Shown: piece after piece, positions 1 through 32,000 of the stretch
Layout of the letters: the number at the start of each line of letters is the position of its first letter
Numbering within the stretch: position 1 is the stretch's first letter
Assembly (NCBI GenBank): GCA_016839265.1
Contig: JAEOUO010000004.1
Span: 1-32,000 of the forward strand
Direction: 5' to 3'
DNA from: Candidatus Odinarchaeota archaeon
GTDB taxonomy: Archaea; Asgardarchaeota; Odinarchaeia; Odinarchaeales; Odinarchaeaceae
Length of the DNA: 32,000 bases
Notes under the pieces: model-generated
What the model was told of the DNA's origin: nothing
Databases searched by the model: none
Seen by the model: the letters and a program-made list of their open reading frames with translations, nothing else
Translations under genes and position numbers: made by a program

Positions 1-75
1 GAAGTCTACCAGTGCCCGGTAGAGCTTATAGCTCACGGTGTTCCTCACCGTGTTTTAGGGAGGCATGAAGATTGA
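1..75 (+). CDS. znuC: 3' end of metal (Zn/Mn) ABC transporter ATP-binding subunit (partial)
   Basis: Frame 1 reads EVYQCPVELIAHGVPHRVLGRHED*, a His-containing tail typical of ZnuC/MntA ATPases; its TGA overlaps the permease TTG (ATTGA). Confidence 0.7.
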   Translation, partial: EVYQCPVELIAHGVPHRVLGRHED

Positions 76-893
76 TCCTTGAAATTTTCACTTACAGTTT
101 TATGCGAAACGCTTTAATCGCCGCTGTTATGGTCAGCGTGACTTGCGGTGTTGTAGGTACGCTTGTAGTTTTAAAAAAACTTGTTTTCATGAGCGGAGGT
201 ATATCTCACTCCGCTTTCGGTGGAATAGGGTTAGGCTACTTGCTTGGTTTAAACCCGGTGCTGGTCGCGATTCCCTTCAGCTTAGCCGCTTCTATTAGCG
301 TAGGTGTGATAGGGAGAAGAACAAGGGTAAGCGAGGATGTCTCTATTGGTATACTGTGGGCTGTCGGTATGGCTGCCGGTATAATATTTGTGAATTTAGC
401 TCCAGGCTACGCGCCGGATCTTTTCAGCTATCTTTTTGGGAGTATTCTCACTGTTCCTGTTTTCGATTTAATGATCATGTTCATCTTGAACATGGTTATT
501 TTAACGTTATTCCTTCTCTTTCATAAAGAATTTTATGCTATGTCATTCGACGAAGAATTCGCAACCGCCTCCGGGGTTCCTGTGAAACCGCTATATTACA
601 CGCTGCTAGCTATGATAGGTCTCAGTGTAGTGATACTTATCCGCGTGGTAGGGATTATTCTCGTAATCGCTCTTTTAACAATTCCCACTGTGATTAGCAT
701 GAAATTCACTAATGGAATGAAAAAATTAAGTTTCACATCCTCTATTATAGGTTTAATATGCACGGTTACAGGGCTATTTCTCTCATATATTTTTAATCTA
801 ACGTCCGGCGCTACTATCGTCATGGTTTTAGCAACTGCTTTTCTAATCTCCACGTTAATTAAACGTTTAAAAATTTTTAAAAAAAAGAGTTGA
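72..893 (+). CDS. znuB: Zn/Mn ABC transporter permease (ABC-3 family)
   Basis: 273 aa, highly hydrophobic; SGGISHSAFGG, YLFGSIL, SFDEEFA..SG and VGIILVIALL.IP motifs. Confidence 0.92.
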   Translation: MILEIFTYSFMRNALIAAVMVSVTCGVVGTLVVLKKLVFMSGGISHSAFGGIGLGYLLGLNPVLVAIPFSLAASISVGVIGRRTRVSEDVSIGILWAVGMAAGIIFVNLAPGYAPDLFSYLFGSILTVPVFDLMIMFILNMVILTLFLLFHKEFYAMSFDEEFATASGVPVKPLYYTLLAMIGLSVVILIRVVGIILVIALLTIPTVISMKFTNGMKKLSFTSSIIGLICTVTGLFLSYIFNLTSGATIVMVLATAFLISTLIKRLKIFKKKS

Positions 894-972
894 AATTAAT
901 AAAGCTTATAAAACCTTTCTTCTATTTAATTCTGCTAATTAACACTTATTTTCACTATTTGAGGGTTCACTC

Positions 973-2889
973 TTGTCTAATGAGGAGGCTTCTCTTAAAA
1001 GAGAGATCGGCTGGTACGGTTCCTTCGCTATGGGCTACGCGGATGTCGGCGCTGACATCTACGTGGCTTTAGGTCTTGTAGCGTTCTACGCTGCAGGAGG
1101 ATCCCCCCTCGCCTTCGCAATAGCCGCCACCACCTACGTGTGCACTGGTTTAGCTTACGCTGAGCTAGCTACAGCTTACCCTTATGCTGGTGGAGCTCAC
1201 GTTTACGCTATGAAAGCGTCAAACGATCTGTTAGGATTCATAGCAGGATGGGCTGTGATGCTAGATTATACTGTGAATATAGCGCTTTTCTCTTTAGCGA
1301 CATCCGGCTACCTGACTTTCTTCTTCCCTTATCTGAGAACTCTTTCACTGGATCTTAGCATGATAGGGTTACCGTTCTCTATACCCTATCTAGGATTAAT
1401 ATCTTTCAGTATTGTAATCGGCCTTATAATAATCAACGTTATAGGAATTAAGGAATCATCCGCGCTTAACGTGATCCTAGTAACATTGAATATTCTAGTT
1501 TTATCTATGATTGTTTTAATGGGGTTAATATTCGCCTTTAATATAGGTAACTTATTGAATCAAATATTCGTTTTAGGTCACCCTGTTCCATTACCGAATG
1601 TATCATATATTTTCAGCTCAGATTATCAGTTTCAAAACTTTCTTTACGGTATAACGATCGCGATGTCCTCTTTCATCGGGATAGAATCGATAGCTCAAGC
1701 CGCTGAAGAAACGAAGAAACCTTATAAATGGATTCCCCGAGCTAACAAGCTTTCCATACTCGCTGTTATTGTGTTCGCTCTGGGGCTTTCAACGATTGGA
1801 ATGGGGATTATTCCATGGAATGTTTTAGGATACTCTAAAGCTGATCCTATGGCTACACTCGCCTCCGCTATCCCTGTTATCGGCCAATTCATGGCGCCTA
1901 TAGTCGCGGTCACAGGCTTCGCGATATGCCTTGTGTCAACTAATACCGGTGTTATAGGAGTGTCTAGAGTAGTCTACTCTATGAGCCGCTTCAGCCTGTT
2001 ACCTAAATGGTTTTACACCACTCATAAAAATTTTAAAACACCTTACAGAACTATTATCGTTTTCAGTTTAATCGGTGGTTTTCTAACTATGACTGGTACA
2101 CTTGAGTTAATCGCCGACTTATATAATTTCGGCGCGCTTCTATCCTATTTAATAGTAAATATTTCTCTTATAATGCTTAGAAACCAGGATCCAAGCGCGT
2201 ACAGGTCTTGGAAGATTCCAGGAGAGTTGAAAATTAATTGGCATGGTAGAAAAATTATTATTCCAGCTGTAAGCCTTTTCGGCGCTTTTATGTGTACGAT
2301 TATCTGGAGTCTCATCATTTTATATCATCCAGAGGGTCGCCTTCTAGGCTCCATCTGGATTCTCATCGGTGTGATAGGTTACACTGTTTACCGTATTAAA
2401 ATAAAAAAGCCTATTCTATCTAAGGAGACAGGTAAAACAATTAAACCAAGCGGTTATAACATGAACGCGGTGATTCTTCTTCGAACACCTGAAGAAGAGG
2501 ATAAAATCGTGAATATGATTAGAACAGGCTTAGATAAACGATTTTCATTAACGCTTTTAACAATCCTTGACCCTGAAAACTATGGTTTACCTCCTGATAA
2601 AGTTGAATCTATTACTGAAATGAAAAAATTAGAGGACGAAGTGTTCTCTGAACTTTCATCTATCGCAGCTCAACTTCAAAAACTAGGTTACCAGGTGAAT
2701 GTTAAAATTAGAATAGGCTCGTTAAACTCTATTATTATCAGTGAACTTGAATCCGAAGATAACGATATACTGGTTTTCGTTAAAAGAAAACTATTTAAAA
2801 AAGACTTTAAAAAAGACTTTGATGACTCGACTATTTTATATGTGACGAGTAAATATCCTGGTAAAGTAATGGTTTTAAGGAGAGATTGA
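973..2889 (+). CDS. APC-family amino acid permease with C-terminal USP-like soluble domain
   Basis: About 12 TM segments; TM1 GYADVGADIY, ELATAYPYAGG, FIGIESIAQAAEE, SRVVYSMSR, HKNFKTPY; last ~140 aa are an alpha/beta USP-like domain; GAGGG SD before the TTG. Confidence 0.88.
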   Translation: MSNEEASLKREIGWYGSFAMGYADVGADIYVALGLVAFYAAGGSPLAFAIAATTYVCTGLAYAELATAYPYAGGAHVYAMKASNDLLGFIAGWAVMLDYTVNIALFSLATSGYLTFFFPYLRTLSLDLSMIGLPFSIPYLGLISFSIVIGLIIINVIGIKESSALNVILVTLNILVLSMIVLMGLIFAFNIGNLLNQIFVLGHPVPLPNVSYIFSSDYQFQNFLYGITIAMSSFIGIESIAQAAEETKKPYKWIPRANKLSILAVIVFALGLSTIGMGIIPWNVLGYSKADPMATLASAIPVIGQFMAPIVAVTGFAICLVSTNTGVIGVSRVVYSMSRFSLLPKWFYTTHKNFKTPYRTIIVFSLIGGFLTMTGTLELIADLYNFGALLSYLIVNISLIMLRNQDPSAYRSWKIPGELKINWHGRKIIIPAVSLFGAFMCTIIWSLIILYHPEGRLLGSIWILIGVIGYTVYRIKIKKPILSKETGKTIKPSGYNMNAVILLRTPEEEDKIVNMIRTGLDKRFSLTLLTILDPENYGLPPDKVESITEMKKLEDEVFSELSSIAAQLQKLGYQVNVKIRIGSLNSIIISELESEDNDILVFVKRKLFKKDFKKDFDDSTILYVTSKYPGKVMVLRRD

Positions 2890-2890
2890 A

Positions 2891-3157
2891 ATGTCTATTG
2901 AAGTTATTATAAACGTATATGTTGTATCTGAGAAAATGGACTATGTGGTTGATAAACTTAAACCTCTACCTGAAGTAGTCGATTTATACGAGGTTACAGG
3001 GGAATCAGATATAATTCTGATGGTTAAAACCGAGGATATAAGTGAGTTCCGCGATTTTCTGAAAAATAAATTGATGAAAATCGACGGGGTTAGAAGCACC
3101 GTAACCTCCGTAGTGCTACATAGACATAAACGTGAAGGTGTTATTATAGAGGTATGA
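2891..3157 (+). CDS. Stand-alone Lrp/AsnC ligand-binding (RAM) domain protein
   Basis: 88 aa; LYEVTGESDIILMV and IDGVRSTVTS match the RAM domain; no HTH. Confidence 0.85.
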   Translation: MSIEVIINVYVVSEKMDYVVDKLKPLPEVVDLYEVTGESDIILMVKTEDISEFRDFLKNKLMKIDGVRSTVTSVVLHRHKREGVIIEV

Positions 3158-3162
3158 GTTAA

Positions 3163-3618
3163 ATGAGCCGGGTTAAAAAGACTAAGGTTCTTCTACCTAT
3201 CACTCTGAAAGTTAACAGAGAACTATTACTGAAAGGGTTTGAAATATTAAAAGGTTTAAAAAACCCTGATTTAACAGTTTTCCATGTATTAGAGCTTCCT
3301 GTAACTGCTTCTCTAGATATTTCAGAGCATGATAAAAAAATTAAAGAATTAAAACAGCAGTTAATCCCTACTATTAAATGGATTGAAGAGCAGACATTTA
3401 AAATAAATAGTAAAATTGTTGTAGCCCGTCACATCTCGGAAGCAATAGTGGAGGAAGCTAACAGCGGGGACTATGATCTTGTAATTTTATCGAAAAGAGC
3501 ACCTCCTAAAGGTTTAAAAAGAATATTTCATAGAAGCCACTCAGATTATGTTACCGGTAAAATCAACTGTCCAGCGCTTATTCTCGTAGATAAGAAACCA
3601 AAATCTTCAAGACTTTGA
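3163..3618 (+). CDS. Universal stress protein (USP)
   Basis: KVLLPI..., TVFHVLE, ISEAIVEEA..GDYDLVIL, SDYVTGKINCPALIL pattern. Confidence 0.85.
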   Translation: MSRVKKTKVLLPITLKVNRELLLKGFEILKGLKNPDLTVFHVLELPVTASLDISEHDKKIKELKQQLIPTIKWIEEQTFKINSKIVVARHISEAIVEEANSGDYDLVILSKRAPPKGLKRIFHRSHSDYVTGKINCPALILVDKKPKSSRL

Positions 3619-5004
3619 TAAACTTATGAAAGGCGCAGGTATACGTCCACCGCGTTGAATCAGTTTCGAAGATTTAAATCTGCTAACCGTCATTACAGGC
3701 GCAGCTCCGAGTAAACCCCCGTAGTCCACCCAATCCCCGGGTTTCTTACCGTAGACAGGTATAAGACGGGCGCCGACTGTTTTGCGGTTAATCACTCCAA
3801 GCGCGATTATATCACCTATTAGCGCAGCAATCGTCTCCGGGCTGGTATCCCATGGGAGGGGGATCATATCAAGACCTGTAGAGCATACACCGCTCATAGC
3901 TTTTAAATGATCTATTGTTAAAGCGCCTTCACTAACCGCTTTAGCGATAATATCATCTTCTAACACTGGTATGAAAACTCCGCTCTGTCCTCCTACATAT
4001 TTTGAAGCCATGCTTCCCCCTTTCTTCAACGCATCTGTGATAATGGCGATAGCTAAAACACTTCCAGGCGCTCCGAACCTTTCCAATCCTATACTCTCCA
4101 CTATGCCTCCTACACTGTTACCACCTTCAGGTGAAGGGGCTAGTGAAAGATCCACACCACCGAAGTCCACTTTCATCTCTTCTGCTATCCTTCTTCCGAT
4201 AAGCTCCCCAGCTCTGGTTACTTTAAAACTAGTTGACTTAATCGCTTCAACAACATCCCCAAGCGAAGCTTTATCCTCTAAATTATTTAAAACCGCGTGA
4301 ACAACACCAGGTCCGCTTATACCAACAGTTAACGAGACATCACTGTCCCCTATACTGTGAAACGCGCCTGGTAGAAACGGTGTTCCCTCAGCCGCGTTAG
4401 CCATCACCATAAGCTTCGCGCAGCCTACACTGTTTTCATTTTTCGTATTATAAGCGATATCTTTAATCACATACCCTATTCGCTTAACCATATCCATGTT
4501 TATACCGCTCTCGGTAGAAGCAACGTTTATAAACGAGAAAACTCTCTTCGTGGTGGATAACACTGTAGGTAAGCTTTCTATAAGTTTTTCATCCGCTTCA
4601 GATGCACCTCGGTGTACAAAACACGAGTAACCGCCGATGTAGTCCACCCCTGCGTCAACTACAGCTTTCTCAAGGGTTTCCGCGATTTTTAAACAGATTT
4701 TACTTTTATCAGAGTCGCTTTGATTCCTTAAAAGGCTTCCAAGAATTATTGAGATAGGTGTAACCGCGATACGCTTATTAACTATTGGAACCCCGTAAGA
4801 TCTCTGAACCTCTTTGCAGCTTTCATCAAATTGTTTAGAATAAGACATTATCTTATAATATATTTTATCACATGTCTCTTCAACGCTTCCCCCGATACAG
4901 TCTAGGAGGCTGATACCTAAAGTAGCTGCTCTAATATTCAGCTTCTGTAATGTAATCATTCTAATAGTTTCAATTATCTCCTCTGTATCTAGTAGCGCAG
5001 GCAT
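3607..5004 (-). CDS. DUF711/UPF0210 (PFL/RNR-like barrel) family protein
   Basis: ETIRMI..QKLNIRAATLGISLLDC, GVPIVNKRIAVTPI, GISGPGVV, DLSLAPSP, MSGVCSTGLDMI, GRIPAP; follows the ACT gene, as is usual for this family. Confidence 0.92.
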   Translation of the reverse strand: MPALLDTEEIIETIRMITLQKLNIRAATLGISLLDCIGGSVEETCDKIYYKIMSYSKQFDESCKEVQRSYGVPIVNKRIAVTPISIILGSLLRNQSDSDKSKICLKIAETLEKAVVDAGVDYIGGYSCFVHRGASEADEKLIESLPTVLSTTKRVFSFINVASTESGINMDMVKRIGYVIKDIAYNTKNENSVGCAKLMVMANAAEGTPFLPGAFHSIGDSDVSLTVGISGPGVVHAVLNNLEDKASLGDVVEAIKSTSFKVTRAGELIGRRIAEEMKVDFGGVDLSLAPSPEGGNSVGGIVESIGLERFGAPGSVLAIAIITDALKKGGSMASKYVGGQSGVFIPVLEDDIIAKAVSEGALTIDHLKAMSGVCSTGLDMIPLPWDTSPETIAALIGDIIALGVINRKTVGARLIPVYGKKPGDWVDYGGLLGAAPVMTVSRFKSSKLIQRGGRIPAPFISLSKS

Positions 5005-5018
5005 TTATTCTAAGCCCC

Positions 5019-5315
5019 CTAAACTCTATGAAGGAATTTAAAAATCTCCTCTTTAAGCGCGATTAATGTGACTCCTGTTTCCTCCTCCTTCTTTTTAAGA
5101 ATATTTTTAAGCTCATCATAGCTGATCTTCGCTTCACTCATATCAGCGATCATAATCATAGTGAATACAGGTGTCCCTGATTGAAGAATAGTTGAACGCA
5201 TATCCTCTATGTTAATATTATTCTCAGCTAGTATATTCGCCACCATCGCCACTATCCCAGGTCGGTCAACTCCGACAACAGTTATCACAATTTTCTTCTC
5301 ATCCATTAACCTCAC
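5019..5315 (-). CDS. ACT-domain protein (UPF0237 family)
   Basis: VITVVGVDRPGIVA ACT signature; C-terminal EEIFKFLHRV; conserved partner of DUF711. Confidence 0.9.
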   Translation of the reverse strand: MRLMDEKKIVITVVGVDRPGIVAMVANILAENNINIEDMRSTILQSGTPVFTMIMIADMSEAKISYDELKNILKKKEEETGVTLIALKEEIFKFLHRV

Positions 5316-5327
5316 CGGTAAACCAGT

Positions 5328-5345
5328 CAGTTAACTCATTAACTG
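5328..5345. promoter_or_regulatory. 7-4-7 palindrome in the ACT/RuBisCO divergent promoter
   Basis: CAGTTAA-CTCA-TTAACTG, next to a TATA-like TTTAAATATATAAAA run. Confidence 0.3.
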
Positions 5346-5402
5346 TTTAAATATATAAAAATATTTTAATAATCGATTAATCTATAGTTTCAAGGTGGTT
5401 TA

Positions 5403-6644
5403 ATGTCTTATATTAATCTAAACCTTCAAGTGGATCCTGAAAGATACGTTATAGCTGATTACACTCTTGAAAGCGATCTACCTTTAGAGATTGCAGCTGA
5501 GAAACTTGCAGCTGAGGAAAGCACTGGAACATGGACGGAGATCTCTACAACTAATACTAGAATAGTTGAGGAGCTTGGAGCTAAAGTCTTCTATATTGAT
5601 AAATCGAAAAATTTTGTTAGAGTAGCCTACCCGCTTGACGACTTCAGCTGGGATATAGGTGGAATTCCTCAATTTTTAAGCGTAGTAGCTGGTAACTTTT
5701 TCGGTTTAGAGCAGTTGAAAAACGCTAGACTACTCGATGTACACTTGCCGAATCAGGTTATAAAATTATTTAAGGGGCCGAAATTCGGTTTACACGGTGT
5801 TAAAAAACTCATGAACTGTGAGCATATGCCTTCTATAGGGGGTACAGTTAAACCGAAAATAGGGTTACCAGCTAGAAAATACGGTGAACTAGTGTATCTT
5901 TTCGGTTTAGGTGGTTTAACAGCAGGGAAAGATGATGAAACCCTTGTAAACCAGAAATTCTGCCCGCTTATAGACCGAGTTATAGCAGTCAGAGAAGCGA
6001 TAGATAAAGTTAAAGATGAAACAGGTCAAAGCATGCTTTACTCTGTAAACGTGACTACGAGAACAGATCAAATACTAGAAGTAGCTGATAAAGCTATCAG
6101 TCATGGGGCTAACCAGCTTTTAGTCGACTTGATAGTAGCAGGGTTCAGCGCGGTTCAAACATTAGCTGAAGACCCTAGTATAAATGTTCCCATCCACTGT
6201 CATAGAGCTATGCACGCTGCTTTCACGCGAAATCCTAAACACGGAATATCCATGAAAGTGGTTGGTAAAATATGCCGCCTAGTAGGCGGGGATATCTTAC
6301 ATGTGGGAACATGGGGTGTAGGTAAAATGCACGGTGAAGCTGATGAAACCCAGCTATACGCGGATGCAATAACACAGCTTATGGGCCACTTGAAACCTAT
6401 GCTGCCTATGGCTAGCGGTGGATTACACCCCGGCTCAGTTGAGCTTCTCGTTAAGAGAGCTGGAATAAATATTCAAATACAAGCAGGCGGCGGGATTGCA
6501 GGTCACCCTGATGGTGTACTAGCCGGAGCTAAAGCTTTACGTCAAGCTGTAGACGCAGTGGTGCAAGGGATCCAGGTTGAAGAATACGCGAAAACACATA
6601 GTGAGCTTAAAAAAGCTATAGAACACTGGGGTGTAGTTCGCTAA
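5403..6644 (+). CDS. rbcL: Form III (archaeal) RuBisCO large subunit
   Basis: All canonical catalytic residues are visible: AEESTGT, GN, KPK, KDDE (K176 at nt 5928), HCHRAMH, LHVGT..GK, SGG, GGG. The pathway partners are adjacent. Confidence 0.92.
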   Translation: MSYINLNLQVDPERYVIADYTLESDLPLEIAAEKLAAEESTGTWTEISTTNTRIVEELGAKVFYIDKSKNFVRVAYPLDDFSWDIGGIPQFLSVVAGNFFGLEQLKNARLLDVHLPNQVIKLFKGPKFGLHGVKKLMNCEHMPSIGGTVKPKIGLPARKYGELVYLFGLGGLTAGKDDETLVNQKFCPLIDRVIAVREAIDKVKDETGQSMLYSVNVTTRTDQILEVADKAISHGANQLLVDLIVAGFSAVQTLAEDPSINVPIHCHRAMHAAFTRNPKHGISMKVVGKICRLVGGDILHVGTWGVGKMHGEADETQLYADAITQLMGHLKPMLPMASGGLHPGSVELLVKRAGINIQIQAGGGIAGHPDGVLAGAKALRQAVDAVVQGIQVEEYAKTHSELKKAIEHWGVVR

Positions 6645-6674
6645 ACATTTTATTTTAAAATTTATAATCGGTAG

Positions 6675-7652
6675 CTAAATTATTTCGTAGTCTTCTATAA
6701 TCTGGTTTTCAAAACTTTTTCTAAAACCGGTTTTACTATAGAAAACATCTTTATTCATTACTATAAGAGGGTGATCGAACATGTCACCGCAGAAATCTAA
6801 GTCATCAACCGGAGGTTTCACTAAAATTATCTTTCTATTAAATATTAACTGTTCAATTTTCTCAACCATATAGTTTTCCATTTCTTCGAATCCGCGCAGT
6901 AACATGTTTAAAGGTGTATCTAGAAATAAAGGTCTTAATTTCACAACTGTTCTAGACGCTTTCCGCCTTCTAAGATCATTTTTTTCAACCAATATCTTAA
7001 TATCTCCTTTACTATCCACAGGAGGTGCTATGAACGCCATCTCCCCGCTTCCACTATTAAAGTCTTCGCGTAAAACAAGCTTATCATACTCTCCTAAAAT
7101 ATTATCTAATTCTTTAAGCGATTTCAGAAAATCCTCTCTACTGCAAGTTTTCCTGTGAACCGAAAAAAACTCACCGCCGGTTTTAATAAGAGCTTGAACA
7201 TCTCCGTTTAACACCATATAACTCGCTTCGTTTAGATTTAAGGAGTTAACCTTATTTACAGTGAAGCCTGCGTTTAAAATACTTTCTAAATTTATTTCTC
7301 TATTAAACTTTAAAACCCAACTATCCCGTTTAAAATATGATTCCCTTAGAATATTTAACGGAGCGTAAACTTTACACTTCTCTTTTAAACCGATCTCTCT
7401 TAAAGCGAATACTCTATGAGTTCCATCCGCTATAACATAATCCGCTCCTAGCTCTGTGACAAGTATCGGATGAAGGAACCCTTCTGAACTGAAACTTTCA
7501 ATCAACCTGTCTATAACAGTTTTATCTGAAACAGTCTTTTCATGTTCAACAATATGGTTAATCTCCGATAAACCGAATTCAACTATAAAATCACCGTTTA
7601 AATTCGAGAATTTAACTTTCCAAGAGTGTTCACCGAAATTAAATGTTATCAT
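6675..7652 (-). CDS. ParB/Srx-fold protein of the SerK/SbnI free-serine-kinase type
   Basis: H37-E38, HPIL, D76-GTHR, W112 and K231-ASR-T correspond to SerK motifs as I recall them; strong AGGTGAGG SD before the ATG. Confidence 0.65.
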   Translation of the reverse strand: MITFNFGEHSWKVKFSNLNGDFIVEFGLSEINHIVEHEKTVSDKTVIDRLIESFSSEGFLHPILVTELGADYVIADGTHRVFALREIGLKEKCKVYAPLNILRESYFKRDSWVLKFNREINLESILNAGFTVNKVNSLNLNEASYMVLNGDVQALIKTGGEFFSVHRKTCSREDFLKSLKELDNILGEYDKLVLREDFNSGSGEMAFIAPPVDSKGDIKILVEKNDLRRRKASRTVVKLRPLFLDTPLNMLLRGFEEMENYMVEKIEQLIFNRKIILVKPPVDDLDFCGDMFDHPLIVMNKDVFYSKTGFRKSFENQIIEDYEII

Positions 7653-7872
7653 AACCTCACCTAGAATATCTTCTATAAATCTTAAATTTTACATATAAAA
7701 CATTAATTGTCTACTAGATTCAGCCTATTTCATAGAGGATTACAACTTAAACATAGTTAAATTTTATTCTTTAAAAATAAGAATTTTAAGAGATATAGTA
7801 AATTTCTGATTTAATAAATTGTTTAATATGTTTTTATATAACGCCTGTTTAATATTTTTCACAGTGATATTT

Positions 7873-8796
7873 ATGGAGATTGTTGAAAAAACAGCCGCTG
7901 ACATTAAAAACTTGAGGATTCAAGGAGCCACTAATATCGCGGTTAAAGCTTTAACAGCTATAACTGACCAGATTAAGAGTTTAAACCCTAAAACAATTCA
8001 AGAAGCGCTTTCGCAACTTCATAAAATGAAGGAAACACTGTTTCAAAGCAGGCCTACTGAGCCTACTATGAGAACCGGAGTTAAATATATACTCTATAAT
8101 TTACAGCGAAACCTCCCTGACCCTGTTAACATAAGTGACGTGATATCTTCTTTAGCCTCCCAGTATATTACACTTCTTAAAGAAGCTAAAGCTAGAATTC
8201 AGGTGATCGGCGCTAATAGAATAGTAGACGGAATGACTATAATGACACACTGTCACAGTTCTATTGTGAGCGGGATTATTATTAAAGCATTTCAGGATGG
8301 TAAAAAATTTGATGTAGTGTGTACGGAGACAAGACCTCTATATCAAGGGCATATAACTGCTAGAGAGCTAAGTGAGAAAGGGGTTAAAACCACGCTTATC
8401 GTTGATTCTGCGATGAGATGGGCTGTTCAACAGAAAGAAGTGGATTTAATTCTCGTCGGCGCTGACGCGATTACATCTGAAGGTGTTGTTTTAAATAAGA
8501 TAGGGACAAGATTACTCGCCTTAGCCGCTGAAGAATATAATGTCCCCTTTTACGTAGCCACTCCATCTTTTAAATTCTCACCTGAAACAGTTATAGGTAA
8601 CCTTGAGAAAATAGAGTTAAGGGATCCAGGAGAGGTTTGGGATTCGCCTCCTGAAAATCTTAGAATAGATAATCCTGCTTTCGAAACCGTGGCTAGAAAA
8701 TATATTCACGGAATAATCACAGAGCTGGGGATACTGCCTCCAGGATACCTTTACGGCGCGATTGTTGAGAAGTATCCTTTTATATTCTCGGATTAA
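7873..8796 (+). CDS. Ribose-1,5-bisphosphate isomerase (eIF-2B-like family)
   Basis: RIQGA, SRPTEP, THCHS (catalytic Cys), ETRP, GADAI (catalytic Asp), NKIGT. I prefer ATG 7873 with a GTGAT SD over the track start at 7819. Confidence 0.9.
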   Translation: MEIVEKTAADIKNLRIQGATNIAVKALTAITDQIKSLNPKTIQEALSQLHKMKETLFQSRPTEPTMRTGVKYILYNLQRNLPDPVNISDVISSLASQYITLLKEAKARIQVIGANRIVDGMTIMTHCHSSIVSGIIIKAFQDGKKFDVVCTETRPLYQGHITARELSEKGVKTTLIVDSAMRWAVQQKEVDLILVGADAITSEGVVLNKIGTRLLALAAEEYNVPFYVATPSFKFSPETVIGNLEKIELRDPGEVWDSPPENLRIDNPAFETVARKYIHGIITELGILPPGYLYGAIVEKYPFIFSD

Positions 8797-8818
8797 AGTT
8801 ATTTTAAAGGTGTGAAAA

Positions 8819-10339
8819 ATGGTTGAGTTAACGGTTAAACTAGTTGATGTAATATGTAACTATAATCAGGTTATATTAAACGATAAAGACGCTAAGAATA
8901 TGAAGGTTACCAGTCGCGATCGCGTTCAAGTTAAATCAATTAATAAATCTTTCACAGCGGTTTTACTGACAACTAAAAGTCTTTTACGTGAGGGAGAGAT
9001 CGGGTTAAACGAGACTCTTATGAGTAATCTTCAGGCTAAAGAAGGTGGAACGGTTGAAGTTACCCCAGCGAAAACACCTCTCTCCCTGTCATTTATTAAG
9101 AAAAAATTAAGCGGAGATTCTTTAAGCCATGCTGAAATGTCTCAGATCGTAGAGGATATTGTTTCTATGACTTTAACACCTGTTGAGATGGCCGCTTTCA
9201 TATTAGCTCAACACTACCAGGATCTGTCTATGGCTGAAGTTGAATATTTGACTAGAGCTATGGCGGAGACCGGTGTCACAATCGACTTCGAGGAGCCTGT
9301 CTACGATAAGCACTCCATTGGCGGTGTTCCGGGTAACAAAGTCTCTCTTCTAATTGTTCCTATAATCGCTTCTATGGGGCTTTTAATACCTAAAACGAGC
9401 AGTAGAGCTATAACCTCTCCTTCAGGAACCGCGGATACATTTGAAGTTTTAGCTCCCGTTAACTTTTCAGTTGAAGAGATTAAATCACTTGTTAAAAAAA
9501 CACGTGGCTGCCTTGTATGGGGGGGAACCCTTAACATTGCACCTGCAGATGATATTTTAATCGAAACCGTGGAGTATCCTTTGAGCATAGATCCGACAAG
9601 TCAGATGTTAGCTTCAATAATGTCTAAGAAATTAGCTATAGGAGTGGATTCTCTTGTATTAGATGTCCCTGTAGGTTTTAACGCTAAAGTTAAAACTAAA
9701 GAGGAGGCGGTTACGCTTTCAAGAAAATTTGTTGAATTAGGTGAAAGATTAAAGATAAGGGTTGAAGTCGGTTTAACATACGGTGATCAACCTGTAGGTC
9801 ACGCTGTCGGGCCGGCTTTAGAGGCGAAGGAGGCTCTTGAAGCTTTAATGGGTGTAGGTGCTTCCACCTCACTTGTAGAGAAATCTACAGCTTTAGCGGG
9901 TATATTATTAGAAATGGCTGGGCTTGCAAGCAGGGGAAGCGGCCAACAGCTCGCTTTAGAGTGTGTCAACAACGGTAAAGCTCTTAAAAAAATGATGGAG
10001 ATTATTGAAAACCAGGGCGGGGACCCTAATATTAAACTAGAAGATATTCCTTTAGGTGAGGAGTCTGAGAATATACTTGCTCCATTCTCCGGTTATATTG
10101 TCGAAGTGGATAATAAAGCTGTTAACGCAATCGCTAGAGCCGCAGGCGCTCCAGAACATAAAGGTGCAGGAGTATACTTATATAAGAAGAGAGGCGGCTA
10201 TGTGAAGAAGGGGGATCCGATTCTGAAAATCTACGCCGAGAAATCTTCTAAGCTCAGTGAAGCTATATCTGTAGCGAATAAATCTAACCCTGTAACTATT
10301 GAGGGGATGCTTCTTAAACATGTATCAGCGTTATACTAG
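8819..10339 (+). CDS. deoA: AMP (NMP) phosphorylase
   Basis: 506 aa with an N-terminal extension; DKHSIGGVPGNK, PKTSSRAITSPSGTAD, SIMSKK, GPALEA; directly after the R15P isomerase. Confidence 0.93.
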   Translation: MVELTVKLVDVICNYNQVILNDKDAKNMKVTSRDRVQVKSINKSFTAVLLTTKSLLREGEIGLNETLMSNLQAKEGGTVEVTPAKTPLSLSFIKKKLSGDSLSHAEMSQIVEDIVSMTLTPVEMAAFILAQHYQDLSMAEVEYLTRAMAETGVTIDFEEPVYDKHSIGGVPGNKVSLLIVPIIASMGLLIPKTSSRAITSPSGTADTFEVLAPVNFSVEEIKSLVKKTRGCLVWGGTLNIAPADDILIETVEYPLSIDPTSQMLASIMSKKLAIGVDSLVLDVPVGFNAKVKTKEEAVTLSRKFVELGERLKIRVEVGLTYGDQPVGHAVGPALEAKEALEALMGVGASTSLVEKSTALAGILLEMAGLASRGSGQQLALECVNNGKALKKMMEIIENQGGDPNIKLEDIPLGEESENILAPFSGYIVEVDNKAVNAIARAAGAPEHKGAGVYLYKKRGGYVKKGDPILKIYAEKSSKLSEAISVANKSNPVTIEGMLLKHVSALY

Positions 10340-10365
10340 AACCTGTTAAACAAGAGTGGTTTAAT

Positions 10366-10737
10366 ATGATTGATTTATTAATCACTGTTTTAGCGATTAT
10401 AACATCCGCGTTGATTTTAACATGTTATTTTCTTATTAAAAAGAATCAGAAATTAACAAGAGAGATTAGAGAAATGGAAACCCAGCAGAAGAGTCTTTCA
10501 ACAGTTTACGGTCGGATAAGCGAGCAATGGTTTCCTTTAATGAAAGAGTACCCTTATAACCCTCAAAACTTCCGTTTCATCGGTTCACCTGTAGACGGAA
10601 TCCAGTTTGAAGAAGATAAAATTATTTTCTGCGAATTTAAAGTACATAAATCACAGCTTAACGAGAATCAGAAAAGAATCCGGGATCTGGTTAAAAATAG
10701 GAAAGTTGACTGGGAGGAATTCCACTTCAATATATAA
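10366..10737 (+). CDS. Membrane-anchored endonuclease related to archaeal Holliday junction resolvase (Endonuc_Holl-like)
   Basis: N-terminal TM helix and short coiled coil, then GRISEQWFP, FRFIGSPVDGIQF and FCEFK (PD-(D/E)xK). Confidence 0.8.
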   Translation: MIDLLITVLAIITSALILTCYFLIKKNQKLTREIREMETQQKSLSTVYGRISEQWFPLMKEYPYNPQNFRFIGSPVDGIQFEEDKIIFCEFKVHKSQLNENQKRIRDLVKNRKVDWEEFHFNI

Positions 10738-10738
10738 T

Positions 10739-11938
10739 CTACTCGAATTCAACAGTCGCAGGCGGTTTCTGTGTTATATCATAGTAGACAGCTGCAATAT
10801 TACCACTCTCAGCTGTTATCTCAGAAGCTAGTTCAGCTAAAACACTAGGCGGAATATCCGCTACAGACGCTGTCATAAAATCTCTGGTAGTGACCGCTCT
10901 AACCGCGATTAAATAATCTCCTGTTCTCTTACCTGATATTAAATATAATATTCTAGTGAATTCAGGGTTTTTAGCTACAAGATTGACGTGTAGTTTAACT
11001 AACTCTCTCACAGGTGGAATGTAAACATCCCTGTTTTTGAAAACTTCTAAAGCGGCTATATGACCATAAGCGCGGACATCTCCTTTAACACCCGTCGCCT
11101 TATTTCTGAGAATTTGAACGTTCACATTTAAACCGTTGACTTGGAGAGCCTCCTCTACTTCCAACCTCATTTTATCTATTTTATCACGCATAACCTCATT
11201 TATATTAGAATTATCAAGAATCGCAGCGAAATACTGTTGTGTATTAAACTGGGAGAGTTTCCCTTCAGTTAACTGTGTGGCTTTCTTTAAAATTCTTATT
11301 TTCTCCTCGTTAAATCTACCTACTAATCTAACCAGCAACCCGGGGCCTGGGAAAGGCTGCCGCTCAGATAAAACTTGAGGGATTTGAAGATACCTAGCTA
11401 CTCTCCTAACCTGATCCTTATAGAGATACATTAAAGGTTCAATAACCTGGAAACCGTATTTTTCAACAGGGTTTATGCCAATTTGTGTTAAAATATTATG
11501 CTGGCTTTTAATACCGCCACGGGTTTCAATCCAATCAGGGGCGATTGTACCTTGAATTAAAAACCTGCAATTCTCTTCTTTAGCTATAGCCCCTAGTATC
11601 TTATAAAATGTTTCCCTGAATGCTTTTCTCTTCTCCTCCGCATCCTCTAAACCTTTAAGCGCGTTATAAAACTGCTCCGCGCCCTCATAAATTCTCATAG
11701 GAAGATTTAAAGGTGGCTTAGATAAAAGCGCTGCAACCCACTGCGGTTCACCTATTCTCATGAAACCTGTATCTATTATTACACAGATTAAATTATCACC
11801 TAAAGCTTTATGAGCTAACACTCCGCAGGTGGTGCTGTCAACACCGCCTGAAACAGCGATTAACGCTTTCTCACCAGCTAAAACTCTTCTAAGCTCTTCA
11901 ATCTGTGTTTTAACAAATTTTTCCTCGTTGAATACCAT
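10739..11938 (-). CDS. guaAB: GMP synthase subunit B (ATP pyrophosphatase subunit), long form
   Basis: SGGVDS PP-loop, QGTIAPD, IKSQHN, RQPFPGPGL, C-terminal KPPATVEFE; no GATase domain. Confidence 0.9.
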   Translation of the reverse strand: MVFNEEKFVKTQIEELRRVLAGEKALIAVSGGVDSTTCGVLAHKALGDNLICVIIDTGFMRIGEPQWVAALLSKPPLNLPMRIYEGAEQFYNALKGLEDAEEKRKAFRETFYKILGAIAKEENCRFLIQGTIAPDWIETRGGIKSQHNILTQIGINPVEKYGFQVIEPLMYLYKDQVRRVARYLQIPQVLSERQPFPGPGLLVRLVGRFNEEKIRILKKATQLTEGKLSQFNTQQYFAAILDNSNINEVMRDKIDKMRLEVEEALQVNGLNVNVQILRNKATGVKGDVRAYGHIAALEVFKNRDVYIPPVRELVKLHVNLVAKNPEFTRILYLISGKRTGDYLIAVRAVTTRDFMTASVADIPPSVLAELASEITAESGNIAAVYYDITQKPPATVEFE

Positions 11939-12053
11939 TAAATATCACGCTACCGGTTGAACTCTTACTTAAATCTAAGTTAAATATTAATATAACACCC
12001 ACCTAAAATAAAATATCCAACTATATATAATATTAACTAGCCGGGTGGAATAG

Positions 12054-13304
12054 TTGAAATTAATGGTTTACGAGCATGCTTCAGGCGGAGGCTACTGTGA
12101 TAGAAAGCTAACACCATCCCTTTTCAGTGAAGGATATGCGATGCTTAACGCGTCTGTTCAGGATTTTCAACGGATTGAAAGCAAAGTTTACACTACACTT
12201 GACTATCGAATCGCGAATTTCACTCCGCCTTTAAACGTTGAGGTGGTTACAATTCTACGGCCACCCCAGAAAATATTAAATGTATTCGATAAAGTCTGTA
12301 AGGAAATAGATCAAATAATGATTATCGCACCGGAGAACGCTGACACGCTTTATAATCTAACTAAAATAGCTGAGAGAAACCAGCTTATCGTTTTAGGCTC
12401 CACTTCTGAAGCTGTGAAGGTTTTATCTAATAAATGGAATGTTAAAAAAATAGCTGAAAACCTCGGCTTAAATGTTCCCCACCTTGAAAAAATATCTTTC
12501 AACGCTTCTCTTAAAGAAGTTAAAGAAATATTAGATAACATCGGTTACCCTGCTGTTTTAAGAAATCTTGACTCAGTCGGCGGTGAAGGTATAATCTCAG
12601 TCACTTCGAAAAGTGATTTAAACACGGCGATTACAACACTTAAATCAACTACAACCCACCATGAGTTTATAGCGCATAAATATATTAAAGGGATTCCAGC
12701 TAGTGTCAGCCTTTTATCTAACGGAGTGACTGCGATTCCTATAAGCTTAAACGCTCAAGCTGTTAACTTCGATCAGCAGACCGGTTTATTAGATTATCTC
12801 GGCGGCTACACTCCGCTTAAATATAAAGTATCTGTGCAAGTTAAGAAAACAGCTTTAAAATTAGTTGAGTACATGTCTGGTGTAAGAGGATACATTGGAG
12901 TCGACTTTGTAATAGATGAATCAGATCAACCGTTCATTCTTGAAGTTAACCCGCGTTTAACCACAAGCTACATAGCTATTCGACGTGTAACGGATATCAA
13001 CTTAATGGAGGCTATACGTAAAGCTGTCGTGGATGGTTCACTGCCTGAAAAAATAAATTTGGAAGGTTCAGCTTTCTTCTCTAAAGTTAGAATTAAAGTA
13101 ACCGGCGGGTTAACAGTAACTAAAATGCATCAACTAGCTCAAATCAGCGGAGTTATCACCCCCCCCTTCCCAACAGGTTTAAACTACTCTGAAGCTATGA
13201 TCGTAGCTGAAGGAGGTACTTTAAGAGAAGCTCAGAATGCTTTCCAATATATGAAAAAAAACTTAGAGTCACTGGGTGAAGTAGCATCTGAGGGTATTAC
13301 ATGA
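12054..13304 (+). CDS. mfnD: ATP-grasp tyramine--L-glutamate ligase (methanofuran biosynthesis)
   Basis: MKLMVYEHASGGG start, IIAPE, GGEG, YLGGYTP, GYIGVDF, EVNPRLTTSY; coupled to mfnF and mfnE. Confidence 0.8.
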   Translation: MKLMVYEHASGGGYCDRKLTPSLFSEGYAMLNASVQDFQRIESKVYTTLDYRIANFTPPLNVEVVTILRPPQKILNVFDKVCKEIDQIMIIAPENADTLYNLTKIAERNQLIVLGSTSEAVKVLSNKWNVKKIAENLGLNVPHLEKISFNASLKEVKEILDNIGYPAVLRNLDSVGGEGIISVTSKSDLNTAITTLKSTTTHHEFIAHKYIKGIPASVSLLSNGVTAIPISLNAQAVNFDQQTGLLDYLGGYTPLKYKVSVQVKKTALKLVEYMSGVRGYIGVDFVIDESDQPFILEVNPRLTTSYIAIRRVTDINLMEAIRKAVVDGSLPEKINLEGSAFFSKVRIKVTGGLTVTKMHQLAQISGVITPPFPTGLNYSEAMIVAEGGTLREAQNAFQYMKKNLESLGEVASEGIT

Positions 13305-14347
13305 CTGTTATCGCTGGCGTTGACGTGGGTGGAGCTAACACTAAAATCTCTATCATAAACTCTGATTATAAAACGCAAAGCGTAAGCTTTTATTTCCCTT
13401 TCTGGAAACGTAAGCTCACTGATTATCCTAAGATTTTCTTAAGTTATTTAAAAAAACTGTCACCTATAAATAGAATAGGTTTTTTCACTATTACGATGAC
13501 CGCTGAACTCTGCGATATATTTAAAACTAAACGTGAAGGGGTTTTAAAAATAATAGAGCTGTTCTCATCTATTCTACCGGTTGACAAACTCTTCTTCTAC
13601 ACTGTTGACGGTAACTATGTTAACGTTTCTAAAGCTGTGCAGAACCCTGTAAAATTAGCCGCCTCTAACTGGGTGGCTACAGGCGCCTTCTTTTCAGAGC
13701 TTCTCCCAGACAGTCTTATCATAGATATGGGCAGTACGACAACTGATTTAATAATAGTGAAAGATAGAGTAGTATACAGTAAAGGTTCTACTGATTTGAA
13801 AAGGCTTTTAAACGGTGAACTCTACTATACTGGGCTTCTTCGAACACCTTTATGCGCTTTAACCAATCGACTCTCCTTCAATAATAAGGAATACAGTTTA
13901 GCCGCTGAATTATTCGCGATCACAGCTGATGTTCATTTAATTTTAGGCAACATCAATCAAAACCAGTATACATGTGACACACCGGATAACGGTGAAAAAA
14001 CAATTGAAGCCTCCTATCGGAGGCTCAGCCGCATGTTATGTTCAGATGTAGAGGAACTTTCAAAACAGGATTTATTTAAAATCGCGAAGGTTTTTGAAAG
14101 AATTCAGTTTAACACGGTTAAGAGAGGCGTAAATAAATTATTAAACACTCATCTTCAGCTTCAAAATAAACCTGTTATCTTGACAGGGATCGGCCGCAAA
14201 TGGCTTTATAAAATGTTTAAAGCCAGCCGGTTAAATTTAAGCTTTAAACTATCAGATGAGTTAATTAAAAAAGATGTCAGCGACTTAACACCCGCTTACG
14301 CTATCGCATACCTGTTTAATAAAAAACTGAGGGATATTGTTGAGTGA
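13301..14347 (+). CDS. mfnF: Hydantoinase/oxoprolinase-family methanofuran core synthase
   Basis: DVGGANTK, YFPFWK, TMTAELCD, AASNWVAT, DMGSTTTD, ELYYTGLLRTP. Confidence 0.85.
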   Translation: MTVIAGVDVGGANTKISIINSDYKTQSVSFYFPFWKRKLTDYPKIFLSYLKKLSPINRIGFFTITMTAELCDIFKTKREGVLKIIELFSSILPVDKLFFYTVDGNYVNVSKAVQNPVKLAASNWVATGAFFSELLPDSLIIDMGSTTTDLIIVKDRVVYSKGSTDLKRLLNGELYYTGLLRTPLCALTNRLSFNNKEYSLAAELFAITADVHLILGNINQNQYTCDTPDNGEKTIEASYRRLSRMLCSDVEELSKQDLFKIAKVFERIQFNTVKRGVNKLLNTHLQLQNKPVILTGIGRKWLYKMFKASRLNLSFKLSDELIKKDVSDLTPAYAIAYLFNKKLRDIVE

Positions 14348-15014
14348 GTTAGACGCGGTTATTAAAATCGGCGGCGAGCTTATATTAGATGAGGAAACAT
14401 GCCGCTCACTGTTAAAAGAGCTTTATAAAAATATTCTTACAGGTAGAAGACTGCTAGTTATCAGCGGTGGCGGTGTGTTAAGCGATCATATACGTGAACT
14501 TTATCGTAAACGTGTTATATCAGATGAAGCTGCTCACTGGATGGCTGTTCTCTCCATGGATCAATCAGCTCACATACTAGCTGAAAAAGATTTAAATATT
14601 AAACTCGTCCGCAATCCTATTGAAGCTGAACAAGCAGCTGAGTCAAGGCATCTCCCGGTTATGTTAGTTTATAATTATCTTAGATTAAACGATAACCTGC
14701 CTCATAATTGGAGTGTAACCTCAGATTCTATTGCAGCCTATATTGCTTTCAAAACTAAGACTCGATTTCTAATACTGGTTAAAAACGTTGACGGGCTCTA
14801 CCCGACCCCTGAAATCAGGGAGGATAATCTTATACCTGCTATTAAAGCATCCTTTCTTAACCCGGATAAACATAAAATAGTAGACAGTTATCTACGTGAA
14901 ATCCTCTGTTTAAAACCGGATTATAAATGCTGGCTTATCAATGCTTACCACCCTGAGCGGTTAACAGAATTACTGAAAACCGGTGTAACCTTTGGAACTG
15001 AGATAATTATTTAA
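14337..15014 (+). CDS. mfnE: [5-(aminomethyl)furan-3-yl]methyl phosphate kinase (amino acid kinase family)
   Basis: IKIGG, GGG, AHWMAVLSMDQ, LPHNWSVTSDSIAA, KNVDG. Confidence 0.82.
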   Translation: MLSELDAVIKIGGELILDEETCRSLLKELYKNILTGRRLLVISGGGVLSDHIRELYRKRVISDEAAHWMAVLSMDQSAHILAEKDLNIKLVRNPIEAEQAAESRHLPVMLVYNYLRLNDNLPHNWSVTSDSIAAYIAFKTKTRFLILVKNVDGLYPTPEIREDNLIPAIKASFLNPDKHKIVDSYLREILCLKPDYKCWLINAYHPERLTELLKTGVTFGTEIII

Positions 15015-15054
15015 TATAGTTTAAATATTTAATTATATCACGCGGTGAGTAAAT

Positions 15055-15564
15055 TTGAATAGACCTAGTAAGGATGAATACTATTTGAATATCGCTAAAG
15101 CTGTCTCAGCCCGCTCCACATGTCTTAGAAGAAAATTCGGAGCTGTAATAGTTAAAGATGATGTTATTGTAAGCACCGGATATAATGGTCCGGCTAGAGG
15201 AGTGGTTAACTGTCAGGAAGTCGGCTGTCTTAAAAACCAGCTTAACATACCCGCCTATACAGGTTACGATTATTGTATAGCAGTGCACGCGGAGGAGAAC
15301 TCTATTATAAACGCAGCGCGTCACGGCGCTGAAGTGAAAGGCGCTACATTATATTTATACGGGGAGACTGTTGAGGATAGTAAAATCACAGAGGCTGATC
15401 CGTGTAAAAGATGCAGGCGAGCTATAATCAATGCGGGTATTATTCGGGTGGTGACTAGGAAAAGCGAAACTGAAATAAAAGAGTTTAATGTTTCAGACTG
15501 GGTTAAAGAGGATACAGAATACTATTTAAACGAGTTTAAAAAAGCACTGAAAAAGAATTGTTAA
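15055..15564 (+). CDS. dCMP deaminase (CDA-fold, Zn-dependent)
   Basis: RSTCLRRKFGAVIV, TGYNG, HAEEN, PCKRC. Confidence 0.88.
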   Translation: MNRPSKDEYYLNIAKAVSARSTCLRRKFGAVIVKDDVIVSTGYNGPARGVVNCQEVGCLKNQLNIPAYTGYDYCIAVHAEENSIINAARHGAEVKGATLYLYGETVEDSKITEADPCKRCRRAIINAGIIRVVTRKSETEIKEFNVSDWVKEDTEYYLNEFKKALKKNC

Positions 15565-16283
15565 TCTAGCATTCTCTTCAAAACTCTTATTCTATCCGCG
15601 CTCACCTTACCGTTAACTCTATCACCGTTCTCACAGACCAAGCTGCGTACACCTAGAATATCGCAGCCTATTTTTTTAACAGTACGCAGATGCGCTAATC
15701 TCACTCCACCTGCAAGCGCTGTTTGAAAACCTTTACTTTTACACTTCTCAGTGAATTCTTCAAGCTCTTCAACACTCATAAAGTCGAAGGTGCTTTTCCC
15801 ATTTTTAATAAAAGTATCTATCATCAATACGCTTACATCTAAGTCTTCAACTAAATCCGGTAAACGCATCGGATTCACGGATCCTATTCTACTCCAATCA
15901 GAGTAACCGGCTGTAACTATTCTACCAGGAAACCCGAATTCTTTTTTAACTTTACACAACATTTTAAGAAACTCTCTAATCGCCTGCTCTGAAACAGGTT
16001 TATATAAGCCGATTTTCGCGTAATCCACACCAAGACTTAAAACACCTAGCAACGCCTGAGTGATTAATCCAGGTTTATCTAAACTATCACACACAGCCGC
16101 GCTGACCTCCATACTAGGAGGCGTTAGCTTCTTCACTTCTCTAATAATCCATGGATATTGACCGCCTAAAGAACCCTCCAACGGGTTTTTAACATCTATA
16201 ATATCAACACCGCTTTCAATAACTGTTTCAGCTTCTTCAACGTTTTTAGGGCTTACTAAAAGCTTCGTGAAGCACCCCTCCAT
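15561..16283 (-). CDS. mfnB: (5-formylfuran-3-yl)methyl phosphate synthase
   Basis: LLVSP..VEEA, DIIDVKNP.EGSLG, DYAKIGL, MIDT..K.G, LAGG, GVRS. Confidence 0.9.
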   Translation of the reverse strand: MEGCFTKLLVSPKNVEEAETVIESGVDIIDVKNPLEGSLGGQYPWIIREVKKLTPPSMEVSAAVCDSLDKPGLITQALLGVLSLGVDYAKIGLYKPVSEQAIREFLKMLCKVKKEFGFPGRIVTAGYSDWSRIGSVNPMRLPDLVEDLDVSVLMIDTFIKNGKSTFDFMSVEELEEFTEKCKSKGFQTALAGGVRLAHLRTVKKIGCDILGVRSLVCENGDRVNGKVSADRIRVLKRMLD

Positions 16284-16309
16284 ATCCGTTAAAACCTGAA
16301 ACTAAAATC

Positions 16310-17248
16310 CTATGATAGAAGAGTTTTATTTATCTCCTCTTTTAACTGTGCATCTAACCTCTCATCCAACGGTTTACTTCTAAGCTCTCTTATAAAACCT
16401 AGTATATAGTTTATCCTCTCATCGAATTTATTCGTGTTCTTCAAATTATATAATAAATCTAAAAGCGCATCATACACACGCTCGTTTACAGCCCCCCCTT
16501 CTAAGGTTTCTCTAAGCTTTTCTAAAGCGTCTTCAACACATGTTACACGTTTCACACCGATATTCTCCAAGTCTTTTCTAATATTATTTTCAATAAGCTT
16601 TAAACCGTAAATGAAACTCTCCTCAGATGATTCGATTACAGCTCTAAGATCTATAACAGTGCTAACTATTTTTTTAACAGCATTCTTTAAGTCACCGGTC
16701 TCAGACTCTCCTATAACGCTTTGTTTTTCTAGAATACTTGTTAAACCCTCCTCTATTTTATTCAATTTCTCTAGAACATTATTTAATTCAGTACCGGTTT
16801 CACCGCCAGGTTTAATAGTTGAAAGCTTCTCGTTAACAGAATCTAATCCCTCTTGAACTGTTTGAGTTAACTGTTCAATATTAGCTTGAAGATTTTCAAG
16901 CCGGTTAACAACTTCATTAAATGTAACACGACTCTCCCCTGTCTCTGAAACATCTCCCTTCACCTCGCTTAATAACTGTTTTAACTCTTCAAAACCTGCT
17001 TTAATATTCTGCTCTAGATTACTTGCTTGAAGCTTACCCACCTCTTCTGTTAAAGCTGTGATAACACTTGTTAACCCTTCAACATCCACTCCAGCTCCAG
17101 CCGCCGGTGTAAGACCCCCAGACTTAAGCTTCTCTATAAGCTCGTCAACCGAAACCTTCAAGCTGCCAACCTGTCTTATAATATAACGGCGACCCTCAAC
17201 CATCTCCTCCATCTTCTTATTTATCTCTTCTAAAACGTTTTGACTCAA
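16310..17248 (-). CDS. Hypothetical segmented coiled-coil protein
   Basis: Long ORF of heptad segments split by G/T/E-rich linkers. TTG 17248 has a GAGGGG SD; the track start is 17266. Confidence 0.75.
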   Translation of the reverse strand: MSQNVLEEINKKMEEMVEGRRYIIRQVGSLKVSVDELIEKLKSGGLTPAAGAGVDVEGLTSVITALTEEVGKLQASNLEQNIKAGFEELKQLLSEVKGDVSETGESRVTFNEVVNRLENLQANIEQLTQTVQEGLDSVNEKLSTIKPGGETGTELNNVLEKLNKIEEGLTSILEKQSVIGESETGDLKNAVKKIVSTVIDLRAVIESSEESFIYGLKLIENNIRKDLENIGVKRVTCVEDALEKLRETLEGGAVNERVYDALLDLLYNLKNTNKFDERINYILGFIRELRSKPLDERLDAQLKEEINKTLLS

Positions 17249-17354
17249 CTCAGCTACCCCTCGCAAATTACTTATCTATAAATTAATGTTTTAGCTTAAT
17301 TAATATTACCTTTAATTTAAATAATACTTTAACTTTAAACTCCGAGGGTTTTCA

Positions 17355-17816
17355 TTGATTATCAGGCGAGCTGATAAATCTGATTTAAATAAAGTATACT
17401 TGATAGAGAAGGATAGCTTCCAGGAGCCTTGGAGTAGAAGATTCTTCGAGTATTTTATAGATTCAGATAACACGGTTTTCCTAATCGCTGTAGAGGAGGA
17501 TGTCCTCGGATACATCATCTGGCAGCTTGAATCAACTAGTAAACTTAAAAATTTTGAAGACTTGAACACCGGGCATCTGCTGAATTTAGCTGTAGGAAGA
17601 GAACACCGGAGGAGGAAAGTCGCCTCCAGCTTACTTGAAAGATTATTCATGGAAATCGATAAATATAAACCGGTGGCTACTTATCTTGAAGTCGCCTGCT
17701 CTAATCAAACTGCTGTGAATCTATACCTTAAATTTAATTTTCAAATTTTATCTTTAATACCGAAATATTATAGATTAGGCGGTGACGCTTACCTTATGGT
17801 TAAAGTCTTGTTTTAA
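17355..17816 (+). CDS. rimI: RimI/Ard1-like N-terminal acetyltransferase (GNAT)
   Basis: IEKDSFQEPW, HLLNLAV..EHRRRKVAS, LEV..SN..A..LY.KF.F, YY..GGDAYLM. Confidence 0.88.
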   Translation: MIIRRADKSDLNKVYLIEKDSFQEPWSRRFFEYFIDSDNTVFLIAVEEDVLGYIIWQLESTSKLKNFEDLNTGHLLNLAVGREHRRRKVASSLLERLFMEIDKYKPVATYLEVACSNQTAVNLYLKFNFQILSLIPKYYRLGGDAYLMVKVLF

Positions 17817-18331
17817 ATTAAACTCTTCAACTCTTTTAAAACCATTTGTTTAACGTTCACCCAGTTACCTCGAGTTAACGTGTAAACTTTCGTATCAGCC
17901 CGCTTTTTCACACTCTCCGTGAAAGCGTTATCGTAGAGCATAATCGAGCCGAAAACTCGACCGGAATCCAAGCTAGCTGTTATAAAATCTCTGAAAACCT
18001 TAGATGATAACTCCATTCTCCCTATTTCATCAACCACTATTAAATCGTAGCCGCCGGTTTTAACCTCCTCCTCTAAAGCTTTCACAACAGTTTCAAGGTT
18101 ATCTAAGAAAACACCGTATTTACCTATGAATACACTGCTCTGCTTATTATCAACTGAAGCTAGCATACTCTCTAAGCCGGAGAATGTTCTAATCTTAAAC
18201 CCTACGCGTCTACCCTGCTTTAAAACCTCTTCTGTTATGAAGCCTACAGTTTTTTTACCGAGCTCTTCAACCACGCTTTTAATCAACGTGGTTTTACCGG
18301 TTCTAGGCGCTCCGGTAACTAGAATATTCAT
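17813..18331 (-). CDS. Nucleoside triphosphatase (THEP1/NTPase_1 family)
   Basis: TGAPRTGKT Walker A, GFITEEV...GRRVGF, GKYGV, VDEIGRME Walker B. Confidence 0.9.
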   Translation of the reverse strand: MNILVTGAPRTGKTTLIKSVVEELGKKTVGFITEEVLKQGRRVGFKIRTFSGLESMLASVDNKQSSVFIGKYGVFLDNLETVVKALEEEVKTGGYDLIVVDEIGRMELSSKVFRDFITASLDSGRVFGSIMLYDNAFTESVKKRADTKVYTLTRGNWVNVKQMVLKELKSLI

Positions 18332-18346
18332 CTCATAAACCCCTTG

Positions 18347-19798
18347 TTAAGCTGCAAGCTTCTTCAGAAACTTAGCGCATAAAGCAGCTTCATCCAGTGT
18401 CTTCTTCAACTCTCCCTCTTTTAATTCATAATCTTCTACTGTGAGCTCGCCGATTTCTTTTTTAGCTTTCAACAATTCTAATTCTTTTTTCAAAACATCG
18501 CTTAAACTATTTAAATCCGTAAGCTGCTTCTCCACGAATTTTTTAAATAACACGTTTTTCTCTTCAAGACGGGCTAGTTTCTCAGAATACTCTTTTTTTA
18601 CTTGAAGGTAGGCGCTTTCACTAATCTTGCCTTCTCTTCTACGCTCCTCTAATACTTTAAGTCTTTTTTCTAATGTAAGCGTTTCTTGAACAGCACCCTC
18701 CCCTGGTAGCCTCTTATACTCTGAGTTTAAATCCCGCTCTAATTTATTTAATTCATCTATCTCGTTTTTAATTTTCTGAAGTTCAACTCTTAATTGTTTT
18801 AGATCTCCTCCAGCGTCTATTTTTAAAAGAATCCCATCTAGTATCTTCTCATATTTTCTTTTAGTAGCCTTCAATCTTTCAAGATGCTCTCTTAACAATA
18901 CCTGTTTTTTTAAAACGTTAAATGAGACCTCTTCTTCTTTAAGCTCTTCAATTATTAAGCGTGGTTTGATTTCAACCAGCCGCCGACCCTCCTCTACTAT
19001 GCTTTTCAACCCGGTTCTCGGCGTGGCTCCTAAATCTTTTATTCTTAAAACTCTAGCTTTAATCCGTTTCACTTCTCCTTTTGAATAGAAAATAAACTCT
19101 TTATTCAAATTCATCAAATTATTTTCATCTAAGCCGAGATTTCTAATATATGTGTTTAACGCGTTTAAATCCGCAGGCTCCTGGTGTCGTCCGAAAAACC
19201 TTATATTACACTGGCTGATAACCTTCTTACTGATATCCGCCGGTCTCTGAGTAACCCATATAGAGTGCAACCCCCTCTTTCGACCTCTCTTCGCTACCTC
19301 CATAGAAAGATCTAAGAGTCTACTATACCCCCCTCTCTCCGGGGCGATTATATGAGCTTCCTCCACTGCTAAAACACACGGCTTTTTCTCTAAACTAGCT
19401 GTTTTAAAAACGGCTTCAAGAATCAGTGAATGTGTTTGAATCTGCTCGGAGGAGAGCAAATCCGAGGTGTCGAATAATAGGATTTGAAACTCCCCGCTGT
19501 AAACGCGCTTCACTATTTGAATAGCGGATTCAAGGTTAAATCCTTCAAAGGATAGGTCTCCGCGGTTACCGCCTATAATAAGAGAAGAATACCAGTCTTT
19601 AAAAGCAGTATACTCCCCTTCAGGGTCTATTACAATAATAGGTATTTTTAAATCAGCTAATTCTTCTAAGATCACCTTAGCAAGATAGCTTTTCCCGCTA
19701 CCAGACTGACCTGTGATGAAAACTCGGAGCCCCTCCTCCTCATAACTGTTTAAATCAATCTGACAGTTTACACCGATATTTAAAATCAATAAAACCAT
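18347..19798 (-). CDS. HerA/FtsK-like (DUF87) ATPase with C-terminal CdvA-like coiled coil
   Basis: GQSGSGKS, IDPEGEY, VEEAH, RGRKRG, TQRP; the C-terminal ~200 aa are helical with two G[KE][IL][ST]xxxY motifs. Confidence 0.8.
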   Translation of the reverse strand: MVLLILNIGVNCQIDLNSYEEEGLRVFITGQSGSGKSYLAKVILEELADLKIPIIVIDPEGEYTAFKDWYSSLIIGGNRGDLSFEGFNLESAIQIVKRVYSGEFQILLFDTSDLLSSEQIQTHSLILEAVFKTASLEKKPCVLAVEEAHIIAPERGGYSRLLDLSMEVAKRGRKRGLHSIWVTQRPADISKKVISQCNIRFFGRHQEPADLNALNTYIRNLGLDENNLMNLNKEFIFYSKGEVKRIKARVLRIKDLGATPRTGLKSIVEEGRRLVEIKPRLIIEELKEEEVSFNVLKKQVLLREHLERLKATKRKYEKILDGILLKIDAGGDLKQLRVELQKIKNEIDELNKLERDLNSEYKRLPGEGAVQETLTLEKRLKVLEERRREGKISESAYLQVKKEYSEKLARLEEKNVLFKKFVEKQLTDLNSLSDVLKKELELLKAKKEIGELTVEDYELKEGELKKTLDEAALCAKFLKKLAA

Positions 19799-19882
19799 CT
19801 CAGAATGCTAATCTGAAAATAAATATTTTTTTGTTGAAATAATAGTTTTCACGTTTAAATTAATCTTTCTAAACGATAAAAT

Positions 19883-20536
19883 TCAACACGATTTTAATCT
19901 TTTAACTAAGTTTAAAACACGTCGCTGAAAATCATTTAAATCTTTCACCGTGAACCTACCGGCTTTAACACCATCCCTGTCTAAATAATAGGATTTAACC
20001 CCCAGCTTTCTAGGAATCAAATAATCTTGAATCCAGTTATCCCCTACATGCGCAACCTTATTCGCATCCACCTTCAACTCCATGCATACACGTTTAAAAA
20101 CCCCTGGATCACTCTTCGTTGAATTAAAATCAGTTGAAGCTGAGAACACCCTCCTAAAATATTTTCTAATACGCTTAGTAGTTCGCTCCAAAAACTCCAC
20201 AGCGGAGTTCGAGACAATAATCAAATCAAATCTCTCAGCTAAACCCTCTAAAACCCTCTCAACCTCAGGGTAATAGGAGATAACACCCTCATACTTATTT
20301 AAAACCTCCTCGTAACCTGTTAAACCGAATCTATCAAACCAGTAACTTATCTGATACCATTCTACGCGTTGATCCCCAACCTTCTCATACTCCCCTATAA
20401 TAAACTTCTTAGCCTCCTCGAAGCTAACCCCTTTTTTATCAGCATACAAGCAGGGAATCGCCTCCTCCCAGATTAAATCAGCATATCTTCTAGTCGCTAA
20501 AGTCCCGTCCACGTCAAAAGATAAAACCTTCACCAT
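19883..20536 (-). CDS. HAD-superfamily hydrolase
   Basis: FDVDGTL motif I, VSNS motif II, KSDP motif III, HVGDN..QD motif IV. Alternative TTG start at 20545. Confidence 0.9.
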   Translation of the reverse strand: MVKVLSFDVDGTLATRRYADLIWEEAIPCLYADKKGVSFEEAKKFIIGEYEKVGDQRVEWYQISYWFDRFGLTGYEEVLNKYEGVISYYPEVERVLEGLAERFDLIIVSNSAVEFLERTTKRIRKYFRRVFSASTDFNSTKSDPGVFKRVCMELKVDANKVAHVGDNWIQDYLIPRKLGVKSYYLDRDGVKAGRFTVKDLNDFQRRVLNLVKRLKSC

Positions 20537-20634
20537 AACATCCAACCACTAATAGTTTTCTATAAACCCGGCTTATAATATAAACCCCATAAGCGAAAAT
20601 AGAGCATAAACACTTATAAAATCTTAGACTACAA

Positions 20635-20665
20635 AAAACAATTATAAAAAATTAAAAAATAAAAG
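20635..20665 (-). terminator. Oligo-T terminator downstream of the RAM-domain gene
   Basis: The minus strand reads TTTTATTTTTTAATTTTTTATAATTGTTTTTT right after the stop codon. Confidence 0.45.
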
Positions 20666-20667
20666 TT

Positions 20668-20898
20668 TTAGAACGGCAGAGTAATAGAACTTAACGTTCG
20701 AGTAACACCTGGAATCCCCTGAATCTTCTCAATAATACCCTTAATACCCTCCATGTCATCCGCAGCAATCCTGACAATAATATCATACGGCCCTGTAATA
20801 GCGTAATACTCTTTAACACCGTCAATACCCTTCAACTTCTCTAAAACATCATGAATCTTACCAGTCTCAACCTCAACCAACATAAAAACAATCGCCAT
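20668..20898 (-). CDS. Stand-alone Lrp/AsnC ligand-binding (RAM) domain protein
   Basis: 76 aa; VKEYYAITGPYDIIV and IPGVTRTLSSI; GGTGA SD; no HTH. Confidence 0.88.
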   Translation of the reverse strand: MAIVFMLVEVETGKIHDVLEKLKGIDGVKEYYAITGPYDIIVRIAADDMEGIKGIIEKIQGIPGVTRTLSSITLPF

Positions 20899-20921
20899 AA
20901 AAGATCACTCACCAAACATCA

Positions 20922-20987
20922 TTTTCAACTCTCAAAGTGTGAGAACTCAAACAATAACCTCGAAATCTCACACTCCAAGAGCGAAAA
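20922..20987 (-). other. Long G-U-rich RNA hairpin upstream of the RAM-domain gene
   Basis: Perfect 9-bp inverted repeat AGTGTGAGA (20936-20944) / TCTCACACT (20966-20974), extended on both sides by Watson-Crick and G-U pairs; the G-U pairs exist only on the minus strand. Confidence 0.5.
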
Positions 20988-21200
20988 ACTTTATACTATA
21001 ATAACAATAATTAGCAATATAATCTTATCGTTACCTATGTTCATAATTTCTCATTCAATTTTTAAACCAATTATATAAAAATGCTTTTATTCCAGACATA
21101 AAATTTGAATTATAAGAATGTGCAATTTCCCTAAAACGTGAAGATAGATTTTAGCGAGTTAAAACGTATTGAAATTTTAGTAATATAGAATTATTTTAAA

Positions 21201-22331
21201 TTATTTGCTTTTTCCTTTTACTGGTTCAAGATAGTTTTTTATCAAGTAGTTCCAGATCCGTTTTTCTTTCACCTCGATAAGTGTCACCTGCTTTCCCAAT
21301 ATTTTGATTATTTTCTTATCCGCTTTTCGAGGCCATTCCTCATACCATCTATACTTAACGTTTATTTGATGAGCGTAAGTTACGCTCTTCGATTTATTAT
21401 AATAGTACTTAGATTCTTTAGTCACTTCAGCTATCCCTAAAACTCTGCACGCCGAATAAATAATGAAAACATCTCCCTCCGAGATTTGATTTTTGAAATT
21501 CCAGAGCTGATCGGTGGTATATTTTATTTTAGTCTTTTCACCCCAAACTCTTTTAGCCTGTCGAGCAACTTCCCGTTTAAGTTCACTATATGAACTGAAA
21601 CGTTTGAGGTCTCCCACTTCATTCCATCCAATAGCTACGAATCCATCACCATTATCTTTAATAAATTGGAGCCATTCACTTTTCCAATATCGCGCCTTCT
21701 TGCCAGGGGAGATTTTCCAAATTTTTTTAGGCTGGGGGCTTATTAATTTCTCTTTTATTTGAACAGGTGATGGCAAAGTATCTTCTTCACCCTTTATTTT
21801 AGAAGCTCTCTCGCTTATTTTGTTAGTTGCACTTGTATATTTTTTAACATCATCTTGAGTTAGATCTGGAGCCGTGTCAAAATAAAATTTGAAAAATTTT
21901 TCTGCATCTTTTAGAAATTCATTGTTTTTCTCTTCTATTTTTACTAGTACATTTGCTTCCGCATTTTTACTCTGCGCAGCCTTAGTGAGGTTTGAAGAGC
22001 CGACCACTATAAATATCGACTCTCCATAGATTATGAACAGTTTTGGGTGAAAACCACGATTATCCCATCTTCTTATAGTGACCCCTTTTTTAGTTGAAAG
22101 CGTTAATAGAGTTTCCGCAGCCTCTTTATCTGTAATTCCAAGTTTACTAGATAAACCAAACACTATTCTTAGTTAACCACCTCTTTTAATCAACGAGTTA
22201 AAGCTTTCCATCAGCGCTTGTAACCCGCTTTCTTTTACATAGGCTATTGCAACATCTACTCTAGTTGATTGACTAATTAATTTCGGTAGTTCCTCAGCCA
22301 GTGAAGGTCCGTCAAGAAATTTTATCTCCAT
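21201..22331 (-). pseudogene. PLD-family nuclease fused to EVE/PUA-like domain, interrupted by an in-frame TAA
   Basis: The frame continues upstream of the track ORF: MEIKFLDGPSLAEELPKLISQSTRVDVAIAYVKESGLQALMESFNSLIKRGG*LRIVFGLSS..., with TAA at 22173-22175. HPK...VGSSNLT PLD motif; C-terminal IWKISPG..YW..AIGW..GDL. Confidence 0.8.
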
Positions 22332-22471
22332 AAAAACCCCCATCTTTATCTTTTACTATAATTTAAATTTATAACTTTTAAATAATTTTTATAGTTTCAA
22401 AATCCTTGATGATTTTTATAAAGAAGACCGCTAATTGTCTCATAGAAATTTATTGATTTATGTGGAATATT

Positions 22472-23524
22472 CTATTTAACTTCTAAAGTTAAATCGTTTT
22501 CTTGATATCCAAATAATGTCAGAATCTTTTTTGAAAGTTTAACAATAGCATTAGCACTAAGATTAGTTTCTACGTAAATATCTGTATTACTTATTTTTTC
22601 TGGGTGCCTTAACTCATTAGAATTTTTAGAAAAATACGGTCTCTTTTTTCCTACCAAATTCAATACCATCCCAAATTGGTTTCTATGAGACAAAAACATG
22701 ATTTCACATATCTTAATCAACATTCCTACCCACGATTTTACTGGATATTTTTCACTCCTAAAAGTAAACGAGATAATCGACTTTCCCGTGTATTCTTCTT
22801 TTTCAGAAATTATAGGGGGGGCTGCCACTTTTGTTTTTGATGGTTTTACTAGTGTGGGGGTAGTAATAGTTTTTAAAAACTGTGCAATTGCTTCGCTATC
22901 TGGTTTATAACCGCATATTTTTTCTGTTGTAACAGACAAAAGTTCAACTAAAATCTCATCCTGCTCTTTTATGATCTTTTCCCAAGCTTTAGGAATACTT
23001 TCTTCAATTAATTCCTGTTTTCGTCGGTTTTTATAGATATTTTCAGCATTTTCTACAGCTTTACTAGAAATTATATTTTGCTTTGCAAGAAACATTTCAA
23101 ATTTCTCTGCTATGTCTTTCGCGTCTTGTTCGCATAAATCAATGTTATAAAATTTTCTCTGCTCCCAACTTCCTTCAGTTAAAGGTAGATAAAACCACCA
23201 GCTGATCCCATTAGTGAGGATTGCAAGCTTAACCCCTTCTTTAAATGAATATTTTAAAAGCTGATCTTGATGTTTTTCTAAATCTTCACCAGGCTTCTTG
23301 ACTTCAATAAAAACCTTGTTTTTATCACCACACCTGAGAGCGTAATCCACTTTACCGGCTTCAATAGGATATTCAGGATAAACCTCGTCTATATTATAAA
23401 AATTCCAACCCAAACAATCTAAAATTTTCAAAACCACAGCCTGCTTAACAGCCGCCTCATCAAAAAAACTAAGTCTACTATCTTGTTGAAAACTATTTAT
23501 TAAATCAAATAACCTTTCATTCAT
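22472..23524 (-). CDS. HsdR N-terminal-type PD-(D/E)xK nuclease with SeqA-like C-terminal domain
   Basis: EVYPEY, VDYAL, FIEVKK, QLLKY catalytic motifs; C-terminal GKKRPYFS..ELRHP.KI..TDIYVETNLSA. Confidence 0.75.
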   Translation of the reverse strand: MNERLFDLINSFQQDSRLSFFDEAAVKQAVVLKILDCLGWNFYNIDEVYPEYPIEAGKVDYALRCGDKNKVFIEVKKPGEDLEKHQDQLLKYSFKEGVKLAILTNGISWWFYLPLTEGSWEQRKFYNIDLCEQDAKDIAEKFEMFLAKQNIISSKAVENAENIYKNRRKQELIEESIPKAWEKIIKEQDEILVELLSVTTEKICGYKPDSEAIAQFLKTITTPTLVKPSKTKVAAPPIISEKEEYTGKSIISFTFRSEKYPVKSWVGMLIKICEIMFLSHRNQFGMVLNLVGKKRPYFSKNSNELRHPEKISNTDIYVETNLSANAIVKLSKKILTLFGYQENDLTLEVK

Positions 23525-23838
23525 CCTATCAAATCCTTAACTCTGTATGTCTTTTAAATATATACTTTTAAAATTATTTATATAAAATTTCTATGATTTC
23601 TATTTTATTAAACTGATTAATTTAATTTGCGCTATTACTTAGTTATAAACTTTTATAAATAAAATATTAATACTCCCAGCTAATAATTTTAATCAAATCT
23701 ATTAAATTTTTAAATCTTAACTGTTACTTAGCGTTTGATAAAAAACTATTTTTATAGAATATAAGTTAAGTATGATCCTTTACCATGTTAATAAAAAATT
23801 ATTTAATGTTGAAGAACTCTTTTATTAATGGGGATTAA

Positions 23839-26800
23839 ATGACATTTACGCTGACAGAACCTACGGCGGCTTCTGAAATTAAGGAGCTTATTAATCAGAT
23901 TATTCAGGAGGAGAATTTACCTTTAGACTCAGCAAAAGTGGAGTTAATGGATTCTAGAGGGCATAGACCCGACATAATTATATTCGATCGATTAAATAAA
24001 CCAATATGCGCTATAGAAGTAAAACGTCCTTTTATATCCCCGTATCAAATTGAATTATTTGAACAAGCATTACAATACGCTAACACTGAAGGAATCCGTT
24101 TCTTCGCAACTTTTAATTTTAACACTCTCGTATTATGGGAGACATTTAAAGAAGGGGTTCCAATTAGGGATAGACGATATAAAGAATATTTTACCGCTGA
24201 TATAATTGATTTACACGATCTTCTACAGCTCTCAGTCAAGAATAATATCAAAAAGGGTCTTAGAGAATTTTTACAAGACTTAGTAAAACTTCAAGTGGCT
24301 AAAAAGACCGAGGAGATTCTGCCGACTCTTGAATTTGATAAAATCTTCATTGACTATCTTCATTCCCTTTTGAACTCAATGAAAATCCCTTTAGTTACTG
24401 AACTCAATAAAAAACTTGATATTGATCCTGTTTTTAAAAATAAACTCTTAGAATGGTTAACTACACAAGGATGGGATTCTACATATATAGATGTTAAGGG
24501 CGTAATAGATGTTGTAGCCCGCCAGTATATTTTACTTCTCTTAAATAAGATAATGTTTTATAAAATTTTAAGCTCACGTTATAAAGAGATAAGACCACCT
24601 AATTACAAGCTTTTAAGTCTCCCAGATGAGTTACCTACATTGAAAATACCTGAAGATATCACTGATGGTGGTAATTTACAGCGCATTTTAAAGAGTTTTT
24701 TTGAAAAAGTTCTGCTCATAGACTATGAAACAATCTACGAATCCGATTTCCTGGATGAGATTAAACTACCAGACCCCCTTGTGTCACCTATAAGAATACT
24801 TGTAAATGAATTTGATAAATATGATTTCACCAAGATTGACTATGAGGTGCTCGGGAATATTTTCGAACGGCTAATACCTGAAAAAGATCGTCATCTACTA
24901 GGCCAATACTTCACAAGATCGGATGTGGTTGACCTAATTGTTGCCAGCTGCGTTAAAAATAAAAATGATGTTATTCTCGATCCTGCTTGCGGGGCAGGGA
25001 CATTTTTAATCCGCGCCTATTCCCGCTTAAAATATCTTGGTGCTGAAGGTCCTCACAGTAGTTTTCTAAATAAATTATGGGGTATAGATATAGCTAAATT
25101 CCCAGCCCACTTAACCACAATTAATCTTGCTATAAAAGATTTATCGGAAAGAAATAATTATCCAAGAGTGATCTGCTCAGATTTCTTCAAAGTTTCACCA
25201 GGGACCAAGATTTACTCACCTTATTTTATAACTGAAGGATTAGATAAAAAAAATTCCCGGCATGAACTCCCCTCGTTTAATGTAGTTATGACCAATCCCC
25301 CTTATACACGGCAGGAGGAGATGGAGGAGAAACTTGAAGAAGGATATAAGAATACCGTAATAGAATTAATAGCAAAAGAAACTGGGATGACACTAGGTAA
25401 AAGAAGCAGTATTTACGCTTACTTTTTCCTGCATGGAAGCGTTTTTCTAGGCGATGGAGGTAGGCTTGGTTTAATCACATCAAACTCTTGGCTTGATGTA
25501 GACTACGGTAAATATTTACAAGAATTTTTCTTAAAGAATTTTAAAATAAAATATATAATCGACTCTAAAGTAGAAAGATTTTTCGAAGACGCAGATATTA
25601 ACACAGCGATAACAATCCTTGAGAAATGCAGAAATCAAGAGGAGCGCGATAATAATATTGTGAAATTTGTAGAGTTGAGAAAGAAGTTGCCTGAAGTTCT
25701 CTCATATTTTGGTGACCACGACACTGAATACGAGAAATGGACGGATAAAGAAAGATGGGCGGCTGTAGATAAATTTTTAGCATACCTCGATAAAATAAGC
25801 GGCATCACTATAAATGAAGAAATAGGAGTAAGAGTCTACCCTAAAAATCAGAGAGAATTATATGAAGAAGGCCTTGAAGAGGGAAAATATGCCGGCTCAA
25901 AATGGGGTAAATATATTAAAGCCCCAGATATCTTCTTTAAAATATTAGAAAAAGGAAAAGACTTATTTATTCCTCTAAAAGATATTGCGGATATTACAGG
26001 AGGAATTATAACAGGTAAAAATAATTTTTTCTATCTTAGAGAGAGTCAGATAAGAAACTTTGGAATAGAAGAAAAATTCTTGATTCCAGTGATTAAAACT
26101 CCTAAGGAATTAGGAAAAATTTATTTTACTAAAAAAGATCTGAAATACAAGTTGTTCTTTGTTACGGAGGAAAGAAATAATATTAAAGGAACTAATGCAT
26201 TAAAATATATTGAATATGGTGAAAAACAAGGATTCAACACTAACCCAACATTCAAAGCGCGAAAACATTGGTACCAAATACCAGAATTGAAACAAGCTGA
26301 ACTATTATGGATTGATTTAAGAGGGGAAAAACATATTTGCCATTTGAACGTCGATAATGTACCATTTGAACATAATTTCTATGGTATAAATCCAAAAAAA
26401 ATAAATAAAGAACTCTTATGCGCCTATCTAAACAGCACTCTTTCTTGGTTATTTATAGAAGTACTTGGTAGAAGCAGTTTAGGAGAGGGTGCAATAAGGT
26501 TGGTTGGACAGGATCTTAAAAATTTTCCTACAATATTGCTTAAAGAGGGGGTGCCCGACTCTTTAAAGATTCAAAAGATTTTTGATAAACTAAAACACAG
26601 GGAGATTGAAAGCGTGTTTAAAGAAGTCGGCGCGAATAAACCCGAAGAAGTTTCCTTAGAAAAAGTTAACCAAGATGTAAGGGAACTTGATAAGGTAATA
26701 ATTGGTGAAATTTTAGGTTTAACTGATGAAGAACAATTAGAGGTTTACAGGGCGGTTGTTGACCTTGTTAAGTCGAGGATAGAAAAAGCCAAGAGCGTTG

Positions 26801-27252
26801 AGAGAAAAAGCAATAAAGAAGAGTTTTCCACGAACATAGACCAGATAAAAGACATAGTTTTGCATGGAATAGACAAGACAATAGTAGATGATGTGAAAAA
26901 GTTTATTCCAGAAAATTATGATAATAGAGTGATTGAAATTAAAGCTTCGAAGAGTATTGAGGTTAAAGTTGATTTGCACGGTAAATTTAAGTTGGTAAGT
27001 GGTGAAGAAGAAGTTGAATTCTCTACTTTAGAGGAGGCTGAATATGCTAGATATATGTTGATGAGAGGTAAAGAGAGGATGGTAATTCCAAGAGATACGC
27101 AAATTTTACGTGATGTTCTTGTTAAGTTTAAGAAATTGGATAAGGCGATTAAAAATAGGATCAATGAATATTTGAAACAATTAGTGAGTAAGGAGAAAAA
27201 ACGGAAATTAATAGAAGCTGAATTATATAGGAAGATCTGGGCTGCTTTATAG
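23839..27252 (+). CDS. Type IIG restriction-modification enzyme (nuclease + N6-adenine MTase + TRD)
   Basis: RPDII..AIEVKR and QALQY nuclease motifs; LGQYFT, ILDPACGAGTFL (motif I), NPPY (motif IV), GRLGLITSNSWL; C-terminal TRD; 1137 aa. Confidence 0.88.
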   Translation: MTFTLTEPTAASEIKELINQIIQEENLPLDSAKVELMDSRGHRPDIIIFDRLNKPICAIEVKRPFISPYQIELFEQALQYANTEGIRFFATFNFNTLVLWETFKEGVPIRDRRYKEYFTADIIDLHDLLQLSVKNNIKKGLREFLQDLVKLQVAKKTEEILPTLEFDKIFIDYLHSLLNSMKIPLVTELNKKLDIDPVFKNKLLEWLTTQGWDSTYIDVKGVIDVVARQYILLLLNKIMFYKILSSRYKEIRPPNYKLLSLPDELPTLKIPEDITDGGNLQRILKSFFEKVLLIDYETIYESDFLDEIKLPDPLVSPIRILVNEFDKYDFTKIDYEVLGNIFERLIPEKDRHLLGQYFTRSDVVDLIVASCVKNKNDVILDPACGAGTFLIRAYSRLKYLGAEGPHSSFLNKLWGIDIAKFPAHLTTINLAIKDLSERNNYPRVICSDFFKVSPGTKIYSPYFITEGLDKKNSRHELPSFNVVMTNPPYTRQEEMEEKLEEGYKNTVIELIAKETGMTLGKRSSIYAYFFLHGSVFLGDGGRLGLITSNSWLDVDYGKYLQEFFLKNFKIKYIIDSKVERFFEDADINTAITILEKCRNQEERDNNIVKFVELRKKLPEVLSYFGDHDTEYEKWTDKERWAAVDKFLAYLDKISGITINEEIGVRVYPKNQRELYEEGLEEGKYAGSKWGKYIKAPDIFFKILEKGKDLFIPLKDIADITGGIITGKNNFFYLRESQIRNFGIEEKFLIPVIKTPKELGKIYFTKKDLKYKLFFVTEERNNIKGTNALKYIEYGEKQGFNTNPTFKARKHWYQIPELKQAELLWIDLRGEKHICHLNVDNVPFEHNFYGINPKKINKELLCAYLNSTLSWLFIEVLGRSSLGEGAIRLVGQDLKNFPTILLKEGVPDSLKIQKIFDKLKHREIESVFKEVGANKPEEVSLEKVNQDVRELDKVIIGEILGLTDEEQLEVYRAVVDLVKSRIEKAKSVERKSNKEEFSTNIDQIKDIVLHGIDKTIVDDVKKFIPENYDNRVIEIKASKSIEVKVDLHGKFKLVSGEEEVEFSTLEEAEYARYMLMRGKERMVIPRDTQILRDVLVKFKKLDKAIKNRINEYLKQLVSKEKKRKLIEAELYRKIWAAL

Positions 27253-28143
27253 TATTTTGTTTAGTGCTTGTTTTAGTGTGTTTGTTTGTTGTGTGATGTT
27301 TTTCCAGGGGTTTGGTGTGTTTTGTAGGTGTTGGAATATGTTGTTTATGTTGTAGGTTTTAGCGTTTAGGTTTTTGTTTTCTAAGTCTTTCCATGTTATG
27401 GGTGTTGCGATGGGCGCTGTTTTTTTAGCGCGTAGGGAGTATGGTGCGACTGAGGTTTGAGCGTATGCGTTTCTGGTTGTGTCTATGAAGAGTCTGTTTT
27501 TTCTTTTTTCTTTTCGTTGTTCGACGGTGATTTTATCCGGGTTGTTTTTAGCTATGTTTTTAGCGATTTTCTGGGCGAATAGTCGTGTTTGCTCGAAGGT
27601 GTGTTCTCTTTCTATTGGGATGATTACGTGGACTCCTTTGGATCCGGTTGTCATAATAAAAGTGTTTAGTTCTAGCTTATCTAAGGTTTCTTTGATTAGG
27701 AGGGCGGTTTGCCGGACTGATTCGAAGTCTTCTGGTGTAGCTGGGTCTAGGTCGAATACTATTTTATCAGGGTGGTTTGGTTTATCGTATTTGGCGAGCC
27801 ATATGTGGGGTGTGATGCAGGCTTGCTCGGTGATGTATAGGAGGGTTTCCTTGTTTTGGCATAACAGGTATGTGGTGTCTCCTCCTGTTTTATTATCTAG
27901 CTTGATTTTTTCTATCCATGGGGGGAAGTATTCCGGAACTTCTTTTTGGAAGAAGCCTTCTTTGCTTATTCCATCGGGGAAGCGGTGCATTGTTAATGGT
28001 CGATCTTTTAAGTATGGTAGCATTAGATTCGCTATTTTTTCATAGTATTGTATTACTTGGAGTTTGGTGATTTTATCGTCCGGGTATAGTATTTTATCAG
28101 GGTTGCTGACTTGGATGACTTGTTTTCCTGCTTTAATCTGCAT
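27247..28143 (-). CDS. ligD: NHEJ LigD polymerase (AEP primase-polymerase) domain protein
   Basis: SNPDKILYP, RFPDGI..FFQK, PDKIVFDLDP (DxD), TTGSKGVH, VAPYSLRA. Confidence 0.9.
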   Translation of the reverse strand: MQIKAGKQVIQVSNPDKILYPDDKITKLQVIQYYEKIANLMLPYLKDRPLTMHRFPDGISKEGFFQKEVPEYFPPWIEKIKLDNKTGGDTTYLLCQNKETLLYITEQACITPHIWLAKYDKPNHPDKIVFDLDPATPEDFESVRQTALLIKETLDKLELNTFIMTTGSKGVHVIIPIEREHTFEQTRLFAQKIAKNIAKNNPDKITVEQRKEKRKNRLFIDTTRNAYAQTSVAPYSLRAKKTAPIATPITWKDLENKNLNAKTYNINNIFQHLQNTPNPWKNITQQTNTLKQALNKIL

Positions 28144-28145
28144 TT

Positions 28146-29150
28146 TTAAGCCTCTGGGATTTCTTTTACTACTGTGCGGGGGTCTTTGTCTCTTCTAACT
28201 CCGAGTAGACGTGGATGGCGTAGTTTACCGGTTTTAGTCCACTCTGTGAAGCCTACTTCTACTACGATTTCAGGTTTCACCCAGGTGACGTTTTTCTCCC
28301 CTGTTTTATCATCGGTGGCGGGGGTGTTTTGTTTTAATGCTTCCAGTTGCCTGGTTAACTGGATTAAGAGCGTGCGGTTGAATCCTGTTCCGACTTTTCC
28401 AGCGTAGATGAGTCTATCTTTATCATAGTATCCTACTAGTATCGCGCCTAATCCGATGCGTGAGCCTTTAGGCGGAGTGTAGCCGATGATCACGAACTCC
28501 TGTTCGTTAACGCATTTGAATTTCAACCAGTCTGTTGATCTTTTATGCTGATATTCGCTGTCAGCTCTTTTAGCGATTACTCCCTCCCATCCTTTTCTAC
28601 AGGCTTCCTTATAGTATTTTACGCCTTCCTTCCATATATGCTCGGTGTATCTTAACGGATCTTGGTAGGTTAAATGTTTTCTTAATAATTCTTTTCTTAA
28701 TGTTAATGGGAGTTTTTCGATAAGATAGTTTTCAATGTATATTAGGTCGAAGATGTAGTAGTAGACTTTTATCTTTGATTTTAAAGCTTCCTCCCTGTTT
28801 TTTATTCCGATTCTTTCCTGTAGTTTGGAGAAACTGGTGTTGTCGCCTTGGAAGGCTACGATTTCACCGTCTATGATGAAGTCGGGGGTTTTCTGTTTTT
28901 CTAAGGCTTCAACGATCTCCGGGTAGGTGTCGCTGATGTCTTTTCTATTTCTGGATAATAGTTTGACGTGACCGTTTTTCTTAAATGCTAAGCATCGCTC
29001 TCCGTCTAGTTTACGCTCATATATCCAGTTTTCATCCGAGAACCGTTTACTGGTTAGGGTTGCTAGCATGGGGTCAACCCAGTCTGGTACGCTTGTTTTC
29101 ACGAGTAGATTCCTGTATTTCTGGTCTACTTCGTCTAGGATGGTGTTCAT
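28146..29150 (-). CDS. ligD: NHEJ LigD-type ATP-dependent DNA ligase domain protein
   Basis: PMLATL, ERKLDG (motif I), IDGEIV, YIFDL, EGVIAKR, WLKFK, GKVGTGF, LRHP. Confidence 0.92.
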   Translation of the reverse strand: MNTILDEVDQKYRNLLVKTSVPDWVDPMLATLTSKRFSDENWIYERKLDGERCLAFKKNGHVKLLSRNRKDISDTYPEIVEALEKQKTPDFIIDGEIVAFQGDNTSFSKLQERIGIKNREEALKSKIKVYYYIFDLIYIENYLIEKLPLTLRKELLRKHLTYQDPLRYTEHIWKEGVKYYKEACRKGWEGVIAKRADSEYQHKRSTDWLKFKCVNEQEFVIIGYTPPKGSRIGLGAILVGYYDKDRLIYAGKVGTGFNRTLLIQLTRQLEALKQNTPATDDKTGEKNVTWVKPEIVVEVGFTEWTKTGKLRHPRLLGVRRDKDPRTVVKEIPEA

Positions 29151-29235
29151 TTAACCACTATTTTTATTTAATTAATTATTTGATTAATAATAATGTTTAT
29201 ATATTTTCCGTTTAATAAACTTCTATTGTAAGATG

Positions 29236-29274
29236 AGCCTATTAATATTTTTAATTTTTAAAATATAATAGGCT
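29236..29274. promoter_or_regulatory. Inverted repeat in the ligD/YHS divergent promoter
   Basis: AGCCTATTA(A)TATTTT-N8-AAAATATAATAGGCT: 15 paired positions with one bulge. Confidence 0.35.
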
Positions 29275-29307
29275 TCTAAATAAAAAACTCTATCGGTGAT
29301 GTTAAAA

Positions 29308-29493
29308 ATGGTTGTTGATCCTGTTTGCGGAATGGAGTTCTCTGAAAAGGATGCGAAGTTGAAGTACACTTACGGTGACAAAGTGTACTATTTCTGTTGT
29401 GAGATGTGTATGGAGAAATTCGTGAAGAACCCGGAAAAATACGGTGCCTCTAAACCTGTTAAACGCGGCGGATGCGGTTGCTGTAGTTTTTAA
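29308..29493 (+). CDS. YHS/TRASH metal-binding domain protein
   Basis: VDPVCGM, YYFCC..C..KF..NPEKY, Cys-rich tail GCGCC; GGTGAT SD before ATG 29308. Confidence 0.88.
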
Positions 29494-30089
29494 ACTCTGA
29501 GACTCATTTTCCGGTAATAATACTCTTCTCCATTTATTTTTATAATTCTCGATTTAATATTTTCGAACCCTTTATTTATATAAAACTTTAATGCTAAACT
29601 ATTCTTTTCTTCGACTTCTAGCATTATTCTATTACAGTTTGTTTTAGCAGCTTCCATTCTAGCGTATTCTAATAGTTTCGAGCCTATTTTTCTCCCCTGA
29701 TATTCTGGGTGAACGGCTAGAAAACATATGTAGTAATCTGTTTTCTTTAACGGTCCGAAGAAAAAGGCTAGTTTTATTATGTTATGGTTCGGAATAATTT
29801 TATTTCTGATGTAGTGTTTTACTATTTTTACAGCTGTTTTTAACTGGTTTTTCAAGTGTAGGCTTCCCGGATAACTTAGCATCATCCCTACTGGTTTACC
29901 GTTTACTTGCGCGTATTTGACGTTTATATGGCTGAAGCTGTTATCTTGGTTTAAATATAGCTGGGTTAAGATGTTTTCTGTGTCAGGTTTGAAAGCATTT
30001 TTTAGAAAGCTCTCGCCGGTGGAGAGGGCTAGTTGAATGTAGTCTTTTACTTGTTCTTTTCTAGCCGCTGTTATTTTTATTTTAACCAT
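29490..30089 (-). CDS. GNAT acetyltransferase
   Basis: [37 protein letters not shown]. Confidence 0.85.
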
Positions 30090-30159
30090 TTGAGATACCC
30101 TTTAATATTCAATAGTTTAATGCTTTTTATATAAAATACAATTATAGGAGTGTTTGTTT

Positions 30160-30366
30160 ATGTCTGATATTGGTGAGAGTCTTAATAAGCTTGGTTTGAA
30201 GGTGCCTGAGCTTGTTTTAGCTATTTTAGCGATTATCTTTGGTGTGCTTATTATCGTATATCCGTTTTTGATCGCTTGGTTTATTGGATTGTTTTTGATT
30301 ATTATGGGTGTGCTGCTTTTGATTAGGTATTTGGAGCGTGAGTTGAAATCCGGCGGCTCTAGTTGA
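30160..30366 (+). CDS. Small two-TM membrane protein
   Basis: AGGAG SD; two hydrophobic helices; followed by an oligo-T tract. Confidence 0.7.
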   Translation: MSDIGESLNKLGLKVPELVLAILAIIFGVLIIVYPFLIAWFIGLFLIIMGVLLLIRYLERELKSGGSS

Positions 30367-30370
30367 TTTA

Positions 30371-30400
30371 TCTTTTTTTCTTTTTGTTTTTTATATTTTT
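30371..30400 (+). terminator. Oligo-T terminator
   Basis: TTTATCTTTTTTTCTTTTTGTTTTTTATATTTTT tract directly after the stop at 30366. Confidence 0.5.
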
Positions 30401-30421
30401 TAATAATGTTTTTATAGTTGA

Positions 30422-30438
30422 ATATAACATTGTTATAT
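30422..30438. promoter_or_regulatory. Perfect 8-1-8 palindrome at the start of the tusA-dsrE-iscS-like operon
   Basis: ATATAACA-T-TGTTATAT, lying between TTTTTATA (~30409-30416) and the ATG at 30437. Confidence 0.45.
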
Positions 30439-30682
30439 GATGATTATGCGTGAAGATAAATCCACCCTTAAAATCGACTGCACTGGTTTATATTGTCCTC
30501 AACCTGTTTTCATAACTAGAACAACTTTGGATGAAATGGCTTCCGGGGAGATTCTAGAAGTGTTAGCTGATGATCCTGCAGCTGAATCCGATATTAAAGC
30601 CTTAGTTGAAGCTTTAGGCCATGAGCTTTTATCTTTTAGTAAAGAGGGTGGTGTTTTAAAGTTTCTTATTCGAAAGAGGTGA
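30437..30682 (+). CDS. tusA: TusA/SirA-family sulfur carrier
   Basis: IDCTGLYCPQP, GEILEVLADDP.AESDI, FLIRK. Confidence 0.9.
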   Translation: MMIMREDKSTLKIDCTGLYCPQPVFITRTTLDEMASGEILEVLADDPAAESDIKALVEALGHELLSFSKEGGVLKFLIRKR

Positions 30683-30689
30683 TTGAACT

Positions 30690-31058
30690 ATGAGTGGTGT
30701 TAAACATATTTTATACGTGCAGACGAGTGGACCTGAAAATCCTGAGCGTCTTTACGCTCCGTTTATTTTAGCGTCAACTGCTAGAGCTATGGGTTATAAC
30801 GCTACCATCTATTTTCTGATTAAAGGAGTTGAAACTGTTAAGAAAGGTGTAGCTGAGAGAATTAAGCTGGGGAGTTTTCCATCTCTTAGAGAAGTCATGG
30901 ATCAAGCTATTAAACTAGGGGTTAAAATTCAAGTCTGCGAGCAATCTTGTGCTCTTTTAGGTATTCCTAGAGGTGAATTTATACCTGAAGCGGAGATTGT
31001 GGGCGCTGCTACTTTGAATAAGCTTTGCTTGGAGGCTGATGCAGCGCTGTATTTCTAA
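30690..31058 (+). CDS. DsrE/DsrF-like family protein
   Basis: APFILASTARAMG, IYFLIKGV, GVKIQVCEQSC, IVGAATL; GAGGTGA SD overlapping the tusA stop. Confidence 0.85.
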   Translation: MSGVKHILYVQTSGPENPERLYAPFILASTARAMGYNATIYFLIKGVETVKKGVAERIKLGSFPSLREVMDQAIKLGVKIQVCEQSCALLGIPRGEFIPEAEIVGAATLNKLCLEADAALYF

Positions 31059-31079
31059 AAATATATATTGTTGATTTAT

Positions 31080-32000
31080 ATGAGTAGGGTTTACTTAGAT
31101 TACGCTGGAGCCTGTCCTGTAGATGAACGGGTTTTAGAAGCTATGAAGCCTTTTATTCTTAAACCAGGGAATCCTTTAGCCCTCCATGAGGAGGGGCAGA
31201 TTGCTAAGCGTGGAATTGAGGAAGCCCGTCAGTATATCGCTCATCTTATTAACGCGGATAACCCGGATGGTGTGGTTTTCACTAGCGGGGCGACTGAATC
31301 TAATAATCTGGCGATTATAGGTATGGGTGAGCGTTTAAAAAGTAAAGGCAATCATATTATCACCTCTAACATCGAGCATATCTCGGTTATTAACTCTTTG
31401 AAGAAACTTGAGAAAAACGGGTTCGAAGTAACAAGGATACCGGTAGACGGAGACGGGGTTATTCGACTTGATTTACTTGAGGAAGCTGTTAGAAATGATA
31501 CCGTGTTGATTACGATTCAAGCAGCTAACTCGGAGATCGGCGTTATTCAGCCTTTAGAAAAGATAGGTGAAATAGCTCGGAGGCATGGGGTGGTTTTTCA
31601 CTGTGATGCGACGGCTGGTTTAGGTCAAATGACTATAGACGTGAAGAAAGCGAATATAAGCTTGCTTACGATGTCTGCTAACAGTATTTATGGTCCTCAA
31701 GGAGTTGGTGCTTTATACTTAGCCTCTAATATCCGTCCGATTCCATTGATTTTAGGCGGAGGCCAGCAGCGGGGTTTCAGATCTGGAACGGAGAATGTGG
31801 CAGGTATTATCGGTATGGGAGAGGCAGCTCGCCTAGCAGCGGTTGAGATGAGAGATGACTGGAAGCGGCTTAAAGTTTTCAGAGATCGTGTAATAAAGGA
31901 GATTCCTGAAAGAGTTAGAGATGTTCATCTTAACGGGCATCCTGTTAAAAGGACGCCTAACAACGTGAATTTTCGAATAGATTATGTGGAAGGGGAGTCG
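31080..32000 (+). CDS. iscS: IscS/NifS-like class V PLP-fold protein lacking the Schiff-base lysine (partial, runs off the window; not in the ORF track)
   Basis: MSRVYLDYAGACPVD, FTSGATESNN, IEHFSV, HCDATAG, SANSIYGPQGVGALY, GGGQQRGFRSGTEN; open to the window end (..YVEGES). Confidence 0.88.
   Translation, partial: MSRVYLDYAGACPVDERVLEAMKPFILKPGNPLALHEEGQIAKRGIEEARQYIAHLINADNPDGVVFTSGATESNNLAIIGMGERLKSKGNHIITSNIEHISVINSLKKLEKNGFEVTRIPVDGDGVIRLDLLEEAVRNDTVLITIQAANSEIGVIQPLEKIGEIARRHGVVFHCDATAGLGQMTIDVKKANISLLTMSANSIYGPQGVGALYLASNIRPIPLILGGGQQRGFRSGTENVAGIIGMGEAARLAAVEMRDDWKRLKVFRDRVIKEIPERVRDVHLNGHPVKRTPNNVNFRIDYVEGES

Follow-up and report, generated by a model that had tools for sequence, protein, structure and literature searches.

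A SerK/SbnI-fold protein of an Asgard-only clade encoded beside the RuBisCO gene of an Odinarchaeota archaeon: a candidate small-molecule kinase with a remodelled acceptor side

Gene content of the locus

In the genome of this Odinarchaeota archaeon (1.35 Mb, 97% complete), the gene for the type III RuBisCO large subunit (rbcL) and those for ribose-1,5-bisphosphate isomerase (e2b2) and AMP phosphorylase (deoA) flank a SerK-like reading frame on the opposite strand, which is the subject of the present analysis. The closest homologues of its product are annotated as Ca. Odinarchaeum yellowstonii or Odinarchaeia. DNA nearly identical to the locus is also contained in oil-field and hydrocarbon metagenomes. 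The features discussed below are the following, with positions counted in the window, that is, the whole stretch of 32,000 nucleotides that was analysed:

5403 to 6644, forward strand: rbcL, type III RuBisCO large subunit (TIGR03326, 2.3e-119), convergent with the SerK-like gene
6675 to 7652, reverse strand: SerK/SbnI-fold protein of the group A clade, 325 aa (NF053625, E 6e-10; AlphaFold2, Foldseek and VIA-align)
6678 to 6896, reverse strand: codons of the C-terminal tail (residues 253-325), including a helix (255-271) and the conserved D293-H294 segment
6948 to 6971, reverse strand: codons of R228-R-R-K-A-S-R-T235, the remodelled acceptor-side motif (SerK equivalent, Y-S-P-K-T-T-R-H)
7413 to 7427, reverse strand: codons of D76-G-T-H-R80, aligned with SerK D69-G-H-H-R73, the phosphate/metal side of the ParB/Srx fold
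7539 to 7544, reverse strand: codons of H37-E38, aligned with SerK H29-E30 and invariant in 144 relatives
7653 to 7872, no strand: divergent intergenic region between the SerK-like gene and e2b2, with a TATA-like box, the e2b2 start and a Shine-Dalgarno-like GGTGAGG
7873 to 8796, forward strand: e2b2, ribose-1,5-bisphosphate isomerase (TIGR00511, 2.9e-80), divergent from the SerK-like gene
8819 to 10339, forward strand: deoA, AMP phosphorylase (TIGR03327, 6.2e-207, above cut-off), co-directional with e2b2

The frame at 6675 to 7652 runs uninterrupted over 325 codons. It encodes a real protein, begins with an ATG and has 5 nt upstream a Shine-Dalgarno-like GGTGAGG that is kept in related genomes, and all the residues that an earlier note on this DNA had quoted from it (H37-E38, D76-G-T-H-R80, W112 and K231-A-S-R-T235) are present in the translation. 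The position that this note had given to the gene, between rbcL and the isomerase and divergent from the isomerase-deoA pair, is likewise confirmed by the matches of its flanks to TIGR03326, TIGR00511 and TIGR03327. The spacer on the rbcL side is 30 nt long and T-rich, with runs of T. On the other side, e2b2 most likely starts at the ATG in position 7873, and not at the TTG in 7819, because this is where homology and conservation set in, and because a TATA-like box, also conserved, is found about 30 nt before it.

Fold, catalytic residues and acceptor side

An AlphaFold2 model of the protein, built from an alignment of 26 sequences, reached a pLDDT of 93.3 and a pTM of 0.88. From its N- to its C-terminus, the protein is composed of a beta-hairpin (residues 1-24), a ParB/Srx-like nucleotide domain (25-105), a SerK-type C-domain (106-251) and a clade-specific tail (252-325). 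The NCBIfam model of SerK, NF053625, aligns over positions 14-243 of its 244 with residues 24-251 (E 6.4e-10) in a co-linear manner, in keeping with the full-length match in spacing to SerK that the earlier note had described. The C-terminal extension, previously put at about 70 residues, comes to 74 aa beyond the end of this alignment.

The best nine Foldseek matches of the model are all SerK or SbnI structures, with E values from 1e-11 to 1e-13 over 243-267 columns (8.5e-13 for 5x0k, and about 1e-12 also for 5x0g and 5x0b), whereas ParB, Noc, KorB and sulfiredoxin span about 83 residues of the N-domain with E values of 1e-3 or weaker. A comparison against representative structures with VIA-align gave the highest score to SbnI (Z 18.7 over 237 residues, model residues 2-287), whose C-terminus superposes on the tail up to about residue 287, followed by SerK (Z 15.3 over 207 residues with 25% identity, model residues 24-252); the third-ranked sulfiredoxin covers the N-domain only (Z 6.9), and ParB, Noc and KorB do not exceed a Z of 5. 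When phmmer was run against the PDB, PF0380 (1vk1) and the SerK of Thermococcus kodakarensis (Tk-SerK; 5x0b and related entries) were matched over their full length. For SbnI and ParB, the match was confined to the N-domain. In a Pfam scan at E ≤ 10 the SerK C-domain found no match, which was also the case for the group C proteins described below. Together, the predicted structure supports a two-domain ParB fold of the SerK/SbnI type, as the earlier note had proposed, and not the architecture of a ParB DNA clamp.

These data bear directly on the possibility of a ParB-type DNA-binding partition protein, or of a ParB-like nuclease, with no role in metabolism. Some observations point in this direction, such as a ParB_N match below its gathering score (E 0.01), weak ParB-like matches in a phage library, all of them in the N-domain (residues ~30-105), and an old report of the P. 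furiosus SerK orthologue as a nuclease, as cited in PMC5120207. But the resemblance to ParB, Noc and KorB ends with the N-domain, while SerK and SbnI are matched in both. The scores against the ParB models PF02195 (16.3 bits against a gathering value of 26.3) and TIGR00180 (22.3 against 58.45) are low, the position of the arginine patch of ParB (GERRxRA) is occupied by DGTHR, as in SerK and Srx, and neither a dimerisation domain nor any HTH family was matched. The protein is also acidic, with a pI of 5.5 and a net charge of about -8, and had no match among the profiles of defence families. The structure search, which had been named beforehand as the check on this point, thus favours SerK/SbnI over a DNA-binding ParB or a nuclease, and we regard either of the latter as very improbable.

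The catalytic residues of SerK are kept in the Odinarchaeota protein. In the phmmer alignment to 5x0b, H37-E38 correspond to H29-E30, of which E30 is the residue mutated in the deposited structures E30A and E30Q, D76-G-T-H-R to D69-G-H-H-R, and K231-A-S-R-T235 to K221-T-T-R-H225, with R234 facing R224. W112 is aligned with W102 of SerK, and not with W101 as the earlier note had it. Across 144 two-domain relatives there is no variation at H37, E38, P62, D76, G77, H79, R80 and W112 and hardly any at K231 and R240, while position 78 is variable (H, T, M or N).

A different picture emerges on the acceptor side. The clade to which the protein belongs, hereafter group A, shows nine residues with a conservation of 90-100% that reach at most 4% elsewhere: W11, A75, R109, R172, D213, R228, R229, S233 and T235. 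The last of these takes the place of SerK H225, as the earlier note had stated for its substrate-side histidine, and the exchange extends to the whole clade, since Thr is found in 97% of group A and His in 91% of the other relatives. Similarly, Lys215, present in 91% of the other relatives, has been lost from group A, which has gained four arginines (R109, R172, R228 and R229). Sequence comparison therefore suggests a frozen nucleotide and catalytic side, together with a rebuilt C-domain loop at the SerK KTTRH motif and its surroundings. We read this remodelling as a change of acceptor, probably towards a more anionic compound: with the His and Lys215 lost, four Arg and D213 gained and a tail added, the acceptor is probably not plain L-serine. 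The suggestion of a kinase with a new substrate, which had been given as one of two options, gains in weight from a remodelling of this extent, even if the replacements S233 and R234 are conservative with respect to T223 and R224 of SerK, so that serine could still bind.

Phylogenetic spread and genomic contexts

With a profile made from eight orthologues, a search of 1.84 billion representative proteins (clusters at 50% identity) matched 15 clusters at E ≤ 1e-30, whose proteins measure 325-374 aa; the number rises to 28 at E ≤ 1e-10 and to 287 at E ≤ 1e-3. Wherever a member of the top clusters bears a name, it comes from Odinarchaeia, Ranarchaeia or Hodarchaeales. Group A is recovered as monophyletic in a FastTree phylogeny (support 1.0; stem, 1.16 substitutions per site), and the motif K[GA]S[RK]T appears in 28 sequences, against KxTRH in more than 90. 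Searches of metagenomes and genome contigs with the group A profile yielded two fragments besides the genomes already known.

Three groups can be told apart. Group A proteins (325-374 aa) carry ADGTHR, LRRxK[GA]S[RK]T and a long tail, and score 38.6, 25 and 21 bits against NF053625. Those of group B (~286 aa; e.g. P0010-P0012) have DG[TMN]HR, K[ATS]TRH and a short tail, with 97.9 bits, and those of group C (~240 aa) DGHHR and KTTRH, with 140.9 bits. As an aside, the Box I helix motif described in PMC12704722 resembles sequences of group B, which we take as a lead only. Given a score of 38.6 bits for a cut-off of 380, the protein is, on profile and tree, not an orthologue of SerK but a member of a separate, long-branched and Asgard-only clade. 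The earlier note knew of no account of its linkage with RuBisCO, and the literature that we searched likewise held no description of either this linkage or the group A clade; the papers found in a search on the pentose-bisphosphate genes of Asgard archaea or Odinarchaeota do not mention the gene.

The distribution of the gene around RuBisCO is narrow. In the four genomes of genus g1 it always lies between rbcL and e2b2-deoA, within a region of 14 kb that is collinear throughout (protein identity 64-93%), and therefore these four genomes do not count as independent observations. The sister family f2 has also conserved the e2b2-deoA pair, preceded by an SDR gene and followed by the same ATP-grasp gene, and rbcL is found on a different contig. 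Only one genome of this family, G298, has a group A orthologue (35% identity), which is encoded on a third contig, apart from those of rbcL and e2b2-deoA, head-to-head with thyX and beside hflX; a related metagenome fragment carries the same pair of orthologue and thyX. Two other sister genomes, G299 and G300, have RuBisCO, e2b2 and deoA, and gave no match to the group A gene; in G299, nothing similar is encoded in the 490 nt upstream of thyX. Even in the window the gene differs from its neighbours, with a G+C content of 33.8% against 40-43% for rbcL, e2b2 and deoA, and an identity between genomes of 64-78% against 81-93%.

The proposal of an extra enzyme of the nucleoside-RuBisCO pathway is not supported in this form. 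The comparison of synteny with rbcL and deoA, which had been suggested as a check, recovers the linkage in genus g1 alone, and the orthologue of the sister family sits beside thyX or is not found. A linkage that is confined to one collinear genus and patchy in the sister family argues for an accessory gene and not for a conserved association. For group A, the contexts examined amount to two independent ones.

The proximity to thyX occurs again in genus g21, where group C genes lie directly upstream of it, so that this adjacency recurs in two lineages. We estimate, roughly and post hoc, a chance of about 0.05-0.1 that any family would recur among some 18 neighbour slots. The recurrence is thus no more than suggestive of a theme of nucleotide metabolism, and only marginally beyond chance. 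No thyX was found in the genus Odinarchaeum, and the conserved neighbours of group B are common only within single genera.

Local regulators are usually laid out as this gene is, head-to-head with a neighbour (e2b2-deoA in the window, thyX in G298), and its arrangement invites the idea of a regulator or nucleotide sensor, in the form of an SbnI-like protein or an NTP switch with the fold of ParB CTPases, that would control the divergent e2b2-deoA genes. SbnI, the best structural match, which extends to the strands at the N-terminus and to some of the tail, carries the NCBIfam name of bifunctional transcriptional regulator/O-phospho-L-serine synthase. Against this idea stand the acidity of the protein, in which the family profile scan detected no HTH or other DNA-binding domain, and the intergenic region at 7653-7872, whose length ranges from about 60 to more than 300 nt among four genomes and in whose comparison no conserved palindromic operator was seen. 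Moreover, the invariance of the catalytic base and of the phosphate-binding residues across the clade speaks for chemistry and not only binding. A mainly regulatory role seems to us rather unlikely.

Possible function and comparison with known systems

Among the open possibilities, a divergent but genuine kinase of free L-serine has to be weighed with care. Such an enzyme would provide O-phosphoserine for the SepRS-dependent synthesis of Cys-tRNA and, through phosphoserine aminotransferase and phosphoglycerate dehydrogenase, would connect serine with 3-PGA, the product of RuBisCO. A route from serine to 3-PGA by way of phosphoserine, in which SerK takes part, has been proposed for T. kodakarensis (PMC5120207) and drawn downstream of the salvage of 2-phosphoglycolate from archaeal RuBisCO (PMC11032457), and in Desulfurococcales the SerK homologues share operons with serA-like genes (PMC5120207). 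This is the sole SerK-like gene in a genome that is nearly complete, and which encodes SepRS (520.7 bits, above the cut-off) together with CysRS, a short PGDH-like dehydrogenase, an AGXT-like class V aminotransferase and SerB. To this can be added that the catalytic residues are all kept, with K231, S233 and R234 near to K221, T223 and R224 of SerK.

Several facts detract from this serine kinase. The score against NF053625 is a tenth of its cut-off, and the acceptor side shows the clade-wide losses of the KTTRH histidine and of Lys215 as well as the four new arginines. The organism also appears able to make phosphoserine from 3-PGA without any kinase. As for the presence of SepRS, we rejected it as an argument for serine phosphorylation, since SepRS and SerK-like genes do not co-vary across 400 Asgard genomes: the families f11, f14, f26 and f27 have a SerK-like gene without SepRS, and f15-f19, with most of f22, have SepRS without a SerK-like gene. 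On balance, we consider phosphorylation of free serine a serious but somewhat doubtful option.

The rest of the metabolic background was also surveyed. A glyoxylate/hydroxypyruvate reductase gene adjoins that of a MOFRL glycerate kinase, and there are a thymidylate kinase (Tmk) and two PfkB kinases, one of which scores 125 and 115 bits, below the cut-offs, against the models NF041134 and NF053626. The genus yielded no ADP-dependent sugar kinases, which speaks neither for nor against the ADP dependence and the AMP-feeding role that the earlier note had suggested. The argument of a missing enzyme was discarded: with PfkB, MOFRL glycerate kinase, Tmk and SerB all present, none of the candidate reactions that were checked is conspicuously orphaned, and filling a gap cannot pick the substrate.

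The reading that we prefer, with a probability of roughly 0.4 and hence tentatively, is that of an active small-molecule kinase of the SerK/SbnI type, which would represent a new Asgard subfamily with a changed acceptor and be accessory to the pentose-bisphosphate genes. By homology with SerK, the N-domain would bind a nucleotide as phosphate donor (NDP or NTP) through D76 and H79-R80, E38 would act as the general base on a hydroxyl of the acceptor, and the C-domain loop around K231-R234 would close over this acceptor, which could be, for instance, a phosphorylated sugar or a metabolite derived from nucleotides. Donors vary in related proteins. Desulfurococcales SerK enzymes reportedly use NTPs. 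The donor of Tk-SerK is ADP (PMC5120207), and in a recent survey a SerK-like protein with the ParB fold, from an archaeon, is reported to have bound CTP and not ATP (PMC12704722). With regard to the neighbourhood, the gene would have come to sit beside the pentose-bisphosphate genes in the genus Odinarchaeum as an accessory, and not as a core member of the pathway.

A more specific proposal, which we hold to be unlikely as it stands, is that the acceptor of group A proteins is a pentose phosphate or a metabolite derived from a (deoxy)nucleotide, which would make them a new kind of ParB/Srx-fold kinase. The reaction may then be the conversion of ribose-1-phosphate into R15P or of ribulose-5-phosphate into RuBP, or the phosphorylation of a pyrimidine (d)nucleoside or (d)NMP. 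If this were true, Odinarchaeum would have an entry into the RuBisCO pathway that depends on neither PfkB nor PRK, and there would be an explanation for the place of the gene beside thyX in the sister lineage.

To our knowledge, the free-serine kinases with a ParB/Srx fold are a small and recently recognised family, of which three types have been characterised: the ADP-dependent Tk-SerK, the NTP-dependent SerK of Desulfurococcales and SbnI. An Asgard-only clade with its phosphotransfer machinery kept and its acceptor site rebuilt might extend the range of reactions known for this fold, and offers a concrete and cheap target for biochemistry. Were the acceptor a pentose phosphate or derived from a nucleotide, a new entry step would be added to the archaeal RuBisCO pathway of nucleotide salvage; with plain serine, the link from serine through phosphoserine to 3-PGA would be extended to SepRS-dependent Asgard archaea. 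In both cases the gene is optional and rare, and its importance for the general physiology of Asgard archaea is limited.

The closest enzymes of known function are Tk-SerK (TK0378; 5x0b, 5x0e, 5x0g, 5x0j and 5x0k) and the related PF0380 (1vk1), with which the Odinarchaeota protein shares the two-domain fold. It is co-linear with Tk-SerK over the SerK positions 14-243 and keeps the H-E, D-G-x-H-R, W, K and R residues, but differs in the exchange of H71 for T78, which is the first His of the HH pair, of K-T-T-R-H for K-A-S-R-T and of Y218-S219 for R228-R229, and adds the N-terminal hairpin of 24 aa and the C-terminal tail of 74 aa. The fold and the H-E/D-G-x-H-R motif of SerK are thus present, whereas its KTTRH motif and the 380 bits of the equivalog model NF053625 are not reached.

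SbnI is an ATP-dependent serine kinase that also regulates the genes of staphyloferrin B. Its structures from Staphylococcus aureus and S. pseudintermedius (5ujd, 5uje and 6nr6) are the best match to our model, and contain counterparts of the N-terminal strands and of the first helix of the tail. However, the identity is only 16-18%, the Odinarchaeota gene lies outside any siderophore cluster or sbn operon context, and its acidic product gave no sign of DNA binding. The SbnI equivalog model NF033589, with a cut-off of 350 bits, gives 21.7 bits over residues 28-119 only. Sulfiredoxin, a single ParB/Srx domain of about 100 aa, also differs: T78 stands at the position of the catalytic Cys in its G-G-C-H-R motif, and the Odinarchaeota protein has a second domain.

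Groups B and C belong to the same superfamily and come from the same phylum; the beginning of the C-terminal extension is also found in group B. Groups B and C both keep KxTRH and Lys215, however, score 98-141 bits against NF053625 and fall outside the group A clade. A member of the pentose bisphosphate gene set would be expected to co-occur or be linked with rbcL, e2b2 and deoA in several lineages, and the linkage is that of a single genus. Counterparts in that pathway are the PfkB ribose-1-phosphate kinases, ADP-dependent in Thermococcales (NF041134) and ATP-dependent in Haloarchaea (NF053626): their fold is unrelated, but they feed R15P isomerase and RuBisCO, which is the kind of role that the locus suggests for the Odinarchaeota protein.

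Start and surroundings of the R15P isomerase–AMP phosphorylase genes

In the window, the longest open reading frame of the R15P isomerase gene (e2b2) begins at TTG 7819, although homology, conservation among the four genomes and a TATA-like box all point to ATG 7873 as its real start. An ACT-domain/DUF711 gene pair (3607-5315) is found just upstream of rbcL, the type III RuBisCO gene, and divergent from it. An endonuclease gene directly follows that of the AMP phosphorylase (deoA).

Neighbours of rbcL and deoA in the window
3607-5004, DUF711 protein, co-directional with the ACT-domain gene
5019-5315, ACT-domain protein, co-directional with the DUF711 gene
10366-10737, same strand as deoA, small endonuclease related to archaeal Holliday junction resolvase (PF10107)

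The sister family keeps e2b2-deoA inside a co-directional gene run (L082:2709-8961 in genome G299, and locus L081 in G298), which encodes, in this order, an ECF-transporter S component, a Double-GTPase-1-like protein, an SDR, the isomerase, the phosphorylase and an ATP-grasp_3 protein. The last gene is the same one that occurs in the window 1.7 kb downstream of deoA.

SerK-like, glycerate and aminoacyl-tRNA synthetase genes elsewhere

In genus g21 (L049:8394-9754 of G070, and also L050 and L024), thyX is directly preceded, on its own strand, by a SerK-like gene of ~240 aa that has canonical DGHHR and KTTRH motifs and scores 141 bits to the SerK model NF053625. In G298 (L034:8678-10510), thyX and the orthologue from group A, the Asgard-only SerK-like clade, are arranged head-to-head.

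The genome of the window (G000) carries a MOFRL-type glycerate kinase gene adjoining that of a glyoxylate/hydroxypyruvate reductase (NF009714, 458 bits; contig C1, 828935-830941), probably a gene pair of the non-phosphorylated serine/glycerate route. It also encodes both SepRS and CysRS; the same model found no CysRS in two further members of the genus, whose genomes are 93% complete.

Synthetase genes of G000
Contig C1, 729477-731021, SepRS (520.7 bits)
Contig C3, 7227-8609, CysRS (480 bits)

A cofactor-biosynthesis-like cluster

Genes of the cluster at 12054-16283 of the window
12054-13304, ATP-grasp_3 ligase
13301-14347, Hydantoinase_A-like protein
14337-15014, MfnE-like kinase (NF040622, 109 bits, under the cut-off)
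15055-15564, ComEB/dCMP-deaminase-like gene, between the MfnE-like and MfnB-like genes
15561-16283, MfnB-like (5-formylfuran-3-yl)methyl phosphate synthase (255 bits, under the cut-off)

As a whole, this odinarchaeon cluster resembles those for the biosynthesis of methanofuran or H4MPT-type cofactors.

Follow-up and report, generated by a model that had tools for sequence, protein, structure and literature searches.

A HerA-type ATPase fused to a coiled-coil and CdvA-like module in Odinarchaeia

The gene described here encodes a HerA-type ATPase joined to the coiled-coil and CdvA-like module of a separate Asgard gene, and was shown to be a chimera restricted so far to Odinarchaeia, in a single family of Asgard archaea from hot springs. 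It lies in the analyzed window (the whole stretch of 32,000 nucleotides at the start of an Odinarchaeota contig), is assembled from parts of two known kinds, has a narrow distribution, and is dispensable to the cell. We somewhat favor a reading as an optional accessory ATPase docking by its steadiness-box-like hairpins, through putative binding, onto ESCRT-I-like or paralogous helical proteins. The first-pass annotation, made from the sequence alone, had taken the fusion to be undescribed, and no account of it was found in the searched literature, with the supplements of Makarova et al. covered in part.

The open reading frame encodes 483 amino acids, with the gene caller beginning at codon 4 (TTG) to give a 480-aa protein (P0002). 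In the AF2 model (mean pLDDT 89.9), a compact core up to residue ~250 and a disordered linker (residues 259–281) are followed by five helices (residues 293–328, 333–360, 367–388, 394–448, and 454–482). The features of the gene are as follows.

18347..19798, minus strand: whole fusion gene, comprising a HerA/FtsK ATPase, linker, coiled-coil hairpin, and CdvA-like three-helix domain
19049..19798, minus strand: ATPase core, residues 1–250, DUF87/HerA clan (PF01935, 48 bits; Foldseek)
19688..19711, minus strand: Walker A, residues 30–37, identical in all four fusions
19241..19366, minus strand: Walker B (residues 145–149), Arg finger (171–176), and Gln sensor (183–186)
18956..19024, minus strand: disordered linker, residues 259–281 (pLDDT <50)
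18719..18922, minus strand: coiled-coil hairpin, residues 293–360, common to the standalone Asgard Zn-ribbon family
18353..18700, minus strand: CdvA-like three-helix domain, residues 367–482 (profile and fold matches)

With Walker A, Walker B, the Arg finger, and the Gln sensor all present, the core is intact and compact, as had been claimed. The reported lack of a HAS barrel and of a nearby nurA was also confirmed, with the core beginning at residue ~5 and the host NurA and a canonical-size, 526-aa HerA being located on another contig (C2). The core is likewise without a large helical insert. In Foldseek searches, it matched HerA and the STIV2 B204 packaging NTPase with TM-scores by target of up to 0.81, the compact B204 being the most complete structural match. 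The fusion scored 44 against the canonical repair HerA profile NF040819 (cut-off 970) and 14.3 bits against FtsK PF01580 (cut-off 24). The nurA/mre11/rad50 operon context of repair HerA was not found at the fusion, and the predicted model contains none of the membrane anchor, alpha, and gamma domains of FtsK/SpoIIIE. Matches to a PHROG "terminase" and to PADLOC HerA/mad8 were rejected as indications of function, since both reflect the generic core only.

In the core tree, the fused ATPases are monophyletic (98/91 support) and lie within a set of non-fused relatives. The source of the ATPase was shown to be a patchy family that otherwise has mostly an ATPase–coiled coil–winged-helix-like architecture and resides in accessory or defense islands, with its own C-terminal half, including the winged helix, having been lost in the fused form. 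Close relatives of the core occur in 7 of the 301 Asgard genomes, and the non-fused ones adjoin integrase and N6-methylase genes, type I restriction genes, or Cas1/RAMP genes. Among the matches listed in metagenome and viral scans, only non-fused relatives of the ATPase were present, and in the ESM Atlas the structure search gave TM <0.4 and feature searches yielded generic DUF87 and zinc-ribbon clusters only. As a separate observation, the non-fused sister ATPases at L079, L235, L236, and L120 are flanked by recurring, unannotated genes of ~130–180 aa (some of them winged-helix-like) and ~252 aa, with restriction or Cas genes adjacent; these flanking genes possibly constitute an undescribed defense or island module.

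The first-pass annotation had likened the helical tail to the CdvA coiled-coil domain. This holds for residues 367–482, which are truly homologous to that domain, and not for residues 293–360, which form an extra coiled-coil hairpin not present in CdvA. With a profile of the tail and its standalone relatives, the best PDB match was Sulfolobus islandicus CdvA (9S9G; E 1e-5, gapless over 95 residues), and the predicted tail fold also had 9S9G as its best structural match (Z 13.3, rmsd 1.4 Å, 122 aligned residues); for helical bundles such a Z is borderline, but for the tail sequence and structure agree. The next structural matches were the Asgard OST1 tail and then ESCRT-I headpieces, and Foldseek comparisons with CdvA chains gave rmsd values of 1.1–1.6 Å for most. 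The two steadiness-box-like hairpin turns are centered on G390 (nt 18631) and G450 (nt 18451), and the coordinates agree with the spacing of 60 residues noted earlier; the equivalent positions in S. islandicus CdvA, Q98 and S158, show the same spacing in the gapless alignment. The CdvA hairpin has itself been related to the steadiness box (Makarova et al.; PMC11188069).

A check of the tail against the CdvA profile had also been proposed, and its outcome was mixed. By itself the fusion reached 16.6–19.1 bits on PF18822 (23.8 for the homolog P0003), below the gathering threshold of 30, which several standalone relatives exceed; homology was instead recovered through the standalone profile and the fold. 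The tail scored 105.3 bits against a standalone-only profile, with 500 shuffled sequences reaching at most 0.5 and the reversed sequence −5.5, and an hhalign comparison with a PF18822-positive CdvA-type protein gave a probability of 97% (E 8e-11). The tail is thus neither a SHOCT domain (11.4 bits, cut-off 27) nor a generic coiled coil, either of which the annotation had allowed that it might prove to be. A PDB search with the single tail sequence returned unrelated coiled coils only. GvpG and SHOCT matches of the tail were rejected as identities, as they reflect single hairpins.

The double hairpin is promiscuous, being joined to antiporters, OST1, and many membrane proteins. In one Asgard family, membrane proteins of 530–580 aa (L046, L047, L049, L057, and L059), which by eye are cation/proton antiporters, end in a CdvA-like double hairpin, and some exceed the PF18822 cut-off. 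A 560-aa host protein (G000 C1:714266-715948), probably ribophorin I (OST1)-like, has a terminal double hairpin matched by the tail profile, and the MK-D1 OST1 cytoplasmic domain is the second structural match of the tail. The 564-aa Asgard protein at L116:1639-3333 is another fusion of the same module: it has a steadiness-box-like hairpin at the N-terminus, carries the coiled coil–CdvA-like module in full, and has a C-terminal half that is unclassified.

The donor of the tail was shown to be a Zn-ribbon–coiled-coil–CdvA-like gene and not CdvA itself. The standalone-only profile matches the whole tail module (~190 residues) at E 1.4e-30, and the host carries a standalone paralog (C1:174342-175037, 231 aa) with an N-terminal zinc ribbon that matches the tail at E 5e-13. 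Alignments show that the fusion is without this zinc ribbon and has the ATPase in its place, the position of the zinc ribbon and linker of the donor being occupied by the linker at residues 259–281. The standalone family is present in 251 of the 301 Asgard genomes, mostly in single copy, and its gene lies outside the ESCRT cluster. The same architecture has been described as arCOG03733 (Makarova et al., 2024; PMC11188069), to which the Asgard family is likened here by shared architecture. A complex prediction of the tail with the host standalone paralog scored 0.23 (mark 0.32) and has no bearing either way. The fusion draws attention to this widespread, unstudied gene and shows that a motor can take the place of its zinc ribbon, even at the native locus. 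In several Asgard families, the standalone gene sits in a conserved three-gene cluster (L029:6013-7440, corresponding to G000 C1:174012-175439; L014; L021; L034; L036) between a gene of ~98–118 aa and a Cys-rich gene of ~110–125 aa, neither with a Pfam or PHROG match, and a tRNA endonuclease or SPFH gene often adjoins the cluster.

Five database proteins besides the window copy carry or probably carry the fusion, namely P0003, P0004, P0005, P0006 (partial), and the frameshifted copy of O. yellowstonii; the full-length homologs are annotated as Odinarchaeia. When 1.8 billion representatives were searched with the tail profile, none of the best 150 matches other than the known fusions had a canonical Walker A. 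P0003 lies at the same locus as the window fusion, on a contig that also has the standalone gene at its native locus. P0004 and P0005 lie at the native locus of the donor itself, between a tRNA endonuclease plus ~98-aa gene and the Cys-rich gene, neighbors that are conserved across several Asgard families. In the tail tree, the P0004 and P0005 tails group with Odinarchaeum standalones and the window-type tails form long branches. Whereas the cores form one clade, the best tree does not unite the tails; their monophyly is, however, not rejected (p-AU 0.163), a value with which a single fusion event would be compatible. The fusion is intact in at least four lineages, at 43–55% identity and with the catalytic motifs invariant.

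Two neighbors mark the locus in the window.

17813..18331, minus strand: THEP1-type NTPase (PF03266), downstream neighbor
19883..20545, minus strand: HAD hydrolase, upstream neighbor and locus marker

The gene is under selection yet optional. In the congener G002, a single contig carries the HAD and NTPase genes as direct neighbors, separated by 143 nt without a fusion, and the fusion was not found in G003, which is 93% complete and in which the fusion locus is not assembled. The O. yellowstonii copy lacks 1 nt within a poly-A run, which moves it out of frame near residue 423; the downstream frame is open and conserved, and the deletion may be an assembly error or a recent event. By a simple counting method, dN/dS relative to O. 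yellowstonii was 0.23 for the core, 0.49 for the tail before the frameshift, 0.23 after it, and 0.10 for the standalone protein; the window tail is 53% identical to its O. yellowstonii counterpart versus 81% for the standalone protein, and has an Arg where 28 of the 29 family members are hydrophobic. A chance chimera that is now decaying is consistent with the poly-A deletion and with the gene having been lost or never gained in G002 and not found in G003; we consider it highly improbable in view of the conserved, intact copies in at least four lineages and of dN/dS values that stay below 0.5 throughout, even past the frameshift.

Regarding the THEP1-type NTPase, to which the annotation had tied the fusion through apparent co-transcription, the 15-nt gap between the two genes was confirmed. 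However, functional coupling found no support, given the insertion of an extra gene between them in one relative and the NTPase not being beside the fusion in two others, and the adjacency is judged to be inherited synteny with an incidental neighbor.

Other parts of the window were observed to be as follows. A restriction/defense island at 21201-27252, between the LigD genes and AsnC, holds a PLD-EVE protein, an HsdR-N protein with a SeqA-like C-terminus, and a 1137-aa type IIG-like methyltransferase; in L074 the corresponding site is empty, and in G002 a different gene, of 556 aa, occupies it. A split LigD, consisting of primase-polymerase and ATP-dependent ligase genes, is encoded at 27247-29150, a locus conserved in three Odinarchaeia genomes. 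A 318-aa coiled-coil protein of no known family (16310-17266) is kept at the locus in related genomes. Two very similar small AsnC-type genes lie at 20668-20898, near the fusion, and at G000 C1:181024-181260, near the standalone donor gene.

The tail might alternatively be a replacement oligomerization stalk, with the ATPase keeping an island job (DNA translocation in defense, repair, or element maintenance) unrelated to ESCRT. We regard this as rather unlikely. Non-fused relatives already have a coiled coil at this position and live in defense or mobile islands, the distribution of the core is patchy, and the window copy is near the LigD polymerase and ligase genes and the restriction island. 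However, no island partner genes accompany the fusion, its winged helix has been lost, and the LigD neighborhood is also present in G002, which has no fusion. Furthermore, in two lineages the fusion sits at the native position of the highly conserved donor gene, which suggests that it performs the role of that gene.

The host, Odinarchaeum, is an Asgard and not a TACK archaeon, with a genome of 1.35 Mb (97% complete). The premise that it has Cdv/ESCRT-type genes proved correct: ESCRT-III, Vps4, and ESCRT-I/II-like genes are present, and the ESCRT cluster is located on C1 near 951–963 kb, where the fusion is not encoded. At 203 and 214 aa, the two ESCRT-III proteins appear to be too short for the CdvB winged helix, because the Snf7 match runs to residue 184. 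Searches of the host with PF18822, PF05239, and a CdvA-type protein did not find a PRC-CdvA, and matched only the fusion tail, the standalone protein, and, weakly, a small PRC-like gene. Polymerization of CdvA depends on the PRC barrel, and its binding of CdvB on the E3B peptide (PMC12818579); both are missing from the fusion, which ends with its last helix at residue 482. The six CdvA filament-interface positions A90, L94, I100, I149, M153, and I156 correspond to V, R, I, E, A, and E in the fusion, three of them thus being charged, and across the family alignment charged or polar residues predominate at three positions.

Several Asgard families, among them the host's sister family, encode large HerA proteins of 886–1013 aa whose genes adjoin ESCRT-III genes or lie between them, with examples at L214, L215, L216, L220, and L221. 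In two families, they have a C-terminal steadiness-box-like hairpin by motif, with a weak profile match (E about 1e-3). Searches of four Odinarchaeum genomes, including a closed one, found no such HerA, and the fusion could therefore stand in for it; G002 appears to be without both. The fusion was rejected as an ortholog of this HerA, as a 99/98 branch separates their cores.

These observations bear on the role originally proposed, that of a septal DNA pump: an FtsK analogue moving DNA at an ESCRT/Cdv division site and placed there by the CdvA-like tail. In its favor are the true CdvA fold, the host ESCRT-III and Vps4, the appearance of CdvA rings before DNA segregation in Sulfolobus (PMC12557731), and the existence of the ~900–1000-aa ESCRT-operon HerA in other Asgard families and not, as far as found, in Odinarchaeum. 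However, a CdvA-style division role was not supported by the analysis, given the missing PRC barrel and E3B peptide, the host in which no PRC-CdvA was found, its apparently too short ESCRT-III proteins, and the absence of the fusion from the intact G002 locus. The charged filament-interface positions, the frameshift in the O. yellowstonii assembly, and the lack of orthology between the fusion core and the ESCRT-operon HerA count against it as well. Three FtsZ/tubulin genes are also present in the host, and in vitro the Odin proteins FtsZ1, FtsZ2, and SepF act like a division system (PMC12583498). A septal pump is therefore considered very unlikely. A broader proposal is that HerA motors have repeatedly been joined to Asgard ESCRT via steadiness-box hairpins, with the fusion independently replacing, in the family of Odinarchaeum, a lost ESCRT-III-operon HerA, docking on a pan-Asgard CdvA-like scaffold, and moving DNA at an ESCRT-remodeled membrane neck in division or vesicle packaging; this is speculative and quite unlikely. 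Convergence with the ESCRT-operon HerA may keep a link to ESCRT alive and is not proof of one.

The ATPase has acquired the coiled-coil and CdvA-like (double steadiness-box) module of the Asgard donor gene in place of the zinc ribbon; in the favored reading, it is an accessory ATPase docked by its hairpins. By family membership alone, the core would form a hexameric ring with ATP-driven translocation, and the substrate is probably DNA, on family precedent. Six flexibly linked tails could then dock the ring by hairpin-to-hairpin packing onto an assembly of the native Zn-ribbon–CdvA-like protein or onto steadiness-box, ESCRT-I-like subunits. These targets are suggested by steadiness-box biology: Vps23 and Vps28 assemble through steadiness boxes, and the two Odin proteins do form a complex (PMC9192718), and Asgard steadiness-box fusions have been proposed to bind ESCRT-I (PMC11188069). 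The protein would be an optional motor on an ESCRT-I-like helical scaffold and not a core division protein. Counting against this reading, the donor family is of no known function and lies outside the ESCRT cluster, and the window tail evolves faster than the standalone protein; moreover, the hairpin need not signal ESCRT, because proteins of many unrelated kinds carry the double hairpin. The fusion touches on the wider question of the Asgard division mode and the roles of the many steadiness-box proteins. If only a lineage-specific accessory, it would be a clean case of a mobile-element ATPase domesticated by domain capture. Practical work is helped by the thermostability of Odinarchaeum proteins and by the earlier purification of its ESCRT subunits.

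Compared with CdvA of Sulfolobales (PF18822; PDB 9S9G and 9S9I; PMC12818579), the fusion has in common the three-helix domain with two turns 60 residues apart, but adds the coiled-coil hairpin and N-terminal ATPase, is without the PRC barrel and C-terminal E3B peptide, and has R, E, and E in place of the interface residues L94, I149, and I156; CdvA proper is encoded with cdvB and cdvC, whereas the fusion is not. With the arCOG03733-type proteins and their Asgard counterparts (e.g., OdinLCB4_001365), it shares the whole coiled-coil plus CdvA-like module, but has a HerA-type ATPase instead of the zinc ribbon. The Asgard multidomain steadiness-box proteins and the ESCRT-I Vps23/Vps28 headpiece resemble the fusion in their steadiness-box-like hairpins and patchy, lineage-specific fusions (PMC11188069; PMC9192718), while the hairpins of the fusion are in tandem and its gene lies outside the ESCRT cluster; the texts of these two papers make no mention of a motor ATPase as a steadiness-box fusion partner. 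The large ESCRT-operon HerA has a HerA core like that of the fusion but one hairpin only, and the fusion belongs to a separate clade and is not beside ESCRT-III genes. Finally, HerA (4D2I and 9X1M), STIV2 B204 (4KFU), and FtsK share with the fusion a RecA-like core with Walker A and B, Arg finger, and Gln sensor; unlike HerA and FtsK, the fusion is without a HAS barrel, NurA partner, membrane anchor, and gamma domain, and is compact like B204.

Follow-up and report, generated by a model that had tools for sequence, protein, structure and literature searches.

How sulfur reaches Fe-S cluster assembly without a cysteine desulfurase is a question that concerns many anaerobic archaea, the IscS-IscU pair of Archaeoglobus fulgidus (PMC8918507) and minimal SUF systems (PMC12192291), and it is raised again by a locus of a Candidatus Odinarchaeota archaeon in which an IscS homologue without the catalytic lysine follows two genes for sulfur carriers. 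The right edge of the window, by which we mean the whole stretch of 32,000 nucleotides that was analyzed, falls inside a four-gene operon of the order tusA-dsrE-iscS-iscU, the successive genes being separated by gaps of 7, 21, and 27 nt. A preliminary description of the window had recognized the tusA, dsrE, and IscS-like reading frames, and Pfam searches bear it out both on the families and on the Cys motifs CPQP and VCEQSC (Table 1). The AT-rich stretch in front of tusA is presumed to be the operon promoter; a TATA-like TTTTATAG lies about 25 nt upstream of the tusA ATG. The YHS-domain protein and the small membrane protein encoded further upstream are conserved neighbors in the Odin loci only and are putative members of the system.

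Table 1. Features at the right-hand end of the window (window coordinates).
Feature	Position	Strand	Basis and remarks
65-aa YHS-domain (Cys-rich metal-binding) protein	29296..29493	+	PF04945, 52.8 bits; present in Odin loci L012 and L092
70-aa two-helix membrane protein	30154..30366	+	Weak DUF308 match; same gene in Odin loci L012 and L092
AT-rich intergenic stretch	30367..30436	+	Upstream of tusA; read from sequence
tusA, 81-aa TusA-family sulfur carrier, Cys20 in CPQP	30437..30682	+	Pfam TusA (PF01206), 83.9 bits, 7e-24
dsrE, 122-aa DsrE3-like sulfur carrier, conserved Cys in VCEQS	30690..31058	+	PF02635, 64.9 bits, 9e-18
iscS (lysine-less), first 307 of 394 codons in window, ATG 31080	31080..32000	+	PF00266, 218.6 bits, 1.7e-64 (307-residue fragment)
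DATAG, Ala179 at conserved Gln site (E. coli Gln183)	31605..31619	+	Alignment to solved structures and E. coli IscS
Asn201-Ser202 (AAC AGT) at E. coli IscS His205/Lys206, the PLP Schiff-base site	31680..31685	+	Same alignments

Past the window, iscS runs on to the end of its contig (C4:32222, 222 bases further) and then 42 nt into contig C5, at the start of which iscU is located (C5:72-437). The end of C4 and the start of C5 are contiguous in an independent assembly (L141), which encodes a 394-aa IscS followed by IscU and is identical to the present assembly over all 2038 bases compared; the full-length iscS is also confirmed by protein record P0002. The active-site Cys loop, which the preliminary description had expected just outside the window, was found there by reading downstream and is kept as STGASCAS, with iscU as the next gene. 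The most likely start of IscU is a GTG that lies 27 nt beyond the stop codon of iscS. That an iscU ATG had been lost to misassembly at the edge of the contig was considered and rejected, as L141 has the same base. The curated cut-off for IscU is exceeded (TIGR03419, 206.3 > 187.9), and the translation contains VCGD, FGCG, and HCS, i.e., the three ligand Cys residues and the Asp. No hscAB, fdx, or iscA gene is present in the locus, and no shdr genes are found near the tusA-dsrE pair.

The aminotransferase class-V fold is present in the Odin IscS (PF00266 over the window fragment; E 2.6e-90 to E. coli IscS 1P3W), and both the PLP Schiff-base lysine and the His preceding it are absent, the motif SANSIYGPQG carrying Asn201-Ser202 where His-Lys belongs. 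The Gln of DAxQ is missing as well, and the mobile-loop Cys (E. coli Cys328) is kept as Cys326 (C4:32055-32057). Both substitutions had been pointed out in the preliminary description, and they stand now that the codons have been read and aligned to solved structures and to E. coli IscS; a misread Lys codon is contradicted by the identity of L141 and by relatives at 89%, 86%, and 76% identity which share the Ser motif. Odin IscS scores below all of the NCBIfam desulfurase cut-offs (NifS 420.9 < 530.75, IscS 398.2 < 643.2, PRK02948 289.4 < 304). The likeness to the desulfurase-dead A. fulgidus IscS, proposed earlier, turns out to be one of orthology, since among solved structures A. fulgidus IscS2 matches best (4EB5/4HVK, E 3.8e-122), and all 120 of the 120 nearest database homologues are without His-Lys and Gln and have kept the Cys. 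On these alignments the protein belongs among the class I cysteine-desulfurase homologues, in the clade typified by A. fulgidus IscS.

Within this clade the residues at the lysine site and the position before it are ND in 110 sequences, NS in five, NQ in three, and NE in three. The Ser, on which the preliminary description had remarked, is no special feature: in the clade alignment the lysine is lost throughout, most often to Asp, and the Odin lineage has Ser or Gln in its place. Cys326 is invariant in the lysine-less clade, as are Thr72, His100, and Asp176; the latter three presumably occupy the positions that contact PLP in canonical IscS. Such a location would agree with the non-covalently bound PMP described for A. 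fulgidus IscS (PMC8918507). The loss of the PLP lysine together with the neighboring His and Gln predicts that the clade is unable to make persulfide from cysteine, and cysteine desulfurase activity is expected to be absent from Odin IscS by homology with A. fulgidus IscS, which has none (PMC7585200, PMC8918507). In the tree, a single clan (support 0.999) holds all of the lysine-less sequences save one bacterial case, from an Actinomycetota MAG, which is nested among HK sequences (support 0.88) and by this placement is an independent lysine loss. When the genome's own SufS-like paralogues were used for rooting, the outgroup joined the Odin branch, which is probably the result of long-branch or composition attraction.

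The Odin TusA can be aligned over its full length to E. coli TusA (1DCJ/3LVJ, E 6e-12), with Cys20 falling on E. coli Cys19, a residue without variation in 33 TusAs of the cassette. The domain score is well above threshold (PF01206, 83.9 > 28.6) and the NCBIfam TusA equivalog cut-off is missed (65.1 < 78), so that by profile scores the product is a TusA-family carrier and not an equivalog of E. coli TusA. Among solved structures DsrE is closest to 3MC3 (SSO1125, E 3.4e-17), in which the Cys of VCVQS is aligned; SSO1125 has been classed as a DsrE3A (PMC11094781), and by this nearest structure we designate the Odin protein DsrE3-like. Its NCBIfam DsrE2 match is far under the cut-off (47 < 210). 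The first Cys of VCEQSC is kept in all of the cassette DsrEs listed and the second is not.

A lysine-less IscS is already known from Archaeoglobus; the main result of this work is its linkage to carrier genes. By HMM scan tusA was found adjacent to 40 of 41 lysine-less IscS genes, a count which reflects conserved synteny among kin and not 40 independent events, there being essentially one lineage and one independent case; the single exception has just 29 nt of upstream sequence. The genomes behind this count belong to Asgard archaea, Archaeoglobi (A. fulgidus among them), Bathyarchaeia, and Hadarchaeia and to two bacteria. The same scan placed dsrE beside 21/41 and iscU beside 36/41 of the lysine-less genes. 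For lysine-bearing IscS/NifS genes the corresponding figures were 0/86 for tusA or dsrE and 57/86 for iscU, this control set stemming from a single-protein contig scan and being mostly composed of bacterial IscS/NifS at 38-48% identity; one Odin relative stood beside these bacterial matches in that scan. A separate contig look-up found tusA directly upstream in all eight of eight clade members. A. fulgidus itself has the order tusA-dsrE-iscS-iscU, and in the Actinomycetota MAG, too, the lysine-less IscS gene has DsrE-like and TusA genes beside it, although in a different order. As a control within genomes, the lysine-bearing genes without either carrier include IscS paralogues from three genomes that also carry the cassette; these paralogues have their own iscU, and a stretch of 3 kb around them contained neither tusA nor dsrE. 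The link to TusA and DsrE, which the preliminary description had seen in front of one gene, is thus a conserved cassette and not an accident of one genome. The absence of dsrE from about half of the cassettes indicates that DsrE is dispensable for the core function. Among the papers covered by full-text literature searches, none was found that describes the linkage of tusA or dsrE to a lysine-less IscS.

The closest known system is A. fulgidus IscS2-IscU (4EB5, 4EB7, 4HVK; D199K variant 4R5F), whose IscS belongs to the same clade as the Odin protein (~53-54% identity to the A. fulgidus cluster members) and resembles it in the change of His to Asn and of Gln to Ala, the loss of Lys, the retained Cys loop, and the placing of iscU directly downstream and of tusA-dsrE in front. 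In the solved complex of this pair (4EB5) the nascent [2Fe-2S] cluster has the mobile-loop Cys as its fourth ligand. The Odin locus differs in having Ser202 for Asp199, a trait of the Odin lineage (Gln in the sister group), in carrying the YHS and small membrane protein genes upstream, and in the copy number of the pair, which is one in the Odin genome and two in A. fulgidus. In the passages of PMC13066941 and PMC12192291 that deal with the MIS system of anaerobic archaea (MisS-MisU; Garcia et al., 2022), a comparable two-gene core is described, IscS-like and IscU-like and without chaperones, ferredoxin, or A-type carrier; in these passages, however, MisS is a working cysteine desulfurase, whereas Odin IscS lacks the catalytic Lys and its operon is joined by two sulfur-carrier genes. 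The DsrE3-TusA pairs of the sulfur oxidizers Metallosphaera cuprina (DsrE3A/TusA) and Hyphomicrobium (DsrE3C/TusA) are likewise related, in that the Odin DsrE is nearest to a DsrE3A structure and adjoins a TusA, but they feed the dissimilatory sHdr sulfur-oxidation complex whereas the Odin pair is joined to an Fe-S assembly module (PMC11094781). The same families, namely the IscS fold, TusA with the Cys of CPxP, and carriers of DsrE fold that have an active Cys, are also found in the E. coli IscS-TusA relay (3LVJ) and in the Tus/Dsr relays (TusBCD, DsrEFH). In E. coli an active IscS initiates the flow, which runs outward to tRNA thiolation, and the genes are unlinked, while Odin IscS is predicted to be unable to start such a flow.

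Persulfide passing among IscS-fold, TusA, and DsrE-fold proteins is established chemistry. We consider it fairly probable that the cassette is a carrier-fed Fe-S assembly system in which the two carriers replace the lost desulfurase chemistry; every transfer step, with its contacts, its direction, and the ultimate source of the sulfur, we infer as follows. The DsrE3-like protein would load sulfane sulfur on its conserved Cys, from polysulfide, a low-molecular-weight persulfide, or the persulfide of another enzyme, and would hand it to Cys20 of TusA. TusA would deliver it to Cys326 of IscS or straight to IscU, and the cluster would be assembled at the IscS-IscU interface. DsrE3-type carriers take up sulfur from polysulfide and donate it preferentially to TusA, hardly the reverse (PMC11094781), and this in vitro preference fits the proposed direction from DsrE and TusA to IscS. 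The E. coli IscS-TusA interface is kept in part and in part lost: TusA Arg27 and IscS Arg55 are conserved, and IscS also retains an acidic side chain at residue 52 and an Arg or Lys at residue 237, but the Trp45-Phe58 stacking pair is gone and TusA Arg31 is charge-reversed, so that TusA, if it binds Odin IscS, may bind differently. A possible charge swap between Arg at IscS position 49 and Asp at TusA position 31 was seen in Odin sequences only. Prediction of the IscS-TusA complex, which was run without controls, gave a score of 0.00 in both runs, a result that counts neither for nor against binding.

With a lysine-bearing SufS-like gene in the Odin genome and normal IscS/NifS in most of the other cassette genomes sampled, the sulfur could still come from cysteine, and the cysteine-independent route of the preliminary description is to that extent not upheld. 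Both GHK and the Cys loop RAGYHCA are present in the product of the stand-alone SufS-like gene (X1, C1:469990-471285), and each of the Bathy, Hades, and Actinomycetota cassette genomes carries a SAHK/SSHK IscS. A separate desulfurase of this kind would make the persulfide and TusA and DsrE would ferry it to IscS-IscU, in what would be the ordinary flow with a dead IscS at its receiving end; E. coli TusA does take sulfur from a desulfurase (PMC2854127). We nevertheless regard a cysteine origin as rather unlikely, since X1 lies apart from the cassette among unrelated neighbors and scores under the SufS cut-off (366 < 475), and since in one cassette genome, the Deferrimicrobium MAG, no lysine-bearing class-V protein was found at E <= 1e-30. 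The lysine-bearing paralogues which have their own iscU and no tusA moreover suggest two separate systems and not one chain.

It may also be that IscS-IscU uses free sulfide and that TusA and DsrE are co-expressed for the buffering or detoxifying of sulfane sulfur, for the regulation of assembly, or for sulfur export to thiolation along the canonical path from IscS through TusA to a TusD-like protein. Sulfide has been put forward in the literature for A. fulgidus IscS (PMC8918507) and supports minimal SUF systems (PMC12192291), and both the cassettes without DsrE and the partial retention of the E. coli-type interface would agree with such a role. A tight, same-strand, cross-phylum linkage that is specific to lysine-less IscS is, however, hard to explain if the carriers are irrelevant to the lost chemistry, as is the gain of the same partners after an independent lysine loss; outward flow would need a persulfide that Odin IscS is predicted to be unable to make, and it would run against the direction which DsrE3 and TusA prefer in vitro, all of which makes this alternative unlikely in our view. 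That Odin IscS is still an enzyme, using non-covalent PLP or PMP and the Ser, Asp, or Gln at the lysine site for another reaction on a sulfur compound delivered by TusA and DsrE, would agree with the invariance of the presumed PLP-contact sites and with the binding of PMP or PLP by A. fulgidus IscS (PMC8918507). The latter protein is without desulfurase activity, though, its D199K variant also holds PMP and not PLP (PMC8918507), and the variation of the lysine-site residue (D/E/S/Q) does not suggest a catalytic role; we thus find this very improbable. A pseudogene or sequencing error, to which we attach practically no probability, is refuted by the open frame of 394 codons, the identical L141 sequence, the conservation of the motif across relatives at 66-89% identity, the large clade, and the 61 columns that are invariant over 43 sequences.

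The conserved and specific occurrence of tusA, alone or together with dsrE, beside the lysine-less gene points to two concrete candidate sulfur donors which can be tested in vitro with a core complex that has already been solved; the sulfur source of A. fulgidus IscS-IscU has been stated to be an open question (PMC8918507). A wider proposal, which we offer tentatively, is that the lysine-less IscS-IscU would be a distinct and widespread machine of anaerobes, fed by sulfane sulfur and not by cysteine, and not a degenerate ISC system, with the dead desulfurase serving as persulfide acceptor and cluster ligand, and that it would be the sole IscU-based system in Odinarchaeia. Were this true, the A. 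fulgidus question would be settled and a third way for sulfur to enter Fe-S biogenesis would stand beside cysteine desulfuration and free sulfide. It should be added that lysine-less IscS genes are routinely labeled "cysteine desulfurase", and metabolic reconstructions of Asgard and other archaea which infer cysteine-derived Fe-S sulfur from such labels are probably wrong on this point.

Three closely packed forward-strand genes occupy the final 1.6 kb of the window: tusA, dsrE and iscS*, the last of which encodes a lysine-less IscS-like protein. The preliminary description had placed the Cys loop just beyond the window and proposed looking for an iscU gene downstream, and both were found. In the source genome (G000; 1.35 Mb, 36% GC, 97% complete) the window corresponds to C4:1-32000; contig C4 ends at 32222, and its extra 222 bases encode the loop STGASCAS with Cys326. 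The full-length IscS* has 394 aa, as shown by a database entry that matches it at 100% identity. The iscU gene (PF01592, 172.5 bits) lies at the extreme start of contig C5. A public run that was assembled independently yields a contig (L141) which is identical to the C4 tail over 2038/2038 bases and continues directly into the C5 start with a 2-nt overlap, so the operon is tusA-dsrE-iscS*-iscU; a GPN-type ATPase gene (PF03029) follows. In Odin RPA3 the iscU ATG overlaps the iscS* stop; here one extra A, common to both assemblies, shifts that ATG out of frame. The likeliest start of iscU is instead a GTG located 27 nt past the iscS* stop, giving a 121-aa protein which keeps every ligand motif. 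The IscU proteins of a Helarchaeote and a Deferrimicrobium (262-267 aa) carry a C-terminal extension missing in the Odin IscU. Gene order is conserved in the nearest relative, a Candidatus Odinarchaeia MAG (89% identity). Tens of bases are shared between the ends of G000 contigs (C1 end/C4 start, C3 end/C6 start, C5 end/C6 end), and the six contigs are probably joined via repeats.

Features of the cassette (tusA-dsrE-iscS*-iscU or related gene set), its surroundings and related loci; positions are in the window unless a contig or locus is named
Feature	Position	Strand	Remarks
LigD-type primase-polymerase (298 aa) adjoining ATP-dependent DNA ligase (334 aa)	27247-29150	-	
YHS-domain Cys-rich protein	29296-29493		65 aa
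Membrane protein	30154-30366		70 aa
tusA	30437-30682	+	Pfam TusA, 83.9 bits; Cys20 in CPQP
dsrE	30690-31058	+	PF02635, 64.9 bits; VCEQSC
iscS* (class-V aminotransferase fold)	ATG 31080 onward	+	PF00266, 218.6 bits (in-window 307-residue fragment)
DATAG codons	31605-31619	+	
Asn201-Ser202 codons	31680-31685	+	AAC AGT, within SANSIYGPQG
iscU start region with extra A	C5:41-74 = L141:2077-2110		
DAO/Fer2_BFD, Pyr_redox_2, DUF1667 trio, Odin	L141:3779-6880	-	downstream of cassette, opposite strand
Same trio, Bathyarchaeon	L097:383-3466		directly upstream, same strand as cassette
TRASH-domain mini-protein, Hadarchaeon	L098:5546-5701		after iscU
Second tusA and NIR_SIR-type sulfite reductase, A. fulgidus	L140:5979-7503		near cassette
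Pyr_redox-rhodanese-TusA-rhodanese fusion, Heimdallarchaeon	L099:6451-8832		near cassette
IscU, Helarchaeote	L095:7164-7967		
IscU, Deferrimicrobium	L100:3948-4736		
X2, SufS-like	C1:486653-487903		FSSCIG at GHK site; Cys loop RSGMQCS kept
Sulfur-carrier island	C1:1034197-1035739	both	second TusA, three DsrE-family genes

The substitutions reported earlier in IscS* proved correct to the base: in alignments to solved structures and to E. coli K-12 IscS, Asn201, Ser202 and the Ala of DATAG occupy the sites of His205, Lys206 and Gln183, respectively. The AGT codon is confirmed by the independent assembly. In a search of 5.8 billion proteins, His-Lys and Gln were missing, and the Cys retained, in all 120 nearest homologues. 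The top solved-structure match was A. fulgidus IscS2 (4EB5, 4HVK; E 3.8e-122), whose motifs at the corresponding sites are SSNDIYGPKG and DATAS. Among the nearest homologues the His-Lys site was ND (110), NS (5), NQ (3) or NE (3). Their named sources include Odin-, Hel-, Hod-, Heimdall- and Promethearchaeota, Bathyarchaeota, Hadarchaea, Ferroglobus, Geoglobus, A. fulgidus and one Deferrimicrobium bacterium. In an unrooted tree every lysine-less sequence except one belonged to a single clan (support 0.999). As only the Odin lineage (subclade support 0.94) has NS or NQ within this clade-wide loss, Ser202 is a lineage variant of an already known loss and no new state. IscS* scores under all curated NCBIfam desulfurase cut-offs and is a further member of the known dead-desulfurase clade. 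Positions invariant across the clade include Thr72, His100 and Asp176, which correspond to PLP contacts in canonical IscS. Their retention would fit what is reported for the A. fulgidus protein: PMP is bound non-covalently, desulfurase activity is absent, and the Cys is a ligand of the [2Fe-2S] cluster on IscU (PMC8918507; PMC7585200).

Contig look-up covered eight members of the clade, drawn from seven lineages (two further Odin lines, Hel, Ferroglobus, Bathy, Hades, Heimdall and Deferrimicrobium). In every one tusA lay directly 5' of iscS*; dsrE stood between the two in six, and gene calls placed iscU downstream in seven. When small HMMs built from the cassette proteins were run on every ORF of all fetched loci, 41 lysine-less genes had adjacent tusA in 40 cases, dsrE in 21 and iscU in 36, and 86 lysine-bearing genes (71 HK, 15 SK/GK) had tusA and dsrE in none, even at a loose threshold, and iscU in 57; since the main lysine-less clade is one lineage, these counts measure conserved synteny among kin. 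The sole lysine-less gene without tusA had just 29 nt of upstream sequence. Independent support for the linkage comes from its phylum breadth, from a second loss event and from within-genome controls. The independent loss is that of an Actinomycetota MAG, whose lysine-less IscS (AANQ) is nested among lysine-bearing bacterial sequences (support 0.88); its gene is preceded by an Rrf2 regulator and followed by a DsrE-like gene and tusA. As for the controls, one additional, lysine-bearing IscS is present in each of three cassette genomes (Bathy, Hades, Actinomycetota), with no tusA or dsrE within 3 kb, and two of the three have their own iscU. One A. fulgidus copy is tusA-dsrE-iscS-iscU, and the other retains a truncated dsrE. 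The literature covers the lysine-less A. fulgidus IscS, the lysine-less M. acetivorans IscS1 and the MIS concept; in the papers covered by full-text search, no mention of tusA or dsrE beside these genes was found. Within that coverage, the carrier-linked cassette is a previously undescribed form of the minimal ISC system, and the mechanism proposed for it is clear and can be tested.

Of the two carriers, TusA aligns with E. coli TusA over its full length with the Cys matched; across 33 cassette TusAs, Cys20 and an ADDPAA motif do not vary. The nearest solved structure to DsrE is 3MC3 (SSO1125, DsrE3A), again with the Cys aligned; of the two Cys in VCEQSC, other cassettes share the first but not the second. 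Published work on DsrE3-type proteins shows that they take sulfane sulfur from polysulfide and that its transfer from them to TusA is much more efficient than transfer back (PMC11094781); on this basis sulfur would pass from DsrE to TusA, and then perhaps to Cys326 of IscS* or to IscU. The hot-spot residues through which IscS and TusA interact in E. coli (PMC2854127) are retained in part (TusA Arg27, IscS Arg55, an acidic side chain at IscS 52, Arg/Lys at 237); the Trp45-Phe58 stacking pair is lost, and TusA Arg31 is Asp/Glu in 41/42 cassettes.

The preliminary description had proposed a cysteine-independent flow of sulfide or polysulfide sulfur through DsrE/TusA and the IscS-like Cys to the scaffold, the reverse of the bacterial direction. 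This reading is partly supported: the desulfurase is of the dead A. fulgidus type, its linkage to TusA/DsrE is conserved, and the IscS* protein itself is almost certainly cysteine-independent; for the organism, cysteine independence is no more than possible. The genome encodes one IscU, one SufB, two TusA, four DsrE-family and two SufS-like proteins; of the latter, X1 has GHK and Cys intact and X2 has lost the Lys. X1 is isolated among unrelated genes, and most other cassette genomes sampled also have a normal IscS/NifS. Sulfur from cysteine may reach the cassette through another desulfurase and TusA. For the A. fulgidus IscS-IscU pair the sulfur source is explicitly stated as unknown (PMC8918507). 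X2 is a second dead-looking desulfurase, and similar lysine-less SufS-like genes (L145, L148, L155) occur in a Deferrimicrobium MAG (HGNG), an Actinomycetota MAG (GHAL) and Odin RPA3. X2 and the separate sulfur-carrier island both lie outside the window.

The small YHS and membrane proteins precede the cassette in 3/3 Odin loci seen. As YHS and the TRASH domain of the Hadarchaeon are both small metal-binding domains, a role in iron or metal hand-off is conceivable. The DAO/Fer2_BFD, Pyr_redox_2, DUF1667 trio adjoins the cassette in the Odin loci and in a Bathyarchaeon. Further upstream, the primase-polymerase and ligase form a bacterial-style end-joining pair, conserved in two Odin relatives (L012, L092).
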